Positions 1 to 64,000 of a stretch of DNA of 64,000 nucleotides are shown one piece after another. How positions within the stretch are numbered: position 1 is the stretch's first letter; each line of letters opens with the position of its first letter. Source of the stretch: a virus; IMG/VR virus record IMGVR_UViG_3300044716_000732, positions 23,023 to 87,022 of that record. One strand, written 5' to 3'. Position numbers and translations under genes: made by a program. A model generated the notes under the pieces. The model did no database searches. It had not been told where the DNA came from and saw only the letters and a program-made list of their open reading frames with translations.

Positions 1-1
1 G

Positions 2-1621
2 GACAACTTCACGATCACTTCGATTCACAATCAAGTCAAGCGTATCTACAATGCTTACTTCAATCAGACTGGTATGCCCACAATCTCTCTGGCATCACAG
101 GAGAATACGAAGGATGCAAACGGAGTCGCAATTCAGATTCCAATTAAGAACTCTGACATTGGAAACTTCCACGCTGCTGTCTTCAAGGCATTCCGTTTCT
201 TTGATGTCAAGCCAATCATCACAGGTGATTCTATTAACTGGACAGACAAGGCAAACTTTGAGGGAACATTCTGGAAAAGCTATTCCAATCTCAATAGTTC
301 TTATGCTGTCATGGGGGGAGTCACATATCCTATCGACATATACAAAGTCGATGCTGACCACTACGACATCGTTCGCAAAGCAGGACTGGTGATTCACTTC
401 AACATTGGGGAACTCGATGTCACTCCTTCCCGCGAATCCCTCATGTATCACGATTGGGTTGTCAAGGCAATCAACGACAAAATTGCTCTTGTCAAGAAGG
501 ATTTCGTTACCAAGGTTGAAGATCAAATCAAGAACTCACCGAACCTTCTGGATGCGGTGAAGGCACTCTACCTCTTGAGCAACCAATGGAGTTTCCTCAA
601 TTCCACTTTGATTAACGGAAAGGTATTGTGGAACAAGGTCGAGATCACCGATCCTCGAAAATCAATCAAAGCTATCTGTCAAGATACATTCCAATCTCTT
701 TCTAAAACAAGATGGGGAAGGTCAAAAATCGCTGTATCTGGATATGCGGATTTGAGCAACAATGCTCTCTGGTATTACGATGACCTCAAACGAGGATCAC
801 ATAAACGAGTGACAACCTTCATTCGTGGACATTCCAATTCGGATATTTCAATCAATCTGGTGGATGAAAAGTCGATGAAGGATTTGATCAAATCTGGATT
901 CCCTGCATCCACATTCATTCCAACTTCCACTCTCCCTGCCATTGCAAGTGGTAGCAGAAAAGGAAGCATCAAGAACAGCAAGCCAAAAGGATTTATCAAT
1001 CTCTACTCTATGGGTTCTACATATCAGTCCTCTTGGGAATCCAATAGCTTCGACCTCGCTACTGGCACAGCACCCAAGTATTATGTTGTCAAGGATGTTT
1101 CTACTTGGAAGTTTGACCGCATGGAACTCAACACAACCGATGGTAAAAAACTGATGACGATTGAAAACAAGTCAACTCTAAATGATTTCTGTCAGTATGC
1201 AGGAATAAGCATTGACGATGTTCGCATGGTAGCAAAAAACAATGCGAAATTCCTTGACACACTTGGAAGCACCAACCTCGCAGATGTTGTCAAGAAAAAA
1301 CAACCCAAACTTTCTTGGGACACAATTCAGATTGCAAAGCATATCGAATTTAGAACAGCACTCAATGTATCGAAGAATAGTTTGTATTCCAAAATCTCCG
1401 ACACAAATCCATTCAAGATTTTTGTTGACAGCATTCTTGAAATCAAGAAGGAGATCGGAAAACTGGAAAATGTCCTCCGACATATTTCTTCCGAGGAACG
1501 AAAAAATGTTTTGACATATCCTTCAAAGATGGTAGAGTTATTTTATCTCTCCTGTGAAAGTTGGCAGGTGGGAGTCGAGATGACGCTTAATGCGATTCTC
1601 GAAACAGAGAAAACCAACTAA
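2..1621 (+). CDS. rIIA: rIIA-like protein (5' truncated by window edge)
   Basis: Frame is open from nt 2 (DNFTITSIHN...). Motifs NGVAIQIP, YAVMGGVTYPID and IGELDVTPSRESL are typical of T4 rIIA. Directly upstream of rIIB. Confidence 0.85.
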   Translation, partial: DNFTITSIHNQVKRIYNAYFNQTGMPTISLASQENTKDANGVAIQIPIKNSDIGNFHAAVFKAFRFFDVKPIITGDSINWTDKANFEGTFWKSYSNLNSSYAVMGGVTYPIDIYKVDADHYDIVRKAGLVIHFNIGELDVTPSRESLMYHDWVVKAINDKIALVKKDFVTKVEDQIKNSPNLLDAVKALYLLSNQWSFLNSTLINGKVLWNKVEITDPRKSIKAICQDTFQSLSKTRWGRSKIAVSGYADLSNNALWYYDDLKRGSHKRVTTFIRGHSNSDISINLVDEKSMKDLIKSGFPASTFIPTSTLPAIASGSRKGSIKNSKPKGFINLYSMGSTYQSSWESNSFDLATGTAPKYYVVKDVSTWKFDRMELNTTDGKKLMTIENKSTLNDFCQYAGISIDDVRMVAKNNAKFLDTLGSTNLADVVKKKQPKLSWDTIQIAKHIEFRTALNVSKNSLYSKISDTNPFKIFVDSILEIKKEIGKLENVLRHISSEERKNVLTYPSKMVELFYLSCESWQVGVEMTLNAILETEKTN

Positions 1622-1653
1622 AACAAACCAAGTAGTAAATAGAAAATAATAGT

Positions 1654-2628
1654 ATGGACAATACAACCACACAAGCAGCAGTCATCATCACAGGTAGCGG
1701 CAAGATCGCCGCTACCATCAACGGACAATCCTACACGATTGACACCGATCACCCGAAATACCAACTGGCACTCGATTCGGTTCGTAACAAGAAATGGAAT
1801 CGTTTTGTCGATCTGGTCAACATCAGCAAGCAGGTTCAAGAATACTTTGAGGGAACGGATGCAGAGATCAAAGATGGTTCAATCAACTATCATGGTCAGA
1901 TCATTCACAACACTCTCACAAAGCGCATTCTCTCCTTCATGCGTGAGGGTCTTCCCCATGAACCACTCTTGAACTTCTTCAAGAACCTCATGGACAATCC
2001 AAGCAAGCGAGCAGTAGATGAACTCTACGACTTCCTTGAAGCAGGAGAACTCCCAATCACCGAGGATGGTCACTTCCTCGCCTTCAAGAATGTTCGATCC
2101 AATTACTTCGACATTCATTCTGGCAAGTTCGACAACTCTGTGGGCAAGGTATGCGAGATGCCTCGCAATGGAGTTGACGAGGACAAGGAACGCACCTGTT
2201 CCTATGGACTCCACTTCTGTTCGATCAAGTATCTTCCTCACTTCTCCGATGGGGAGAATGGCAAGACAATGATCGTCAAGATCAATCCCCGCGATGTAGT
2301 GGCGATTCCAGCAGACTACGAGAACACCAAGGGTCGCACTTGCCGATACGAAGTAATTGCAGAATACAAAGATGACTGGCGTTCTAAACTCAATCGGAAT
2401 GAATCTGGTTGGGACTCCGAACTCTATTCCTCCGATGGTGGAGACTATGAGATTGACGAACTGGATGAGCTTGACGAGAACGAGAACGAGAACGATTGCT
2501 CCTTCTCCAACGATTGCGATGAGAACCATTGCTTCTGTCAAGACAAAGGTTATGGCTACAAACCAAGTGGTCACAAGTTCCACAATGTTCGTGGACAAGA
2601 CGGAAAGTTTGTCAAGAAAAATTGGTAA
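1654..2628 (+). CDS. rIIB: rIIB-like protein
   Basis: NPSKRAVDELYDFL, LPITEDGHFLAFK, MPRNGVDED..TCSYGLH, VKINPRDVVAIP are rIIB signature motifs; acidic C-terminal tail. Confidence 0.92.
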   Translation: MDNTTTQAAVIITGSGKIAATINGQSYTIDTDHPKYQLALDSVRNKKWNRFVDLVNISKQVQEYFEGTDAEIKDGSINYHGQIIHNTLTKRILSFMREGLPHEPLLNFFKNLMDNPSKRAVDELYDFLEAGELPITEDGHFLAFKNVRSNYFDIHSGKFDNSVGKVCEMPRNGVDEDKERTCSYGLHFCSIKYLPHFSDGENGKTMIVKINPRDVVAIPADYENTKGRTCRYEVIAEYKDDWRSKLNRNESGWDSELYSSDGGDYEIDELDELDENENENDCSFSNDCDENHCFCQDKGYGYKPSGHKFHNVRGQDGKFVKKNW

Positions 2629-2689
2629 GGTGGTTGGTCAAGGCGAGAGGGGTGGTTCCCTCTCGCCAAACCACATAAGAAATATCAAT

Positions 2690-3157
2690 ATGGAAAACGA
2701 AGAAACACCGAAACCTATTTCCATGAAGAGTGCTCTTGTAGTGGTGGTATCTCTTCATGCCGTTGCCTTATTCGGAATAATATATTTTTCTTCTATCAAG
2801 TCATCACAAGCAGAGAGTGATAAAAAATTCTTGACAGAGGACAAGTATGCAGGGGTTGAAGCAACACCGACACCATTGCCAACACCTGATCCTTCTCCGA
2901 TAGATCAGATACCACCAAAGCAAGCATGGCCTACTGAAAATGTAAAACAAGAACTCAAGACATGGCCGAACACCAAGAAGGCAATACCTGTTGTTCAAAG
3001 TAATTCTCACTACACAAAAGAATATGTCGTCAAACGGGGAGACACATTCAATAGTATAGTGAGGAAATACAAACTCAATGCAGATAAACTAAAACAAATA
3101 AATAAAATCAAAAACGAAAACACAATCCAAGTAGGACAAAAACTAAAACTAATGTAA
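2690..3157 (+). CDS. Membrane-anchored LysM-domain protein
   Basis: N-terminal TM (ALVVVVSLHAVALFGIIYF), Pro/Thr linker, C-terminal LysM (YVVKRGDTFNSIVRKY...IQVGQKLKL). Start reassigned to ATG 2690 to avoid the rIIB overlap. Confidence 0.85.
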   Translation: MENEETPKPISMKSALVVVVSLHAVALFGIIYFSSIKSSQAESDKKFLTEDKYAGVEATPTPLPTPDPSPIDQIPPKQAWPTENVKQELKTWPNTKKAIPVVQSNSHYTKEYVVKRGDTFNSIVRKYKLNADKLKQINKIKNENTIQVGQKLKLM

Positions 3158-3615
3158 TTATGAAACATATCGCAACACTCACTCTCATCCTCTTCAAAGA
3201 ACAAAACCTCTACGCATATGAGTATGATGACCAGAACGGGAATATGCAGATCGAATATGGATTCACATCAGTAGGGGATGCTCTCAACGGAGCATTCAAA
3301 AGGCTAAAGACTTTCACGGTCTTGCCTGATGTAGAGTCAAGGTAATTTTCTTTTGTCATACAAAACTATGGCTACAAAGAAACGGTTGACTCGAAAAAAG
3401 CCAACCAATATGGTAGTGGTTCAAACTAAAACGAAACCTCAACTTATTATAAATGCAATGAGTTTAAAACAGAAAGTCACGATACATGTAAGCGGTGGAA
3501 GGGTCGAGGATATTGTCAAGGAGAATTGTCCAGAATTGAACATAGAGGTTCATGACTACGATATAGGAGACACTGAAGATAACCTGCACCAAGACGAGAA
3601 AGGAAAAAACTTTCT

Positions 3616-3870
3616 ATGTTTCGAGTTCTAACAATTGGAATATCCTTGACATTGATTGGATGCACCACAGGAAGCAAGTATAGGTATATTGAAAACCATT
3701 ATACGAATGTTCAATCCCCTGTTGAATATCCAGTATATGTGGAAACACCAGTCTATAGAGAAAGACCAGTATATCACTACGATTCCCGAAGAGCAACCAT
3801 GGCGGATCTTGGAAAAGCAATGGGAGAAAAAATGCTAAGAAAAATGAGAGCCGCATACAATGAAAATTAA
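3616..3870 (+). CDS. Small putative lipoprotein
   Basis: Hydrophobic N-terminus ending in lipobox-like LIGC. Confidence 0.5.
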   Translation: MFRVLTIGISLTLIGCTTGSKYRYIENHYTNVQSPVEYPVYVETPVYRERPVYHYDSRRATMADLGKAMGEKMLRKMRAAYNEN

Positions 3871-4348
3871 TCCATATAAAATAGGAATGAACTTCTATAT
3901 TATTCTAATTGTATTTGTTTTCACATTTTTCGGATGCAAAACATTTGAGAAATATGATGAACGAATGAAGATGAAAAAAATTGCAGAGAGTATCTGGAAC
4001 ACTCCAGACTTGACAAAGAACAAAAAATAATAGACAATAGTAATATGACACAAAATATAAAAACCAGATGGAATCATTTTGGAGCATCTATTATCTCTGC
4101 TTGTGAAGCAGGACATGATATGAGTATTCCATCTTTCCTATTTTTGGGAATCAAATCTTTCATCTTTAATAAGACATATCAGTTTAATAGAACATCGTGT
4201 CGTAATAGAACATCGTGTTGCAATACCGCGCATGACACATATACACGCGAAGGAATGCCCATTGCAAAGAGGAAACCACTAAAGAAGAAACCACTAAAGA
4301 AGAAACCACTAAAGAAAGTAAAGACAAAAATCAATTAGATTATTTTAT

Positions 4349-4603
4349 ATGATGAATACAATAGCACAACTACGACGAAGCGGATACAAGGTAAGGGTTC
4401 TACACTCTCGACCAAAGATGTCCATCCAAAAGATCGGTGGAGTAATGACCGAATACAATCCAAAGGGTGGGAATACAATCATCGAGGTGACATCACCAGA
4501 TGGTAGGAATGCAATAGGAGCCTCACAATGCTCCGAGAAAGAATCTTGGAACAGGAAGATGGGAAATCAAATTGCATTGGGCAGAGCAATGGCACAACTA
4601 TAA
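4349..4603 (+). CDS. Hypothetical phage protein
   Basis: Clean ORF followed by a terminator; C-terminal CSEKESWNRKMGNQIALGRA motif of a type common in small phage proteins. Confidence 0.7.
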   Translation: MMNTIAQLRRSGYKVRVLHSRPKMSIQKIGGVMTEYNPKGGNTIIEVTSPDGRNAIGASQCSEKESWNRKMGNQIALGRAMAQL

Positions 4604-4617
4604 AATAGAAACAGAAT

Positions 4618-4656
4618 AAAAAGCGGTTGTATGTTTTGTCATACAACCGCTTTTTT
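4618..4656 (+). terminator. Rho-independent terminator overlapping a box variant
   Basis: GCGGTTGTATG...CATACAACCGC stem followed by T6. Confidence 0.75.
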
Positions 4657-5356
4657 GTCATACAAAACTTGTATTGTCATACAAAACCCTCCCTGATAAC
4701 AGAATACCTTTTGTATGACAAGAGAAAATTGTATTGTCATACAAAACCCAACCCCAAAAAAAATTTGAAAAAGTTCTGGACACTATTGGAGATTTGGTGT
4801 AGATTGGATTCTCAATTATGAAAAAAGTAGAAACAGCAAAACAAATCCTAAAGGAAATCAATTCATACTCTGTCGAAATTCGTTGCGGTTTCAAAGATGA
4901 AGTCAATAGGATGATGCAACATATTAAAACCAAATCATTTTTAAAACGATTGGAAGAATATATGAAGACATCTGATTATGATGAATTGATTGCATGGGCA
5001 AGGAACTATCAATAAGTCCCACTATGAGCGAAAACGACAACTCACAAATCGTATTGGGTATCGGAGTTATTCTATTTGCAATAGGATTGATTCTGATTAC
5101 ACCTTTTCTTCTCATCTGGTCTGTCAATGGATTGTTTGCTTTGGCAATTCAATACACATGGACGAACTGGTTCTATGCTCTGGTCATCATGCTTCTTGTT
5201 AGGGGAAGCGCATCATATACAAAAAAATGAAATCATTCATGGTCTATTGCACTCTGGAAACAGAGGAACCCTTCATGGTGGAAGCAGAAACATTAGAGGA
5301 AGCAAAGGATGAAGCACTCAAGGAACTCGGTTGGCACTTGATCGAAAGCGAAGACG

Positions 5357-5752
5357 ATGAAGAAGAAGATTCAATTTGAATATAATGATGGGGGAAGACA
5401 TCGAGCAGGATTTAGTGACAAGGTTGGTGATTGCGTAACAAGATCAATTTCCATTCTATTTGGATTTGATTACTTGGATGCTCACCAACAAGTCAACATT
5501 CTTTTGAAAAGATTCAGCGATGGAAACTCTCTGGTTCCAAATGGAATTACCAACTCGTCAACAAAAAAGTTGATGAAACATTTCGGACTTGTTTGGAATC
5601 CCACGAATAGTTTTCTGGACATTCCAAGAAAAGGAAAAGTCATTTTGAATTTCCCTCATCATGTGTGTGCAGTCATTGATGGAACAATCCATGACACGCA
5701 TGACAACAGAAATAATTCAAATAGAATTTATGGGTTTTGGAAATTCAAATGA
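5357..5752 (+). CDS. Conserved phage protein, possible papain-like Cys/His/Asp fold
   Basis: GDCVTRSIS ... HVCAVIDGTIHDTHD. Confidence 0.55.
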   Translation: MKKKIQFEYNDGGRHRAGFSDKVGDCVTRSISILFGFDYLDAHQQVNILLKRFSDGNSLVPNGITNSSTKKLMKHFGLVWNPTNSFLDIPRKGKVILNFPHHVCAVIDGTIHDTHDNRNNSNRIYGFWKFK

Positions 5753-5962
5753 ATTTTCAAAGCGGATGGGTTTTGTATGACAGAAGAAAAACCTGTTGAC
5801 AGAAACAAAAAAGTTGATCTCAGAGTTTTGTATGACAGGAGAAAAAAATAAAACTATTTCATTTTTTTCTATTGACTCTGAAACGAATTGGATTTAGAGT
5901 AGGGATAGTTAGATGAATGGTTCATCTGACGAAACAAACCACATAAAAGAAAGACTACTACT

Positions 5963-6997
5963 ATGGCACATATGATTGAAGAAAACATCGACCTCGTTTA
6001 TTCCGTTGAAGGAACCGAATGGCATGGACTGGCACAAGTCCGCGAGGAGATCACCGAAACTGAGTTCGCTACTCTCTCCCATGAGATCATCGAATCACCT
6101 GTCACTTGTCAAGTTGAGGGACAAACTATCGCACTTCCCAACCACAAAATCCTTGTGGCAGATATGCGCCAGTCTCGTCCTGACTTGGAAGCGGACAAGC
6201 AGTTCGTTCCACTTCATGTTCCCAAGACTGGTTACAAGGTCATCAATAATCGTGAGGTGATCGAGTGCATGAAGGAATCATTTGCTGGATTGGATGTTAA
6301 AATCACTACCGCTGGCACTCTGGAAGGTGCGAAGAAGTTCTTCGTATCGGTTGACATTGGTGACTCTGACCTCATCATCAACAAGGACAGCTTCAAGGCT
6401 TATGTGAACTTCATCACTGGTCATGATGGCACTCTGGCGATGACTGCTTATGATAGTGTAATCCGAATCGTCTGCATGAACACGCTGATGGCAAGCCGTC
6501 AAGCCGCTGGCGAGGTTGGATTCTCGGTCTATCATACCAAGAATGCAGACTTGGCAATGAAGAACCTTCCCGAATTGTTCAACGCTATTCTCAAAGGACG
6601 CGCTAACTTGAAGGAAGTGATGGAGTATCTGGAGAGCAACAAGTGCGACCACAATGATGCTCTGGCAATGGCAGCAGGTTACTTCTGCTTAGAGACAGAC
6701 AAAGCGGAACTCTCCACTCGCGCCATGAATGCCGCCCAAGGTATCGCAACCTTGTTCAGCAGGGGCATTGGTAACAAAGGCGAGACTCTGTATGATCTGG
6801 CTAACGGAGCAACAGAATACTATACCAGCGGAGAAGGAACGGGCAAGGGTAAGACTTCTCTCGCGGATCGAACATATCGTTCAGTCATGGGTAGTGCAGC
6901 AACTCACAAAGAAGCGTTTGTGGCAATGCTGGCAAATGAAGATCGTAGGAAAGATGCCCTGCGACTTGGCAAGCAAGCTCTCGCACTTGCAAGCTAA
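5963..6997 (+). CDS. DUF932 (phage/plasmid TIGR03299-like) protein
   Basis: MAHMIE..WHGL N-terminus, HDGT...IRIVCMNTL, HTKNA, GETLYDLANGATEY motifs; promoter TTGACT(5872)-17-TAGAGT(5895). Confidence 0.85.
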   Translation: MAHMIEENIDLVYSVEGTEWHGLAQVREEITETEFATLSHEIIESPVTCQVEGQTIALPNHKILVADMRQSRPDLEADKQFVPLHVPKTGYKVINNREVIECMKESFAGLDVKITTAGTLEGAKKFFVSVDIGDSDLIINKDSFKAYVNFITGHDGTLAMTAYDSVIRIVCMNTLMASRQAAGEVGFSVYHTKNADLAMKNLPELFNAILKGRANLKEVMEYLESNKCDHNDALAMAAGYFCLETDKAELSTRAMNAAQGIATLFSRGIGNKGETLYDLANGATEYYTSGEGTGKGKTSLADRTYRSVMGSAATHKEAFVAMLANEDRRKDALRLGKQALALAS

Positions 6998-7006
6998 AGA
7001 GGTATA

Positions 7007-7042
7007 AACAAAACCCCCACTCGAAAGAGTGGGGGTTTTGTT
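7007..7042. terminator. Bidirectional terminator
   Basis: AACAAAACCCCCACTC-GAAA-GAGTGGGGGTTTTGTT between convergent genes. Confidence 0.85.
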
Positions 7043-7047
7043 ATCTA

Positions 7048-7533
7048 TTACTTTGTATTGTATTGTTTTACTTTATTTCCTTTAGATAAATTTTCTTTCC
7101 ACCATAAAGGCTGTAGATTTTTATAGTGAAAGCATTTTTTTTGTTGTTCTGGATCGGTAAGATCAAAAGAAGAACAAGGTATAATATGATCTATATGCCA
7201 TCCATGATTTCCATGATTTTCCCATGACATTCCTTCTTTGAATTGAGACTCTATGTGTGATCTTGCGTCTTCTAAAGTTCCACCCAAAAGATCCATCGTG
7301 TTACATGATTTGATCGACTTTTGTTCTTTCAAAACTCTTAACATTCTATGTCTTAATAATTCTCTCATTTTGAAGTCTGGATCGTTCCTTTTTCTGTTTC
7401 TTTGATATGCGTTTATTTTGTCTCTATTATTATCTCTATATCGTTTTGCTCTAATTAGAATTTTCTCTTTATTGTTTTCGTAGTTTTTATAGTAAGATTT
7501 CAATCTTTGTTGTTTTCTTTTTTCGGTGTCCAT
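7048..7533 (-). CDS. Free-standing HNH homing endonuclease
   Basis: GMSWENHG..WHIDHIIPCSSFDL...CFHYKNLQPLW..EN. Likely start is MDTEK at 7533 after a TAAGTA late promoter; the longer ORF runs through the box array. Confidence 0.85.
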   Translation of the reverse strand: MDTEKRKQQRLKSYYKNYENNKEKILIRAKRYRDNNRDKINAYQRNRKRNDPDFKMRELLRHRMLRVLKEQKSIKSCNTMDLLGGTLEDARSHIESQFKEGMSWENHGNHGWHIDHIIPCSSFDLTDPEQQKKCFHYKNLQPLWWKENLSKGNKVKQYNTK

Positions 7534-8020
7534 ATATGTCCAATACTTATTATAGTATATTACAATATCACATAATTTATTTCTTTTGTCATACAAAACC
7601 TGTTGCAATAGAACATCGTGTAAAAATAGAACATGGTGTTGCAATACCGCGAGTGCGTATGTGCGTATTGTCATACAAAACCATGAATTGTAGAGTTTTG
7701 TATGACGGAAAAAATAGTTGAAAATAGATATTGCAATAAAATCAAAATCAATTAGATTGAAAGTCCAATGAAAGCAATACACTTCACAGCTAACAGCAAT
7801 TGCCAAACCTATCCAACATCTCAAAGCAACCAAATCACGAAAGATTATTATCATTTTTTGGTTGGTGAAATCAATCGCAATGTTATTAAAAAAGTAGTTT
7901 GCAGAGTCGAAGATGATCGGTTTGGAAAAATTTCCCATTACTTGGTGTCCGAAAGATAATCAACCTTTACAATAATCTCCCCACAGAATTATTCCAATAT
8001 AATTATTGACTTGTAAAACA

Positions 8021-8053
8021 AAAAGAGGGAGTCGAAAGACTCCCTCTTTTTTT
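8021..8053 (+). terminator. Terminator, repeated GAGTC-GAAA-GACTC family
   Basis: GAGGGAGTC-GAAA-GACTCCCTC plus T-tract; near-identical hairpins at 9272-9302 and 11689-11723. Confidence 0.85.
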
Positions 8054-8311
8054 GTCATACAAAACTGGTAGAATTGTATTGTCATACAAAACCCTCTATC
8101 ACAGCACATTGCATTTCGTATGACAAGACAAACTTGTATTGTCATACAAAACCTCCTCCCCCCCCATAACCCCCTGTTCTTGAGTTCTTTGGGTTTTGTA
8201 TGACAGGAAAAATAGTTGAAAATTTCTCTTCCAAAATAATCCAAATGGAATAACTTGGTTTCAGTCGAAAGCACGATGCCGACGATGACCAAACCAAAAA
8301 CCACTACTACC

Positions 8312-9262
8312 ATGTTTAATAAAAATACAGAGTTCAATATCAGCAAAGCACATTCCCGTTTCAAAGTAGCTCGCTCTATCAAAGCGGATGGAAACCACAA
8401 CAAAGTAATTCACTATCTTGGAGGGGTTTCTACCAAAACCCATTTCGAGGATTACTTCTCTAAAGAGAACACCACATTCGTTCGATATGAGATGGATAAA
8501 TGTGATCGTCCTAATAATTATTGCCATGCTTGGAATATGGTTCTTTCTCCTGCTGATGCTCGTTACACATTCCACATGGAATTAACTAAAAAGACACCAG
8601 AGCAATATGGTTATTTTGTGAACGAAAATTTTTACACCGAGGTTCAAAAGTTCATGCAAGTCGAAGAAATAATTTGCAAAAAGAATTATTTCTGGATTGA
8701 TTTGTGCGGAATGCCAAGTGATTCAAATATCTCCGAAATCAATGATTTTGTTAAATCTTACAATAATTTTGCGGAGGAAATCTATGTGACTTTTTTCTTG
8801 AATCCCAGAAAAGAAAAGGATGCTGCACAAGCAGTCAACCGATATGGCAAATCTCTCAAAGATAGAGCACGATCAGCTTGTGACACGCTCAAAGAAAAAA
8901 TTTCTGTTGACATATATTCTTTCTCCGTGTTAGATATATACACCAACGGAAAAGCACCGATGGCAGTAATCAAAATGAAAAAGAAAATGAAAAAGACAAA
9001 AACCAAAATCAGCAAAAACCCAATCTGCAACTCTGAGAACTATGCTCTGATGCGCGACAAGGGATTCACCAACCTCGAAATCCAGACCATGTGGGGAGTG
9101 CCACAAATGGCAGTAGCCGCATATCAAGCATGGAACACGATGGGAGGGAAGACATGGAATGACCAGCAACGCGAACTCGAAACGATTCGCCTTGGCCGTC
9201 GAGTCTGCAAGAACACCATCACTCTGGACGATGAACACGATCCAGAAAATGGAATGATCTAA
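8312..9262 (+). CDS. Hypothetical protein, possible class I SAM-methyltransferase-like fold with C-terminal HTH
   Basis: Start at ATG 8312 after an ACTACTACC leader. YLGG...FWIDLCG...IYVTF pattern; C-terminal RDKGFTNLEIQTMWGVPQMAVAAY is helix-turn-helix-like. Function is tentative. Confidence 0.5.
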   Translation: MFNKNTEFNISKAHSRFKVARSIKADGNHNKVIHYLGGVSTKTHFEDYFSKENTTFVRYEMDKCDRPNNYCHAWNMVLSPADARYTFHMELTKKTPEQYGYFVNENFYTEVQKFMQVEEIICKKNYFWIDLCGMPSDSNISEINDFVKSYNNFAEEIYVTFFLNPRKEKDAAQAVNRYGKSLKDRARSACDTLKEKISVDIYSFSVLDIYTNGKAPMAVIKMKKKMKKTKTKISKNPICNSENYALMRDKGFTNLEIQTMWGVPQMAVAAYQAWNTMGGKTWNDQQRELETIRLGRRVCKNTITLDDEHDPENGMI

Positions 9263-9271
9263 ACCTCAACC

Positions 9272-9302
9272 GAGGGGAGTCGAAAGACTCCCCTCTTTTT
9301 TT
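9272..9302 (+). terminator. Terminator
   Basis: GAGGGGAGTC-GAAA-GACTCCCCTC plus T7. Confidence 0.85.
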
Positions 9303-9580
9303 GTCAACAGATATTTCTCTTGTCATACAAAACCCTCCATATTGTTTTGTCATACGAAACCATCCCAACTCCAAGAGCCAGAAATAGTTTTGTATGACAG
9401 AAGAAAAAAACCTTGACAGAAACAAAAAAGTTGATCTCCGAGTTTTGTATGACAGGAGAAAAAAATAAAAATTTTTGTTGCGGTGTTCGGTGATTGTGGT
9501 AGAGTGAATACATCTTCAAACGAGGATACGGAGCAAAGCCAGCCGATCAAGTGGCAAGGGGCGGAAATCCCCAAAACAAA

Positions 9581-10036
9581 ATGAACATCGCAGAAATCAA
9601 AAACATCCTGTCAACTCGCAAAGGTTCCAACCTCTCTGCCATCTTTGGCAAGGAACTCAAGACTCGCAAAGGAGTCACCGATTGCGTGGAGAAAGTCACC
9701 TCCATCGTTGTGCGTGGTGGAATCGAATACGACAACCAGAAGGTTGTCATCGAAGGCAGGGAAGATGGCACATTGCCATCGGAGAATGCAGGTCTTCCTT
9801 GGGGACAATGGGCTGAATATCCTTTCCACATTGAACACAAGGGGACTGATTATGTCCGCTTCTACTCTGCCAGCGGAATCGCTTTTGAGCCAAAGGTGGA
9901 ATACTACCTCAACGGAATCCTTGTGGATAAGGCACAAGTTCAACCACTCTGCCTCGCCAGCGAGTTTCCTAATCGTCAAGACGCACCTCTGGCGATGACG
10001 GTGAAAGCCGAGAATGTCAAGGCAATTATTATCTGA
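9581..10036 (+). CDS. Hypothetical early protein
   Basis: ATG 9581 downstream of promoter TTGCGG(9478)-16-TAGAGT(9500); C-ending codon bias like other early genes; LPWGQW motif. Confidence 0.75.
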   Translation: MNIAEIKNILSTRKGSNLSAIFGKELKTRKGVTDCVEKVTSIVVRGGIEYDNQKVVIEGREDGTLPSENAGLPWGQWAEYPFHIEHKGTDYVRFYSASGIAFEPKVEYYLNGILVDKAQVQPLCLASEFPNRQDAPLAMTVKAENVKAIII

Positions 10037-10487
10037 TTCAATCGGGGGAGGGAAAATCGGTTCCCTCCCCCACAACCAAAAAATCAAAATGAAAGCAATC
10101 ACAAAAATCCTCTCGATCCTTTTTCCCTTCAAAGAACTCAACGGAAAGCCAAGCGTGTTCATTCAAGACACATGGCTGGAAAAGAATACTCGCCCATTGC
10201 AAGTCAAGGAATATCTCTGGCATCCTTCAAGAATTTAGGTGGTGGTCGTCATAGCCGAGGGGGAGGTGTGGTAGCCTCCCCCTCATTTTTCTGTCAATAA
10301 AAAATTGTATTGTCATACGAAACTATTCTGATTGACATCGCAATTTGCGATACCAAAAGGTTTTGTATGACAGAAGAAAAAAAACTTGACAGAATCTTTT
10401 TTGTTGATCTCAGAGTTTTGTATGACAGGAGAAAAAGATAAAAATTTTTATTGCCATGTTCAATCGGTGTGATAAATTGATTGCCTT

Positions 10488-11132
10488 ATGACCGCACCTT
10501 ACAAAACTGCCAAGCAAGCCGAAGCAATCACTCACTCTCTTTCGTCACCCTCGAAAATGCCTTGTCATGGATATTCAACTCCAGCTTCTCGCTGTATTAC
10601 TGGTGGCAAATTACGCAAGGTGGCAAATTCAATTTGCTCCGTGTGCTATGCCATGAAGGGTCGATATGTTTTTGACAATGTTCTAAACGCAATGGAAAAA
10701 CGATTCCAGTCTCTTTTCAATTCCAAGTGGGAAGACGCAATCGTTTTTCTGATTGGAAAGAAAGAGAAAAGCGGATTTTTTCGCTGGCATGATTCTGGCG
10801 ATTTACAAGGCACTTGGCATTTGCAGAAAATTGTCAATGTTGCCAATCGTTTGCCAATGATCAAATTCTGGCTTCCAACTCGTGAGATTTCAATCGTGAG
10901 CGATTGGGTGAATGCTGGCAATAAGATTCCCGACAATCTCACGATTCGCTTATCCGCTTTCATGCTGGATGGCCAGCCTCCGATTGCTGCTGCTAATCGC
11001 CTTGGCTTGTGCGTGAGCGGTGCAAGTGATACAGATTACAATTGTCCTTCGTCCAAGCAAGAGGGAAAATGCGGTGATTGTCGCAATTGCTGGAACAAGG
11101 AAATCTTTCAGGTGAATTACAAAAAGCATTAA
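10488..11132 (+). CDS. GP88-like protein (mycobacteriophage gp88 family), early paralog
   Basis: SKMPC...CSVCYAMKG, FRWHDSGDL, FWLPTRE, C-terminal CPS..CGDCRNCW. Confidence 0.8.
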   Translation: MTAPYKTAKQAEAITHSLSSPSKMPCHGYSTPASRCITGGKLRKVANSICSVCYAMKGRYVFDNVLNAMEKRFQSLFNSKWEDAIVFLIGKKEKSGFFRWHDSGDLQGTWHLQKIVNVANRLPMIKFWLPTREISIVSDWVNAGNKIPDNLTIRLSAFMLDGQPPIAAANRLGLCVSGASDTDYNCPSSKQEGKCGDCRNCWNKEIFQVNYKKH

Positions 11133-11146
11133 GTGGTGACATAGGC

Positions 11147-11178
11147 AGAAGCGGACATCCAAAAGGGTGTCCGCTTTC
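11147..11178 (+). terminator. Terminator
   Basis: GCGGACATCC-AAAA-GGGTGTCCGC followed by TTTCT. Confidence 0.7.
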
Positions 11179-11938
11179 TGCTGTCAAGAATTATTTGTAT
11201 TGTCATACAAAACCAACCCCCTGTTTCCACAGCACTCCCTGTTTCCCTGCAACATCGTGTTGCAATGACACACGCACAGGCGCACACGCTCGCATTACAC
11301 GCACAGGAGAAGGCGTGTGCTCATGTGTAGGCGTGTTTTGTATGACAGGAGAAATAGTTAAAATAGTTCTTGCGATTAGATTCTCCTGTGGTATCTTGAT
11401 TGCCTTATGACCACACTACAAGCACCACACCACACAGTCCTATTCAACATCGCTGGCTTGACTCTTATCAAGATGACCATCGAAGACCTCGACGAAGTCT
11501 ACTCGGTTATCGAATGCACCATGAACGGCGATGGACTCTACGAGGGAGCTAACAAGGAGACGATTCTTGAGGCTTACTACGATCAGGAATTGGCTGAAGT
11601 CTACGGACTGAACTGGGTCAACCTCATCTCTGGCATCATGCAAGAGACAGGCATGATTGAGAAGTATATCAAAAGCTAACATCAACCAGAGGGAGGGAGT
11701 CGAAAGACTCCCTCCTTTCTTTTGTCATACGAAACTTGTATTGTCATACAAAACCCAATCCCTGTTTCCATGCCACTCCCTGTTTCCCTGCCATATCGTG
11801 TATGGATTCAGCACCAATTGTCTGACATTCTTTTTTAAAGTTTTTGTTGCCATGTTCGGCGTTTGTGTTATTCTGTTTGCAGATCGAAGGCAATCACGCC
11901 GACGACAAAAAAAATCCACTACCACTACTACTACTACT

Positions 11939-12166
11939 ATGGCTCGACCACTCAAAACCAAATCACCACTCGGCGCAATGAACTCGGTGCGCTTCGCATT
12001 GTCCCTCGACTCAATGCTTTGCAAAGATTCAGAGGCTCGCGGCATCAGCAAGAGCGACATCATTCGGGCAGCTCTCGAAGCGTATTATGCTCCTGCTGTG
12101 AAGGTTGCGCAAGTGACCGTACCAGCTAAGGCAAAGGCTAAAGCCAAGGCAAAGGCAAAAGCTTAA
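11939..12166 (+). CDS. Ribbon-helix-helix (CopG/Arc/MetJ-type) DNA-binding protein with a Lys/Ala tail
   Basis: Beta-strand NSVRF, helix, G-I-S-K-S-D-I-I-R-A-A-L pattern typical of RHH; tail PAKAKAKAKAKA; promoter TTGCCA(11847)-16-TATTCT. Confidence 0.8.
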   Translation: MARPLKTKSPLGAMNSVRFALSLDSMLCKDSEARGISKSDIIRAALEAYYAPAVKVAQVTVPAKAKAKAKAKAKA

Positions 12167-12182
12167 CAGCCAAGGGTTTACG

Positions 12183-12214
12183 AAGACCACCTCGAAAGAG
12201 GTGGTCTTTTTTTT
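12183..12214 (+). terminator. Terminator
   Basis: AAGACCACCTC-GAAA-GAGGTGGTCTT plus T-tract. Confidence 0.85.
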
Positions 12215-12342
12215 ATTGGCATGGAATTTGATCCAAGCAGTTTTTGTGCCAAGTGTCCAGAAAAAAAGTTTTATTTTAAGACCCACCCTGCGAAAATTGT
12301 CTGACAAAAAAAGACTTGACAGAAAAAAGTTTCTGGGCAATG

Positions 12343-12425
12343 CCCCCCCTACCTATATATGGGGGGGTACTCCCTATATATAGGGGGTAAGCCATATAAG
12401 GGGGTACTCTGTATATACAGGGTAC
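12343..12425. repeat. Tandem palindromic C-run/TATATA/G-run units at the compositional boundary
   Basis: CCCCCCC-TACCTATATAT-GGGGGGG, TACTCCCTATATATAGGGGGTA, CCATATAAGGGGGTAC, GTACTCTGTATATACAGGGTAC. Confidence 0.85.
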
Positions 12426-13030
12426 TACTCTTCCAATAGATTGGGTTTTGTAAAAATATTTTTAAACTCTATAGATTTTTTAAGATGAGAAATCATTTCA
12501 TTCTTTGAAAGATTCTCCCACCACCATAGAGGTTGCAAGTTTGTGTAGTGAAAACATTCCTCTTGTTGTTTGGGATCTGATAGATCAAAAGCTATGCAAG
12601 GTTTGATGTGGTCCAAATGCCAACCATATTGACCATAATTCATCCACACCATTCCTTGTTTAAATCTACTTTCCATATAATCCATAAAGTATTCTATAGA
12701 ACATCCTAATAATTCTAAATACTTTTCACTTTTTTTCGCTTTTTGAGCTTTTAATGCCAGAACGTATCTCCCATTAAGATTACGCATCATTTGATATTTT
12801 ATACCTGTGCCTTTACCATATTTTCTTTTATTTTTGTAACCTGTCTTTTTTCTCCATTTTTTACATATTTGAGAATGTTTTTTTTTATCTTCCAATGTTC
12901 TATTTTGTTGTATTCTTTTGGAAATGTTTCTGGCATTTTGTTTTTGACATTCTTTGCCACAAAGTTTTGATTTCCAGACACCCAAGAATTCTTTATTACA
13001 TATAATACAATTTTTACTATAAGTCTTCAT
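12425..13030 (-). CDS. HNH homing endonuclease with N-terminal Zn-finger
   Basis: CIICNKEF...CGKEC; WHLDHIKPCIAFDL...CFHYTNLQPLW. Confidence 0.85.
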   Translation of the reverse strand: MKTYSKNCIICNKEFLGVWKSKLCGKECQKQNARNISKRIQQNRTLEDKKKHSQICKKWRKKTGYKNKRKYGKGTGIKYQMMRNLNGRYVLALKAQKAKKSEKYLELLGCSIEYFMDYMESRFKQGMVWMNYGQYGWHLDHIKPCIAFDLSDPKQQEECFHYTNLQPLWWWENLSKNEMISHLKKSIEFKNIFTKPNLLEE

Positions 13031-13053
13031 ATCTCTATATACCCCCCCCTTCC

Positions 13054-13554
13054 TTAAACTTCTCTCTTGTTTTCCAAAAGTATTTTAAAATCTATTAGAT
13101 CTTTAATTTTTGTATTATATGTATCTTCCTTAAATGTCATCATGTTTGATGTATCCGTATAACCTTTTTTATATAGTGTGGCATTTTCGAAAAACTTTTT
13201 CTTATTGATTATTCCGCATATCCATCCTGTTTCCAAATTATCCAATATTCTTACAAAAACATAAAAGTCACACTTTTGTCTTGTATTATATGCCGCAACC
13301 GAGCATTCATAATAATCTTTTGGTTTACTGGTACATTTTTTAGATTTTACATCAATTTTTACATTTCCCTTTACTAAATCATAATCATAGGTATTTTCTA
13401 TTTTTGCCTTTAAAAAATCGGCAACCATAATTTCTCCCAAGAATCCTATAATATTCCCCTGCCCTTTCATGAAGGAATGTTTTAATACTCCCAATTCTTT
13501 GGATTTTTTCTCTGCTTCTTTAATCCATTCCTTTTCTATTCTAACTTCTACCAT
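13054..13554 (-). CDS. PD-(D/E)XK restriction-endonuclease-like protein
   Basis: GFLGEIMV...DYDL...KIDVKSK...CDFYVF. Confidence 0.65.
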   Translation of the reverse strand: MVEVRIEKEWIKEAEKKSKELGVLKHSFMKGQGNIIGFLGEIMVADFLKAKIENTYDYDLVKGNVKIDVKSKKCTSKPKDYYECSVAAYNTRQKCDFYVFVRILDNLETGWICGIINKKKFFENATLYKKGYTDTSNMMTFKEDTYNTKIKDLIDFKILLENKREV

Positions 13555-13598
13555 TTACATATGGTAAAAGAAAATAATAAAAAAATCAAATATTATTT

Positions 13599-13946
13599 TT
13601 AAATATTTGGGTTTCTCAAAAGATCAAAAAGTTGTAGAATAAGATTATCCTTTAATACCCAATTCTCTTCGTTTTCTTCTCCCTTTTGATTTAGATGGTT
13701 TAATAGTTCTCTGGCATCATTCTCTGATAAGCCCTGTAATAAATCTCCCTGTTCTACCGAAGGATTTGGTCTTCCTAATCCTATTTCCAATTGTGAAAAC
13801 TTATTATTTGATGTTTCTTCTGATTCTACGGAATTGTCTTCCAAACCTAGTTGATCATTTTCACCAGATGCAACATATTCGGATTGGTTTTCTTTTAAAA
13901 TATTGGAATATGCTTCTACAAGCATCAAGGTATCTTTGTTCTTCAT
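13599..13946 (-). CDS. Acidic late protein with KDxxLxEAY leader
   Basis: MKNKDTLMLVEAYSNILKE; TAAATA immediately upstream. Confidence 0.75.
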   Translation of the reverse strand: MKNKDTLMLVEAYSNILKENQSEYVASGENDQLGLEDNSVESEETSNNKFSQLEIGLGRPNPSVEQGDLLQGLSENDARELLNHLNQKGEENEENWVLKDNLILQLFDLLRNPNI

Positions 13947-13959
13947 TTTATATATTTAT

Positions 13960-14085
13960 CTAAACAATAAACCAATCTGGAGTATTTCCCATCTTCCATT
14001 TGGAAAATTCCTTTTTGTCCTTGATATAATAGGTTCGATATGCCTTGACCGGATCAGCGTCTTTGTATTCTTCTGGCATTGCTTG
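13960..14085 (-). pseudogene. Stranded former 3' end of the DenV-like gene
   Basis: Translates QAMPEEYKDADPVKAYRTYYIKDKKEFSKWKMGNTPDWFIV*, homologous to CAMPDQYKSKNIVESYRTYYIKEKSNFAKWEKGRPTPSWFI in 14625-15173. Confidence 0.85.
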
Positions 14086-14101
14086 TGAGGTAAATATTAT
14101 T

Positions 14102-14686
14102 ATGAATAATAAAAGACAATGTACTATATGTCAAAATATATTTCCAGCAACTACTGAATATTTTCATAAATCTAATACCTCCAAATGCGGACTTCATAGT
14201 AGATGTAAATCATGTAAGAAATTATTAGAAACGGAAAGAAGAAAGAAAAATCCAGAAAAAGCATTATTGAAAGACAAATTTTTTAGAGAAAAATATAAAG
14301 ACAAAAGAGTATCTTATATAAAAGATTACGCTCAAAAAAATAAAAAAAGATTAAACGAAAAAAGAAAAAAAAGATACCATAATGATCCAAAATATAAAAT
14401 GAAACAAATATTGAGAGGTAGATTTTATGGCGTTATTATTAAAAAATACCAATCTTCTATGGAATTTGGATGTTCTATTGAAGAGTTATGTTTATACATA
14501 GAATCAAAATTTTCAAATGGAATGTCGTGGGAAAACCATGGAGAATGGCATATAGACCATATCAAACCCTGTTGTGCTTTTGATCTTACTGATCCAGAAC
14601 AACAAAGAGAGTGTTTTCATTATTCTAATCTTCAACCATTGTGGGCTGTTGATAATTTGAAGAAAAACGGTAAATACCCTCAATAA
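14102..14686 (+). CDS. HNH homing endonuclease
   Basis: CTICQ...CKSC; WHIDHIKPCCAFDL...CFHYSNLQPLW; TAAATA at 14091. Confidence 0.85.
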   Translation: MNNKRQCTICQNIFPATTEYFHKSNTSKCGLHSRCKSCKKLLETERRKKNPEKALLKDKFFREKYKDKRVSYIKDYAQKNKKRLNEKRKKRYHNDPKYKMKQILRGRFYGVIIKKYQSSMEFGCSIEELCLYIESKFSNGMSWENHGEWHIDHIKPCCAFDLTDPEQQRECFHYSNLQPLWAVDNLKKNGKYPQ

Positions 14687-15173
14687 ACCAAGATGGTGTG
14701 GGTCGTCCTTTTTCCCATTTTGCAAAATTTGATTTTTCTTTAATATAATAAGTTCTATATGACTCTACTATATTTTTTGATTTATATTGATCAGGCATAG
14801 CACAAGGTTGATCTGTAAACTTCCCATCTGGAATAAGATAATCCATATTACATAATTTTTCAATTCCCTTCTGACATGAATGAATTTTACAATACCTTCT
14901 TGTGTATTCATTACAAAGCTCAAGAGCATGAATAGACGCCCAATTAAAATTTTCTCTTGAATCTCCACACCATCTTGTACATGGATGATTGTGATATCCC
15001 CCTTTTAGTGGTGTTCCTTTTGCTGTTAATGGCATCATATCACTTGTTGCCCCATGTCTAATTACAGCACTTCCAAGTTGTTGAAAAAGTTCAACTACCA
15101 TTTTTGAAGAATGTTTATCACAATGATATTGAGCAGCTTTGATTGGGCAGTTATCAAGAATAAAAATATTCAT
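14625..15173 (-). CDS. Pyrimidine-dimer DNA glycosylase (DenV/Pyr_excise-like)
   Basis: MNIFILD...AAQYHCDKH..KM..E..Q, HNHPCTRW, LCNEYTRRY..H, AMPD.YK...YRTYY. Confidence 0.8.
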   Translation of the reverse strand: MNIFILDNCPIKAAQYHCDKHSSKMVVELFQQLGSAVIRHGATSDMMPLTAKGTPLKGGYHNHPCTRWCGDSRENFNWASIHALELCNEYTRRYCKIHSCQKGIEKLCNMDYLIPDGKFTDQPCAMPDQYKSKNIVESYRTYYIKEKSNFAKWEKGRPTPSWFIEGIYRFSSNYQQPTMVED

Positions 15174-15225
15174 ATGATGAGATTACATTGAGAAAACTTT
15201 CCAGTCAAGCATAAATATTCTTTAT

Positions 15226-15459
15226 ATGAATTTTGATTACATGGTGGAAAAATATAAAAGAATGTCCGCTGGAATGGACGAGGAAGATATTGCAAAAAAA
15301 GACATGGTTCCGGTTTCAACTATTAAGAAACAAATAAAGATGGGAAAGAAAGTTGAAACAGAACATGGAGTAAACATGAAAAAAGCCAAAAAAATTGCAA
15401 TGGATCATCTTGCAGAAAATCCTAAGTATTATACAAAGTTAAAGAAAGCAAAATTATAA
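15226..15459 (+). CDS. DUF5661-like small protein
   Basis: GKKVETEH...AKKIAMDHLAENPKYYTKL; late promoter TAAATA at 15212. Confidence 0.7.
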   Translation: MNFDYMVEKYKRMSAGMDEEDIAKKDMVPVSTIKKQIKMGKKVETEHGVNMKKAKKIAMDHLAENPKYYTKLKKAKL

Positions 15460-15929
15460 TGAGAAGCAAGGATCAAATATTACTGGAGAATTTATATGAT
15501 TCCATATCAAATGATAAATTCTCTTATCCTTTGATTGTTTTTCACGGAACCGATTTAAATTCCGCAAAAGATATTAAACAAAACGGTTTAGATTTAAGTA
15601 AATGTGATAGAGGATATTTCGGAAAAGCCTTTTATGTTACTACTGATGAACAATTAGCAATGAGTAATTATGCCGATTTTTCTGGAGACGAAGAAGGTGG
15701 TGTTGTTTTAAAATTTGAAATGAATCCGGATAATAGGATATTGGATTTAAGAAATTCTGATGATTGGAATTTTTATACAAATTTAAAATATAAAGGAAGA
15801 GAGATAAGAATTTTTATGGGGTTTGATGAATTTCCATCGATTATGAAATTTCTTGGTGTTGATGCATTATATGATAGATCTAATGATGCTTTTGCAGTTT
15901 ATAATGTAAATATATTAAAAATATTATGA
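15459..15929 (+). CDS. ADP-ribosyltransferase (PARP-like) fold protein with KDQILLE leader
   Basis: VFHGT...IKQNGL....GYFGKAFYVT...A..Y motif of HYx-class ARTs. Confidence 0.7.
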   Translation: MRSKDQILLENLYDSISNDKFSYPLIVFHGTDLNSAKDIKQNGLDLSKCDRGYFGKAFYVTTDEQLAMSNYADFSGDEEGGVVLKFEMNPDNRILDLRNSDDWNFYTNLKYKGREIRIFMGFDEFPSIMKFLGVDALYDRSNDAFAVYNVNILKIL

Positions 15930-16048
15930 AATCATTTGAAAAATTTTTTACAGAAGCATGTTGGAAAAATTACAAACAAGAAGGGATGAAGAAAAAAGGA
16001 AAAAGAATGGTTCCTAATTGTGTTCCAAAAAAGAAAAAGAAAAAATGA
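15926..16048 (+). CDS. 40-aa basic peptide with a capsid-targeting-like leader (absent from the ORF track)
   Basis: MKSFEKFFTE-ACWKNYKQEGMKKKGKRMVPNCVPKKKKKK; ATGA overlaps with both neighbours. Confidence 0.75.
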   Translation: MKSFEKFFTEACWKNYKQEGMKKKGKRMVPNCVPKKKKKK

Positions 16049-16521
16049 TTTGTTTTAAAAAATATTTTCTTCTAGAATCGCCAGAATATATTGATGGTGT
16101 TTATGATAGAACGATGTATGATTTTATATATTTTATAGGAGATTCAGAAGGAGTTTTTTTAGCACCATATAATACTGGAAGAGAATCACATTCATATGTT
16201 TTTAGAGAGCTTAGACAAAGAGGAATTATAAATAAAAATTATAATGTTGTGTACCCAATAGAAAACAATGATGATATTAAAGTTTTGGGAAATCCCAAAA
16301 AAATAGATTTTAATTATTCTGGTGTCATTTTACCAAAACAAGAAGATATCGATTCCACATATATATCGTATTGGACAAAGGAATCTTTTTTAAAATTGAA
16401 TGATATAATTTTACCTTATGTTAAAAAGAATATGCCATCTCCATATGCTATGGAATATGTAAAAAAAGAAATTCAATTAGATGATGGTGGTCCAAAAACA
16501 GAAGTTATAAGAATTAAATAA
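16045..16521 (+). CDS. Hypothetical protein with capsid-targeting-like leader
   Basis: MICFKKYFLLE N-terminus; start coupled to the upstream stop. Confidence 0.7.
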   Translation: MICFKKYFLLESPEYIDGVYDRTMYDFIYFIGDSEGVFLAPYNTGRESHSYVFRELRQRGIINKNYNVVYPIENNDDIKVLGNPKKIDFNYSGVILPKQEDIDSTYISYWTKESFLKLNDIILPYVKKNMPSPYAMEYVKKEIQLDDGGPKTEVIRIK

Positions 16522-16522
16522 T

Positions 16523-17869
16523 ATGAAAACCTTTAAAAAATATTTTCTAGAAGCTATTTCTCTTTCTGTTGCAAAAGAGAAAAATATGACCCGAAAAAAA
16601 AGCGGGGCATATATAAACAAACAGGTAAATGATGTTTTTGGTAATAAGGATAGACTCATATATGATTTTGATTTAGATGTAGAAAAAGACTATTCAAATA
16701 TTAAGACCGATCCAACAAGTACTTTTTATAAAATAAATGAATTATTAGAACAGTATAACTTTTATATTAAAAATATATCCGATTATATAAAAGGAATATG
16801 TTATAAACAAAATGATAAAAATGTATATAACATAGGAAAAATATTAAATAAATTTGGACAAGAGACGGAACTGATTACAAAAAAGGGTGGTAAAATAAAA
16901 ACCACCGAAGAAGTAGAAATGTATAAATCAGATCCAATAAAAAACATAACATCAAACGAAATGGTTGTTGTAGTTTCTCGTCATCCATATGATATATATG
17001 GAGCATCTACTGATAGAAGTTGGACATCTTGTATGAATTTAGAAGGTGGTGAAATGAAGTGTGCATTAAGTGCGGATGTTTCTAAAGGTTCTATTGTATT
17101 ATATTTGGTTCCTAAATCTGAATTAAGAGAAAACGGTAAGATAGCATTGAAAAAACCACTATCTAGAATTTTATTAAGACCAATGGTTAATAAAGAGCAA
17201 GAGTTGGCATATGCAGTTGGACCAAATAAATATGGCGCAAAAATAGAAAAATTTAAAACCTTTGCTACTGATTGGGCTACCGAAAACTTCAATTCAAAAG
17301 TAAAAAATAAAAAAGGATTTGTTTATTTAAAAGGTTTATATACTGGAGATTATTCCGAATATCCAAATTTAGATAGAACCCAAGAAGATTTGTTAAAGGA
17401 TAGAAGATTGGAGTTTTTAGATAAAGCAAGAGAAGTAACGGATAAATTTAAAACGTTTCTAAGAAGAGCAACAATATCAGATAATTTTACAAGTTTATCA
17501 TATAGTGCGCAGGTTAAAAACAATATATTAATTTTTAATTCAACAGTAAACATTAAAATACCAGTCGATGCATTAGGGAATATATTTGAAGATAAATTAT
17601 ATTTCAATAGTATTAATAAAGAACAAATAAGAAAGGAATTGAATAATAAAAATAGCGATATATCAAAATTTTTCAATGCTGTTTCAAATACTTCGGTTTT
17701 AACCGATAAATTAAATGAGATAGATATGACAGCAAATAAATTAATTTTAAGTTATTCTTCCGATAGTGAAAACGATAATGTTCATGATGAATTATTAAGA
17801 GAAATGTTTCCTATAATACAAATATATTATTATTTTTACGAAAGAAACAAACCAAAAACTTCTATATGA
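16523..17869 (+). CDS. Hypothetical protein with capsid-targeting-like leader
   Basis: MKTFKKYFLE; internal SRHPYDIYGAST.RSWTSCM motif. Confidence 0.75.
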   Translation: MKTFKKYFLEAISLSVAKEKNMTRKKSGAYINKQVNDVFGNKDRLIYDFDLDVEKDYSNIKTDPTSTFYKINELLEQYNFYIKNISDYIKGICYKQNDKNVYNIGKILNKFGQETELITKKGGKIKTTEEVEMYKSDPIKNITSNEMVVVVSRHPYDIYGASTDRSWTSCMNLEGGEMKCALSADVSKGSIVLYLVPKSELRENGKIALKKPLSRILLRPMVNKEQELAYAVGPNKYGAKIEKFKTFATDWATENFNSKVKNKKGFVYLKGLYTGDYSEYPNLDRTQEDLLKDRRLEFLDKAREVTDKFKTFLRRATISDNFTSLSYSAQVKNNILIFNSTVNIKIPVDALGNIFEDKLYFNSINKEQIRKELNNKNSDISKFFNAVSNTSVLTDKLNEIDMTANKLILSYSSDSENDNVHDELLREMFPIIQIYYYFYERNKPKTSI

Positions 17870-18522
17870 AATCTTTTAAACAATATATAAAGGAAATGGC
17901 TTATCCTGTAAGTTTTTCTTTTGAAGAATTTAATAACATTAAATCATATAATGGTAAATTGAAATATGCTAATGAAAGATTGCAGAAAATATCTTCCGGT
18001 AGTGCCAGAGTTGTATATAAGGTTGATGAAGAAAAAGTTTTAAAGATAGCCAAGAATAAAAAGGGAATCGGTCAAAATTCAATAGAATCTGATTGGGGAT
18101 TGCAAAGAATGTCTGATATAGTTGCAAAAATATTTGATACAAATGATGATCACTTTTGGGTTGAAATGGAATTGGCTAAAAAATTAACACCAAATAGATT
18201 TAAACAATTAACCGGAATGAGTTTAAATGAAGTTCAAGATATGCTTCGTTTAATGGAAACACTGAATAATAGTTCCAGAAGAAAATATTTAAAACCCGAA
18301 CAATTAAAGGAATTACACGACGAATTTAGTCAGAAAGTAAACGACAATGAATTTTTAACATCACTCACGGATATGATTATGAATTTTGGAATGAAGTATC
18401 CGGGTGACTTCGGGAGGGTAAATTCCTACGGTGAAGTTCTTAGAGAAGGTGTTCCAACAGTAGTATTGGTTGATTTTGGTCTTAGTGAGTCAGTTTGGGA
18501 TGATTTTTATAAAGTAAATTAA
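17866..18522 (+). CDS. Protein-kinase-like fold protein with capsid-targeting-like leader
   Basis: MKSFKQYIKE; SGSARVVY (Gly loop), VLKIAK (Lys), QNSIE, GDFGRVNSYG, VLVDFGL. Confidence 0.75.
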   Translation: MKSFKQYIKEMAYPVSFSFEEFNNIKSYNGKLKYANERLQKISSGSARVVYKVDEEKVLKIAKNKKGIGQNSIESDWGLQRMSDIVAKIFDTNDDHFWVEMELAKKLTPNRFKQLTGMSLNEVQDMLRLMETLNNSSRRKYLKPEQLKELHDEFSQKVNDNEFLTSLTDMIMNFGMKYPGDFGRVNSYGEVLREGVPTVVLVDFGLSESVWDDFYKVN

Positions 18523-18810
18523 CTTATTTTTAAATAAGTATTAATGTGTTTTATGTCTAGTAAAAAACCAAATTGGAACAAAAGATTGAAGTCGGAAGAA
18601 ACCCGAAACCGTAGAAAAAAAGGAGAAGGGTTTATTACAACTTCGTTTTCAATTGAAGAGGTTTTGGATGAATCCGGTGAAGTATTGGATGATACTCTTA
18701 TAAAGTTTTCATTTGGTGGTATATTGATATATTTGAGTGTGGCAAATTCTATGAAATTAAATAAATTATTGACTGACATTTTAAATTTAAAAAGGTAAAT
18801 ATATAAAATC

Positions 18811-19947
18811 ATGAGAAGTAAAGATCAAATATTATTGGAAAATTTATATAGTAAAATGCTTATTTCAAAAGAGGCATTTGATCCGGAAATGGGACAAACC
18901 AAACCAGTTGATTCTGAAAAATTAGTAGAATATATTAATAGAATAGTTGATAAAAAGAAAACAGGTAGAGTAGATCCTAAAACAAAAATAAAAGATTATT
19001 TACAAATGCCGCATATTCATGCATCTATTGCAAATAAAATTTTAATTAAAACACCAGAAAATGAAACAATTGATTTAGAAGCATTTAAAAATTTATTAAT
19101 ACAAAGACCCGATTCATTATTAAGACAAAATGATAAGATGAAAAAAAGTACAACTGATGATATAGAGTTTTATAACACATCTTTACCTGCATTAAAGGGA
19201 TTGGTTATAGATGAATCAACAGGAGATTTTAAAATTGTTGATACCTGTCCTTCTGCTGGTTCTTGTCAATTAGTTTGTTATGCGAAACACGGATCATATG
19301 TATTATTTCCCACCGTTTCATTATCACAAAATAAAGCATTAAATTATTTATTTAATGATTCAGAAGGATTTAAAAATCAATTAGAAGCAGAAATAAAATT
19401 AGCAGCTATTAAGAATAGAAAAAAGAAAGTTCAAATTCGTTGGAATGATTCCGGTGATTTATTGTCTCCTAAATTTTTTGGTATTGTTATGGATATAGTT
19501 AATAATACACCAATGGTAGATCATTACATATATACAAAAGAAGTTGCAATGATTAAATCATACCCCAATCCACCAGAAAATGTAATTTTTAATTTTTCAT
19601 ATGGTGCAAGAAAAGATCAAGAAAAATTAATCGATCCACAAAAAGATAAGGTTTCTTTTATAGTTAATGTTAAAGATGCAGCTAAAGAACCTATATTAAA
19701 TACTATATCAAAATTTAAATATATAGAAATTAAAGATAAAAAATGGCAATATAACAATGTAGATGCTACTAAACAAGTTATATCACAAAGATACAAAATT
19801 GATACAAAAACACTTCTAACAATAGATGAATTAAAAAATACACCACAAGGAGAAGTGGGAGAATATAACGTAATAGTATTACCCGGTGAGTCCGATCTAT
19901 CTGCATCTAGAAGAGATGTTAAAGGAACATATTTAATAATTCATTAA
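18811..19947 (+). CDS. GP88-like protein, late paralog with KDQILLE leader
   Basis: TCPSAGSCQLVCYAKHG, IRWNDSGDL, YIYTK; TAAATA at 18796. Confidence 0.75.
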   Translation: MRSKDQILLENLYSKMLISKEAFDPEMGQTKPVDSEKLVEYINRIVDKKKTGRVDPKTKIKDYLQMPHIHASIANKILIKTPENETIDLEAFKNLLIQRPDSLLRQNDKMKKSTTDDIEFYNTSLPALKGLVIDESTGDFKIVDTCPSAGSCQLVCYAKHGSYVLFPTVSLSQNKALNYLFNDSEGFKNQLEAEIKLAAIKNRKKKVQIRWNDSGDLLSPKFFGIVMDIVNNTPMVDHYIYTKEVAMIKSYPNPPENVIFNFSYGARKDQEKLIDPQKDKVSFIVNVKDAAKEPILNTISKFKYIEIKDKKWQYNNVDATKQVISQRYKIDTKTLLTIDELKNTPQGEVGEYNVIVLPGESDLSASRRDVKGTYLIIH

Positions 19948-19986
19948 TTTGATTGACATATTATTATTTTAGTATATTATACTAAT

Positions 19987-20130
19987 ATGAGCGCAGGAAA
20001 AGGTGATAAACCAAGACCAGTAAATAAAAAAAATTTTAATAAAAATTTCGATGATATTCTTTGGAAAAAAGAAAACGATAAAAAAGAAGTGAAAAATAAA
20101 AACGGAAAAAAGATTTATCTATACAAATAA
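19987..20130 (+). CDS. 47-aa conserved small phage protein
   Basis: MSAGKGDKPRPVNKKNFNKNFDDILW...; preceded by a TTGACA(19953) promoter. Confidence 0.7.
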   Translation: MSAGKGDKPRPVNKKNFNKNFDDILWKKENDKKEVKNKNGKKIYLYK

Positions 20131-20801
20131 TTCTTAAAACTTTCCAATGAAAGTATATCATCTTGTATTTCTTTATTGTGATCCATTAATCTTTTAATAT
20201 ATCCACTATTTCTTAAATTTTTAAATGTAAGATTACCAACAGAATATTCTCCTTCTTCTTTTAATCCATCGACTCTAATTTTTTTAATTTTTTTTCTTAA
20301 ATCCTTTAATACATCTATATCTCTTTTGTTATTTATAGCATCTTCTATTTCATATTGGATTCTGGAAACCAATGTTAAAACTTCATGATCATCCATTGAT
20401 CTGGTCGGTTTAATTGGTTTTATATACCATTCATCTTTTATTAAATCGTAAATAGCTTTTCCGGTTAGTTCGGTTTCTTCTGTTTTAATATTCACCTCAA
20501 CCTTATAACCTCTAATAAAAATATCGTGTTCTTTATTAAAAATTTTACTTCTAGTATCAAAATAATCCGAAACCGTATCCATACATTTTTCATCTAATAC
20601 ATCAACTATTATGTGTAAATCTATGTCACTTAAATTATTCCAAACATAAGTTGCGAGAGAACCAGTGAAAAATATATTTTTAATTTCTATAGGAGTTTCT
20701 ATATTTTTTAAAAATATTTTAGCTACATTTAAAAGTTTCTCTTTAACATCGGAATCTAATCTTTTGCTATTTTTCCAAATGTTTTCATTTAATTTATTCA
20801 T
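20115..20801 (-). CDS. Pol-beta-superfamily nucleotidyltransferase
   Basis: hTGS...SDIDLHIIVD, VEV; C-terminal GEYSVGNLTFKNLRNSG. Confidence 0.8.
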   Translation of the reverse strand: MNKLNENIWKNSKRLDSDVKEKLLNVAKIFLKNIETPIEIKNIFFTGSLATYVWNNLSDIDLHIIVDVLDEKCMDTVSDYFDTRSKIFNKEHDIFIRGYKVEVNIKTEETELTGKAIYDLIKDEWYIKPIKPTRSMDDHEVLTLVSRIQYEIEDAINNKRDIDVLKDLRKKIKKIRVDGLKEEGEYSVGNLTFKNLRNSGYIKRLMDHNKEIQDDILSLESFKNYLYR

Positions 20802-21440
20802 TTATTTGTGTTGTGATTGTAAATATTAAAAAATATTTATTCCATGAGATGAAATATATACTACTAATATTAATGATATTTTTTTTATCTCTTATTTCTA
20901 CTATAGTTTTATGTTTAGTTACATCTTTTTCAAATTTCACATTTTTAGTTTTTAATTTTTTTTTATGTTTATGTTTTGGTATTATTTTTTACAATATTGT
21001 AGTGTTCTCTGTTTGCAAAATTTTAGAAAAAAAATATGATGTTTGATAATTTAATTTTTAAAGAAAATGGTAAATTTTATATAAATTTAAACAATTCCAA
21101 TTTAGAGGTGGTTTTATATAAAGGAGATAATATAAAATTTTCTCATAATGGTCAAAAATACTTTGCTAAAGTTATAAAGATTGTTGATAATGTTTGTGAG
21201 TTGTGTATAATATAAATATGTCATTGAGAATTGATAATCCTATACCAAAAGAAGAGTTTTTATATCTAGTAGAGACTAGTGAAAAAGATAAAGATGGAAA
21301 TAACCATTTAGAAATAGCACAATATAGAAAAGAAAAATTTTGGTTTTTTGGTTGGGATAAGCCAGAAGATTTGGAAAATTTTCTTTCTTGGAAAGAACTT
21401 GTTGTTGGGATTAAAGAATAATTTTTTGTAAGTATATGAA

Positions 21441-23372
21441 ATGTCATATACTTTAAAAAACGATGTTTCTTCTGCTCCACTTAATTGTAATGTAGGTTAC
21501 AATAATAGCTGGATTCATGTTGATAATAATGCTGGTAGAGAGCTTTTTGCGCAAGCATCTTACATAACTAATTTTTCAGATATAAACATTAGTTTATCTG
21601 CCAGTGACCTAGACATAGGTTCGGTACATATATTAGATCCCGATAGCGGATTAAAAGCTGATGTTGTGCCAGTTGGAATTGGAATTGGTGCATTAAGAGT
21701 TATAAGTCAAGATTTAGAATCTTTCGAAGATGATGTAACTATTGGTGATAGATTAGGAAATTTTGCATCGGTATATGCTCCTTTAAGCGCACTTAAAGTT
21801 TATAATACAAATCCTATATCTTCTGTAGATATAACAAATATTGTTACAGTAAAGGCATCTAATACATTTCCAATATCTGGATCTGTAACCGTTTTAAATC
21901 CAGTAACTTCTGTTAATGTTTTAAATTTTCCAACACAATTAACTGCTATTAGTATTACTAATCAATTGACAGGAATAACCATTTTAAATCCAATAACATC
22001 GGTTAATGTTTTAAATTTTCCAACACAATTAAGTTCTGTTAGTATTTTAAATCCAGTAACATCGGTTAATGTTTTAAATTTTCCAACACAATTAAGTTCT
22101 GTTAGTATTACTAATCAGTTAACAGGAATAACCGTTTTAAATCCTGTTACTCAAGTTACTACATTACCACAACCAACTCAACTTGATGCATTTGGTAGAT
22201 TAAGAATATCTTCCCCTATGACTTTGTTTGATTCTTCACATCGTTACAAGGATAATAATTTATGGTCTACACTATCCGCAAATGGAGGTTCGGTTTCATT
22301 TAATGCATCACAGGGATTAATGAATTTAAACGTTACTAATACAGCAGGAGCAAGCGCAATAAGAGAAACAACAAAGGTATTTTCCTATCAACCCGGTAAA
22401 TCCTTGCTTGTCATGAATACATTTGTCATGGCTTCTTCTGCTACCAATTTAAGACAGAGGGTAGGATATTTCGGAGATCAGAATGGAATATACTTTCAGT
22501 TAGATGATGGTAATATTAGTATAGTTAAAAGATCCATTGTCACTGGTTCTATTGTAGAAAGTGTAATTTCTCGTTCTAATTGGAACGGTGATAAGCTAGA
22601 TGGAACTGGCTCTTCTGGTATAGTTTTAGATATAACCAAAGCTCAAATTTTTTGGATGGATATTGAATGGTTGGGAGTAGGAACAGTAAGAGTTGGTTTT
22701 TGTATTAACGGGCAGTTTATTGTTTGTCACTCATTCCATCATGCTAATATTATAGATTCAACTTATATTACTACAGCTTCCTTGCCTTTAAGATATGAGA
22801 TTATTAATAAAGCAGCTACAACAGGTGGATCTAAAACACTAAAACAAATATGTTCTACTGTTATTTCCGAAGGTGGTTATGAATTAAGAGGCTTACAACA
22901 AGCAGTCTCTATTCCAATAACTTCACCAAGAACGTTTGCGGTAGCTGGTACGTTTTATCCAATCATTTCAATTCGATTAAAAACAACTCCAGACAGACTC
23001 GATGCAATTATTATTTTAACTGCTTTATCAATACTTGGACAAGGAAATGGCATAAATTATAACTGGCAGGTTAAAGCAAGTGGAGTCACAACAGGAGGAG
23101 ACTGGGTTGATGCTGGGGTTGACAGTGCCGTTCAATATAATATTACAGGAACAAGCTATGCAGGAGGAAGAATTTTAGCAAGTGGATTTTTAAATGCTTC
23201 TAATCAAGCTTCTCCAAATTTGGATATTCTTAAAGAAGCTTTGTTTAAGTTTCAATTAGAACGAAACAATTTAACAAAAACTCCTTTTGAATTAACTTTG
23301 GTTGCTGCATCAGATACCACTAATGGTTCTGGTATGTTTGCTTCTATGGATTGGGAAGAAGTTAGTCGTTGA
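21441..23372 (+). CDS. Probable virion structural protein with internal tandem repeats
   Basis: Beta-rich; repeats of LNPVTSVNVLNFPTQL (21890-22160); DAFGRLRIS and EWLGVGTVR lectin-like C-domain; TAAGTA at 21429. Confidence 0.7.
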   Translation: MSYTLKNDVSSAPLNCNVGYNNSWIHVDNNAGRELFAQASYITNFSDINISLSASDLDIGSVHILDPDSGLKADVVPVGIGIGALRVISQDLESFEDDVTIGDRLGNFASVYAPLSALKVYNTNPISSVDITNIVTVKASNTFPISGSVTVLNPVTSVNVLNFPTQLTAISITNQLTGITILNPITSVNVLNFPTQLSSVSILNPVTSVNVLNFPTQLSSVSITNQLTGITVLNPVTQVTTLPQPTQLDAFGRLRISSPMTLFDSSHRYKDNNLWSTLSANGGSVSFNASQGLMNLNVTNTAGASAIRETTKVFSYQPGKSLLVMNTFVMASSATNLRQRVGYFGDQNGIYFQLDDGNISIVKRSIVTGSIVESVISRSNWNGDKLDGTGSSGIVLDITKAQIFWMDIEWLGVGTVRVGFCINGQFIVCHSFHHANIIDSTYITTASLPLRYEIINKAATTGGSKTLKQICSTVISEGGYELRGLQQAVSIPITSPRTFAVAGTFYPIISIRLKTTPDRLDAIIILTALSILGQGNGINYNWQVKASGVTTGGDWVDAGVDSAVQYNITGTSYAGGRILASGFLNASNQASPNLDILKEALFKFQLERNNLTKTPFELTLVAASDTTNGSGMFASMDWEEVSR

Positions 23373-23398
23373 TACATTAAAAAAACTAAATATAATAT

Positions 23399-24247
23399 AT
23401 GTTTAAATATATTGTAGGATTTGCTGCTTTAGTTGTTGCTGGTTGTGCTGCTTTTTTTTCAGTACAAGGACTTGCAACATTATATGCTGGACAATTTATA
23501 GCTGTTTGTGTAATGGCTGGTGGTTTAGAATTTGGTAAATTAGTTGCTGCTAGTTACTTGCATCGTTACTGGAAAGAAACTAATTTTCTATTAAAATCAT
23601 ATTTAATAATTGCTGTAATATCTTTGATGGCAATAACATCTCTTGGTATATTTGGTTTTTTAACATCTGCCTATCAAGAAAGTCATGTAAAAATTGAAAT
23701 GGTAGATTCCAAAAAACAAATGCTGGAAACTAAAAAAACATCAATTACAGAACAAATCGATGTAAACAAAAAAAGAATAGATGTTTTAAACGATATAAGA
23801 ATCTCTCAAGAACAAAGAGTTAAAGAAGCAGGGAATTATAAATTACCAAGAGAGCAAGCATATGCCGCAATAGAAAAAGCAAATTCTGAATTAAATGAAT
23901 TACAAGAAAAAAATAAAAATTATTTTTTAGAAATAAACAATATAGAAACAAATCTATTGGAATTAAAAGCAGAAGAATCTAAATCAACCGATATAGGAAC
24001 TTTGAAATTTGTTTCTGAACTTTTCAATTTAGATATTCAAACTATTGTTAAATGGTTTACTATTATAATAGTTTTAGTTTTCGATCCATTAGCGGTTTCT
24101 TTGGTTCTTGCTTATAATAATATAGTGGAAAGAAAATACAAAAAAGAAGAACCTATCGAAGAAAATAAAGAAGAAGAACCAAAACAAAAATTTAATTTGT
24201 TTAAAAGAAAAAGCACACCTCTTAATGTAAAGTATAAAGATAAATAA
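23399..24247 (+). CDS. Membrane protein with coiled-coil
   Basis: Three N-terminal TMs (LEFGKLV, TSLGIFGFLT), coiled-coil, C-terminal TM with VFDPLAV. Confidence 0.75.
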   Translation: MFKYIVGFAALVVAGCAAFFSVQGLATLYAGQFIAVCVMAGGLEFGKLVAASYLHRYWKETNFLLKSYLIIAVISLMAITSLGIFGFLTSAYQESHVKIEMVDSKKQMLETKKTSITEQIDVNKKRIDVLNDIRISQEQRVKEAGNYKLPREQAYAAIEKANSELNELQEKNKNYFLEINNIETNLLELKAEESKSTDIGTLKFVSELFNLDIQTIVKWFTIIIVLVFDPLAVSLVLAYNNIVERKYKKEEPIEENKEEEPKQKFNLFKRKSTPLNVKYKDK

Positions 24248-24447
24248 TATATCTATGCGCTATTCTTCAAACAGATCTTATAGGGATACTATAAATGAAG
24301 AAGTTGAAAAGCTAATGCAAAAAATAGATAAAAAACCAAAAAAGAAAAATTGGTTAGTTAGATTTTGGGAATGGTTGATTTGTATGTATAAAAAAATTGC
24401 GAAGAAATTATAATTTCTTCGCAATTTTTAAAACAATTTTGTAAAAA

Positions 24448-25626
24448 TTAACTTACTCTAATCGTCTTGTTCAAAGAACAAACTGTTGCTCTTTTGTTAT
24501 GAACAACAACTGTTTCCACCCCTGTTACATCTTCTGTGTAATTAACAATAGAAAAACCATTTTGCCAATTTGCACCTGATACATAAGTAGGGTTCAATTT
24601 ACAAGCACAACCATTTTCATAGTTCTTAATAATTTGATCTGGACGAGATCCAATACGAGGAATTCTTTGGCAAGTAGAACCAATTCTGTGAGTATGATTT
24701 GTGATAGTTGAAGCATATCGTTTTTCGAATGTTCCTCTCGCAGAAAATCCACCATTTTTTCTCACCACATCTCCATGAAGAACAAACAAATCATCTGGAA
24801 GCTCAACGATGGATTCTTCATCTTCATTAGAGTCAATCAATTTAATTCGTGACCAACTTTCATGTGGATGGAATACTTTCGAATATGAAAGATTGTTCGC
24901 AATAGTAGGAATACACAAGAGTTGTTTAATATCGTCACTAGAAGAGATATAACGCCACCAGCGACCTTCTACGCCATTTCCTGAATGGTTTCCATTAGTT
25001 TCTAAGATCTCTGTTTGATATGGTTCTGTAATATCATGTAAAAGCTTTAGAAATTTATGATATGCCAAAATCTCATCGTTCAAAGTATGCGTGTGACGAG
25101 GATCTTTTGAATAACGACTGATCGATAACATATCAACCGTATCACCATTTAGAATAACCTTCTGCGGTTTAAGCTCATCTACAACTTGTAGGAAAATATC
25201 TAGAGTATTCCAGCACTCTACACCAAAATGAGTGTCGCCAATAACAAGAGCTATTTTATTTGGTTCGTAGTATGTTCTCGGCCTTGGTGGTGCAGGATAT
25301 TGAACAGCTTTGATATTCATCAAAATTTCTTTGATTTTTTGCTCATCATATTTAGAAAAATTAGAAACGAACATAGAAGGATCTAATTGATCAGACTCTT
25401 GTTCGGTGATAATATCTACTCTATTATCATTCTCATCATAAGAAGATTCTTCTTCGATTATAGTAGTTTTTACTTTGGTGGTTCGTTTCCTACCAGTAAT
25501 CCAATCGAAAACGGTTGACCTTGGTACACCTAAAATTTCTGAGATTTCGGTGTTAGATTTTCCCTTTTTGTGTAGGGACAATACTTGTTCTTGTTTTGTT
25601 TGTTTTGAGTTTGTATTAATGCTCAT
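24448..25626 (-). CDS. HTH plus calcineurin-like metallophosphoesterase
   Basis: N-terminal HTH (SNTEISEILGVPRSTVFDW); GDTH, NGDTVD, GNH, LHGD, HTHR. Confidence 0.85.
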   Translation of the reverse strand: MSINTNSKQTKQEQVLSLHKKGKSNTEISEILGVPRSTVFDWITGRKRTTKVKTTIIEEESSYDENDNRVDIITEQESDQLDPSMFVSNFSKYDEQKIKEILMNIKAVQYPAPPRPRTYYEPNKIALVIGDTHFGVECWNTLDIFLQVVDELKPQKVILNGDTVDMLSISRYSKDPRHTHTLNDEILAYHKFLKLLHDITEPYQTEILETNGNHSGNGVEGRWWRYISSSDDIKQLLCIPTIANNLSYSKVFHPHESWSRIKLIDSNEDEESIVELPDDLFVLHGDVVRKNGGFSARGTFEKRYASTITNHTHRIGSTCQRIPRIGSRPDQIIKNYENGCACKLNPTYVSGANWQNGFSIVNYTEDVTGVETVVVHNKRATVCSLNKTIRVS

Positions 25627-25698
25627 CTACTTCAGATTACTACACAAAAAAAAATTGTCAAATATAATTTTTTAAAGGTAAATATTTGATACTAGAAT

Positions 25699-26070
25699 AT
25701 GCCAAATTCGATGGATAAATTTAATGAGTTTGAAAACAAACATAGAGCATTTATAAATTTAGTAATAAAACCACTATTAACATTAATTGCTTTTTTAAGT
25801 ATGGGATATTATACTATGTGGTTATCTACTAACTATGTACGTCAAGACAAATTTAGTTCATATGTAGAAAAACAAATATCATTTGATAAACAACAAGACG
25901 AATTGATGAAATCTAGATTTGATATAACACAAACAAAATTAGAAACTATAATAAATCAACAAACAATTTTTAACGAACAACTTAAAACATTTAACACTTT
26001 AACAGCATCTTATCAAAAACAAATTGATTCATTAAATGATAGAATAATATATTTGGAAAGAAAAAAATGA
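25699..26070 (+). CDS. Single-TM coiled-coil late protein
   Basis: TM LLTLIAFLSMGYYTMW, then heptad repeats; TAAATA at 25679. Confidence 0.65.
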   Translation: MPNSMDKFNEFENKHRAFINLVIKPLLTLIAFLSMGYYTMWLSTNYVRQDKFSSYVEKQISFDKQQDELMKSRFDITQTKLETIINQQTIFNEQLKTFNTLTASYQKQIDSLNDRIIYLERKK

Positions 26071-26258
26071 ACAAAATGTCTTATCGTCAAGGTATAATAA
26101 TAAAAGATATCAACAATGGGATAAAAGAAGGAGATTTGATACAGATAGTATCGGAAGATAGAGAAAATTTTTTAATCAGAAGATGTTATGCTTCACCAGT
26201 AGAAAAAGTTTCTAAAAATTTTATAAGAATTGTATAAAAGGTAAAAATATAGAGTAAG

Positions 26259-26266
26259 TATAAATA
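26259..26266 (+). promoter_or_regulatory. T4-type late promoter TATAAATA (representative)
   Basis: Exact T4 late consensus 6 nt before ATG 26273; also at 52946. TAA(A/G)TA cores at 14091, 15212, 18796, 21429, 23387, 25679, 30134, 31920, 52011 and on the minus strand before 7533, 13946, 29219, 51593. Confidence 0.75.
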
Positions 26267-26272
26267 CATACT

Positions 26273-26788
26273 ATGAAAAAAGATGATATTTTATTGAACG
26301 AAGCCTATAACAAAGTAATTGAACAACAATTAGATGAAGATTTAGGTTCTTTTTTAAAAACAGTAGGTGGCGATGTGGTTAGAGGAATTGGTGGTGCTGC
26401 AAAGAAAGCAGTTTTGGGTACACAAAAAGCATATGCTGGTGCTAAACAAGCTGGTATTGGCGCACTTGCTGGCGCACAAGGTAAAGATCCTCGTTCTTTA
26501 GCGAACTATAACAAGCAATCACAAATTAAAGGTGAACTTACAAAAAAACAAAATGAAATAGATAGTCAATACACAGCACAAAGATTGACACAATATTTAA
26601 ATAGTATGTTAACTGGTGTTGTAAGAGACGTTAAAAATTTAGGATTAGGTGTTGAAGATCTAGATGGTTTGAAGCAAGATTTATTCGCTACTTTTAAAAA
26701 ACATTTACAACAATCAGGAACAATTCAATCAGCAGGAACAGGATTGGTTCGTTCTGGAAGTAAGGGTGCAGTAAAATTAAATAAATAA
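26273..26788 (+). CDS. Gly/Ala-rich late protein with KDDILLNEAY leader
   Basis: MKKDDILLNEAYNKVIEQQLDE followed by an amphipathic Gly/Ala segment. Confidence 0.75.
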   Translation: MKKDDILLNEAYNKVIEQQLDEDLGSFLKTVGGDVVRGIGGAAKKAVLGTQKAYAGAKQAGIGALAGAQGKDPRSLANYNKQSQIKGELTKKQNEIDSQYTAQRLTQYLNSMLTGVVRDVKNLGLGVEDLDGLKQDLFATFKKHLQQSGTIQSAGTGLVRSGSKGAVKLNK

Positions 26789-26826
26789 TATTGACAAAAA
26801 AACATAGTTGTAGTTAGAATACTACT

Positions 26827-27234
26827 ATGTTTTCTAGATTAGAAGAAATTGCAAAATCTCTAATAGACGAGACTTCTTTTAAAACCAGATGTCGTCATTT
26901 TTCTTTTATTTTATACAAAAGAAAAATAATATCTATTGGTATGAATTGTAAAAAAACTCATCCAATAAATTTATTAAATCCAAAATTTTGTAAAGAGAAT
27001 GGATTAAATGTTTCCGATCAAAAACAAATATGTTCCGAATTGAATTCTATTTTGAAGTTGAAAAGAATGACAAATATAGATACCAATAAATGTATATTGG
27101 TAAATTTGAGATATGATAAAAATGGAAACTTGGCATTATCAAAACCTTGTTCATCGTGTGAAAATTTATTGAAATATCATAATTTCAAAAAAATAATATG
27201 GACTAATGATAATGGAGAATATGTTTCTCTGTAA
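26827..27234 (+). CDS. Zn-dependent cytidine/dCMP deaminase-like protein
   Basis: IISIGMN..KTHP, CSE in place of HAE, SKPCSSC. Confidence 0.7.
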   Translation: MFSRLEEIAKSLIDETSFKTRCRHFSFILYKRKIISIGMNCKKTHPINLLNPKFCKENGLNVSDQKQICSELNSILKLKRMTNIDTNKCILVNLRYDKNGNLALSKPCSSCENLLKYHNFKKIIWTNDNGEYVSL

Positions 27235-27276
27235 AAAAATTTTGACATTTTTTAAAAATGTGAGTAAATTTGTTTT

Positions 27277-28287
27277 ATGAAACTCGCATCAATTGAAATC
27301 ATAAAAAATATAAAAATTCACCCTAATGCGGATTCTTTAGAAATCGCAGAAGTTTTGGGCTGGCAGACAGTGGTAAAAAAAGGAATCCACAAAGAGGGAG
27401 ATAAGGTTGTTTTTATTACGATTGATACTATTGTTCCTCGTCGGGAATGGTCTGAATTTTTGGTAGATCAAAAAAATCCAGATAAGCCTATTAGATTAAA
27501 AAACATAAAGCTTCGTGGAGAATATAGTTCTGGTTTGGTTATTCCTTTGATTGAATTTCCTTTACAATTCGAATCTCTAGATGTTGGTGATGATGTAACA
27601 GAAATACTTGGTATTCAAAAGTATGTAAAGGAAATCCCTGCTAATCTTTCTGGTGAAACATTAGGAGATTTTCCCACAAATATCATCTCAAAAACAGATG
27701 AAGACAATGGTTTGAATGATCCCAAGTTGGTTGATGAAGTGTTTAAAGTTGATAAAGAACTTACGATAAGTCTAAAAATAGATGGATCTTCTTGTACTTT
27801 AATAGTAGAAGATGGAAAATTGATACAAGTTTGTAGTAGAAATCTTTCTAAAAAAGAAACTGAAAATTCTACATTTTGGAATGCAGCAAAAAAATTAAAT
27901 ATACCAGAAAATTGGACGGGCGTCATACAATCGGAAATGGCGGGTAATGGAATACAATGTAACAATTTAAAAATCAACGAGATAAAATTATTTGTATTTC
28001 AAATTTATACTGATAATAAATATATGACATATGATGAAATGAAGCAATTTTGTGATAATCATTTAAAATGCGATGTTGTTCCATTGATTTGTAAACTTAA
28101 AATAGAAGATACAATAAATCTTTGGACGGATCCTTTAAAGAAATTACAAGAATTGGCAGATAAACAAAAATATTCAAGCGGACTTGATGCGGAGGGAATT
28201 GTTGTAAGACCCTCTAGTTATATCAAATCTAGAAATTCTAGAAGACCATTAGGATTCAAATTGATAAACAGAAATTATAAAGATTAA
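27277..28287 (+). CDS. RNA ligase, DRB0094/Rnl2-like with N-terminal OB domain
   Basis: HPNADSLE, LRGEYSSGL, motif I KIDGSS, VCSRN, EGIVVR, FKLIN. Confidence 0.88.
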   Translation: MKLASIEIIKNIKIHPNADSLEIAEVLGWQTVVKKGIHKEGDKVVFITIDTIVPRREWSEFLVDQKNPDKPIRLKNIKLRGEYSSGLVIPLIEFPLQFESLDVGDDVTEILGIQKYVKEIPANLSGETLGDFPTNIISKTDEDNGLNDPKLVDEVFKVDKELTISLKIDGSSCTLIVEDGKLIQVCSRNLSKKETENSTFWNAAKKLNIPENWTGVIQSEMAGNGIQCNNLKINEIKLFVFQIYTDNKYMTYDEMKQFCDNHLKCDVVPLICKLKIEDTINLWTDPLKKLQELADKQKYSSGLDAEGIVVRPSSYIKSRNSRRPLGFKLINRNYKD

Positions 28288-29219
28288 TCCTTTATACATT
28301 TTTCAACTACACATCTAGAAATATTTAATTTTTTAGATATTTTATTTATTGTAATATTATTATTATATTCTTTTAAACAAAAGTCACATAACTCTTTATA
28401 TGTTTTGAATTGAAAATTAGGTATTCTTTTTAAAATTTTAGACATAGTTTGATTTTTATTTTCTCCCACATTAAATCTTTTTAATATATTACGAATAACA
28501 ACACCACTTAAATTAATTTTAGATCCAATGCTCCAAATACCCAATCCCTTTTTACTTTCTTCTAAACAAAAATTTTCAAGTTCTTCATAACTATTAAAAA
28601 TAAAATTTTTATGATGTTTTTTAATTTGTCTCCAAGAATTTTCTTTACATGTTTTTTTAGCATGTTCCCTTAATGCTTTTAATCTTTCAACACTTAATTT
28701 TCTTCCAATTGATTTTTCTCTTATTTTATTTTTTGTAATATCAGTATGTTTTTTTCCATACATTCCATTTTTAATACCTTTTCTTGCAAAAAAATTTGAA
28801 TAATTCTTCTTGAAAAATAAAATTTCTCTACTATTCATTATTCTATATTTTTGATTATCTTCTCTTTTTTTAAACATAGCATAAAATGCTTGCATAATAG
28901 AGTTATTATTCGTTATCATTCTCAATGCTAAAATTTTATGACAAATTAAATGTTCTTTCAGAGTTAAAAAAACAATGTTATTTATATCATTTTTTGAATA
29001 TTCATCTGAAATACATTTTGGTAAAATATGATGAGCTTCATAGTTATATTTTCCATATTTTTTATTGACATATTTTTTTGCTGAATATATCTTTTCATAA
29101 GAAAAAACTATTCTATTACTTGCTCTTTTTATTATTTTTTCATATATACGATAATACTTTTGTGAATTCGATAAATTTTTTATTTTTTCTAAATAAATGT
29201 TCATAAAACTACTTATCAA
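28284..29219 (-). CDS. HNH homing endonuclease with NUMOD3 motif
   Basis: EAHHILPKC...NIVFLTLKEHLICH; NGMYGKKHTDITKNKI. Confidence 0.8.
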   Translation of the reverse strand: MISSFMNIYLEKIKNLSNSQKYYRIYEKIIKRASNRIVFSYEKIYSAKKYVNKKYGKYNYEAHHILPKCISDEYSKNDINNIVFLTLKEHLICHKILALRMITNNNSIMQAFYAMFKKREDNQKYRIMNSREILFFKKNYSNFFARKGIKNGMYGKKHTDITKNKIREKSIGRKLSVERLKALREHAKKTCKENSWRQIKKHHKNFIFNSYEELENFCLEESKKGLGIWSIGSKINLSGVVIRNILKRFNVGENKNQTMSKILKRIPNFQFKTYKELCDFCLKEYNNNITINKISKKLNISRCVVEKCIKD

Positions 29220-30146
29220 ATTTAGATGTTTTTGGAATAGGTATTCAACATAATTATTGACATTTTTAAAATTTAATGTATTGTATAAAGACTAATATGT
29301 ATAAACTGGAAAGAAAAGAAAACGAAGGTGTGTGGTATGAAGTAATGCTTTCTCCATTTAAAACAAGGGAAGAAATTAAAGTATATCATGCAAAGTACAG
29401 CAAATATTATCCTAATACAAAAACAACTTATAGAGTTACAAATCTTGAAACAGGAGGAATGAAAGTAATACGATGAATGTTTTTAAAGAATTGGAAGAGG
29501 TAGGATACACTCAAGTCAAATTAAAAAATATGACCGATAATATTTTGGATGCATATAAAAAAAATCCAAAAGAATGTGAAAGACTTTTGAAAGAATTAGC
29601 AAAGATAGATCACGAATTAGAAGAATTGGATAAAGAATTTTCAAAATATCTATGAAATTTATAGAAGTAATTTTAGAAAATAGTAAACTTAAAGAAGCAA
29701 AACTATTTGCTCCTGCTAAAAAAGCTGCTAATAATCCAGAAACAGGTATTACGATTCAAAATAAATCTGCTTATCATGTTATTAAAGATTGTGCAAATAT
29801 AACAATCAAGTATCTTCCTCTTTATGTATTTGCACATTATGAATGTTTTTTTACAGAATTGTCTGGAAAATTTAAAAGAAAAGATATAGAAGAATTTGTT
29901 TCTGGTGCAGAGAAAGATATTGTTTTAAATCAACTTCTTATTCTTATATTGGAACTAAATGGTGGATTGGTAGGAGAGACTCCAAAGATTTCTGTTTCGG
30001 ATAATAGCGATTTCGAAATTAATGATCCTTATGGTGAATATGGAGTTGGGTTTGAAGAAATACCAAATAAAAATGAAAATAATAATATGTCTGTTGTAGA
30101 TAGTTTATGTAAACTTTTTGATGTGAAGTAAGATAAGTAAATTAGT

Positions 30147-30521
30147 ATGAAAAACAAAGATCAAATATTACTGGAACAAGCATATTCAAAAATTTTAAAT
30201 GAAAATTTAGATAAATTTCAACCACATGATCCGGAAATGCAAGAATTATCTAAAGTAGGTCTTGGTGAAGAATATCCAGAAGATGAGAACGTTTCCTCTG
30301 ATGATAGAAATTGGTATTTCGATGAAGATGGACAACCACCATATAATGTAAAATATTCTAATAGAACGTTTAATATTAGAGGTAAAGAAGTATTGATCAA
30401 ACAAGAAATGGATCAAGACGATGATAGTAGGTGGTATTATATTTCTCTTGTTGATCCAGAAACAAAAGAACGTGTTTTTAATGATGTTACAGAAGATCAA
30501 ATCAAAAAAATGTTTTTTTGA
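30147..30521 (+). CDS. Acidic late protein with KDQILLEQAY leader
   Basis: MKNKDQILLEQAYSKILNE; TAAGTA at 30134. Confidence 0.75.
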   Translation: MKNKDQILLEQAYSKILNENLDKFQPHDPEMQELSKVGLGEEYPEDENVSSDDRNWYFDEDGQPPYNVKYSNRTFNIRGKEVLIKQEMDQDDDSRWYYISLVDPETKERVFNDVTEDQIKKMFF

Positions 30522-30524
30522 TTG

Positions 30525-30553
30525 TTGACATTTTTGAAAAAATAATATATAGT
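30525..30553 (+). promoter_or_regulatory. sigma70-type promoter of the stable-RNA operon
   Basis: TTGACA-17-TATAGT. Confidence 0.8.
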
Positions 30554-30650
30554 CTTTATTAGATAGTTGGTTCCCGATGAGCCAATGGGACTGAGAATAC
30601 TCGGTCGAATACAAAATCGGAAATTGATATTTGACATTTTAATTTTAGTA

Positions 30651-30732
30651 GACCCGCCATGCCTCTCACTTGACATGAGTAGTTTCTAAAGTACACGGCA
30701 ACTAAGTAAGTTGATGCACACTTTGGCGGGTG
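30651..30732 (+). ncRNA. Unidentified small structured RNA
   Basis: Ends pair (ACCCGCCA / TGGCGGGT); non-coding; inside the tRNA/tmRNA operon. Confidence 0.55.
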
Positions 30733-30738
30733 TTTCTT

Positions 30739-30894
30739 TTACCAAGCGCAGATGCTCGCAAAGCTCTACCGCGATGGGTGACAATGCAATGTTTCCGGAA
30801 ACAACATTTAACCCATAGGGAACTTCTTCGATTATTATGTATGCGTCCATAAGATACTTGGAGGACTAATGATTAGAATGAGAGGTCTTGGTAA
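30739..30894 (+). ncRNA. Unidentified structured RNA
   Basis: Closed by TTACCAAG / CTTGGTAA; internal ATGGGT/ACCCAT and TGTTTCCGGAAACA stems. Confidence 0.5.
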
Positions 30895-30905
30895 TGATTT
30901 TAAAA

Positions 30906-31091
30906 ACTGGAATGTTGGTTTAGAAAACCATCATCTAAGGAGTGGGAGATTGGACGTGGAGAACTGGTAATTAGTATGGACACAATTCAAATAAGCCATA
31001 CATCCTATTTATAGGTACGGAGATGACCGTGAATTGCGTTTCACAGGACGAAGAAATTCGTAACCCCTTTAGCTTTAAAAGGCACACCAGT
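30906..31091 (+). ncRNA. RNA resembling the 23S rRNA L11-binding (GTPase-associated) domain, with an insertion
   Basis: CTGGAATGTTGGTTTAGAAAACCATCATCTAAGGAGTG...CGTAAC...GCACACCAG versus 23S CCAGGATGTTGGCTTAGAAGCAGCCATCATTTAAAGA..GCGTAATAGCTCACTGG (recalled). Confidence 0.6.
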
Positions 31092-31105
31092 AAAATTTTG
31101 ATAAG

Positions 31106-31245
31106 TCGGACGGGAATAGTGTGCTGTGCTGTTCTTAAAAAGCTCACCGTTGCAGACTGTCACCAGACTCGATTAGGCAGAGGGTAACAAGTAATCTTCG
31201 TCCAACGTGAGAAAAACACGGTAGCCAATGAAGAACTTTCTGGTA
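31106..31245 (+). ncRNA. Unidentified structured RNA
   Basis: GTCGGACG / CGTCCAAC and ACCAGA / TCTGGT complementarities; no ORF. Confidence 0.4.
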
Positions 31246-31263
31246 ATGATCTTTGAAATTTAT

Positions 31264-31674
31264 GGGGGTGAAAGGATTCGACATTGGATTCTAACTTCTC
31301 AGTGCATGTAGAGGATGATAGTTGGCCTCTTTAATAATCTATCAAAAACTAAATGCAGAAGACAATACTTCTGATCTTTTAGACGAAGCTGAATACATCT
31401 TCAACAATGCTGACGAGTTCCTCGCTGGCGTTGAAGACTACGCACTCGCCGCCTAAGAGCCTAACGGTAATCCTCTAAATCCGTTTTGAATTGCAGAGGT
31501 TTTGACGATCTGTTAGAAATCATGTAAAAAATATTACGGAGTTTGTTGTAACTTTAAAACATCAAGGTTGGTTAATGTGCCAAGATACCTTATAAATCAA
31601 ATACATTAAAGCATGTGTAGATCTGAAAGTAAACGTTTAATGGACACGACTATCGTATGTCGTCACCTCCACCA
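31264..31674 (+). ncRNA. ssrA: tmRNA
   Basis: 5' GGGGGTGAAAGGATTCGAC; 3' CACCTCCACCA with G3:U Ala identity pair; tag ORF 31355-31456 ends YALAA*. Confidence 0.95.
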
Positions 31675-31679
31675 TTTTT

Positions 31680-31767
31680 GGGTAGATAGACTCGTAAGGG
31701 GCGAGAATTGGCTGTAGACCAATTGTTATTTTTAACCCTGTCCGTTCGAATCGGACTCTGCCCACCA
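31680..31767 (+). tRNA. tRNA-Tyr(GTA)
   Basis: Acceptor GGGTAGA/TCTGCCC, anticodon arm ATTGG-CTGTAGA-CCAAT, long variable arm, TTCGAAT loop, CCA. Confidence 0.9.
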
Positions 31768-31774
31768 TTTATAA

Positions 31775-31849
31775 GTCTCTATAGTGTAACGGTTAGCACA
31801 GTACCCTTTCACGGTATTAGTATCGGTTCAAATCCGTTTAGAGATGCCA
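31775..31849 (+). tRNA. tRNA-Glu(TTC)
   Basis: GTCTCTA/TAGAGAT, GTACC-CTTTCAC-GGTAT, TTCAAAT, CCA. Confidence 0.9.
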
Positions 31850-31931
31850 AATTTTGCGGAGTCGAACCAAACCCCTTTGGGCTACCAACCTAGAGGGGTT
31901 TATTTATTTAAAATAAAGATAAATATTTTAT

Positions 31932-32531
31932 ATGAAAAAGTTATTTTTATTTTGTTCTATTTTATTATTTTTAAACAGCTGTACTGTTTATACAGAAAAA
32001 CAATCTGAAGCATTATCTCGTTCCGTTTATGCTACCAAAGATTCTTTAGACAACGCAAGATTAGACTTAGCCGATACCTATGCTAATGAATCAACAAGAA
32101 TAGTAAAACCACCTAAACAAAGAATAGATATTAAACCTGTTTATAAAAAGAATATTGATAATATTTCAAGTCAAAGCAAAGTAAAACCAACAATTATAAA
32201 CAAACAAAGAGTTTTAATAATACCCGAAAAATATAAAAACGATACGGTTGTTGTTGTAAGCTCCGAAGAATATCAACAACTCTTAAAAGATAAAGAAACA
32301 TACGAACAAATAGAAAAAGATATTGCAAATATAACAGAAACAAAAATAGCAGTAGATCAGGAATTGATTCGTCAAATGGAATATAATGATAAAATGGTTA
32401 GAGATTTGAATATAATGCAGAAAAAATTGATAGAAAAAGATCTTGCGATTTTACAAAGAAATATTGCAATAATATTTTTACTTGTTATAATGGGTGGAGC
32501 AACTTATCTAAGAATAAAAGGAATACTCTAA
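31932..32531 (+). CDS. Lipoprotein with C-terminal TM (u-spanin-like topology)
   Basis: MKKLFLFCSILLFLNSC lipobox; C-terminal TM IAIIFLLVIMGGATYL; late promoter. Confidence 0.55.
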   Translation: MKKLFLFCSILLFLNSCTVYTEKQSEALSRSVYATKDSLDNARLDLADTYANESTRIVKPPKQRIDIKPVYKKNIDNISSQSKVKPTIINKQRVLIIPEKYKNDTVVVVSSEEYQQLLKDKETYEQIEKDIANITETKIAVDQELIRQMEYNDKMVRDLNIMQKKLIEKDLAILQRNIAIIFLLVIMGGATYLRIKGIL

Positions 32532-33260
32532 TGGATGAAATTATAAAAAATTTATCAAAACTATATCCAGAATTTGAATTTAAATCAAATTTATATTCTA
32601 ATGCAACCCAAAGACCAGTTGTTCAGATATATAATGTATTAAGTTGGCTGAATCAAAACCCAACAGAATTAGAAGAATTAACCGATCAACAATGGGATAA
32701 TATAGAAGTAAATGAAGTTAATATTGGAAAGTTATGGGATTGTTTAATAATGAATAGTGGGGAAATTTCATTTGATGGTGATATAAATTTCGATGCTTCT
32801 TTAGACAAGTATAATAATTTTTAAAAAAACTTGCATAAAATTTTAAACATGTTAAAATTTTTATCTTATGAAAAAAGATGAAAAAATTCTTTCACAAGAA
32901 ATGATAGATTATTGTGAAAGAGCTATTGAAGAGTCTAAAAAATTGTGTGATGAAATTTTAGACTCTTATAAAGGAAACTTAGAACAAAAAGAATTTCTAA
33001 AAGAATTATCAAAAATGATGGAAATTGATAATATGATTAAAGAAAAAATAAACAATTTATCTTTTTCTGATATTAAAAATGATAATAATATTTTAGATGA
33101 AATAGATGAAATGTTAAAACGGAAATTTAATATTTTAGATTTTTTAAATTTTACAGATGAAAAACAATTGGTTTGATATTTTTTGTTGGGTTACACTAAC
33201 GGTAGCAGCATTATATACTACCTTATATGCAACATATGTAATGTTAGAAGTTTTATTAAA

Positions 33261-33521
33261 ATGAAAACACTAAAAGAAAAAATTATAGATATATTAAATG
33301 AAGATGAAAATTTTTTATTAGCAGATGGATTTGATGATGCATTTGTTGGTATAGGTAGACAATTCGGTAGACCTATTGCTGTATATGATAGATTTGAATG
33401 TATAGAATTATTGATAAAAGAAGGAATGTCCGAAGAAGAAGCCGAAGAGTATTTTCAATTTAATGTAGAAGGTGCATGGGTTGGTGAAAATACTCCTATA
33501 TTTTTAGAAAAATTATATTGA
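33261..33521 (+). CDS. Conserved phage hypothetical protein
   Basis: ADGFDDAFVG...AVYD...EEAEEYFQFNVEGAWVGENTP; start at ATG 33261. Confidence 0.75.
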   Translation: MKTLKEKIIDILNEDENFLLADGFDDAFVGIGRQFGRPIAVYDRFECIELLIKEGMSEEEAEEYFQFNVEGAWVGENTPIFLEKLY

Positions 33522-34199
33522 CAGTATGATAATTTTAATTTATAGTAGATAAAAAATGAAAAAGAAAACCAAACCATCTAAAAAAGTATCCATAGAGTTT
33601 GATGAAAGACATCTTGGTACTCTCACAACTGCACTAGAAGTTTATTCTCGTCTTCGTTCTGGTCAAATCAAAATCGCAATGGATACTGCTTTTTGGGATA
33701 AGGAATTGTCTTATGAGGATGGAGAAGTTCTTGAAAGCATGGTAAGAACTATTGTTTTCCATAAAGAAGAAGAATTGATGGAACACAGAAATGCTTACTA
33801 TGGTGTTGGTTGCGAGAAAATGAAAGATGGCACAGTAGCATGGGAGATTAAAAAGACCATTGATCAATATCTACACTATCAAAGGAATGATGGTTATAGA
33901 AGTATTTGTAATGTTTCTGGTGATGGGGCTTTTCAAATTTCTGATGTTCCTATTCCAAAAATCATAGAACCTTCTCGTATGTTGTCGGAATTTGCTTATT
34001 GGAAACCACAAAAAGAATTCAGAATTCCGCAAAGATATCAAGATCGGGTTGATAAAGCAATGAAGAATAAAGACTTTAATTTAGTTTGGGAACTAGTAGA
34101 TAAGGCGTTTAAGAATAGTTTACCGAAAGGTTCTAGTTCTAGTGTAAAAGAAGTTGCTGGAACTTACTATGTAGTAATTACAGAACCGTATAAAATGGA

Positions 34200-34787
34200 T
34201 TGATGATGAATTATATCAATAAACATAATGTTTTAATTTTAAATAAACACTGGATACCCATTAACACAACTACAGCTAGACATTCTTTTTCTTTAATGTA
34301 TTCGGAAAATGCGAAAGGAATAATGATAGAAGAAGATAAGGTAGTTCCGCTAGAGTGGAATGAATGGGTCAGTTTAAATATTAATGAAACGGATAGGAAG
34401 ATAAAAACAGTAAAAGGATTTGTAAAAATTCCTACTGTTATTGTTTTAAATCATTATGATAAAATTCCAAGACAAACTATAAAATTTACACAAAAAAATT
34501 TATGGGAAAGAGATAATTTTACTTGTCAATATACTGGTAAAAAATTAACTAGATTGACAGGTAATATCGACCATGTTATTCCTAAATCACAAGGAGGAAA
34601 AACATCATGGGAAAATTGTGTATTGGCGCATAAAGAAATAAACGCAAGAAAAGCCGATAAGACACCAGAACAAGCAGGTTTGAAATTAATAAAAAAACCA
34701 TCTGCGCCTAGATTTATGCCAGTTTCTTTCTATATTAGAAATAAAGATGAAATAGAGGATTGGAATCTATTTTTAAATGTAATTTAA
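34200..34787 (+). CDS. HNH endonuclease (McrA-like)
   Basis: VLILN...P, RDNFTCQYTG, IDHVIPKSQGG..SWENCV. Confidence 0.85.
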   Translation: MMMNYINKHNVLILNKHWIPINTTTARHSFSLMYSENAKGIMIEEDKVVPLEWNEWVSLNINETDRKIKTVKGFVKIPTVIVLNHYDKIPRQTIKFTQKNLWERDNFTCQYTGKKLTRLTGNIDHVIPKSQGGKTSWENCVLAHKEINARKADKTPEQAGLKLIKKPSAPRFMPVSFYIRNKDEIEDWNLFLNVI

Positions 34788-35067
34788 TTTATGGAAAATA
34801 TTATTGAAGAAATTACAAAATTGACTGTTGAGTGGAGGTCTTTGAGTGGGAAAGGTCATTGTAAAGATAAAGATTTTCATTGGTATATAGAAACCAAATG
34901 GAGTTATGGTCAACCTCCAAAATATAGTGTGCAACATCACGGTTACATTTTACACGATTTTGAGGAAATAGAATGTAGTTCTTATGAAGAAGCATTGACT
35001 GTTTTGAGAGATACTTTAAAAGAAAAAATAGAAGAAGAAAAGAAATTACAAAAAGAAAACGAAGAAA

Positions 35068-35784
35068 ATGAATGGTAATATGAAAACATTAAACAAAAAC
35101 AAACCTTTATTATTTTTAGGAGATCATCATGGAGATTGGCGATTTCTTTTTGATATCATCAGAGAAAAGAATATTGAAAATTGCAATATTATTTCTGTTG
35201 GAGATCTTGGTATAGGGTTTAAATATAAAAAAGAATCCGAATATTCTCAATCAGAGAAACTTAGCAACATGTTCAAAGAAAAAAACATCAATTTTTATGG
35301 TATTCCGGGGAATCATGATAATAGATTCTTTTTTGAAGGAAAAAATAGAATTGTCTATGAAAATTTTGAACTAATTGAAGATTATACTGTTGCAGAATAT
35401 GATGGCAAATCTATTCAATTTATTGGCGGTGCTGTTTCTATTGATAGAACTTCTCGTAAAGAAGGTGTTTCATATTGGGAAGACGAAGCTGTTAAATTAG
35501 ATAGAGATAAATGCAAAGAAGTTGATATTCTTGTAACCCATACTGCTCCGTCTTGGTGTTTTCCACAACAGTTTAATGAAATGGTTTATGGTTGGGCATT
35601 AGAGGACGCATATCTTATAGGAGATCTTAGTAATGAAAGAGCAATAATGGATGAGATTTTTAAACTATGTAAACCAAAACTTCATTTATATGGTCATTTC
35701 CATAGTTCTTGGACTGAAGAGATTAATGAATGTAAACACAAACTATTGAATATTAATGAAATTTGGGAGATGCGTAATGATTAG
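35068..35784 (+). CDS. Calcineurin-like metallophosphoesterase
   Basis: GDHHG, VGDLG, GNHD, GGAVSID, VTH, GHFH. Confidence 0.88.
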   Translation: MNGNMKTLNKNKPLLFLGDHHGDWRFLFDIIREKNIENCNIISVGDLGIGFKYKKESEYSQSEKLSNMFKEKNINFYGIPGNHDNRFFFEGKNRIVYENFELIEDYTVAEYDGKSIQFIGGAVSIDRTSRKEGVSYWEDEAVKLDRDKCKEVDILVTHTAPSWCFPQQFNEMVYGWALEDAYLIGDLSNERAIMDEIFKLCKPKLHLYGHFHSSWTEEINECKHKLLNINEIWEMRND

Positions 35785-36013
35785 TTTAAAAAAGATAAGT
35801 AGTATTATGACAGATGCATTATCGGCAACGGAATGTTTTTTTTATAATTCTTCCGTTTATAGAGAATTTTTAGAAGAAAGAGAAGAAATTCTAAAACATA
35901 AATGGCTGGAAAGTGAAAAGAAAGGCTATGATATCGGTTATAGTTCTGCTTTAATCGATTGGGTTTTAAAACATAGAACTAAATGGAGAAAACGTAAAAA
36001 CCATGAAATCTAG
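35777..36013 (+). CDS. DUF4032-like small protein
   Basis: EREEILKHKWLESEKKGYDIG..ALIDW. Confidence 0.65.
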   Translation: MISLKKISSIMTDALSATECFFYNSSVYREFLEEREEILKHKWLESEKKGYDIGYSSALIDWVLKHRTKWRKRKNHEI

Positions 36014-36106
36014 TACAAAAACAATTTTAGCTGGAATAACATTCTTTTTAGTATCTTTCTTTTATTTTTGGTTGATGTTTCTTCAAAAATAGTATATCAT
36101 CATATA

Positions 36107-37192
36107 ATGAAAGTTAATCTTCCTATAGAAGAGGGTTATTTTAATATTACTCCAGATGAATTCTGTGGATTATATTGTTGGTTAATAACTCCGGAGAGAG
36201 ATGCGAAATGGAATAAAAACAACCTTTTTTATAGATCTTTAATTGTTGATAGAGAAGGAAACGTGTTGTCTTCTGGTTGGCCTAAGTTTTTTAATTACGA
36301 AGAGAAACCAGATTGTTATCCGGATCCTAAAAACTTTAATGATTTGAAATATGAGGAAAAAAAGGATGGTTCTCTTTTAATTGCTGATTATGTAAATGGT
36401 CAATTCTCTATGAGAACCAGAGGAACTGTTTCTTATAGAACTCAAGAAAATGCAAAAGATTTTGAATTACTTCCGGAACGATACCCTAAAGTTGTTGAGT
36501 TCTTAAAAGAAAATCAACACCTCACTTTATTGTTTGAAATAGTAACTCCGAGTAATGTTATTGTAATAAGACCACAACAGTTAGAGTTTTATCTTATTGG
36601 AGCAATAAACAAAAATGGAATGGTAGTAGTTTCCTCTGCTGATTTAACCGACATCTGGAGAAAAATCGGGCCGATTCCAATGCCACAGTCTTACAATTTT
36701 CTAGATACTAATGATATTTCTAAAATCGCAGAAACCATTAAACATTGGAAGGGGAAAGAAGGAATTGTTGTTTCTTACAATAATGGACAGAGTAGAATAA
36801 AATTAAAGTCGGATTGGTATCTTTTTATTCATAAAGTTAAATCCAAACTAAATTCTACTAAGAATCTTATTGAATTTTATATAGAAAAAGAAATGCCATC
36901 ATATGAAGATTTTTATAAAATAATTGAAACGGATTTTGATTATGAGATTGCAATTCAATTAAAACGAGAAATAGAAAAAATTTGTGAAGCAGGAGAAAAA
37001 TCAAAAAAATATATTGACTATATCCTAGAAGTGGTGCATGATATAAGAAAGGTAGAAACGAGAAAAGAACAAGCCGAAATGATAAAAAGAAATTTCCAAG
37101 AAAATTCTTCATTCGTATTTTGCGTTTTAGATGGTAGAATAATAACAAAAGAACAATGGACGAAACTTATAAATCAAAATTATGAAAGTTAA
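36107..37192 (+). CDS. T4 Rnl1-type RNA ligase
   Basis: RSLIVD..G, PKFFN, motif I KKDGSL, FEIV, EGIVV, KLKSDWY; start ATG 36107. Confidence 0.85.
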   Translation: MKVNLPIEEGYFNITPDEFCGLYCWLITPERDAKWNKNNLFYRSLIVDREGNVLSSGWPKFFNYEEKPDCYPDPKNFNDLKYEEKKDGSLLIADYVNGQFSMRTRGTVSYRTQENAKDFELLPERYPKVVEFLKENQHLTLLFEIVTPSNVIVIRPQQLEFYLIGAINKNGMVVVSSADLTDIWRKIGPIPMPQSYNFLDTNDISKIAETIKHWKGKEGIVVSYNNGQSRIKLKSDWYLFIHKVKSKLNSTKNLIEFYIEKEMPSYEDFYKIIETDFDYEIAIQLKREIEKICEAGEKSKKYIDYILEVVHDIRKVETRKEQAEMIKRNFQENSSFVFCVLDGRIITKEQWTKLINQNYES

Positions 37193-37814
37193 AGAATTAA
37201 TAGAAATATTGCAAAAAGAAGATCCAGAAACACTAGTGGTTGTTGATGGTTATGAAGGAGATTATACAACTCCAAGAAATACACATCAGTTTCATGTAAA
37301 AGAACAGGAAGCAGAATGGTATTATGGTGAATATGAACCCTGTTTTAAAGAAGATCCAGACGCAATAAAAGCAATTTTACTACCGAGATAATATGTATTT
37401 TAATATAACATTAAGAAACTTTTGCAAACCAAGAAAAGAGTTTAAAAAATATTTTTCATTTTATAAACAACTTTCCAAATATAAAAATGTAGAATTCGAA
37501 ATATTTTATGCAGGAGATAACATTTTTCAATTTCAATTAGATTTTTCTCCAATTACAAGAGATCATGGTGGATTGAGTATAAATTTAACTTTTTTGGGGT
37601 TTGACGCAGGATTTATAATTTATGATTCTCGACATTGGGATAATGAGAATTGGTGTTGGGAAGAAAAATAATCATGAAAATAAAAAAACAAAGAGTAACA
37701 GAAAGAAAAATTGGTTCTACTAAAATTCGAAAAACTGTAACTGTTAGTATTTCTAGACCTTCTAGGAAAAAGAAATAAATTGACATTTCTACAAAATATA
37801 TTATTATTAGATAT

Positions 37815-38324
37815 ATGGATCATGAATTAGAACTAAAACTATACAATAAATACCCCAAAATTTTACAAGACTGTGGAAAAAGTCCCATGGAATCTTGTAT
37901 GGCTTTTTGGATGGAAACGGATTCGGGCTGGTATAATCTTCTCGACAAATGCATGGAGAAACTTCAATACTTCTGCGATCTTTGTTCAAAGAATGGTGAA
38001 GAGGTACAAGTTGTTGCTAACCAAATTAAAGAAAAGTACAGCACCCTCCGTTTTTACGTAAGTGTCTATGGTGCAAATAGTATTGAAAATAATATCATAG
38101 ATGACATCATTAATCAAGCGGAAGCAGAGTCCGCTAGAACATGTGAAGTGTCAGGAAAATATGGTGAATCTTGCAAACGAGGTGGTTGGTATAAAACTCT
38201 CTGTTACGAAGAAGCAAGAAAGCTAGGTTATGTAGCTTGCGATGAATCGACCGAAGCATACTGGAAAGAAAAAGACGCAAAAGGAGAAAAAAATGACGAC
38301 CACGAAGAACTTGGAACAACTTGA
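37815..38324 (+). CDS. Conserved phage hypothetical protein
   Basis: GWYNLL...QIKEKYSTLRFY...S.RTCEVSG. Confidence 0.7.
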   Translation: MDHELELKLYNKYPKILQDCGKSPMESCMAFWMETDSGWYNLLDKCMEKLQYFCDLCSKNGEEVQVVANQIKEKYSTLRFYVSVYGANSIENNIIDDIINQAEAESARTCEVSGKYGESCKRGGWYKTLCYEEARKLGYVACDESTEAYWKEKDAKGEKNDDHEELGTT

Positions 38325-38885
38325 AGAGTTTGCGTTTTATGAAAGCGGATTATCTGCCGATGGATGTTTAGAAAAATTAGATTATTATACAAACGAAGCC
38401 ATTAAAAGATACGGTAGAATTCTTGTAGAAAAACAAAAAGAAAACTTCATAAACGGATTTCAAGGATGTTGCTATACATGCGAACCTGTTGGAATGCTTA
38501 ATCAAAAGTTGGAAGAACAGCTTAGAGCAATCGAAGAAGATGGAACAGAAGAACATAACAATGCGGTAGAGCTTCGCATGAAACTTGCAGAATCTCTTGT
38601 TAAAAATGATGAACTTAAAAAAATAGCTAGAAAACTTTACGGTACAGTTCTTCATGTATATGAATTAGCCAAAGTAGATCCCTTGGTTGTAATCGGTCCC
38701 TCTCTATATAAAGAAGCGGCTGAAGGAGCAAAAGAATATGAAGATTTTGAATGAAATTCTTGAAAAAATTCTATTCTTTTCGGTTATTCTTTTATTGATA
38801 TTATCCGCTTTTGTTTTCAGTTATTATATACAAACACAGAGCAAATTAGACATGCAAGAATTGGAACAGATGGTAGAACAAGAAA

Positions 38886-41252
38886 TTACTGCTGGAAAAC
38901 AATAGTAACTGTCCACCCCAATCCGCCAAGAGTTGTTGGCAACGCTAAACGTTGATAGCTAGATAATGGAGTAGTGCTAGTTAATGTTTTGTAAATTCTT
39001 CCTGTAGTGCTTGCTGTGTTATTCAAAACAGTTGCAGCAGAAGTTGGAGATGTATAAGTGAATGTGTTTATATCTGGTACACTTAGTACTATAGAAGTCG
39101 CATTAAATCCAGTACCGATATTATTAACGGTAATAACATCATTTTGAAAGAGTCCATGACCCGATACCCTTGCAGTAACAGTATAAGAATTTGCAGGACG
39201 AGTAAAAGTAGCGGCTGGCCAATTTGTTATACCTACTCTTGCTGATGTTAATTTTACGCAATTTGTTGTAAAATCAGGAGCAGAATTACCAGTTCCAATG
39301 TTTAATACTCTTGTTCCAGAATTTCTTCCAGCAGCTGCAAAGGAAGATAGAATTCCATTCACGGTTGATTGAGATAAAATATTCGAACTAGCATTAAAAG
39401 TTGCAAAAGAACTTAATACAGGACCAATTGTTCCACCAGATAAACTATTTGTTTGAACTTGAAAGGTTACAAGTGCTGTGTTATTTCCAAGATACGGTAA
39501 GTCTCCTGATAATGCATTTATATGAGCATAAAAAGTTTGAAGATTTGTAGCACCACTTAATGAATTAATTTTGGTTAATCTATTTGAGTGAACCTGAAAA
39601 TTAGTTAAAGATTTGCAATCATCTAATGAAGGAATTTCGCCTGATAGGCTGTTTGAATAAACCTGAAAATCTTTCAAGGCACTTAATCCATTTAAAGAAG
39701 GAATTGTTCCTGATAATGCATTTATAAGAGCATAAAAAGTTTGAAGATTTGTAGCACCACTTAATGAATTAATTTTGGTTAATCTATTTGAGTGAACCTG
39801 AAAATTAGTTAAAGATTTGCAATCATCTAATGAAGGAATTTCACCCGATAAGCTGTTTGTATAAACCTGAAAATCTTTCAAGGCACTTAATCCATTTAAA
39901 GAAGGAATTGTTCCTGATAATGCATTTTTAAGAGCATAAAAAGTTTGAAGATTTGTAGCACCACTTAATGAATTAATTTTGGTTAATTTATTAGAATACG
40001 CCTGAAAAGTAACCAAAGATTTACAATCATCTAATGAAGGAATTTCACCCGATAAACTATTGTCATGTACTTGAAATAAAGATAATGCACTCAATCCATT
40101 TAAAGATGGAATTTCCCCAGATAAACTATTACTAAATGCAGTAAATCTTTGAAGACTTTTAGCTCCGCTTAAAGAATTAATTTTGGTTAAACCACCTTTA
40201 TTGGCAGAGTTTAATCCCTCTACTGCAAACTCTCGTAAGTTTGGATTAAAATCCAATGTCGGAATTTCTCCTGTAAATGCATTTTGTGAACCAACATATT
40301 GAATTAAATTTGGAAAAGCTGATAAACTAGGAATATTTCCAGTAAGTCTTTGTCTACTACCTCCTTGAATATTAATATCGGTTAATGCAGTCGAATATGG
40401 TGGAAGAATTGGATGTGGACCAGTTAATGCGTTTTGTTGTATGAATAATAGTCTTAAATTAGAACATGCGCTTAGGTTTACTGCGTTTGTTCCACTAAGA
40501 CTTGAATTGTTTAAATATAAAACTTCTAGGTTAGTTAAATTAGACAAATCAGGAAATTGTCCTGATAATGAAATGTATTTATTATTTGTACTAGCAGCAA
40601 AGTTTATAACTCTTATATTTGGTTTATTGTTAAGTGTTTCTAAACCAGTTATAAGAGTATCTCTTGCATTAATAACTTCAAGACCTGTTAAAGAACCATA
40701 ATTTGTTAGTCTTATATTGTAATCATATTGCACATCAATATTTTTAATATTGGGAATTAAACTCAAATCACAATCTCCAACAATTGGATTATAATACAAA
40801 TTTAAAGTCTCTATTTTATTTCCTACAGAAAACGTTGGAACTGCTGTTAGCCCATTCCAATATAAATCCAAGCTTGTTAAATTAGGAAATCGTGTCGCAT
40901 CGAAATTATTTTTATATAGAGAATATCTAGCTTTTAAATCAACCAAAGAATTTAGATTTGATGTCGAATCAATAGCCGACAATGAATTATTTGAAATATC
41001 TAAAAATACAATGTTTGGTATATTGTTTGCATCAAAATTACCAGAAAGTTTATTTCCTGACAATGTAAGAACAGCTAGAGATGGGATTGAATTTGAAGCG
41101 GTAAAACTTTCGATATCATTATCTTTACAAACAAAACTTGTTAAATTTGGAAATGATGTAATATTTACAGAACCACTCAATTTAGGAACAGATGTTCCAC
41201 AATTTATTGAGTAAATATTGTTTGGATTTGATGTTTTGATAGATAAACTCAT
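38886..41252 (-). CDS. Leucine-rich-repeat protein, probably virion-associated or adhesin
   Basis: Many LxxFxxxxNxLSGxIP repeats; near-identical ~198-bp (66-aa) DNA repeats at ~39510-40100. Confidence 0.85.
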   Translation of the reverse strand: MSLSIKTSNPNNIYSINCGTSVPKLSGSVNITSFPNLTSFVCKDNDIESFTASNSIPSLAVLTLSGNKLSGNFDANNIPNIVFLDISNNSLSAIDSTSNLNSLVDLKARYSLYKNNFDATRFPNLTSLDLYWNGLTAVPTFSVGNKIETLNLYYNPIVGDCDLSLIPNIKNIDVQYDYNIRLTNYGSLTGLEVINARDTLITGLETLNNKPNIRVINFAASTNNKYISLSGQFPDLSNLTNLEVLYLNNSSLSGTNAVNLSACSNLRLLFIQQNALTGPHPILPPYSTALTDINIQGGSRQRLTGNIPSLSAFPNLIQYVGSQNAFTGEIPTLDFNPNLREFAVEGLNSANKGGLTKINSLSGAKSLQRFTAFSNSLSGEIPSLNGLSALSLFQVHDNSLSGEIPSLDDCKSLVTFQAYSNKLTKINSLSGATNLQTFYALKNALSGTIPSLNGLSALKDFQVYTNSLSGEIPSLDDCKSLTNFQVHSNRLTKINSLSGATNLQTFYALINALSGTIPSLNGLSALKDFQVYSNSLSGEIPSLDDCKSLTNFQVHSNRLTKINSLSGATNLQTFYAHINALSGDLPYLGNNTALVTFQVQTNSLSGGTIGPVLSSFATFNASSNILSQSTVNGILSSFAAAGRNSGTRVLNIGTGNSAPDFTTNCVKLTSARVGITNWPAATFTRPANSYTVTARVSGHGLFQNDVITVNNIGTGFNATSIVLSVPDINTFTYTSPTSAATVLNNTASTTGRIYKTLTSTTPLSSYQRLALPTTLGGLGWTVTIVFQQ

Positions 41253-41253
41253 A

Positions 41254-41499
41254 TTAATTGAATGTATGATTATAATTTACGCCGCTATTAATGTTTTGTG
41301 ATTGACTTCCGTCACCCCAATCTAATTGTACGTCATTTAAGGATGGATGATATATAACATTAACCCCATTTAATGTTGTTCCGTTAGAATTTGAAAATCC
41401 CCAAAATATATTATTTGAAATGGGAATAGATTGATAATCTCCATTACCAAATATGGTTTTTCCAAAAATTTTAGTTTTTCCTTTTATTTTTACTAACAT
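41254..41499 (-). CDS. Small protein with PKD-like WGDG motif, co-transcribed with the LRR gene
   Basis: LDWGDGS...NHTF. Confidence 0.6.
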   Translation of the reverse strand: MLVKIKGKTKIFGKTIFGNGDYQSIPISNNIFWGFSNSNGTTLNGVNVIYHPSLNDVQLDWGDGSQSQNINSGVNYNHTFN

Positions 41500-41828
41500 A
41501 TATAATACTTATACAAAAAACTTTTATTTTGACATTTTTAGAAAATATAGTACTATTAAAAATTAATGAATACTAAATATAAATTTGTCGAAACTACAGG
41601 TTGTACTGCATTTGATTTTGTAGTAAATGATACTTCATTATCTGTATTATCGAAAGAAGAAATTAATGAAATTCTAGATTACCTTTTTGTTAAAGTTAAA
41701 GAAGGTATTAACGATAATACAATACTCTTCCCTGATGTGGTGAAATTGTTCCAACCTGATGATTGGCATTATGGTACAGAAACTTGTGAAAGTTGCGGCG
41801 ACACTGTGGATGATATGACATGGAACAT

Positions 41829-42101
41829 ATGATTAAAGAACTAATATACCAAGTATCTGGATTGTTAATGACTTTTTGTTATTTGATTTGTACAGTACCA
41901 CAAATAATTAAAACATATAAAACCAAATCAGCTAAAGACATATCGGCTGGTTCTTTGGGTTTAGTAGTTTCAGGTCATATATTTTCTATAGTATATGCAA
42001 CATTTGGAAGCAATAACATTTGGGTTTTTGTTTGTGCATTGGGTGGTTTGTTATCGTCTGTCATCATGTTAATTCTTTGGAGCAAATACGGAAAACAATA
42101 A
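41829..42101 (+). CDS. PQ-loop / SemiSWEET-like membrane protein
   Basis: VPQIIKTYKTKSAKDIS plus three TMs. Confidence 0.8.
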   Translation: MIKELIYQVSGLLMTFCYLICTVPQIIKTYKTKSAKDISAGSLGLVVSGHIFSIVYATFGSNNIWVFVCALGGLLSSVIMLILWSKYGKQ

Positions 42102-42102
42102 T

Positions 42103-42240
42103 ATGATTTTAGCACTATCCGACATTCACTTGGGAAGTCCAATATGCCAAGCCGATTTGACCTTGGAAATTCTGGATGTGATTTGCCAATTACCTATGCT
42201 TTGATAGATGATAGAGGAAATATAGAATTAAAAAATTATG
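42103..42240 (+). pseudogene. Internally deleted LpxH-like metallophosphoesterase remnant
   Basis: MILALSDIHLGSPICQ N-terminus joined out of frame to NSGCDLPITYALIDDRGNIELKNY, a typical C-terminus. Confidence 0.6.
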
Positions 42241-45200
42241 AATGAAACATTTGAAGAATATAAATACGCAATTCGTCACAAACCTACTCAAAAATGGGTT
42301 AATTTTAAAAACGATGATTTAGAATTAACTGCAACCGCTATAGAATTAGTAGATCTCAAGGACTCTTTAATTTTAGCAAATAGAGTTATTTTGGAAACAT
42401 TTTTAAAAATGAGCGCATTTAATAATATTCCAAATTATGGTAACGAAAATTTTTTGGAATTTGAGCTTGTCAAAATAAAAACAACCTATACTATAGAATC
42501 ATGAGCGATTTTACACAACCATACACCCCCGAAGGAAAACATCCAGAAGACGCAATCTATGAAGTTAAAGAATTCTTCATAAAACTCCTTGATGTTCAAG
42601 AAGATTATTTTCAAAGATTGTCTAATCAATTAAAATTGACCAAAGAAGGAGAAGAGTATCTTTTTGATTATATCTATAACGTAAATAACGAAAATCAGCA
42701 AATTGATGACTTTGCACATTATTTGGAAACTCTTAATAAAAAATACAAAGATTTAATTAAAAAATAATATGAAAACACAAATTGATCCATTCAATGTAGC
42801 TTGCATGACTCTCGTTGCTTTTGGCATAATCTTTATAGGTTTTTTGACTTATAGTGAGGTAAAAGAAAGAGAAATCAAAGCCAATATAGTTAAAGAAGCA
42901 ATTCAAAAAGGTTGGACACCAGAACAAGTCAAAGGTATTTTAAAATGAACAAAAACAAAAAATATGTATTTGAAATAATTGTCAGAGAGACAGAAAATCT
43001 AGAAAAGATCTGCTCAACAATTACAGCTTGCGATTATACTTTTGAAGAATTAAAAGGTAGAAAAGCTGATCACGAAATTTTAAATTGTAAGGACATTCTT
43101 CTAGACCATCTTCCTAAAAAAGAATTGGAGAAGCAATACAAAAAAGATATGGAAGAGGCTTGTAAGAATTACGAAAATCATTTTAAAAATCCAGATACAT
43201 ATGGAATTATTACTCCTCAAAAAGAAAATAATGTGGAAACATACTACGAGAGAGTTGAAGATGGGGAAATTTTTATTAAAGACAAAAACACAAATAGCTT
43301 CTACAATGTAAACATGCAAAAACTTAAAGATGAAGGATATTTCGTTTTTGCTTATACAGAAAAAATTATGAATAACCTTGTAAAAAAAGGATGTTTTAGA
43401 AAGATTTAAAAATAATGAAACCAGAAGAATACAAAAACGGAACAACTGTTATCTACAGACTTTTTAGTAAAGTAGGTTCCTTATATGAAGGTGAAATTTT
43501 AGGTTATTCGGACTCTAAAAAATTTGTAAATATAAAAAATAAAAATAGTTTGTCTCAGTGGCACGAAATAGATTCTATATATGTTGTAGATACTGTTGAA
43601 AATCTTAAATCAGATTTTTTTACAAAAGAAGACATTGAACATGAGAATAAAAATATTGTCACAAAAGAAGATGTTCAAGATTATGAAAACATGATTAAAT
43701 GGCAAAAATTTAAAGAAAACTATTGGACTTATGGAACAAACGTAGAGACGGAAGATAAAGATGATCCGAAAATGACTGATGAAGATTGGGAAGATTTGAC
43801 CAAACAACTATATCCCGACGAATATTATCCTAAAAATTATGTAGAAAATAATTGCATGTATTATTTAGAATTCTTCAAAAATGATAGGTGGAAGTTATAT
43901 CTAAGACAAACTCTAAGCGTTCCTAAATTTAGCATATGTAGTGAACTTCCTTCTTATGTTCTTGGTGAAGGAAAAGTCGATATACCTGATATGTACAGTA
44001 TGTATAATTATAATAATCTTAAAAGAATTGTTGATGGTTTGAATTTACTTCCCAAACTAAATGAAGATTTAAATCCATATCCAAAAATGTCATCAGGAAC
44101 CTTTAATCCACCACAAGCAACTACAGATTATTTCGAGAAATATAAAAAAGAAAATAATTCTTGACTATTCCTCAAACAATCTCTACAATAATCTCTATTA
44201 TGAAGAAATGCTTTTTTAAAAATATCGGAGAATAATATGAAAGAAACACTATCAGCATTTTTTATCGGATTATTTTTAGGCGGTTACACTATGGGATTTT
44301 TAATCACGACTCATGTAACAAATCCTCGACAAGAAGAGGCAATCAAAAGGGGATATGCCGAAATGAAACTGCCCACACCAACTTCGAAGGAAGCAGTTTT
44401 TACTTGGAAATAATATGAAAAAACTAATACTAATAACAACAATTGCGTCTACAATTCTTCTTACAGGTTGTGGAGGATTTCAAAACAGTCTCAATAAAAC
44501 TTTGAATGGTCTTTCTAGTGGAACATATATTGTCACAGTTTGGTCCGGTGGACAAGCTGTAAGGACATATAAAGTTGAAGGGTTTGTAAATACAGAATCA
44601 AGTTCGGATGGTTGGTTCTTTGTGGTGAATGGAAAGCTGGTTAGAATTTCAGGAACTATAACAATCGAACAACAGTGAAAGAATGTAATACAAAGGCTCA
44701 TCTTTATGGTTGTGGATGTTTTAAATGTTTTCAGAGTAGACAACAAACAATTCAATTAGAATCTGAAAAAAGACAGAAAGACACGATATATTCATGTATG
44801 TCGGATTTAATAATAGATCATCTATTAATTGCATCCAGAGTATTTGGGTACTTCTTTTTTTGTTTAATTGGTAGCGTAATGTTTCATAGTAAAGATATTA
44901 ATATGAATATTTTAATCAGTATTTTATTTCTTGCATTGGCTGGTCATCAACTAGTCAAAGTATCATTTAAAGAATGAAACTCTATCTTCCAGAAATATTT
45001 CAAGAACTAGGTCATTTTACTTGCAAAAAGCCTATCTATTTTGATGTTTATTATGTTGATAGAAAAACAGGAGCAGTGCATTTTGTATGGGACTTTGGTA
45101 TGGAGTCTTCAATTAGTTTGAGAAGTTGTACTTGTAAACATTTAAAAAGATTAAAAGAAAAAATTTATAGAGAAGTAATTTTTGATCTTGGACATGCTTT

Positions 45201-45286
45201 CTTTCATTATGAAGGTGATCCAAATTATACATATTATCATTGGGCATTGAAGGCTTGGTTAAAAGATAGATTGGAGACTAAAGAGT

Positions 45287-45574
45287 ATGACATCAGCTGT
45301 TAAAAATCTGATAAAAGCGAACAATCTTTTGATTTGTCCTTCATGCAAAGGCGAAGGAGAGGTCGAGTATTTCTGTGGACATTATACTACAACTTCATGT
45401 AGTATGTGTGCAGGAAATGGAATTATAAAATCATTTAATAAACAAAAACATAAAAAAGTTTGCACTATATGTCAGGGACGAGGTGGTTTAGGGTGTTGTG
45501 ATAAAAAGGGATTTCTTGAATGGGAAAGCTATGAATTAATAAAAAAGATTGACTATTCCTCAAACAATCTCTAA
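45287..45574 (+). CDS. DnaJ-type CxxCxGxG zinc-finger protein
   Basis: CPSCKGEG, CSMCAGNG, CTICQGRG. Confidence 0.75.
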   Translation: MTSAVKNLIKANNLLICPSCKGEGEVEYFCGHYTTTSCSMCAGNGIIKSFNKQKHKKVCTICQGRGGLGCCDKKGFLEWESYELIKKIDYSSNNL

Positions 45575-45584
45575 TATCTAAACC

Positions 45585-45971
45585 ATGACAAACAAAGAAA
45601 TCAATATCGCAATCGCAGAGGCGTGTGGATGGCTTAAATTCACGCAATTCACCACTTATCCTAAATCATGGGGGCGAACCCCAGCTAGGTATCATAAACC
45701 TATTTGGAGCTTAACGTCATTAACTGATATGACAGAGGACGAGTGTACTAAATACGGGTGGCACGGAGATGGGCATATCTGTATTGCTCATATTCCTGAC
45801 TACTGCAACGACCTCAACGCAATGCACGAAGCGGAGAAGACCCTTAACTCCGAGCAACTGCACGAATACTACGACAAATTGGAACTATTCAATGGTTGGG
45901 AATATCCATCATCTACCGCTCGTCAACGCGCCGAGGCTTTTCTGAAAACAATCGGAAAATGGGAAGAATAA
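45585..45971 (+). CDS. Paralog family A (phage ABA-sandwich-like), copy 1
   Basis: MTNKEINIAIAEACGW...PDYCNDLNAMHEAEK...TARQRAEAFLKTIGKWEE. Confidence 0.7.
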   Translation: MTNKEINIAIAEACGWLKFTQFTTYPKSWGRTPARYHKPIWSLTSLTDMTEDECTKYGWHGDGHICIAHIPDYCNDLNAMHEAEKTLNSEQLHEYYDKLELFNGWEYPSSTARQRAEAFLKTIGKWEE

Positions 45972-46410
45972 AACTTGACATATCCATAAAGACATTATAC
46001 TATTAAACGCATGAAAATATTCACACAAAATTCTTACGTTTGGGGTGACAAAATAAACTTTGCTGACGAAAACAATGTTTCTCTAGGGTATAATTTGGGT
46101 CAAGACTGCTGCGAATATGCAGACTGGTTTATTGATGATACTCCATGGCAAACTCGCTTACCAAAAAATATTTCTAACTATCAAAAAACAGAAGGGTATG
46201 ATGGTTGGGTTTTTGATACTAATTTTCAAGTACTCATTGAAAGTCATAAAGATTTGGATGAGGGAGGAATAGCAATCTTTAAAATTACAAAAGATGGAGC
46301 CGAGAAATACATTCATATTTTTAATTCTCACAATGGTTATTATGGCCATGGATTTAATTTTACTATCGGAGAAACCGTTCTAGAAAAAGGCATTCTGTAA
46401 TCAATAACAT

Positions 46411-46752
46411 ATGACAGACGAACAAATCAATATCGCAATCGCTGAAGCACTTGGAAAAGCCGTCGAGTGGCACGATGAAGCTCCATACTGGCTCGGCATG
46501 TGGTCTTCTGTGGGCGAAGGAAATGAATCATTTGCTGAATTTAATCCAGCCTACGACCTCAACGCCATGCACGAAGCGGAGAAAGTGCTTAATGATGAAC
46601 AATGGCTTGAATATCGAGAGGAATTGCGGAATGTAGTCCTTGGAGGAATCAGAATGGTGTCGCAATGGTGCAAAGCTGACTTGCACGCAACCGCTCGCCA
46701 ACGCGCAGAGGCATTCTTGCGAACACTCGGAAAATGGGAGGAAGATCAATGA
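46411..46752 (+). CDS. Paralog family A, copy 2
   Basis: MTDEQINIAIAEALG...DLNAMHEAEK...ATARQRAEAFLRTLGKWEE. Confidence 0.7.
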   Translation: MTDEQINIAIAEALGKAVEWHDEAPYWLGMWSSVGEGNESFAEFNPAYDLNAMHEAEKVLNDEQWLEYREELRNVVLGGIRMVSQWCKADLHATARQRAEAFLRTLGKWEEDQ

Positions 46753-49700
46753 ATTCTGATACAATAAGATATTTCAAAAAAGCAGAAAAGATTCAAGAAC
46801 AACTCAAAGAATTTGGTTTTCATGATTTTGTATATCTCTGGTATACTGACGGAAGATATTCTGGATATTGGAAAGATATGTCTGTTTCTATAGATGAACC
46901 AGAACAAGACTCTTATTGTCACTGGCAGTTTACTTTTAGAGGTAGATGCTCAACTAATAGGAGATTGCATCTGGAAGCAGTCATGCCAGTATTTGAAGAC
47001 TATTTTGTTATTGATTTGAGATACTATGAAGACATTGAACTCCATGGTAGAAAAGGATATAGCGGAGCAACTTCTGTTTTGTCTGTTGAAGGAATTTTAG
47101 AAGAAGACTTGAAGGACATGCAAAAGTATATAGACTATTTGGTGAAATAAATTTATGAAAATACCAGTAACATTCGTAGGCGTAGATCCAATGACATTCG
47201 ACCTTGTAGGAAATAGATGGTTTATAGTTGGTTGCGATGAAGAAAAAAGAACAGTAACACTTTCAACTACGCAAGATCGAACAATAGAATATAGTTTTAC
47301 TGAATTAAACAAATTAAAAGGTTGTTTTTGGTTTGGACATATTTCCGATGAAGATCTCAGAACAGCTAAAGAAATTAAATGAAACAAGATTATAACAAAT
47401 CAGATTTTGGTTTTGGATCAGTTGTAGGAAATGATTTCACTTCATACCCATTTAACGCAATGAAATACGATTATAATGCAGCAGTTCCTAATCTTATAGG
47501 ATCAAACGGTTTAACAATTAACTCAGAAATTATTAATAATAGTCTAATTGATTGCGAACACATTCAGCGTATTAAAAAAGACATAGAACTATTAGCAAAC
47601 GATACAAGCAAAGATCTAAATGTAATGCAAGCTGAAATATACACAAATCAACAATTTGTTTATAAATTAAAGCAAGATGTAGATGTATTTGTGAACGAAT
47701 TGCAAACTGAAATAAACGGAACAGAAGCAATGTTAGAAAAACTCCAAAAAGAGTTACAAGAATTTAAAAAAGATACTAATAAATTTCTGAGACATTTAAT
47801 CGATACTTCAATTATTCTGTCTGTTGCTATTGTTTTTATTTTAATTTTAATTATTTTTTATTACAAATGAGAGCAGATTATAAAAACACAAAAGTTGGAG
47901 ATAAAATAGTCTTCAAAAAAGCTGGAGAATGGCATTACTTTTTAAACCGAATTGAGAACGCAAAGAAATTAGAAGCTGGAAAAATTTATACTGTTAAAGA
48001 AATTTCAGTTGCATCTTCTTCAACTGGTGTTAAGCTAGAAGAAACTGGTGAATTGGAATATGAACTTTGCTGGTTTGATAAATTAGAAAATATGAATACA
48101 GAAATAGAAACATTAACAGAAGAATTTGAACAAATTCTTTCATTAAAAGAAGACACAAAATTAGAAGAAGCGGGATATACAAAAAATACAGAAGAATGGA
48201 TTGAACATCTTAAAACAAACTTAAATGATGAAGAAATATCAAATGGATTTATTTTTGATTATGAGATTATTAAAAACTCTGAAGCATTTGCTTTGGGTCC
48301 AGTATTTTCATATGAAGGTAAAGTAAAAGCATGTTTTTCAGCAAAATATAATTCTTTAGTAGATCTCAAAGAAGCATTAAAAGAGAAAAAATATATTTTG
48401 TATGTAGTTTTTTGTACAATTGCTTCCGAGCCTATTAGTCCAATTGAAACAAGAGATCTTCTTATTACATTTAAAGATAATTTTTCGCCAATAGATAGAA
48501 TTGGAAAAAATCCAAAAATACGTTATATGTTTAGAGGACATATTCTAGATTAAAAATTATGAATCAAAACACACAAAACTGGATAATTGAACAAGCAAGC
48601 AATGTAACAAATTGGGCAAATGCAGAAGTTCCTTTGTTTATTCAAGAATTTTTGATTTGGAATTTTTATAGTGGACTAATTAACATTGTAGGGATTTTAA
48701 TTTCATTAGTAATTACTTTTGGTCTTTATATTAAATTTAAAAAGTACATCGTTGAATCTTTTAAAAACGGAGAACCGTTAATGGCTTTAAGTCTCGTTTT
48801 TATCATTCCTATTGTGGTGTTTTTAGTGATAGGTCTTTTTTGTAGTGTTAAAGATGTGATTCAAATTAAAGTCGCACCAAAAGTTTATCTGGTAGAAAAA
48901 GCAGCAGAAATGATTAAAAAATAAAAAATATGCTACAAGTAATACAATTTATATTTTCCTCTTTTTGGATTTGGTTAGGAACTTTAATTTTAATAACTGC
49001 TCCTCTTGCTTACCTTTGTGATTTAGTGAGAACTCTTTTTAATAAACAATGAATACAGAACAAATAGAAAAAATTGCAATTAATTGGGATGATTGGTATG
49101 ATTCAGAAAAACCAGAAAGCATTAAGTGGTCGCCAAGATATGCTGAGTATAAGATTAAAGATTTATTTTTAGAACTATTGGAAATTGAAAAACGAAGAGA
49201 ACTAACAGTAAAAACGGGTCTTAGAATGAGAAATTACTTAGAACAATTTTCAAATTACGGTTTTAGTTTTGATAGAGAAAAAAGCTTTCTTGATATAGCT
49301 GGTTGTAAAATTAATCTAGAATTAGATTTTAATGCACCTACTTGGGGAATAGAATATAATGGCATTCAATTAGTAAAATGAATTTATGCAAACAGAAATA
49401 GAAACACTAAAGCGACAATTAGAAGATTGGAAAAAATGTGCAGAAGATATGGCTAGTGTTCTTGAATCTTTTGGTTTTGATAAATATCATCCTTATGTAA
49501 TTGATTTTACAAAATTAAATGAAAAATATTTGGTAGAATAAATTCATGAATAACGACGAACTAACAACAAAAATTTATAGAATGTTTCAAAATGAAACTA
49601 TATTCCATAAAATTGAAATAAAAGACTCTACTGGTAAGATTTGGTTTGAAGGAAAACTTTATACCGAAGAAAAACAAGGCGAAGCAAAAATTCCAAACCT

Positions 49701-50247
49701 GTATAAGAAGCTTGATCAAGCTATTAGAAACATTCCAGATCATTTTTAAATTATGAAAATAACATACGAACTAAAAAATATAATAGAAAATATATCTACA
49801 CTAACTCCTAGTGAAATTATTAAGAAACTTGATGATTTTTTGTATATCACAAACAGTTTTGATGAAAAGTATGGTGGAAATTTTAATACTCTATATTGTG
49901 GACTACATGTTTATACATATCTTCAATTGTCTTCAAAATATAAATTTGAACATAATGTAAACGATTTAGAATTTCCAGTTCTTTTTGGTAAGTGGACTAA
50001 TGAAGAACAAACAATTTCTTTATATCTTTCTCCAGATAGATGTAAAGATGATGAATTTATTATTGAAAACGGATTATGAATGACGCAGAATATTGGGAAA
50101 AACAAATTGTAGAAGTTTGTAAACAATACTTTTATCTTCGGGAAATATTAAATGAAATTGTTATTGCTCCCTTCGATAAGGAACCATTTAATAACATAGA
50201 ATGGTATAAAAATGTTGCAAAAAGAGCATTAGAAGAATCTTCATTAA

Positions 50248-50317
50248 ATGAATAACGAATATACACCAGATAAATGGCTGGTTGTTAAAATTGAAGGAGA
50301 AGAATTTCCTTTGACCT
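50248..50317 (+). pseudogene. Stranded 5' end of an old allele of gene 51671-52000; doubles as the predicted TnpB guide source
   Basis: MNNEYTPDKWLVVKIEGEEFPLT versus MKQYTPDKWLVIKIEGGDFPLT; breaks inside the Tyr codon at the TnpB right end. Confidence 0.85.
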
Positions 50318-50352
50318 GTGAACTACCAGTAGGCTAAAGACCTACTGGCTTC
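50318..50352 (-). mobile_element. IS200/IS605-type right end / omegaRNA 3' hairpin
   Basis: Minus strand GAAGCCAGTAGG-TCTTTAG-CCTACTGGTAGTTCAC: hairpin ending in TTCAC. Confidence 0.75.
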
Positions 50353-51593
50353 AGGGTATAAATTCTACCCTTCTTTTTAAGAACTTCAACGCCAGTGCCT
50401 CTAGAAACCTTTGAGATCTCCTTTGGTCTTACCTTAGCTCCATTCCTGTTATCGACAGTTCCTGCCGATTGAATTGCTAATGCTCTTCTTAAAATATTCC
50501 TACTTGCATTAACATCTCTGTCATGTATTGTGTTGCATTTAGAACAAGTCCAAGTTCTTTCATCCAATGAAAGAGATTCTTTGGTGTGATCGCAGCAACT
50601 ACATGTTTTGGAAGACGGATAGAAACGATCAATTACAATCACTTCTTTATCATTCCATTCTGCTTTGTACTTTAATTTGGTCACAAAGCTCGACCATGCT
50701 ACGTCTGATATTGCCTTAGAAAGTTTATGATTCTTAACCATCCCTTTCACGTTCAGGTTTTCTATTGCAATCAGATCATAGTCTCTTACTAACTTAGAAG
50801 AAACTTTATGTTGCATATCATTACGAGAATTGGTTATCTTCTCGTGTACCTTTGCAACAGCTATTCTAGCTTTGTCTCTTCCTTTTGATCCTTTTTGTTT
50901 TCTACTTAAAATTCTTTGCTTTTTAGCTAACTTAGCTTCATACTTCTTAGTGAACTTCGGATTACAATATCTCTGTTCTTCAGAAGTAATAATGAAGTCT
51001 TTCAACCCCAAATCAATTCCAATGCTCTTTCCTGTTTTCTTGTGTTTAATTGGCTTTTCCGCAACGCACAGGAAGGAAATGTAGTATTTTCCTGTAGTTA
51101 ATTTGGAAATGGTTGCTGATTTAATTTCTCCTTTTAGTTCTCTATGTTTAACAAATTTTAATCCTTCTTTGAACTTTGGTATTTGAACTACATTTTCTTC
51201 TTTTAAAGAAATATGTTGAGGGATCTGAAACGAATTTTTATTCTTTTTTGATTTAAAACGAGGGAACTTAGATTTCTTTTTAAAAAAATTGCCATAAGCT
51301 GTTTCCAAATTCATTAGAGTGGATATAAGAACTTGCGAATTAACTTCTTTTAACCATTCATATCCTTCTTCTTTTTTCTTAGCTACTAAATTTCCTGCAC
51401 ATTGATTAAAATTCAACGTTGTTTTGTTTTCCAAATAATGTTTTTGCTTTTCAGATAAAAAGTGATTATAGATGAATCTAGAACATCCAAAGTGCTTTGC
51501 TAAAAGAACTTCTTGCTCCTTTGTAGGAAGCAAACGGAACTTAAATGCTTTATGCATTTCGTTCTCTTTTAGTTCTTGACATTTCCCGATCAT
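50334..51593 (-). CDS. tnpB: TnpB RNA-guided nuclease (no TnpA in window)
   Basis: KAFKFRLLPT HTH, FGCSRFIYN, RuvC GIDLG / IENL / DRDVNA all intact, Zn finger CSCC..CSKC. Confidence 0.95.
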   Translation of the reverse strand: MIGKCQELKENEMHKAFKFRLLPTKEQEVLLAKHFGCSRFIYNHFLSEKQKHYLENKTTLNFNQCAGNLVAKKKEEGYEWLKEVNSQVLISTLMNLETAYGNFFKKKSKFPRFKSKKNKNSFQIPQHISLKEENVVQIPKFKEGLKFVKHRELKGEIKSATISKLTTGKYYISFLCVAEKPIKHKKTGKSIGIDLGLKDFIITSEEQRYCNPKFTKKYEAKLAKKQRILSRKQKGSKGRDKARIAVAKVHEKITNSRNDMQHKVSSKLVRDYDLIAIENLNVKGMVKNHKLSKAISDVAWSSFVTKLKYKAEWNDKEVIVIDRFYPSSKTCSCCDHTKESLSLDERTWTCSKCNTIHDRDVNASRNILRRALAIQSAGTVDNRNGAKVRPKEISKVSRGTGVEVLKKKGRIYTLKPVGL

Positions 51594-51670
51594 TTATTAT
51601 ACTTATCTCAGATGAATGTATTTTTAGAGTAAAAATTAAAAATACTTTAAAATATTTTAAATAGTAATTT

Positions 51671-52000
51671 ATGAAACAATACACACCGGACAAATGGCTG
51701 GTTATTAAAATAGAGGGCGGAGATTTCCCACTGACCTATAAAGTATTTGCTTGTTGGCATGGAGGATATTTGGACGGAGATTCTTGGAAACTAAACAGCG
51801 GAATTACAAAAGTTACAAAAGAAGGAAATTTCTATTTGTTTGAAGGTTATTCTGGTTCTGTTTATGCCTGTAACGAAAAACGTTATGGTTCCACTGCATA
51901 TGGTTATGGTGTTTTACATAACATTATAGAAAAATCCAAAGAAGCTGGAGTAAATGTAGAAAAAATGCCAGACGATACAAATTGGCTGGAGTTAGTATAA
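51671..52000 (+). CDS. Conserved phage hypothetical protein (intact, recoded copy)
   Basis: YTPDKW...YKVFACWHGGYLDGDSWKLNSGI; promoter TTGACA(51576)-16-TATACT lies in the tnpB 5' region. Confidence 0.8.
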   Translation: MKQYTPDKWLVIKIEGGDFPLTYKVFACWHGGYLDGDSWKLNSGITKVTKEGNFYLFEGYSGSVYACNEKRYGSTAYGYGVLHNIIEKSKEAGVNVEKMPDDTNWLELV

Positions 52001-52024
52001 TTATTTAAAATAAATATCATATAT

Positions 52025-52858
52025 ATGAGCATAACAAACAACAATTATATTCTTCCTGAATCTGTCAATTTGGATGAAATGAGAGAATCATTTAAACGAC
52101 ACGGTTATGCTGTTGCTCGTGGTTTGTTTTCCAAAACAGAGGTAGAAGAAATTAAAAATACCTTTGATCAAATTGCAAAGAATGGTCCTATTGAAGATTC
52201 TTTTTATCCTGTATCTAAAGAAGAATCAAACGGAGATCCTTTAAAAGAATTTCCAAGAGTGATGCAACCGCACCGTTTCAACGCAGTATCTCGTAAGAAT
52301 CTTGTTCATGCGGGTGTTCTTTTTTGCTTGAAAGACCTCATGCAAGAAGATGTACTTGCCGCACAGAGTATGTTTTATTATAAACCACCTGGCTCTAAGG
52401 GACAAGCAATGCATCAAGACAATTTCTATCTTTTAGTTGAGCCGCAAACGTGTGTTGCAGCATGGACTGCTATTGATGATGCTGATCCCGATAACGGAGG
52501 AATGTATCTTGTGTCAGATACAGCAGAAGAGGCAATCATATGCCCTAAAGAAGCTAATGCTAATGAGTCATTCACAACTCATTTTGTACCAACTCCAAAA
52601 GGAAAAAAAGCTGTTCCTTGTATTATGAAGTCAGGAGATACATTGTTCTTTAACGGTTCTTCAATTCATGGTTCTGGACCAAATCGTTCTAAAGACAGAT
52701 TTCGTAGATCATTTATTTGTCATTATGTTCCAAAAACAACACAACGCATTAGCAAGCATTATCTTCCGTTAATAACACCTGAAGGAGAAGATGTTATGAT
52801 TGAAGCTAATCAGAGCGGAGGTCCATGTGGCAGCACATGGGAAGGTGGACAACATTAA
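52025..52858 (+). CDS. Phytanoyl-CoA dioxygenase (PhyH)-family Fe(II)/2OG oxygenase
   Basis: KPPG...HQD, AWTAIDD...NGG, GD.LFF...IHGSGPN.S..FRR; TAAATA at 52011. Confidence 0.9.
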   Translation: MSITNNNYILPESVNLDEMRESFKRHGYAVARGLFSKTEVEEIKNTFDQIAKNGPIEDSFYPVSKEESNGDPLKEFPRVMQPHRFNAVSRKNLVHAGVLFCLKDLMQEDVLAAQSMFYYKPPGSKGQAMHQDNFYLLVEPQTCVAAWTAIDDADPDNGGMYLVSDTAEEAIICPKEANANESFTTHFVPTPKGKKAVPCIMKSGDTLFFNGSSIHGSGPNRSKDRFRRSFICHYVPKTTQRISKHYLPLITPEGEDVMIEANQSGGPCGSTWEGGQH

Positions 52859-52863
52859 ATCTT

Positions 52864-52932
52864 AAAGAAGCTGGAGTGAAGGTAGAAATAATGCCAGATG
52901 ATACAAATTGGCTTGACTTGTTCTACAATTGA
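52864..52932 (+). pseudogene. Stranded 3' end of the old allele of gene 51671-52000
   Basis: KEAGVKVEIMPDDTNWLDLFYN* versus KEAGVNVEKMPDDTNWLELV* (51938-52000). Confidence 0.85.
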
Positions 52933-52959
52933 TAATATTTTTTTGTATAAATAGTTAAT

Positions 52960-53292
52960 ATGAAATCAAAAGATCAAACATTGTTAGAAGAAGCTTATAC
53001 CAAAATAACAGTCAATCCTGTTATGAATACTGCATTAAAGACCACTAACTCTTCTAAGAAAAACCCTACATTTGAAGAAGTAAAAGTAGGAGATCGGTAT
53101 ATTAGTACTTTGAAAATGCAAAATCAAAAGCCATGGTTTTATGTCAGTACAGTCCTATCTGTAGAGCCGATTAGTATGAGATTCGGAAAACCAGATAGAA
53201 TTGTAAGTGTGAAGATAGAGACAAACGAAGGAAAGGTCATTGATCAAGAAAAAAAGATTTGGGTTAGTCAATTACAAAAAGGATTAGTATAA
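52960..53292 (+). CDS. Late protein with KDQTLLEEAY leader
   Basis: MKSKDQTLLEEAYTKI; TATAAATA at 52946. Confidence 0.75.
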   Translation: MKSKDQTLLEEAYTKITVNPVMNTALKTTNSSKKNPTFEEVKVGDRYISTLKMQNQKPWFYVSTVLSVEPISMRFGKPDRIVSVKIETNEGKVIDQEKKIWVSQLQKGLV

Positions 53293-55117
53293 AAAAACTT
53301 GACTTGTCCTTTGAATAATCTATACTGGTTATATGAGAAATCCAGAAGATACAAAATTTGTTTGGGATGAAAAAAATTTTAATACTGTTAAAGAAACTCT
53401 TTGTTCCAAATCTTATACGGAAGAAGTATTAAAACTTCTTGTAGATGCATGTATAGAGTATGAAATAATTGATGTGAAAGCAACTGAAGGCAGTGCTATT
53501 AAGACCATAAATGAATATGAATTTTCTATTGGAGAAGATCATTTTGTTTTAACCGTGTTATATTATCACAACGGAAAAATAACCTTCAGCGGATTTGTGT
53601 CATATAGTAATGATGATTTCTTCTCATCGTTGGGAATTCAAGATTTTATTACTAGGATGAAAGATTCTTTAGAAAAAAATAATTTTTTATCTTGACGTTT
53701 CCGAAAATATTCTCTAATATCATCAACATGAGCAGAGAACCTAAAAAATTAAAAGGCGGAAAAGACTTGGCGTATAAAGTTTCAAATCATCCAAATTTTT
53801 TGAAACTCGGTGAACGAGGATTGAAGAAATTGGTTAAGAAAATTCAGAAAGAAAAATAAAAACATGTTTAAAAAACTATTCAAAAAAATTCAAAGCAAGT
53901 GGGATTTTTGGATCTATTGTAGATTCTTTCATTCTATTAAAAGGATTTGCGAAGAGAAATCAGGTTGGAGTCATATCATGGAGCTTCATCTTAGGGATTA
54001 TAATCAGTCTCATCCTATTGATGAAAAACTGAAAGAATCCGCAGAGTTGTATTATAATTCAGTGTTTAAAACCAAATGAAAAAAAGCCTTTACAAAATTG
54101 AAAGACTTTGGGAATATCCTGATACACCCGAACATAATCGATGGTCACTTTTATATCCTTATGATTGTATGCAAAAATCATTTGCAGAAGGTGCTTGGTC
54201 TATGTTAAAAAGCTACTATAATCAGAACTACAAACATCGTTTGCTCAAAGATGGCGAAGTAATTGAAGAAATTGGTTATCAAAAAATTAAAGTGAATTAA
54301 CATTATGAAAAATATTATGAGTGATACTACTGGTGATTCTAATTTTAAATATAAAGAACTATCGCCTACTGATTGGTTTGAAATTTATTCCAAAATAAAA
54401 AAAGAAAGAGATATGTATCGAGAGGCAATTTTGAATTGCTTGGATTGGTCTAATGGTAGAGAATATGAGTGGGGAGAAAGAGCAGAAAATGCTTTTGCTT
54501 TTCTGCACAATGCGATATACAAAGAACATGAAAACACATTTTGACAAACAAATAGAAAAGATTAAAGCAATGCTTAGTGATAAGATAGCTGATCTAAAAC
54601 TTAATCCTGATTCTTTTGAAGATGACAAACAAAATTATATTAATCATTTACACTATCAAATGAACAAAATAGAATTTGCTAGAGAAGTTCACAATCATTA
54701 TGTTCTTACAGGTGAAGTAAAAATTCCAGAATAATTTATGAAAACATACAACTACGAAGCGAGAAGCGAAGACAAACAAAATAACTATCTCGAACCTCAT
54801 CCAGATGATCCAAAATACTACAAACAAAACAACTATCCAAAACCTCATCCAGAGGAACCAAAACCAATTCCAGTCTATGAACAACTCGCAGAATTGGAAT
54901 ATGCAATCGAAAAACTCACAGAACTACAAAAAACTCTAATCAAAAGATTGCAATGGGTTTCTAATCCTTGTGAAAGACCTACACCAGAAATTTGTGGTGA
55001 AACTAAAGCAAATTCAGAACGTCCAGATTCTGAAATTGTTCAAAGAATTAATAGATCGGTAAGAAACATTAGAGAGTTGCAATTTAATCTTAGCATCCAA
55101 TTAGAAGACTTGGACGT

Positions 55118-55336
55118 GTGAACAAACCAAAAGACACAATAACTTTTGGAAAATATAAAGGCAAAACCTTTGATGAGATTGCTGATATTGATCCAGATTA
55201 TATTTTATGGCTTGACGAAAAAGTAAAAGATGTTAAACTTCCTAAGAAGTGGATAAAGGCTGTGGAAATGGATGTTAGAGAAAGAGATAGTGAATTACGT
55301 GATATTTTAGCAGAACACGCATTTGATATTTATTGA
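55118..55336 (+). CDS. DUF3820-like (FGKYKG) small protein
   Basis: ITFGKYKGKTFDEIADIDPDYILWL. Confidence 0.65.
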   Translation: MNKPKDTITFGKYKGKTFDEIADIDPDYILWLDEKVKDVKLPKKWIKAVEMDVRERDSELRDILAEHAFDIY

Positions 55337-57064
55337 TGAAAATTTCGAAGAATAGTTTAGGTGGACAGAACAACCATGGACGCATGAGTAGCGCACGTTC
55401 GAGTCGTGCTTCTTCGACCATTTTTAAAAAATTACAAAAGTTAGATAGAGAGATTACAAAACTCTATAAAATGATAACTCCTTTTGGAGCTTATAGTTTT
55501 GATTTTGGAAAGCATAGATTCATGAAACTTGAAGAACAAATCAAAAAACTTGACTTGAAGAGAAAAGAAGTTAGACTTGAGAGAAAGAGATATAATTTAT
55601 GAACGACAATGATGTATTTTTATTTTACAAACACAAAGTAATTCGCTGGTTTCCTAATGTTAGTATTGATCAGGGATGTGCATTTATTAAGGAAAATGTT
55701 GATGCAGGTAATTTTAATATGATGCCAGATACTCCATATTTAAATGAAGAAATGGAAAAATATCCAAATGACGTTCATGTTTTCGGAAAATTAGAAGCAA
55801 TGAAAAAAGTTTAACTAGAAAGAAATATAATTTATGACAATACATACAGCAAAAGTAAATGGTGAGCTTTTAAGAGCTGCGCGTGAAGAAAATTGGACTT
55901 GGGAAGAAGCACAAGAAAATTTAAAACAGACATATGGAGAAGATGCTGTTATAGAATTAGTTTCAAGTTTTTGTGGAAGTAGAAATAATCCTTTGGATGA
56001 AGTTGAAAAACATGAAAAACACAATTAATGCCATAAAACTTGATTATGAAAACCATTATGATCTTTCATTAAAGATATATGAATTTCTTAAAAATATAGT
56101 AGAAAATAAAAAAGATTGCGAAAGAAACACTTTCGTTGCAATTCCTAAGATTAGGAAACCTTATTTTTGGCAATTTAACAAAAAGAAAAAATATAAACAA
56201 GAATGCGATTCGATTTTTGAAGATTTTAAAAAATGGAATGAAGAATCAGAAAACTTGATTAAAAAGAAAGAAATATAATTTATGAAAAATAAAATTACAG
56301 TAAATTTATACGCTAAAAAGTACGGTGAAAACGAACTAGCTAAAATGATTCTTAATAAAGAATTTGGCTTTGAATTTTCAATTGAAAGCGATACAGAAAG
56401 AAGCCGAAGAATTCTTTCTTTTGAAGAAGCACTATCTTTAAAGGATAGTTTAGATCAGGCTTTTAGTGATTACAAAAAATATAGTTTGTGAAATTTATGA
56501 TCCGCGAATTTGACTACTACAGTAACGAATCCCACAATTGTCTTGTGATCTGTCCTTACTGTCATTCAGCATATCAAGCAGAAGCAGGAGATTATTCCGA
56601 AGAGGTGAGAGAAGAAAAATGCCAAAATTGCAGACACACATTTATTCGTTGGGACGAATTTGAGGTCACATATTATACTAAAAAGAAAAAATAAATTATG
56701 GATGATAATTCAAAATATCTATTAGCTTCTGTTAAAGAAGATTTAACATATATACAGAACAATATTTTCAATAAACCAAAGAAAGTTGAATGCGAATGTA
56801 GACCATTTGGTAACGATTATATAATATTCTTTCTTACTAAAACGCCTAATGTCTTTCACAGAAAGATGATGGAATTGGTTTTTGGTTTTAAATTTAAAAA
56901 ATATGGACAACACAATAATAAACATTAGACTTTTTGCTTGGCATTTTCAAATTGAAAGAGGTTCATGGAAACCTAAAATTTCTTATAATTCATATCATAA
57001 ACAAAATAACTTTAGTGATGGTTATTTTAGAATTTATAACTTTTTTGGATACGGAAATTAAAAC

Positions 57065-57748
57065 GTGAAGCTATCTAACTATTTTTGGGAACCTATTAAA
57101 ATTGAACATACCAATGTTTATTTTTGGTCTGATATGCATTTAGGTCATAAGTGCGAGCATTGGGAAACTCCTTTGTGGAAAAATAGAGGTTTTGATTGCG
57201 TAGAAGATCATGATGAAACCTTGATCAACAGATGGAACAACAAACTCAATCAAGAGTCTGAAATCTTTCATTTGGGCGATATAATGTTTGGTATCAACGG
57301 AGAAGAAAGACTGACAAATGCTCTTAATAGGTTGACATTCAAGATTCTGTATCTTTTTTCAGGCAACCATTCAGCTGGTTACAAACAATTGTTGAGTAAT
57401 TCATCAGAAGAAAACGGAATTAGGTATCTTGATTTTAATAATAAAAGAGTTTATTTTGTTCCAAATTATTTAGAAATTATGATTTGCGGTCAACCTATCG
57501 TGCTTTCTCATTATGCTTTAGCAGCATGGAACGGGCAGGGCAAGGGGTCATTTATGATTCACGGACACAGCCACTCGAATCTATACAAGAATGAACTTGG
57601 AAAACTTTTATACCAATGCAAAATTGTCGATGTTGGCGTAGAAAATTCACCAACCCCACTATCCTTTACGCAACTCAGAAGCAAATTTAAAGCTTTAGAA
57701 AACATAACATTTGACCATCATACTAAAGACACTTTAAATCCATTTTAA
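57065..57748 (+). CDS. Calcineurin-like phosphoesterase
   Basis: SDMHLGH, HLGD, GNH, LSHY, HGHSH, DVGV. Confidence 0.88.
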   Translation: MKLSNYFWEPIKIEHTNVYFWSDMHLGHKCEHWETPLWKNRGFDCVEDHDETLINRWNNKLNQESEIFHLGDIMFGINGEERLTNALNRLTFKILYLFSGNHSAGYKQLLSNSSEENGIRYLDFNNKRVYFVPNYLEIMICGQPIVLSHYALAAWNGQGKGSFMIHGHSHSNLYKNELGKLLYQCKIVDVGVENSPTPLSFTQLRSKFKALENITFDHHTKDTLNPF

Positions 57749-58158
57749 TGAAAACTCTTTATCTTATCTGTGGTCCGAGTGGCTCAGGAAAAACCACGTT
57801 CGCCAACAAGATTAAAAAAGAAAAAAATATCGCCAATCATTTTGAAGCAGATCAATGGATGGTCGATCAAGATGGCAACTATCTTTTTAATCCTAAAAGA
57901 CTTGGCTATTGTCATGCTGAGTGCCAAAAAAGTACAGAAGAGTCTATGCAAAGAGGAGAAGATGTTATTGTCTCTAATACCACTCTTACCAAAAAAGAAG
58001 CAAAACCTTATATTGACATGGCAAGAAATTATGGTTATACTGTAGCGATATTACATATGACTGGAGAATTTATAAACAAACACGGAGTTCCATATTGGAA
58101 GATTGAAGAAATGAGAAACAAAAGACAATGGTTTTCTTTAGCAGATTTTGAAGCTTGA
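57748..58158 (+). CDS. P-loop kinase (AAA_33 / polynucleotide-kinase-like)
   Basis: GPSGSGKTT, EADQ, VIVSNT, HGVP. Confidence 0.8.
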   Translation: MKTLYLICGPSGSGKTTFANKIKKEKNIANHFEADQWMVDQDGNYLFNPKRLGYCHAECQKSTEESMQRGEDVIVSNTTLTKKEAKPYIDMARNYGYTVAILHMTGEFINKHGVPYWKIEEMRNKRQWFSLADFEA

Positions 58159-58189
58159 CTTTAAGATAGAAAAAGCATGGTAATTAAAA

Positions 58190-58417
58190 ATGAAACATAA
58201 TTTAACTTGCCCATTTTGCAGAACTTCTGACGAGCATAATTTTGTTCCTGTTCAGTTTGATTGCGAAGACAGAGAAGGAATACCGTCTGCAATATCCTGT
58301 GATTCATGCGGGTGTCGAAGCCCGTGGGTTTATGTTACCAAAAAAGAATGGGAGAATTCAAACGGAGAAATTCCAATAACTTTAATCAAAAATTGGAAAA
58401 AATATATACCAAATTAA
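58190..58417 (+). CDS. Lar-like zinc-ribbon protein
   Basis: LTCPFC...ISCDSCG...W. Confidence 0.5.
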   Translation: MKHNLTCPFCRTSDEHNFVPVQFDCEDREGIPSAISCDSCGCRSPWVYVTKKEWENSNGEIPITLIKNWKKYIPN

Positions 58418-58899
58418 AAATATGAGTAACCTAATAACACACGCAAAAAAAGAGCTTGGTCTTATCTATTCAGAAGAAGATTTAAAAGAAGGATATAATA
58501 AATTAGCATATGATTGTATTCTGGAGCTTATTGAAGTATTTTCAAAACAAGGACATTCTGGTTTCAGTGCTCCTTATGTTGCAAATATGTTTAAAACTTT
58601 AGCAAATTTTGAAACATTAACTCCTCTCACTGGAGAAGATAATGAATGGGGAGATATTTCTAGTTTAGGAGATGATCCAAAATATCAAAACATAAGAAAT
58701 GGTGCAGTATTTAAAAATTCAGATGGGTCATCTTATTACATAGAAGCTGTAGTATGGAGAGATTCAGATGGAGATTGCTACACAAACGGAAAATCCAAAA
58801 TGAATGTCAAATTTCCTCTTATACCTAAAACTTTTTATGTTGACAGTTATGAAGATGGTTCGTATAATGAAAAGCAATATCAAGAAGCTTTAGATTATT

Positions 58900-59283
58900 A
58901 TGCAAAATAGAACCCTTAAATTTCGCGCTTGGGATACACTAGCAAAAAAGTTCACCTATCCAGACAAAGGTTATCAAGGACATTATGTTCTTACTTTGAA
59001 TGGAGAATTTTGGAACCTTCAGAATGGTTCTGGGGGAGATGAATATGTTGTTCAGCAATGGACTGGACTAAATGACTATGAAAACAATAATATTTATGAA
59101 GGTGATATAGTAAGATATGAGCTAGATGGTACTGTTTATATTCAAACCGTAGAGTGGGGTAATAATGGTTGGGAGATGATAGATACAAGATTATATAGTA
59201 CACCTCTAATAGTCAATTTGCCAAACTTTGAAGTAGTTGGAAATATTTTTGAATCTAGAGAACTTTTAAAAAATAAAGATTGA
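58900..59283 (+). CDS. YopX-family protein
   Basis: KFRAWD...QQWTGL.D...IYEGDIV...EVVGNIFE. Confidence 0.85.
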   Translation: MQNRTLKFRAWDTLAKKFTYPDKGYQGHYVLTLNGEFWNLQNGSGGDEYVVQQWTGLNDYENNNIYEGDIVRYELDGTVYIQTVEWGNNGWEMIDTRLYSTPLIVNLPNFEVVGNIFESRELLKNKD

Positions 59284-59530
59284 CGTTTCCTAAAATATTG
59301 TCTATTATTTAAACTATGAACGATATTAATTGGAGAGACATTAATGAGGATCATCACATCTTCTTGAAGGACTTAAAGCACAAAAGAGTTATACTGGAAA
59401 CTGATGTAGCATTTCGAATTGATTTTGCAGGCAATGTTGATCCGTATAACAATGTATTGCTCACATGGGAGGAGACTGTGTTGAGATATGCTTTTCTTGG
59501 AAATAACTGAACAAGTAGGTAAAAAAACTT

Positions 59531-59989
59531 ATGAATAGAATCCCAAATTATAGAGTCTGGCACAAAATTGAAAAACGTTTTGTGGATTTGAGAAACATTG
59601 ATTTTGAGTTTGAGAAAATTGGTTATGATGCTTATAGAGAAGCTCATTATTATGATGTTGCTAAATTTGATGAGATAGTCTTTCAGCAATTTACTGAACT
59701 CTACGACAAGAATAAAAAACCAATCTATGAAGGCGACAGAGTAAGATTTGGATATACTGGAAATGTAGACTTCTTTGGGGAAGTTATATGGCTTGAAGAT
59801 AGAGCATCTTTTGGAGTTAGAACTAAGAATGCTTTTGAAACTTTTGAAGACTTAATGGATTATATGAAATACTTTGAAGTAGTTGGTAATATATTTCAAT
59901 TGCCTTGTAATCCAGATCATAATGGAGAATGTTTGGTTTGTGATTGTTGGTTGAGTGATTGTCCTTTTTTGAATAAAAATGAAAGCTAA
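59531..59989 (+). CDS. YopX-family protein (paralog)
   Basis: YRVWH...QQFTELYDKNKKPIYEGD...EVVGNIF. Confidence 0.85.
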   Translation: MNRIPNYRVWHKIEKRFVDLRNIDFEFEKIGYDAYREAHYYDVAKFDEIVFQQFTELYDKNKKPIYEGDRVRFGYTGNVDFFGEVIWLEDRASFGVRTKNAFETFEDLMDYMKYFEVVGNIFQLPCNPDHNGECLVCDCWLSDCPFLNKNES

Positions 59990-61169
59990 ATTAAAACCAT
60001 TAAAAGGAATATATTACGGTACAGAGATTGAAATTACCGAAGGTCCATTAAAAAACCTTTATTTCAAACTTTGGAAGTCTACTGGAAATCCAAGTGATAG
60101 AGAATTAGAGGGATACAATTATACTAGAGAACAATGGAACGACAATGAAATGGTTGATGGTGGTTGGGGCGAAAAAGTTCCAATTCAACAATTAGATATT
60201 ACTTGTGACGGTCATTATGAATCTCAAGAAGTTTATCAGTTAGCCAAAATACTTATTGAATTTTTGAACATTGTAGCCGACGAAAAATTGAAATAATGAT
60301 CAAGACGTATAAATTCACATTTAAGCTTGTTAGAAATTTTGGACTAGGGTTTGAGATACATTCACCAAAATTAAATGGATGTTGTTTTATTATTATGGTT
60401 GGTTGTTTACAATTTCAATTTTGGAACAGAGGAAAATATCTTATAGGTTTCGAAAGTTATTGGGATATTTCTGATTGGATTAGATAAGCAAAATGGAAAA
60501 AATTATTACAGAACAACAAGATGTTATTGTTAATCGAAATAATGATTTATATATGACTAAAGAATATAGAAAATATATTGGACAAGTTTGTACTGTACAG
60601 AAGCAATGCAAGAACGGAAAATTTTTAGTAAAACATTCTGATGGTTCTACTATGGCTTTTGCTAAGAAAAATCTTGACGTTTCATCAAACAATCTCTAAT
60701 ATCTAAGTTATAAAGAATATGAAATTTTCCCCGTGTCATGTGTTGGACCGAGATGTACGAACTGTACTCAAGCGCGAAGAAACACAAAGTAGTGCTACAA
60801 AGCATTATGATTGCCCATACGTTATGGACAGTCTTCGCGGCGGGGAAACATTTTAAAATTATTATTTAAATTATGACAACCGAAGAACTTGCTAGACACG
60901 AGACACTGAAATCAAAACAGAACTTTGATGACGGTTCGAAGATGCGAACCACGCGGCCATCTTCTGGGGGTTGCTGTCACTTCTGCGGACGATCAGGGAA
61001 ATATCTACTAGATGTCAATCTTAACGGGAATTGGTGGCACTTCAAGTGCGCTGAAACCAAAAAAGAAGCTGCAAAATGGGTTAAATGGCGATCAAAATTA
61101 GGAGCGGAATGCCGCATTCTGTCGAACTCGACCAACTAAAATCCTCAAACATTCTCTAATTTCTAAACT

Positions 61170-61511
61170 ATGACAAACGAACAAATCAATATTGCTATTG
61201 CGGAAGCGTGTGGGTGGAAACTCGTAAAAGATGACCCTAACCATGAGCCATATATGGAAGACCCTCTTGGCTATAAAATAGCGATTAACTCACTTCAGCA
61301 TAGGCTCCCAAATTACTGCAAAGACCTCAACGCAATTCAAGATGCGGTGATGACTCTACCAGAGAAAAAGCGAATATTATACGGAATGTATCTTGCTTCT
61401 ACATGTGGGCATATTAATAAAAATACCGTGGGGTTGTGGCACATATCCACAGCAACTGCTCGTCACCGCGCAGAGGCATTTCTAAAAACAATCGGTAAAT
61501 GGGAGGAATAA
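61170..61511 (+). CDS. Paralog family A, copy 3
   Basis: MTNEQINIAIAEACGW...PNYCKDLNA...ATARHRAEAFLKTIGKWEE. Confidence 0.7.
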   Translation: MTNEQINIAIAEACGWKLVKDDPNHEPYMEDPLGYKIAINSLQHRLPNYCKDLNAIQDAVMTLPEKKRILYGMYLASTCGHINKNTVGLWHISTATARHRAEAFLKTIGKWEE

Positions 61512-63038
61512 TATAACAAATGAATAACATTATTAAGCCATTAAACCCATCGAATGGAAGCTATGTTCCTCCTCCTAGTCCTATTCCACCTCCATGTCCT
61601 TTTATTACTGATATGAAACCTATACTAACAAAAGAAGAAAACGTGAATCTATATCTAAAAAACTTCATGCAACTTGGCGAAGCTCTTATGAATGCTGGTG
61701 GTAATTCATTCCTAATTCTTAAAAAATATGACGATTTTTTGAGAACACTTGCTGCTAATAATATCGAAGTTACTGCAAAATATAATCCTCCAGATGAAAC
61801 AATGCCTTTGAAAACTACAGGTGAAAATGAAATGATCTTCTTTGATGAAGTTGATCCAAGAATAACAGAAGAAGATTGGAATTCTTTTCAAGAATATTTA
61901 AAACAAGACATTAATGAACAGAAAAAATGGCTAATGCAGAAAAAATGGAGAGAAAAGAAAGCTAAGTTTGATGAAGATTTTGCAAAAATTGGTATAAGAA
62001 GAGATCCAATGTGGCAAAAACCTCTAAGCGTTGCTGATCCAAAACAATGAAAATAAAACAATCTGATATTATTACAGATAGACTTCCAGAAATAAGAACA
62101 GCAAATGGGTATACAAATGTTGTTCTTGCTCTTTGGAAAGAAGAAAATTACTGTGAATCAAATAGATATATTCCTATGTGGTCAATATGCAATACAGAAT
62201 ATTACAATGAAAATCCTGACGAATTTCAAGGTTGGATTGAATTAGAAGATAATTTTCCAATAAAAGAATAAAATGAATAACACACCTTCACAAACGGAAA
62301 TAGAAGAAGTGTTTTGTGCATTTTATGAATTATCCAACAGGTATAGAATGATATACGGGGTTGATTATAAATCACTCATAAAGGTATTGGAATTTTGGAA
62401 TGAATTAGGGGAGAAAGAAATAGAAAGACTTGACAGTTTACGATACGAACCAAGAATGAAAGCGCCGATGTATCCAACTTATGATAAAGATTGGAATATA
62501 ATAGGATGACAAACGATCAAACTTGAAATGAACAGCAAAGAAATTGATAATTCAAATTATTATAAGAGGAAACTAAAAGAATCTTTAGAATCTTACGTGG
62601 GTAAAGAGAACACTCAAGAACTTCGAGATGAGATATGTATAGTTGTAGAAAAATTGCTTCCTGAGATAATTGAAGAATTGTATAGAAAAGTTTAACTTAA
62701 AAACATGAAAAACAATCAAACTTTTTTAGAATTTAAAATTTCTTTTTTAGAAGCAACTACCAGTATATTGTCTATCGAAGAACTCATCTTAATAAAATTA
62801 AGATCATTCGGCTACAAAATTAGACAGTTTATACAATTGTCTGTGGAGTTGTATGAAGACCTAATCAAACAAGCTGGTATCGAAGAACTTGAAGTATCAT
62901 TTTTAGAAGACGAGCAAAATTACAGAATTAGAGTTTTTAATAAAGTATGAAATTTTTTGACTGGAGCTTCGTAGAAGTTTTTTGTTATTGTTTAGGATTT
63001 TTCTTTGGTTATTTTTTTAGAAAATTTCAAAAAAGAGA

Positions 63039-63067
63039 TTGACATTTCCAGAAACAATCTCTAATAT
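63039..63067 (+). promoter_or_regulatory. Representative leaderless sigma70-type promoter
   Basis: TTGACA-17-TAATAT, then 7 nt to ATG 63075. Confidence 0.8.
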
Positions 63068-64000
63068 CTAAACCATGACAAACGAACAAATCAATACACT
63101 TGTTAATTTACTGAAAGATTTGGATAACGCCATTCCAAAAGACGAAGGAGCTGTATCAATTCAACTATACTCAGACGGTAGCGGAAGAATAAATCTAGAA
63201 ATGTGGGGAGTTCTTGTGGCATATGGTTGTTTAGGAGAAGAAATGATTATAGATCACAGCTTAGTTAATGAGATGAATCCTGATTGGCTTCCTGATATCG
63301 AAGTATACGTCAAACGTCTTAATCAGATTCTACACAAAGAAAATAATTCTTGACATTTCTGACAATATTCTCTAATATCAAATTTATGAAAAACGAAAAC
63401 CTAACAAAATTAGAGTTAGAATTATCAAAACTTCTAAAAAAAGCAATAGATGCTTTATATGATGCAGGAGAAGATCAAATTTCAAATAGTCTCCAAAGTG
63501 ATATGGAGAAAGCTATACAAAAAAGAAATATGGTAAAAAGTTTGACGTTTCCAAAATAATCTCTAATATCGTTTCTACCATGAATAAAACATATAAACAA
63601 CCTAGTAAAATCAAAATTTCTTTTGAGATGAAAGAAGACATTCTTGACTTGCTTGATACAACTCTTCATGACATCGCAAACGACAACTATACCGAACCCA
63701 AGTCTTTTATTAGTACTTCTCATCATGAAAAAGTTTTAGACTTAAATGACTTGTATAGAGAAATTCTAGGCGCGGAATATCTTATTGAGCAACTACAAAA
63801 GATTAAGATTGAACGAACTAAGGAAGCTGACAAGTTGCTGAAAAAAATCAATAATATCTAATATGAAATATCCACACAATCCTTATTATAATCCCGATAA
63901 GCTCAATCTTACTCTTTATTCTCTAGATAAAGATGATACAGATTATGACTATGATACACTATGTTTTTGGGCTACTGAAGATGGAAGAGTCTATACTGCA

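Follow-up and report, generated by a model that had tools for sequence, protein, structure and literature searches.

The DNA analysed here, a 64-kb stretch referred to below as the window, belongs to a large freshwater phage whose record is ~43% complete. Around a 186-nt RNA at 30906-31091 (+), a stretch of ~1.3 kb appears to hold RNA genes only. The candidate start of this operon is a promoter-like site at 30525-30553 (+; TTGACA and TATAGT 17 nt apart, 11/12 matches) and its candidate end is a terminator-like hairpin with a T-rich tail at 31869-31901 (+), both recognized by consensus scan only. An RNA at 30653-30731 (+) resembles the abiF motif, carries a 47-nt insert in its terminal loop and ends 175 nt upstream of the 186-nt element. 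Rfam RF03085 retrieved it with 29.8 bits, short of the gathering score (37), and the orthologous element in the relative L208 scored above that threshold (49.6 bits). PMC12373285 describes abiF-motif RNA as the trans-acting RNA antitoxin of AbiF, RCd22 being an example. No Abi_2 gene was detected in this ~43% complete record or in five relatives.

Two further structured elements, neither of which has an Rfam match, enclose the 186-nt RNA. The one directly upstream (30742-30893, +), recognized by reading of the sequence, is closed by ACCAAG ... CTTGGT and is conserved in the relatives L233, L244 and L234, among which its inner hairpin varies. The one directly downstream (31100-31245, +) was delimited with MAFFT and RNAalifold from 13 distinct orthologues, and its helix ACGG/CCGU is replaced by GUGG/CCAC in two of them. 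A tmRNA gene (31264-31674, +; Rfam RF00023, 100.1 bits; tag reading frame 31355-31456) starts 173 nt downstream of the 186-nt element and is followed by tRNA-Tyr (31680-31767, +) and tRNA-Glu (31775-31849, +), both retrieved with ARAGORN and the Rfam tRNA model. An RNA ligase gene lies at 27277-28287. The preliminary description of this DNA had placed a non-coding RNA in a tmRNA/tRNA operon devoid of other rRNA, and this holds, as Rfam at gathering score returned only that tmRNA and tRNA in the 64-kb window. Genes for uL11 and RelA_SpoT were likewise not found in this ~43% complete record.

Contigs from four metatranscriptome runs of four studies map to 30555-31640. One contig of 733 nt spans 30640-31234. 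A contig that begins near 30555 is a weak hint in favour of the promoter-like site as operon start. These contigs hint at expression, though RNA-library contigs are by themselves no proof of transcription, ends or strand. Flanking protein-coding DNA (28500-30500 and 32000-33500) was almost uncovered in these runs. The runs had been picked by words from 30550-31900 and holes in coverage prove nothing, so the uncovered flanks were not counted as selective expression.

The copy of the GTPase-associated centre

Judged from its sequence, the RNA at 30906-31091 is a rebuilt GTPase-associated centre (GAC) of 23S rRNA, the site at which protein uL11 binds and translation GTPases make contact. It is closed on itself, and both of its ends are GAC equivalents (top of H42, H43, junction and H44), with a 124-nt hairpin domain that splits the 5' strand of H44 and separates the 1090 equivalent from that of 1091. 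Covariance-model (CM) alignment and RNAalifold put the 5' strand of the closing stem, equivalent to the tip of H42 (~nt 1051-1055), at 30906-30910 (+), from where five pairs (A-U, C-G, U-A, G-C and G-C) are formed with 31087-31091; the 3' strand is preceded by the A1103 equivalent (together 31086-31091, +). CM alignment and sequence reading assign 30911-30934 (+) to the A1056 equivalent and the H43 hairpin (30912-30934). The H43 stem pairs 30912-30914 with 30932-30934 and 30917-30919 with 30927-30929, and its loop UUAGAAA (30920-30926) contains the A1067 equivalent (30922) and is without G1071 and C1072. In the junction (30935-30943, +; CM alignment), a C1082-G1086 pair closes a UAA triloop (30935-30939) and is followed by the equivalents of G1087, A1088, G and U (30940-30943).

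The inserted domain (30944-31067, +), delimited with a 20-sequence subfamily alignment and RNAalifold, is closed by helix Hx, in which GGG at 30944-30946 pairs with CCC at 31065-31067. Inside it, hairpins are formed by 30974-30979/30996-31001, 31004-31007/31012-31015, 31029-31033/31040-31044 and 31048-31051/31058-31061. A UUU linker (31068-31070) then leads to the H44 equivalent, the two together occupying 31068-31085 (+; CM alignment). The latter consists of A31071, the pairs G31072-C31083 (1091-1100) and C31073-G31082 (1092-1099), A31084 and C31085 (1102), with an extra pair U31074.G31081 and the loop UUAAAA (31075-31080); the single-sequence minimum free energy structure forms the H44 hairpin too. 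The letters quoted in the preliminary description stand where it had located them, and its hairpin domain inserted at H44 was recovered (124 nt, with compensatory changes in the subfamily). Its assignment of CGTAAC (31059-31064) to the H44 loop has to be corrected, as CM alignment places the H44 equivalent at 31071-31085. CGTAAC belongs to the insert, where the hairpin ACGAA/TTCGT ends and the closing helix begins its 3' strand.

The rRNA comparator was a real bacterial 23S piece (L064; Rfam LSU, 2213 bits) that covers model positions 1-2522. Relative to it, 28 letters are identical over the 39 columns of the 5' half (30907-30943; two gaps) and 13 over the 20 columns of the 3' half (31071-31090; two gaps). 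The compensatory changes reported earlier were both recovered, CCAG/CTGG of the closing stem of L064 having become CTGG/CCAG and GGC/GCC of helix 43 GGT/ACC, and a third one converts the junction pair 1082-1086 from U-A to C-G. Architecture and most unpaired bases are those of the bacterial GAC (E. coli nt ~1051-1108, the uL11/thiostrepton-binding domain). Both have the closing stem, the H43 stem, a loop starting with U-U-A-G-A-A that includes A1067, a UAA triloop closed by the 1082-1086 pair, G1087-C1102, A1088 and the pairs G1091-C1100 and C1092-G1099. Unlike the rRNA domain, the mimic is a free-standing, self-closed gene of ~186 nt within a phage RNA operon and contains the 124-nt insert. 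The likeness to 23S rRNA that had been proposed stands, with a lower fidelity than had been assumed: without G1071 and C1072, the H43 loop is reduced from 9 to 7 nt, and H44 has the additional pair and UUAAAA in place of the hexaloop G-U-A-A-U-A.

The similarity of the lone element to rRNA is weak. A blastn-short comparison of the entire RNA operon stretch with the 23S piece returned one 14-nt match in H43 (E 1.7) plus chance 9-10-mers, and the Rfam LSU models gave no match to the element at E<=10; the significance therefore comes from the family model presented below. Because blastn-short found only the H43 match, there is no sign that the flanking RNAs copy the L064 part of 23S rRNA, a comparison that ends at model position 2522 and has the sarcin-ricin loop outside it. 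The 64-kb window has a single match to the pattern ATGTTGGNTTAGAA-N0-4-NCCATCATNTAANGA, at 30912-30941 (+), and 100 shuffles gave none. By its folding energy, the lone sequence is unremarkable (z = -1.04), with 34/200 shuffles folding equally well. No Rfam family was retrieved on 30906-31091, either at gathering score or at E<=10, and blastn in distant mode with 30520-31270 found no match in 50,697 phage records.

A family of phage RNAs

The covariance model R1 derives from 38 phage copies other than the present one, all of them canonical members and none from the subfamily of the window. It has a single and significant match in the 64-kb window, at 30903-31094 (+), which covers model positions 1-154 of 154 with 53.2 bits (E~5e-15). 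Over 100 sources, R1 matched 94/94 candidate or positive sources and 0/6 chance-match control loci. In L064 it recognized the GAC only (64 nt, 50.3 bits; next best <5 bits), and in one whole 4.3-Mb bacterial genome it gave one 64-nt match. Matches were present in 48/151 sampled genomes, with lengths of 47-65 nt among those tabulated. A genome often had more than one match, as would be expected of rRNA operons; verification as 23S covers the 134-nt matches only. These 134-nt matches, from genome G142, were considered as a possible rRNA with an insert and rejected, as they are ordinary 23S rRNA whose extra length is an alignment artefact. That a model built from phage sequences alone finds both the element and the true GAC, together with the covariation seen in 95 related sequences, bears out the proposed imitation of the GAC, or uL11-binding domain.

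The family comprises at least 120 viral contigs, from which 94 distinct sequences were analysed; L074, L141, L189 and L187, wrongly bounded or false members, were left out of all counts. A further 46 instances of the 3' motif had no 5' end found by script, and the CM recovered those that were included in the 100-source run. The window copy has the layout, closing stem, Hx, UUU linker, tRNA/tmRNA setting and strand of canonical members such as L007, L049, L002, L208 and L233. On 20 family loci, Rfam detected only tRNA, tmRNA and one true LSU, and no description of this phage RNA family was found in the literature. The family is apparently undescribed so far. The translation-related genes known from phages are those for tRNAs, tmRNAs and some ribosomal proteins. 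A faithful and free-standing copy of an rRNA functional centre, here on at least 120 viral contigs, was found neither in Rfam nor in the literature.

Pairing is maintained across the family. In the alignment of 38 members (A1), 98.5% of cells are paired versus 70.7% in shuffles, and double changes occur in 17/23 pairs; in the 95-sequence alignment the values are 93.5% versus 68.6%, with double changes in 18/22 pairs. Covariation in the family is thus strong. The H43 pairs are 100% paired in 38 independent members, and 4/6 of them covary. Hx covaries in 4/4 pairs across the wider family. The closing stem also covaries, although its first 4-5 pairs were used in extracting the sequences. Pair 1082-1086 is UA in 21 members of A1, CG in 14, AU in two and another combination in one, and G1087, A1088, G and U are invariant there. 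Position 1061 varies freely and A1067 in a few members, whereas A1095 is retained and A1070 hardly ever changes; PMC6239185 documents the same pattern of conservation for rRNA. The element is very probably a real, structured and expressed RNA of this family.

The genomic setting is also consistent. All 151 tRNA/tmRNA genes in the available flanks (151/151) share the strand of the mimic, and a tRNA lies within 50 nt of 32/94 members; within 10 nt, 15 are upstream and 12 downstream. A uL11 domain was found in 0/40 other family-bearing phage records, of which 22 are at least 90% complete. These data bear on the possibility that the element is a captured fragment of host 23S rRNA without function or a cis-acting leader of a ribosomal-protein gene. 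Sequence identity to the GAC would be expected of either, and leaders that imitate rRNA binding sites are of a known kind; like those leaders, the mimic reproduces, off the ribosome, a site at which a ribosomal protein binds rRNA. Ribosomal-protein leaders are cellular and control, in cis, the mRNA that encodes their protein ligand. Unlike them, the mimic has no ribosomal-protein gene downstream, is situated among phage tRNA genes and is a far more literal copy. Its neighbours are RNA genes and not an ORF, no flanking rRNA is present and the flanks do not resemble the 23S piece, while a closing stem of its own and an inserted helix are always present and covary over 95 sequences. Capture or a leader function, already contradicted by the present data, is accordingly very hard to credit.

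The remodelled copy in the window

The window copy is a derived variant of the family. Among 94 distinct members, positions 1071-72/1092/1099 read GC/C/G in 71, GU/U/A in six and AC/C/G in one, and four could not be parsed. In the remaining 12/94, all of the subfamily of the window, a 7-nt H43 loop and an 8-nt H44 loop region occur together, a coupling that is seen in 12/12 distinct sequences and in no other member. In the six GU/U/A members, the C1072 triple is replaced as a set, at each of its three positions. Canonical members score 80-134 bits and have a 9-nt H43 loop with G1071 and C1072 and a 6-nt H44 loop. The window copy retains two H44 pairs (31072-31083 and 31073-31082), has gained the U.G pair and has lost G1093, and its loop UUAAAA retains the equivalents of A1095, A1096 and A1098. 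Within the subfamily, its CM score is the lowest together with that of L245 (53 bits, versus 89.9 for L208 and 81.5 for L233, two relatives with the same insert).

The whole insert is common to the window copy, L208, L233 and L110, and close relatives with this insert keep canonical loops. In the subfamily alignment (20 sequences, RNAalifold), compensatory double changes were found in 12/43 predicted pairs of the insert, including pairs in three hairpins. The remodelled form is represented by 12 distinct sequences on different contigs, versus two distinct canonical sequences with the same insert and a truncated canonical copy (L285); a second anchor scan for subfamily relatives added only L285 and a chance match, L276. 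The 7-nt loop was also considered as a copy of a host rRNA variant and this was rejected, as a scan for the exact pattern GTTGGNTTAGAAANCCATCAT in the genomes of 185,579 species gave one probable chance match, on a Pullulanibacillus contig and outside any GAC context.

The loss of G1071 and C1072, the altered H44 loop and the low CM score could indicate that a canonical ancestor has decayed here, the window copy having lost what the family does and being carried along neutrally with the RNA operon. Such decay is distinctly improbable. The two loop changes are coupled without exception, the inserted pair alternates between U.G and U-A in relatives with pairing retained (G>A at 31081 in RNA-library contigs), and the rest of the core is intact, as is the closing stem. 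The variant also outnumbers the canonical form in distinct sequences, as given above, and is present in RNA-library contigs of four studies.

Remodelling may nevertheless have consequences for binding. According to PMC2952862, the tertiary contacts C1072-C1092/G1099 and G1071-G1091/C1100 staple H43 to H44, and PMC6239185 states that uL11 binding needs the tertiary fold of the GAC. If uL11 needs the stapled fold, the window copy, with G1071 and C1072 both lost, may bind the protein poorly. Their loss suggests that the fold of the window copy is weakened, and its binding of uL11 would be less certain than that of its canonical relatives. Should the RNA work by imitation, the comparison of the window copy with canonical relatives that have the same insert would amount to a natural experiment on which features of the GAC fold matter to the partner.

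Possible partners and roles

The observation of a GAC-like RNA is confirmed, and the interpretation first given to it is supported in part, for the imitation of the GAC; the decoy function is a proposal. Members of the family probably act through mimicry of the GAC. To our knowledge, uL11 is the one protein known to bind the isolated GAC domain. We tentatively propose, as the likeliest reading though at less than even odds, an off-ribosome decoy or pseudo-substrate that would bind uL11 of the host, a GAC-directed enzyme or both, and would draw GAC-directed host factors off ribosomes. Nucleases that process tRNA would cut the mimic from a polycistronic transcript, members elsewhere abutting tRNA genes by 0-10 nt. 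The freed RNA would then act in trans and off the ribosome, showing a GAC surface to host proteins that recognize this centre, and might form a particle with host uL11. As decoy or pseudo-substrate, it would pull GAC-directed factors from ribosomes translating phage mRNA. For this operon, the most plausible such factors would be defence effectors that attack the translation apparatus. An anti-defence role is favoured by what lies nearby, namely an orphan abiF-like RNA, tmRNA, tRNAs and an RNA ligase gene. A GAC-directed bacterial toxin does exist: Tre23 ADP-ribosylates H44 over bases 1095-1098, according to PMC8661411. With a uL11 domain in 0/40 records and no RelA_SpoT or uL11 gene in this one, no phage-encoded partner has emerged. 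A decoy far scarcer than ribosomes would compete poorly unless its binding were tighter.

It is also conceivable, if unlikely, that the RNA is purely a sponge for uL11, the first idea of the preliminary description. uL11 is required for RelA activation; titration of free or exchangeable uL11 would leave uL11-poor ribosomes that cannot activate RelA, and the stringent response would be muted in infected cells. In favour of this, uL11 is a known high-affinity ligand of the isolated domain, the nucleotides of the tertiary fold that it requires are kept in the family, and co-crystals of L11 with the GAC exist (cited in PMC6239185). Against it, two stapling bases are gone from the window copy, and, with ribosomes in large excess, it would seem inefficient to deplete them of uL11 during a single infection cycle. 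Neither a stringent-response gene in this record nor any link to ppGpp in the data speaks for it.

A decoy that presents the GAC surface also has to be weighed against a role in which the GAC-like three-way junction is only a compact and stable folding platform and the function resides in the insert or in the whole RNA, unrelated to ribosomal ligands. The insert, with its 12/43 compensated pairs in the subfamily, persists while the GAC loops were remodelled. Its size ranges across the family from ~30 to >300 nt, and the window copy has in common with inserts of unrelated members a motif that contains AACUGGUAA. Even so, the ligand-facing H43 loop, the H44 loop G-U-A-R-N-A, the junction and A1088 match rRNA near letter for letter in 71/94 members. 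Such conservation of unpaired bases far exceeds the needs of a generic junction, and the triple 1072/1092/1099 covaries as a set. A platform without ribosomal ligands is rather improbable in view of these data.

If the imitation works, there should be a host activity at the uL11 stalk base that phages must neutralise or exploit, and a natural RNA ligand would be at hand to fish for it. This activity could lie with uL11, with the stringent response or with a defence enzyme. The abiF-motif RNA antitoxin RCd22, which neutralises AbiF in trans (PMC12373285), is comparable in that a small structured RNA could neutralise a host protein by direct binding. Unlike RNA antitoxins, the mimic imitates a ribosomal target site and is not known to have a toxin partner. 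The whole RNA-only operon might even be read jointly as an RNA arsenal that counters attacks of host systems on translation, made up of the abiF-like RNA, the GAC copy, the two structured RNAs, tmRNA and tRNAs. The GAC copy would then be a pseudo-substrate trapping a putative class of defence enzymes aimed, as is the antibacterial toxin Tre23, at the GAC, and the coupled loop remodelling would be the trace of an arms race. This joint reading is speculative, and we consider it doubtful in its full form. Were it true, decoys of rRNA domains would be a new category of phage anti-defence, and immune effectors directed at the GAC would be predicted. Among 41 family-bearing records, abiF-like RNA was found in six, all of the subfamily of the window and none over the cut-off, and in 0/35 outside it. 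This RNA is thus confined to one lineage and is not a general companion of the family.

Discovery and fold of the phage RNA family

The 23S rRNA-like letters quoted in the preliminary description are indeed present in the 186-nt element at 30906-31091 (+), and its remark that no other rRNA lies around extends to the whole 64-kb window (Rfam, gathering score). By itself, the element bears a borderline resemblance to rRNA. At E ≤ 10 it overlaps no Rfam family, the LSU models among them, as a single sequence it folds with ordinary stability (z = -1.04), and blastn-short against a genuine bacterial 23S rRNA piece (L064) gave a single 14-nt match (E 1.7). A degenerate H43-plus-junction pattern matched once in the window versus never in 100 shuffles. 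For a more-than-chance resemblance, the comparative evidence is decisive.

An IMG/VR scan with the H43 motif retrieved 83 loci, 11 of which were nearly identical to the window. An exact rRNA-type H43 running into non-rRNA sequence was found at 29 loci by regular expression and at L066; L064 was the sole true 23S gene, the remainder being coding or chance matches. At the non-rRNA loci, the sequence after H43 closes with a conserved motif, TTTGG-CGTARNAG-CACAC, behind which the short stretch preceding H43 recurs as its reverse complement; therefore, the rRNA H44 hairpin loop is also present and both ends pair. Scanning viral contigs with this 3' motif matched at least 120 further contigs. Among the matches listed, 140 instances (98 distinct) were extracted, and removal of four that were wrongly bounded or false left 94 members.

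Members share a common layout, described here in E. coli numbering (checked against residue names in PMC2952862, PMC8661411 and PMC6239185). The closing stem, corresponding to the H42 tip, leads through A/G at 1056 into H43 with its 9-nt loop; pair 1082-1086 then closes a UAA triloop, followed by G1087, A1088, G and U. A helix termed Hx closes an inserted domain of highly variable size, and UUU connects it to H44 (G1091-C1100, C1092-G1099, loop G-U-A-R-N-A), A-C-A and the 3' strand of the closing stem. We aligned 38 canonical members (9-nt H43 loop with G1071 and C1072), leaving out the subfamily that shares the window's insert. Paired cells reached 98.5% versus 70.7% in shuffles, the closing stem's perfect pairing being partly built in by the extraction rule and the other helices having had no role in selection. 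Changes on both sides occurred in 17 of 23 pairs. H43 was 100% paired with covariation in four of its six pairs, all four Hx pairs covaried, and pair 1082-1086 was UA in 21 members, CG in 14, AU in two and otherwise in one. For loci from the 3'-motif scan, invariance of that motif follows from the selection; it was equally conserved where the 5' motif alone had found the loci.

The imitation of the GTPase-associated centre (GAC) first proposed from a single sequence is borne out by R1, a covariance model built from this alignment and trained exclusively on phage RNAs. R1 gave one match in the window, full length at 30903-31094 (+), with 53.2 bits (E ~5e-15); over 100 sources, it matched all 94 candidate or positive ones, and the six chance-match controls gave no match. 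Homologues covary as well: a 95-sequence alignment fitted to R1 was 93.5% paired versus 68.6% when shuffled, with double changes in 18 of 22 pairs. In the 2.9-kb L064 piece, R1 found the GAC only (64 nt, 50.3 bits; runner-up <5 bits), and its one match across an entire 4.3-Mb bacterial genome spanned 64 nt. Of 151 genomes of one phylum, 48 contained matches, frequently in multiple copies per genome, like rRNA operons; those in the printed table measured 47-65 nt, bar one 134-nt set that was shown to be ordinary 23S. Among the sampled bacterial genomes, R1 detected no phage-type copy carrying an Hx insert. With a phage-only model finding the authentic rRNA GAC, the family's imitation of the GAC is quantitatively confirmed. 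A captured fragment or a cis leader is a very improbable reading of the element. Rfam holds no matching family, and a full-text literature search, whose coverage excludes most subscription journals, found no paper on a phage RNA copying the GAC; the family is apparently undescribed.

As judged from the aligned residues, the tertiary design of the GAC is maintained in the family. In rRNA, the contacts that join H43 to H44 are C1072 with C1092/G1099, G1071 with G1091/C1100 and A1070 with A1096 (PMC2952862). Positions 1071-72/1092/1099 read GC/C/G in 71 of the 94 distinct members, AC/C/G in one and GU/U/A in six, where the C1072-triple partners change all three together; 12 have the window's arrangement, and four were unparsable. 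Among the loci found through the window's insert, a more distant group (L025, L209, L226, L239, L260 and L253) carries the U/U/A triple. Position 1061 is freely variable and A1067 differs in a few members; A1070 hardly varies and A1095 is retained, and rRNA shows the same pattern at these positions (PMC6239185). That source describes the tertiary fold as needed for L11 binding and the GAC domain as folding autonomously.

Some members (L132, L090, L183, L190, L120, L158 and L192) carry an extra domain in the 3' strand of H43, just after the loop-closing pairs, instead of or besides the H44 site; thus, the GAC core tolerates a second insertion position. Twelve of the 38 canonical members (L185, L049, L104, L007, L100, L181, L193, L173, L180, L165, L142 and L112; alignment columns ~170-195) have a CACCCCGUAACUGGUAAGG-type motif in inserts that are otherwise unrelated, and a related AACUGGUAAU lies in the window's insert at 30962-30971. 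A possible role for this motif is tertiary docking onto the GAC core.

A derived variant in the window

By its sequence, the window's copy is a derived variant of the family. Its closing stem (30906-30910 with 31087-31091, +) encloses an H43 (30912-30934, +) with the 7-nt loop UUAGAAA, which keeps the A1067 equivalent (30922) and is without G1071 and C1072. Next come the junction pair C30935-G30939, G-A-G-U (30940-30943), the insert (30944-31067), a UUU linker (31068-31070) and the H44 equivalent (31071-31085), all on the + strand; the latter has both canonical pairs, an extra U31074.G31081 and the loop UUAAAA. The preliminary description was right that GGU/ACC replaces GGC/GCC in H43 in a compensatory manner, and the hairpins it saw inserted at H44 form a conserved four-hairpin domain with compensatory changes in 12 of 43 predicted pairs; the 'CGTAAC' it assigned to H44 belongs to the insert.

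The subfamily was found by scanning with a 15-mer from the window's insert. Both L208/L110 and L233/L257 contain the complete insert together with a canonical 9-nt loop, a UAGC/GCUA stem that has covaried and a canonical H44; L285 also shares the insert and is cut off by its contig end. L057/L244 have the 7-nt loop and extra pair yet retain a GUAAAA loop, and L245/L255 have the loop CUAGAAA and stem GGU/AUC. Among the 94, the 7-nt H43 loop and an 8-nt H44 loop region are found exclusively in combination, in 12 of 12 sequences; these 12 are close relatives that reflect few independent events. Canonical and remodelled forms together constitute a natural experiment. R1 scores are 82-90 bits in canonical same-insert relatives versus 51-68 in remodelled ones, and the extra H44 pair is U.G or U-A among relatives and RNA-library contigs (G>A at 31081). 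Decay of the GAC copy in this lineage is an improbable account of the remodelling.

Across genomes of 185,579 bacterial species, the 7-nt loop had no genuine case in the same sequence context, the one match being a chance match; therefore, there is no sign of the variant copying an unusual host rRNA. To our knowledge, uL11 is the only tight ligand of the isolated GAC domain. A pure uL11 sponge that mutes RelA is unlikely, and the loss of the two stapling bases, G1071 and C1072, weakens the uL11 reading for the window's copy.

The RNA operon and its expression

The IMG/VR record is 87 kb long and estimated to be 43% complete. The window's phage is large, roughly 200 kb, because the genome of a relative bearing a sister variant of the element (G032) is complete at 203 kb and has terminal repeats. 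The 1.3-kb stretch around the element appears to contain RNA genes only. A consensus-type promoter-like site (30525-30553) precedes an abiF-motif-like RNA (30653-30731, +), a closed conserved element, ACCAAG ... CTTGGT (30742-30893, +), directly upstream of the mimic, and, between mimic and tmRNA, a conserved structured element (31100-31245, +); neither element matched an Rfam family. In the 64-kb window, Rfam at gathering score reports the tmRNA (31264-31674, +), a tRNA and nothing else; ARAGORN places tRNA-Tyr and tRNA-Glu right after the tmRNA, and a terminator-like hairpin lies at 31869-31901. The upstream element contains a palindromic inner hairpin (GUUUCC/GGAAAC), plus a second, variable one deleted in L233 and L257; the downstream one shows compensatory changes, with a helix going from ACGG/CCGU to GUGG/CCAC among 13 distinct orthologues. 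The tmRNA scored 100 bits with Rfam yet received no ARAGORN call, and its tag frame (31355-31456, +) is unusually long, with 33 residues ending in ALAA.

The abiF-like RNA scores 29.8 bits, under the Rfam threshold of 37, because of a 47-nt insert in its loop; its orthologue in L208 (977-1013, -) reaches 49.6 bits. AbiF toxin is neutralised in trans by abiF-motif RNA through direct binding (PMC12373285). No Abi_2/AbiF gene was found in the window's record or in five relatives (two complete); therefore, the phage RNA, limited to the window's lineage (6 of 41 records), is an orphan and a candidate phage-borne imitation of an antitoxin.

In their short flanking sequences, 56 of the 94 family members carry tRNA or tmRNA genes, 151 in total and every one on the same strand as the mimic. 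They lie within 50 nt in 32 of 94 members, many at 0-10 nt, which suggests release of the RNA by tRNA-processing nucleases. Parts of 30550-31900 occur in 24 public runs, of which 20 are registered as RNA libraries; every label reads freshwater or lake metagenome. In four metatranscriptome runs, each from a different study, contigs of ≥90% likeness fall on 30555-31640, with far higher depth on the tmRNA, and one of 733 nt bridges the abiF-like RNA, upstream element, mimic and downstream element (30640-31234). These contigs, which carry no end or strand information and come from libraries that may contain DNA, hint that the operon is expressed.

Proposed action

The element has an established fold, family, operon and set of remodelled loops. 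We think it probable that the RNA would act off the ribosome by imitating the GAC, because it is self-closed and reproduces, often letter for letter, surfaces that face ligands in the ribosome. These surfaces have no role in a generic junction, which would not need them, and a scaffold whose function resides in the insert is accordingly a rather doubtful alternative. For off-ribosome imitation, the form that we tentatively favour is a particle, probably including uL11, that would serve as a decoy or pseudo-substrate and divert GAC-directed host factors. The bacterial toxin Tre23 ADP-ribosylates H44 over bases 1095-1098, the very GAC site (PMC8661411). The tRNAs, tmRNA, antitoxin-like RNA and nearby RNA ligase are compatible with maintaining translation under attack. 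A uL11 domain is absent from the window's record and from 40 other family-bearing records (22 of them ≥90% complete), and no RelA_SpoT domain was found in the window's record.

The RNA ligase gene (PHA02142 OB-fold and RNA_ligase; 27277-28287, +), 3 kb upstream of the element, fits RNA repair following tRNA-directed attack. A calcineurin-like phosphoesterase gene (35068-35784, +) and a TnpB/IS605 OrfB-type gene (50334-51593, -) are also encoded near the RNA operon. At 55346-55420 (+), ARAGORN called a tRNA with a four-base anticodon (gacg) and no assigned identity; this may be a miscall or a tRNA of frameshift-suppressor type.

Follow-up and report, generated by a model that had tools for sequence, protein, structure and literature searches.

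We identified a locus in which an intact tnpB gene lies inside a conserved phage gene, here called X, beside a complete second copy of X whose putative target site has diverged from the guide predicted for TnpB. It occupies positions 50248-52932 of the DNA analysed here, a stretch of 64,000 nt of IMGVR_UViG_3300044716_000732 (positions 23,023 to 87,022; hereafter the window). From comparisons with related sequences, we on balance read this locus as an RNA-guided nuclease for homing or competition, together with a linked copy of X that would resist it. What we infer from these comparisons is that the RNA is processed, that cutting and homing take place, and that the copy is resistant and the phage benefits.

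TnpB is the ancestor of Cas12 and has a known role in keeping its own transposon in place. Homing by TnpB has been proposed for co-infecting phages; in the main texts found it was shown only in plasmids, and supplementary data may hold phage examples. The locus and two parallels provide testable cases of a non-transposing TnpB that is kept intact in phage genomes, apparently directed against a conserved phage gene, with a companion copy predicted to escape the guide. Should cutting and biased inheritance prove true, RNA-guided nucleases would serve as homing endonucleases in virus-virus conflict, guide retargeting without a transposase would be explained, and engineered cleave-and-rescue drives would have a natural counterpart.

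Organisation of the locus

Reading of the ORFs and Pfam searches bore out the layout given in the initial annotation, in the order old X 5' end, tnpB on the minus strand, full X copy, phyH and old X 3' end (Table 1). The old 5' fragment still overlaps the stop of the upstream ORF U1 (50076-50255) and is directly followed, at 50318, by GTGAAC, which is GTTCAC on the minus strand. Both old ends are approximately 80% identical to the full copy (5' fragment: E 2e-9, tblastx), and at this low identity no repeat has been collapsed or doubled by assembly. Gene X is conserved, with 247 IMG/VR stretches; Pfam, PHROGs and the protein atlas yielded no family or function for it. Parts of the stretch occur in 20 of 24 listed sequencing runs (17 studies), nine of which contain at least half of its words. 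The listed runs are all lake or freshwater metagenomes, one of them RNA (0.05 share), and as word matches they give no basis for conclusions on linkage, expression or habitat.

Table 1. Features of the locus, in coordinates of the window.
Feature	Position	Strand	Evidence or remark
Old 5' fragment of X (first 23 codons)	50248-50317	+	82-91% amino acid identity to X starts, L001-L008
Right end of element and 3' part of tnpB, omegaRNA-like scaffold	50318-50547	-	Conserved structure, ends GTTCAC (50323-50318)
tnpB, 419 aa, intact ORF	50334-51593	-	Pfam, RuvC triad, zinc motif
Sigma-70-like promoter match, towards full X copy	51576-51603	+	TTGACA, 16 nt, TATACT; consensus match
Left-end interior remnant of element	51594-51658	-	Aligns to inner left end of L016 and others
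Complete X copy, 109 aa, chimeric	51671-52000	+	Allele comparison
Target-equivalent site and retained TTTAT motif	51718-51742	-	Site 51718-51737, motif 51738-51742
phyH, 277 aa, 2OG-Fe(II) dioxygenase family	52025-52858	+	PhyH Pfam 3e-30; separate, older insertion
Old X 3' end, last 22 codons and stop	52864-52932	+	Scar of phyH insertion; compare L086

TnpB and its element

The TnpB protein matched OrfB_IS605 (PF01385, 2e-28), the Cas12f1-like TNB domain (PF07282, 1.6e-24) and HTH_OrfB_IS605 (PF12323, 3e-19), with all three scores exceeding the curated cut-offs, and it matched phrog_506 at 1e-135. Residues D194, E278 and D360 were invariant in the 11 TnpBs aligned, as were the zinc cysteines (CxxC...CxxC); from their motif context (GIDLG, IAIE and HDRD) and the triad positions of ISDra2, we take these residues to be the RuvC triad. 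The gene is open at full length in 25 of 28 relatives, including six out of six without the left-end hairpin. From its sequence, the nuclease looks functional. The closest cellular TnpB is at most 55% identical. Among GenBank phages there was no useful relative, the sole match being 93 bp to a Paenibacillus phage transposase, and a second IMG/VR scan with the TnpB alignment returned no further close relatives.

The right end stops at (T/C)AGTTCA(C/T) in every printed tnpB locus that reaches it, with differing flanks beyond (L073, which ends inside tnpB, falls outside this comparison). Together with the 3' part of tnpB it has a conserved RNA fold, with 54 predicted pairs, 20 of them compensatory, across 30 sequences. 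Rfam contained no family for this RNA; a sub-threshold antisense match (E 0.27) was dismissed. At the opposite side, a search of the window found no left-end hairpin, a structure present in 22 relatives, and the tnpB copy is a truncated member of the IS200/IS605 family that misses both this hairpin and the outer end. The hairpin has been lost in this element and in five other contexts. The Y1 transposase TnpA was absent from the 87-kb record to which the window belongs (43% complete) and gave no match in the records of five relatives, one of them a complete genome. The earlier statement that tnpA and a recognisable left end are lacking thus agrees with searches of the record and the window, respectively, and the assignment to IS200/IS605 TnpB is supported by the OrfB_IS605, TNB and HTH domains, the conserved right end and a flank that corresponds to the old allele. 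Elements with tnpB only, the IS1341 group, are an accepted subgroup of IS200/IS605. Since neither a left-end hairpin nor TnpA was found in its record, the element presumably cannot transpose any more.

The phage late promoter formerly proposed upstream of tnpB proved to be the element's own conserved 5' region, which recurs in copies at unrelated sites. The suggestion that this region supplies the X copy with a promoter fared better: the outward sigma-70-like sequence agrees at 11 of 12 positions, as a consensus match only, and the region as a whole has just as many promoter-like sites as expected by chance. The tnpB gene itself is a mosaic: 180 nt at its 3' end share 99.5% identity with L021, 800 nt at its 5' end share 99-100% with L007, and the middle 300 nt reach at most 92% identity to any other sampled copy.

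Predicted guide and target alleles

The predicted guide is the reverse complement of 50298-50317, i.e. the last 16-20 bases of the old X fragment. It had been proposed from the position of the old allele beside the right end, and the constant boundary of that end across loci justifies taking the flank as the guide. In 14 of the 22 relatives with an intact left end, TTTAT lies 19-24 nt before the hairpin, compared with 42 of 1100 control windows. TTTAA (four loci) and TTTAC (two) were the other motifs, and L056 and L062 were mis-anchored and scored as having none. The TTTAT-like target motif postulated earlier is therefore supported by its position at the left end of most intact relatives.

Relatives free of tnpB had been predicted to carry a single uninterrupted X, and such alleles were found, reading ...TTTCCTTTGACCT and continuing directly with ATAAAG. 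The motif, as ATAAA, was accompanied by at most three guide mismatches in 23 of the 77 sampled X alleles, and six of these 23 match all 16 motif-proximal guide bases. Wild X alleles are matched by the guide, which is a feature of cleave-and-rescue drives. Within the window there is no other site with the motif and at most three guide mismatches, except the right-end junction itself. Because every IS605-type insertion carries a guide that fits the site into which it went, such a match is in itself no proof.

The linked copy of X

A tightly linked X copy that has diverged from the guide is present, its linkage resting on one contig. Its target-equivalent site is followed by ATAAA, so that the motif is retained, and differs from the guide at six of 20 positions, four of which fall within the first 16. 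The mismatches lie at positions 7, 8, 11, 14, 18 and 20 from the motif, as originally noted, and the changes at 7 (TTG>CTG), 8 (CCT>CCA) and 11 (TTT>TTC) are indeed synonymous. The resulting codons TTC CCA CTG are rare or absent elsewhere: among 40 xPLT alleles, TTC did not occur (26 have TTT), and CCA and CTG occurred once each. A search for the recoded site in relatives free of tnpB gave none among the 77 alleles and no match in IMG/VR.

The copy is a mosaic. Positions 51671-51701 are shared with L007 only; 51702-51731 form a patch over the target that is unique among the sampled alleles; and from 51737 the sequence is nearly identical to L001 and L093, an ordinary allele, with last codons as in L086. 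Segments of 30 nt differ from every sampled allele by 5-8 bases when they start at 51693-51717, and only there; those starting further downstream are within 0-2 bases of sampled alleles. The patch contains 10 changes in 30 nt. This far exceeds what escape from the guide needs, and a tract from an unsampled allele therefore fits as well as selection.

Separate arrival of phyH

In L086, U1, X and phyH (96% amino acid identity) are arranged with the same X/phyH junction as in the window, followed by what is left of the old X 3' end, here with an internal deletion. No tnpB was found within 3 kb of this locus or in its whole 134-kb record. Conversely, the cassette of L007 has tnpB but lacks phyH, and among the X loci examined no further one was found to combine the two genes. 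The two genes therefore arrived independently, and phyH is not cargo of the tnpB cassette, contrary to the initial annotation. Nor is the 3' fragment a homology arm of that cassette; since L086, which is free of tnpB, already has it, it belongs to the separate phyH insertion.

Recurrence and recombination in relatives

L007 (G001) is a complete, terminally repeated genome of 202,880 bp with one tnpB, no TnpA and a RecA-family gene. The left side of its cassette is the same as in the window, and its right end adjoins codons 1-6 of X, a second site in this gene. Its X copy has a unique patch of its own over its target site, where GAC instead of the GAT of other alleles changes the motif to TTTGT. 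TTTGT was rejected as a second motif, as GAT alleles read TTTAT at that site. In both X cases, the full copy has a tract seen in no other sampled allele, and this tract stops at the target site of that case. The window and L007 are approximately 100% identical over 50798-51700, compared with 75-88% in the X body and 75-92% in the remaining backbone. From sequence, the chimeric X copies and this shared block of about 900 nt look as if the cassette has moved from one genome to another.

The other parallel is L019, of which L060 and L061, metagenome contigs with separate names, are further assemblies. Here, the right end adjoins a 49-codon old fragment of an RNA ligase gene, and the left end a full copy. 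The ACAAA motif of the full copy occurs in 17 of 50 alleles; a special recoding of this copy was rejected because it belongs to a common natural class, so that a diverged 'rescue' copy can reflect no more than normal variation between alleles. In a duplication test over all tnpB loci only the window and L019/L060/L061 scored; the 19-nt stub of L007 was found by eye, outside this score, and a match in L052 was left out of the count as a distant paralogue 1.5 kb away. L052 and L066 have a common left-end flank and differ in tnpB body and right-end flank, which shows that the element undergoes internal recombination. L017 carries the element in an intergenic position. Overall, tnpB lies near X in only two of the 80 best X loci, and the window's junction was found in no other IMG/VR contig.

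Proposed mechanism and alternative explanations

In the homing form of the reading we favour, a phage-resident, tnpB-only (IS1341-type) element inside X, no longer able to transpose, would produce a transcript that is processed to an omegaRNA with the old X sequence beside the right end as its guide. During mixed infection, TnpB with its RNA would cut those X alleles of related phages in which 5'-TTTAT accompanies a matching target. The break would be mended by phage recombination with the tnpB-bearing genome as template; one arm would be the old 5' fragment with the upstream genes, the other the body of the linked X copy. Such repair would copy tnpB along with the 5' part of the linked copy. 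The carrier would be spared at the junction, where the element end (TTCAC) stands in place of the motif, and in its full X copy by mismatches in the motif-proximal part of the target. New targets could be acquired through recombination within the element, between an intragenic insertion and a copy that lies ahead of the same gene. Against this reading, a strong drive would be expected to be commoner than two of 80 X loci and a single junction, and the reading offers no route by which the right end came to this site without TnpA.

The locus might instead be a passive scar, a somewhat unlikely origin in our judgement: TnpA acting in trans would have inserted a transposition-competent copy at TTTAT in X, ordinary phage recombination within the element, with a copy upstream of X, would have restored the gene, and TnpB would have no role in spread or protection, the diverged target being an allele that chanced in. 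The mosaic tnpB, the recombination within the element seen in L052 and L066, the intergenic copy in L017, which is of the kind this route needs, the common allele class of the ligase copy and the rarity of the locus are all in keeping with such a history. It sits less well with the unique tract that ends at the target in both X cases, with a recoded site found in no sampled allele or IMG/VR sequence, and with a tnpB that is open and has its catalytic motifs in all six contexts without a left end, since total loss of function predicts otherwise.

That TnpB is mainly a weapon, cutting X of co-infecting relatives to cripple them while the element is rarely copied and the diverged copy serves self-protection, appears improbable to us, although it draws on the same sequence evidence as homing (matching alleles, codons, unique patch) and would suit a locus present at two of 80 X loci with its junction in one IMG/VR contig. 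A phage can gain from its homing nuclease when this kills competitors whose divergence precludes conversion (PMC13565253), and an intron nuclease is reported to act in phage competition (PMC11620839). What speaks for copying is the apparent cassette transfer, visible in the chimeric X copies of the window and L007 and their nearly identical 900-nt block. An assembly chimera, in which two strains or element copies were joined inside tnpB and the old fragment and full copy are not real neighbours, seems very improbable. As the contig comes from a metagenome and tnpB is mosaic, the assembler could have linked the right-end junction to the left-side copy, and stretches of 100% identity to other copies could have let it switch paths. 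However, the same design occurs in the complete genome L007 and in both ligase contigs, L060 and L061; the middle of tnpB would require at least three sources; and the joints between block, patch and body in X lie within about 40 nt, shorter than a read.

On balance, we retain the reading of a nuclease for homing or competition paired with a linked copy that would resist it. A broader extension is more tentative: a TnpB lineage confined to freshwater phages may have given up transposition and become a reprogrammable RNA-guided homing and competition nuclease, which acquires new flanks, and with them new guides, by recombination within the element. Where the new target is a conserved phage gene, the outcome would be a natural form of cleave-and-rescue. 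The left end would have been lost at least six times while tnpB stayed open, with no TnpA, and the surviving unit would consist of the old stub (guide and arm), the nuclease and a target-diverged full copy. If true, this lineage would represent a still existing stage on the way from transposon-bound TnpB to RNA-guided interference among mobile elements that is free-standing.

Comparison with known systems

TnpB takes a guide of approximately 16 nt from the flank, needs the target motif of its transposon and cuts 15-21 bp from that motif (PMC8612924). The element described here resembles ISDra2-type TnpB and IS1341 in its domains, RuvC triad, structured right-end RNA, flank-derived guide and a 5-nt AT-rich motif that equals the insertion target (PMC8612924). 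It differs in its location in lytic-type phage genomes, with no TnpA found even in a complete relative, and in combining a missing left-end hairpin with a linked full copy of the interrupted gene. In plasmids, TnpB drives IS spread without TnpA (PMC11870625). This 'gene drive' or retention involves cutting of element-free sites followed by recombinational copying (10.1101/2023.03.14.532601; PMC11870625), which in the plasmid case is independent of TnpA (PMC11870625). As described in these sources, retention concerns sister chromosomes or plasmid copies and simple insertions, whereas the targets here would be co-infecting phages, with an insertion in a conserved gene and a linked, putatively resistant copy. 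Homing of TnpB into co-infecting phages is treated as theoretical in the part of a 2026 review concerned here (PMC13565253).

The Seg and Mob homing endonucleases of T4-like phages are similar in that the nuclease gene lies between or inside conserved genes, self and non-self are distinguished by substitutions in a nearby gene, and flanking markers are co-converted (PMC13565253). They are known for intronless homing and marker exclusion, and belong to a protein family unrelated to TnpB. Recognition at the present locus would be by an RNA guide, so that, unlike in Seg and Mob, the target would change with the flank. The design of the locus is also like that of synthetic ClvR toxin-antidote systems, in which a nuclease is aimed at a gene and a tightly linked, recoded copy of that gene escapes the guide. 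In contrast to ClvR, the locus is natural and has a single guide; as homology arms are present, homing would be possible as well. Finally, phage TldR is an RNA-guided relative of TnpB that likewise targets a gene next to which a non-targeted homologue is found (PMC13418256). TldR is nuclease-dead and represses host flagellin beside a phage flagellin copy (PMC13418256), whereas the TnpB of the window has intact catalytic residues and its predicted target is a phage gene.

Organization of the locus

The window covers the right-hand 64 kb of a viral record of 87 kb, the completeness of which was rated at 43%. On re-reading, all coordinates and all six guide mismatch positions of the initial annotation were correct, and the arrangement of tnpB, a full copy of the small conserved phage gene X and phyH was confirmed. 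Within tnpB the contig may be a chimera. No function was found for X.

Features of the tnpB/X/phyH locus (positions in the window; U1, a gene upstream of X)
Feature	Position	Strand	Description
Old X 5' fragment	from 50248, up to the switch at 50318		23 residues; ORF start overlaps the U1 stop
Element right end	50318		GTGAAC, then hairpin
tnpB	50334-51593	minus	419 aa; three Pfam domains of IS605-type TnpB
Complete X copy	51671-52000		109 aa; begins 77 nt past the tnpB start
PhyH-family gene	52025-52858		after the full X copy
Old X 3' end	52864-52932		last 22 codons of X, after the PhyH-family gene

The TnpB element

TnpB relatives were gathered from IMG/VR (10 close loci) and JGI metagenomes (38 loci). 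In all printed loci reaching the right end, similarity ends at (T/C)AGTTCA(C/T) and the flanks beyond are unrelated; L073, whose sequence ends inside tnpB, was left out of this comparison. Because similarity stops at the same terminus while the flanks differ, 50318 is the true right end. The last 230 nt of the element share a predicted fold in 30 sequences, with compensatory changes in 20 of 54 pairs, including stems within the tnpB coding region. Such a fold is what would be expected of an omegaRNA scaffold; no Rfam family matched the structure. In L058/L059 the right end has GTTCAT at its terminus, and ~75 nt further downstream lies a second terminus resembling a right end, possibly a solo or tandem one.

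Residues D194, E278 and D360 and the zinc cysteines are invariant across 11 TnpB proteins. The closest cellular TnpB is 55% identical (one genome per species, 185,579 species); the sole 'cellular' match at 84% identity was rejected as a viral contig binned into a MAG.

A left-end hairpin was present in 22 loci, about 85-130 nt upstream of tnpB. TTTAT precedes its stem by 19-24 nt in 14 of these 22 loci (TTTAA in four, TTTAC in two), against 42 of 1100 control windows, in support of TTTAT as the target motif. The hairpin is absent from the window, in agreement with the earlier statement that no left end was recognisable, and is also missing in five other contexts (L050, L055/L020, L017, L018 and L070). 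tnpB is open with RuvC motifs in all six hairpin-less kinds. The losses in the five contexts are independent events, and in L050, L055/L020 and L017 a divergent gene has its start codon where the hairpin is expected. The reported lack of tnpA held as well, with no Y1 transposase found in the window's own record (43% complete) or in the records of five relatives, one a complete genome. Element copies at unrelated sites conserve the stretch before tnpB that was previously read as a phage late promoter; it therefore belongs to the element.

In several related phages, TnpB elements cluster in the same hypervariable small-gene block. One 96-kb record (L106/L017) has a left-end-less tnpB flanked by a YopX-like gene and another small gene, 1.3 kb upstream of X, and a second tnpB 14 kb from the first.

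Targets of the predicted guide

The guide is predicted from the old X sequence flanking the right end (50298-50317, minus strand). X is uninterrupted, as had been predicted for relatives lacking tnpB, in seven close tnpB-free loci (L001-L006 and L008), which read ...CCTTTGACCT or minor variants, then ATAAAG. A broader sample, made up of the 80 best among 247 IMG/VR stretches, yielded 77 placeable X alleles. ATAAA, the motif on the plus strand, stands at the motif position in 52 of these; 23 combine it with at most three mismatches to the 20-nt guide, and six match all 16 motif-proximal guide bases. Related phages therefore do carry real targets for the predicted guide.

The linked full copy of X

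At the target-equivalent site the full X copy keeps the motif and is mismatched at positions 7, 8, 11, 14, 18 and 20. Its three motif-nearest codons are TTC CCA CTG, used by 0, 1 and 1, respectively, of 40 alleles with the same residues; the combination occurs in no other IMG/VR contig. In a sliding comparison, only the 30-nt windows starting at 51693-51717 differ from every sampled allele by 5-8 of 30 bases. Downstream of this patch the copy is 0-2 of 30 bases from L001 and L093, and its first 30 nt and the spacer are common to L007 alone. The full copy is thus a three-part chimera: its start is linked to the cassette, next comes a patch found in no other sampled allele, and the body is ordinary. 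The patch covers the target and the expected TnpB cut site, 15-21 bp from the motif (PMC8612924), and its changes exceed those needed for escape.

A TTGACA-16-TATACT match at 51576-51603 (+), inside the 5' end of tnpB, reads outward to the X copy; this near-consensus sigma-70-like sequence, a consensus match only, would fit an element end driving the copy. TTGACA is found at the equivalent place in L019.

phyH and the old X 3' end

phyH had been regarded as cargo of the tnpB unit, and the 3' fragment at 52864-52932 as part of the same cassette. Neither claim survives comparison with L086, which has U1-X-phyH (96% aa identity), the X/phyH junction of the window and, behind phyH, a shorter remnant of the old X 3' end; tnpB is absent from the surrounding 3 kb and from the whole 134-kb record. 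Because the same junction occurs there without tnpB, the 3' fragment is a scar left by a separate insertion, and the tnpB unit does not carry phyH as cargo. Among the best 80 X loci (of 247), phyH is nearby in one, tnpB in two and both in none; six other phyH loci have unrelated contexts.

On either side of phyH stand diverged duplicates of the final ~22 X codons (window 51935-52000 and 52864-52932; L086 2914-3860), the upstream copy carrying a new short tail (..ELV). The same insertion in L086 has an internal deletion of the old X end. Judged by this layout, the phyH insertion is a second, putative event of the form new gene end, cargo and old gene end.

Recurrence of the design

The TnpB of L007 is 97% identical to that of the window, and the left-end truncation, the spacer and the start of X are the same in both. 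The right end of the L007 element adjoins a 19-nt stub of the X start (codons 1-6), which follows the stop codon of U2, another gene upstream of X. In other alleles, GAT at the X codon after this junction gives TTTAT there; the full X copy of L007 reads GAC instead (TTTGT), and a patch unique to it covers the site. G001, the record holding L007, is a complete genome of 202,880 bp with direct terminal repeats, a single tnpB and a RecA-family recombinase gene, and no Y1 transposase was found in it; its region 85422-89198 was noted in connection with these features.

In L019 (3460-5012; L060 and L061 are further assemblies of it), a TnpB of this family lies inside a T4 Rnl1-like RNA ligase gene. 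A 49-codon old ligase fragment adjoins the right end, and the intact left end adjoins TTTAT, 7 nt upstream of the full ligase gene (start 12 nt beyond the left end). Since the variant of the full ligase copy is a common allele class, it can be explained without special recoding.

Discussion

The initial annotation proposed a natural cleave-and-rescue drive in which TnpB cuts the old X allele, a recoded copy rescues and phyH is carried along. The element, its real targets and the diverged linked copy stand; the cargo and late-promoter parts do not. The most likely reading of these sequences, towards which we lean, is a nuclease guided by RNA that serves homing or competition and is linked to a resistant copy of the gene. 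The main rival, a passive scar from insertion plus recombination, appears rather unlikely. The locus is rare (tnpB near X in two of the best 80 loci of 247), and tnpB itself is mosaic: its 3' 180 nt share 99.5% identity with L021, a copy at another location that retains its left end; for the next 300 nt no match exceeds 92%; and the 5' 800 nt, together with the spacer and the start of X, share 99-100% identity with L007. L052 and L066 have the left-end flank and hairpin in common and differ in right-end flank and tnpB body (88% vs 75% identity to that of the window), a sign of recombination inside the element.

Insertion and recombination would also make up the simplest route to the locus: an element would have inserted within the gene at TTTAT, requiring TnpA from somewhere, and then exchanged sequence, at a point within the element, with a copy upstream of that gene. 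With an active TnpB, the only survivors would be recombinants whose full copy evades the new guide. Alternatively, a tract of the X copy may have been transferred during break repair; this would also predict a donor-type tract ending at the cut, and both X cases show such a tract.

A full-text literature search turned up no phage TnpB that was reported together with a diverged copy of the gene it targets. A cyanophage preprint reports phage tnpB with its role unknown (10.64898/2026.02.14.705889), and in a further preprint spread in plasmids is shown to be TnpA-independent and RuvC-dependent (PMC11870625). A 2026 review regards homing into co-infecting phages by TnpB transposons as theoretical, cites evidence from plasmids only and does not use the word 'rescue' (PMC13565253). 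On the favoured reading, the locus would be a variant of two known kinds, TnpB homing and phage intronless homing.
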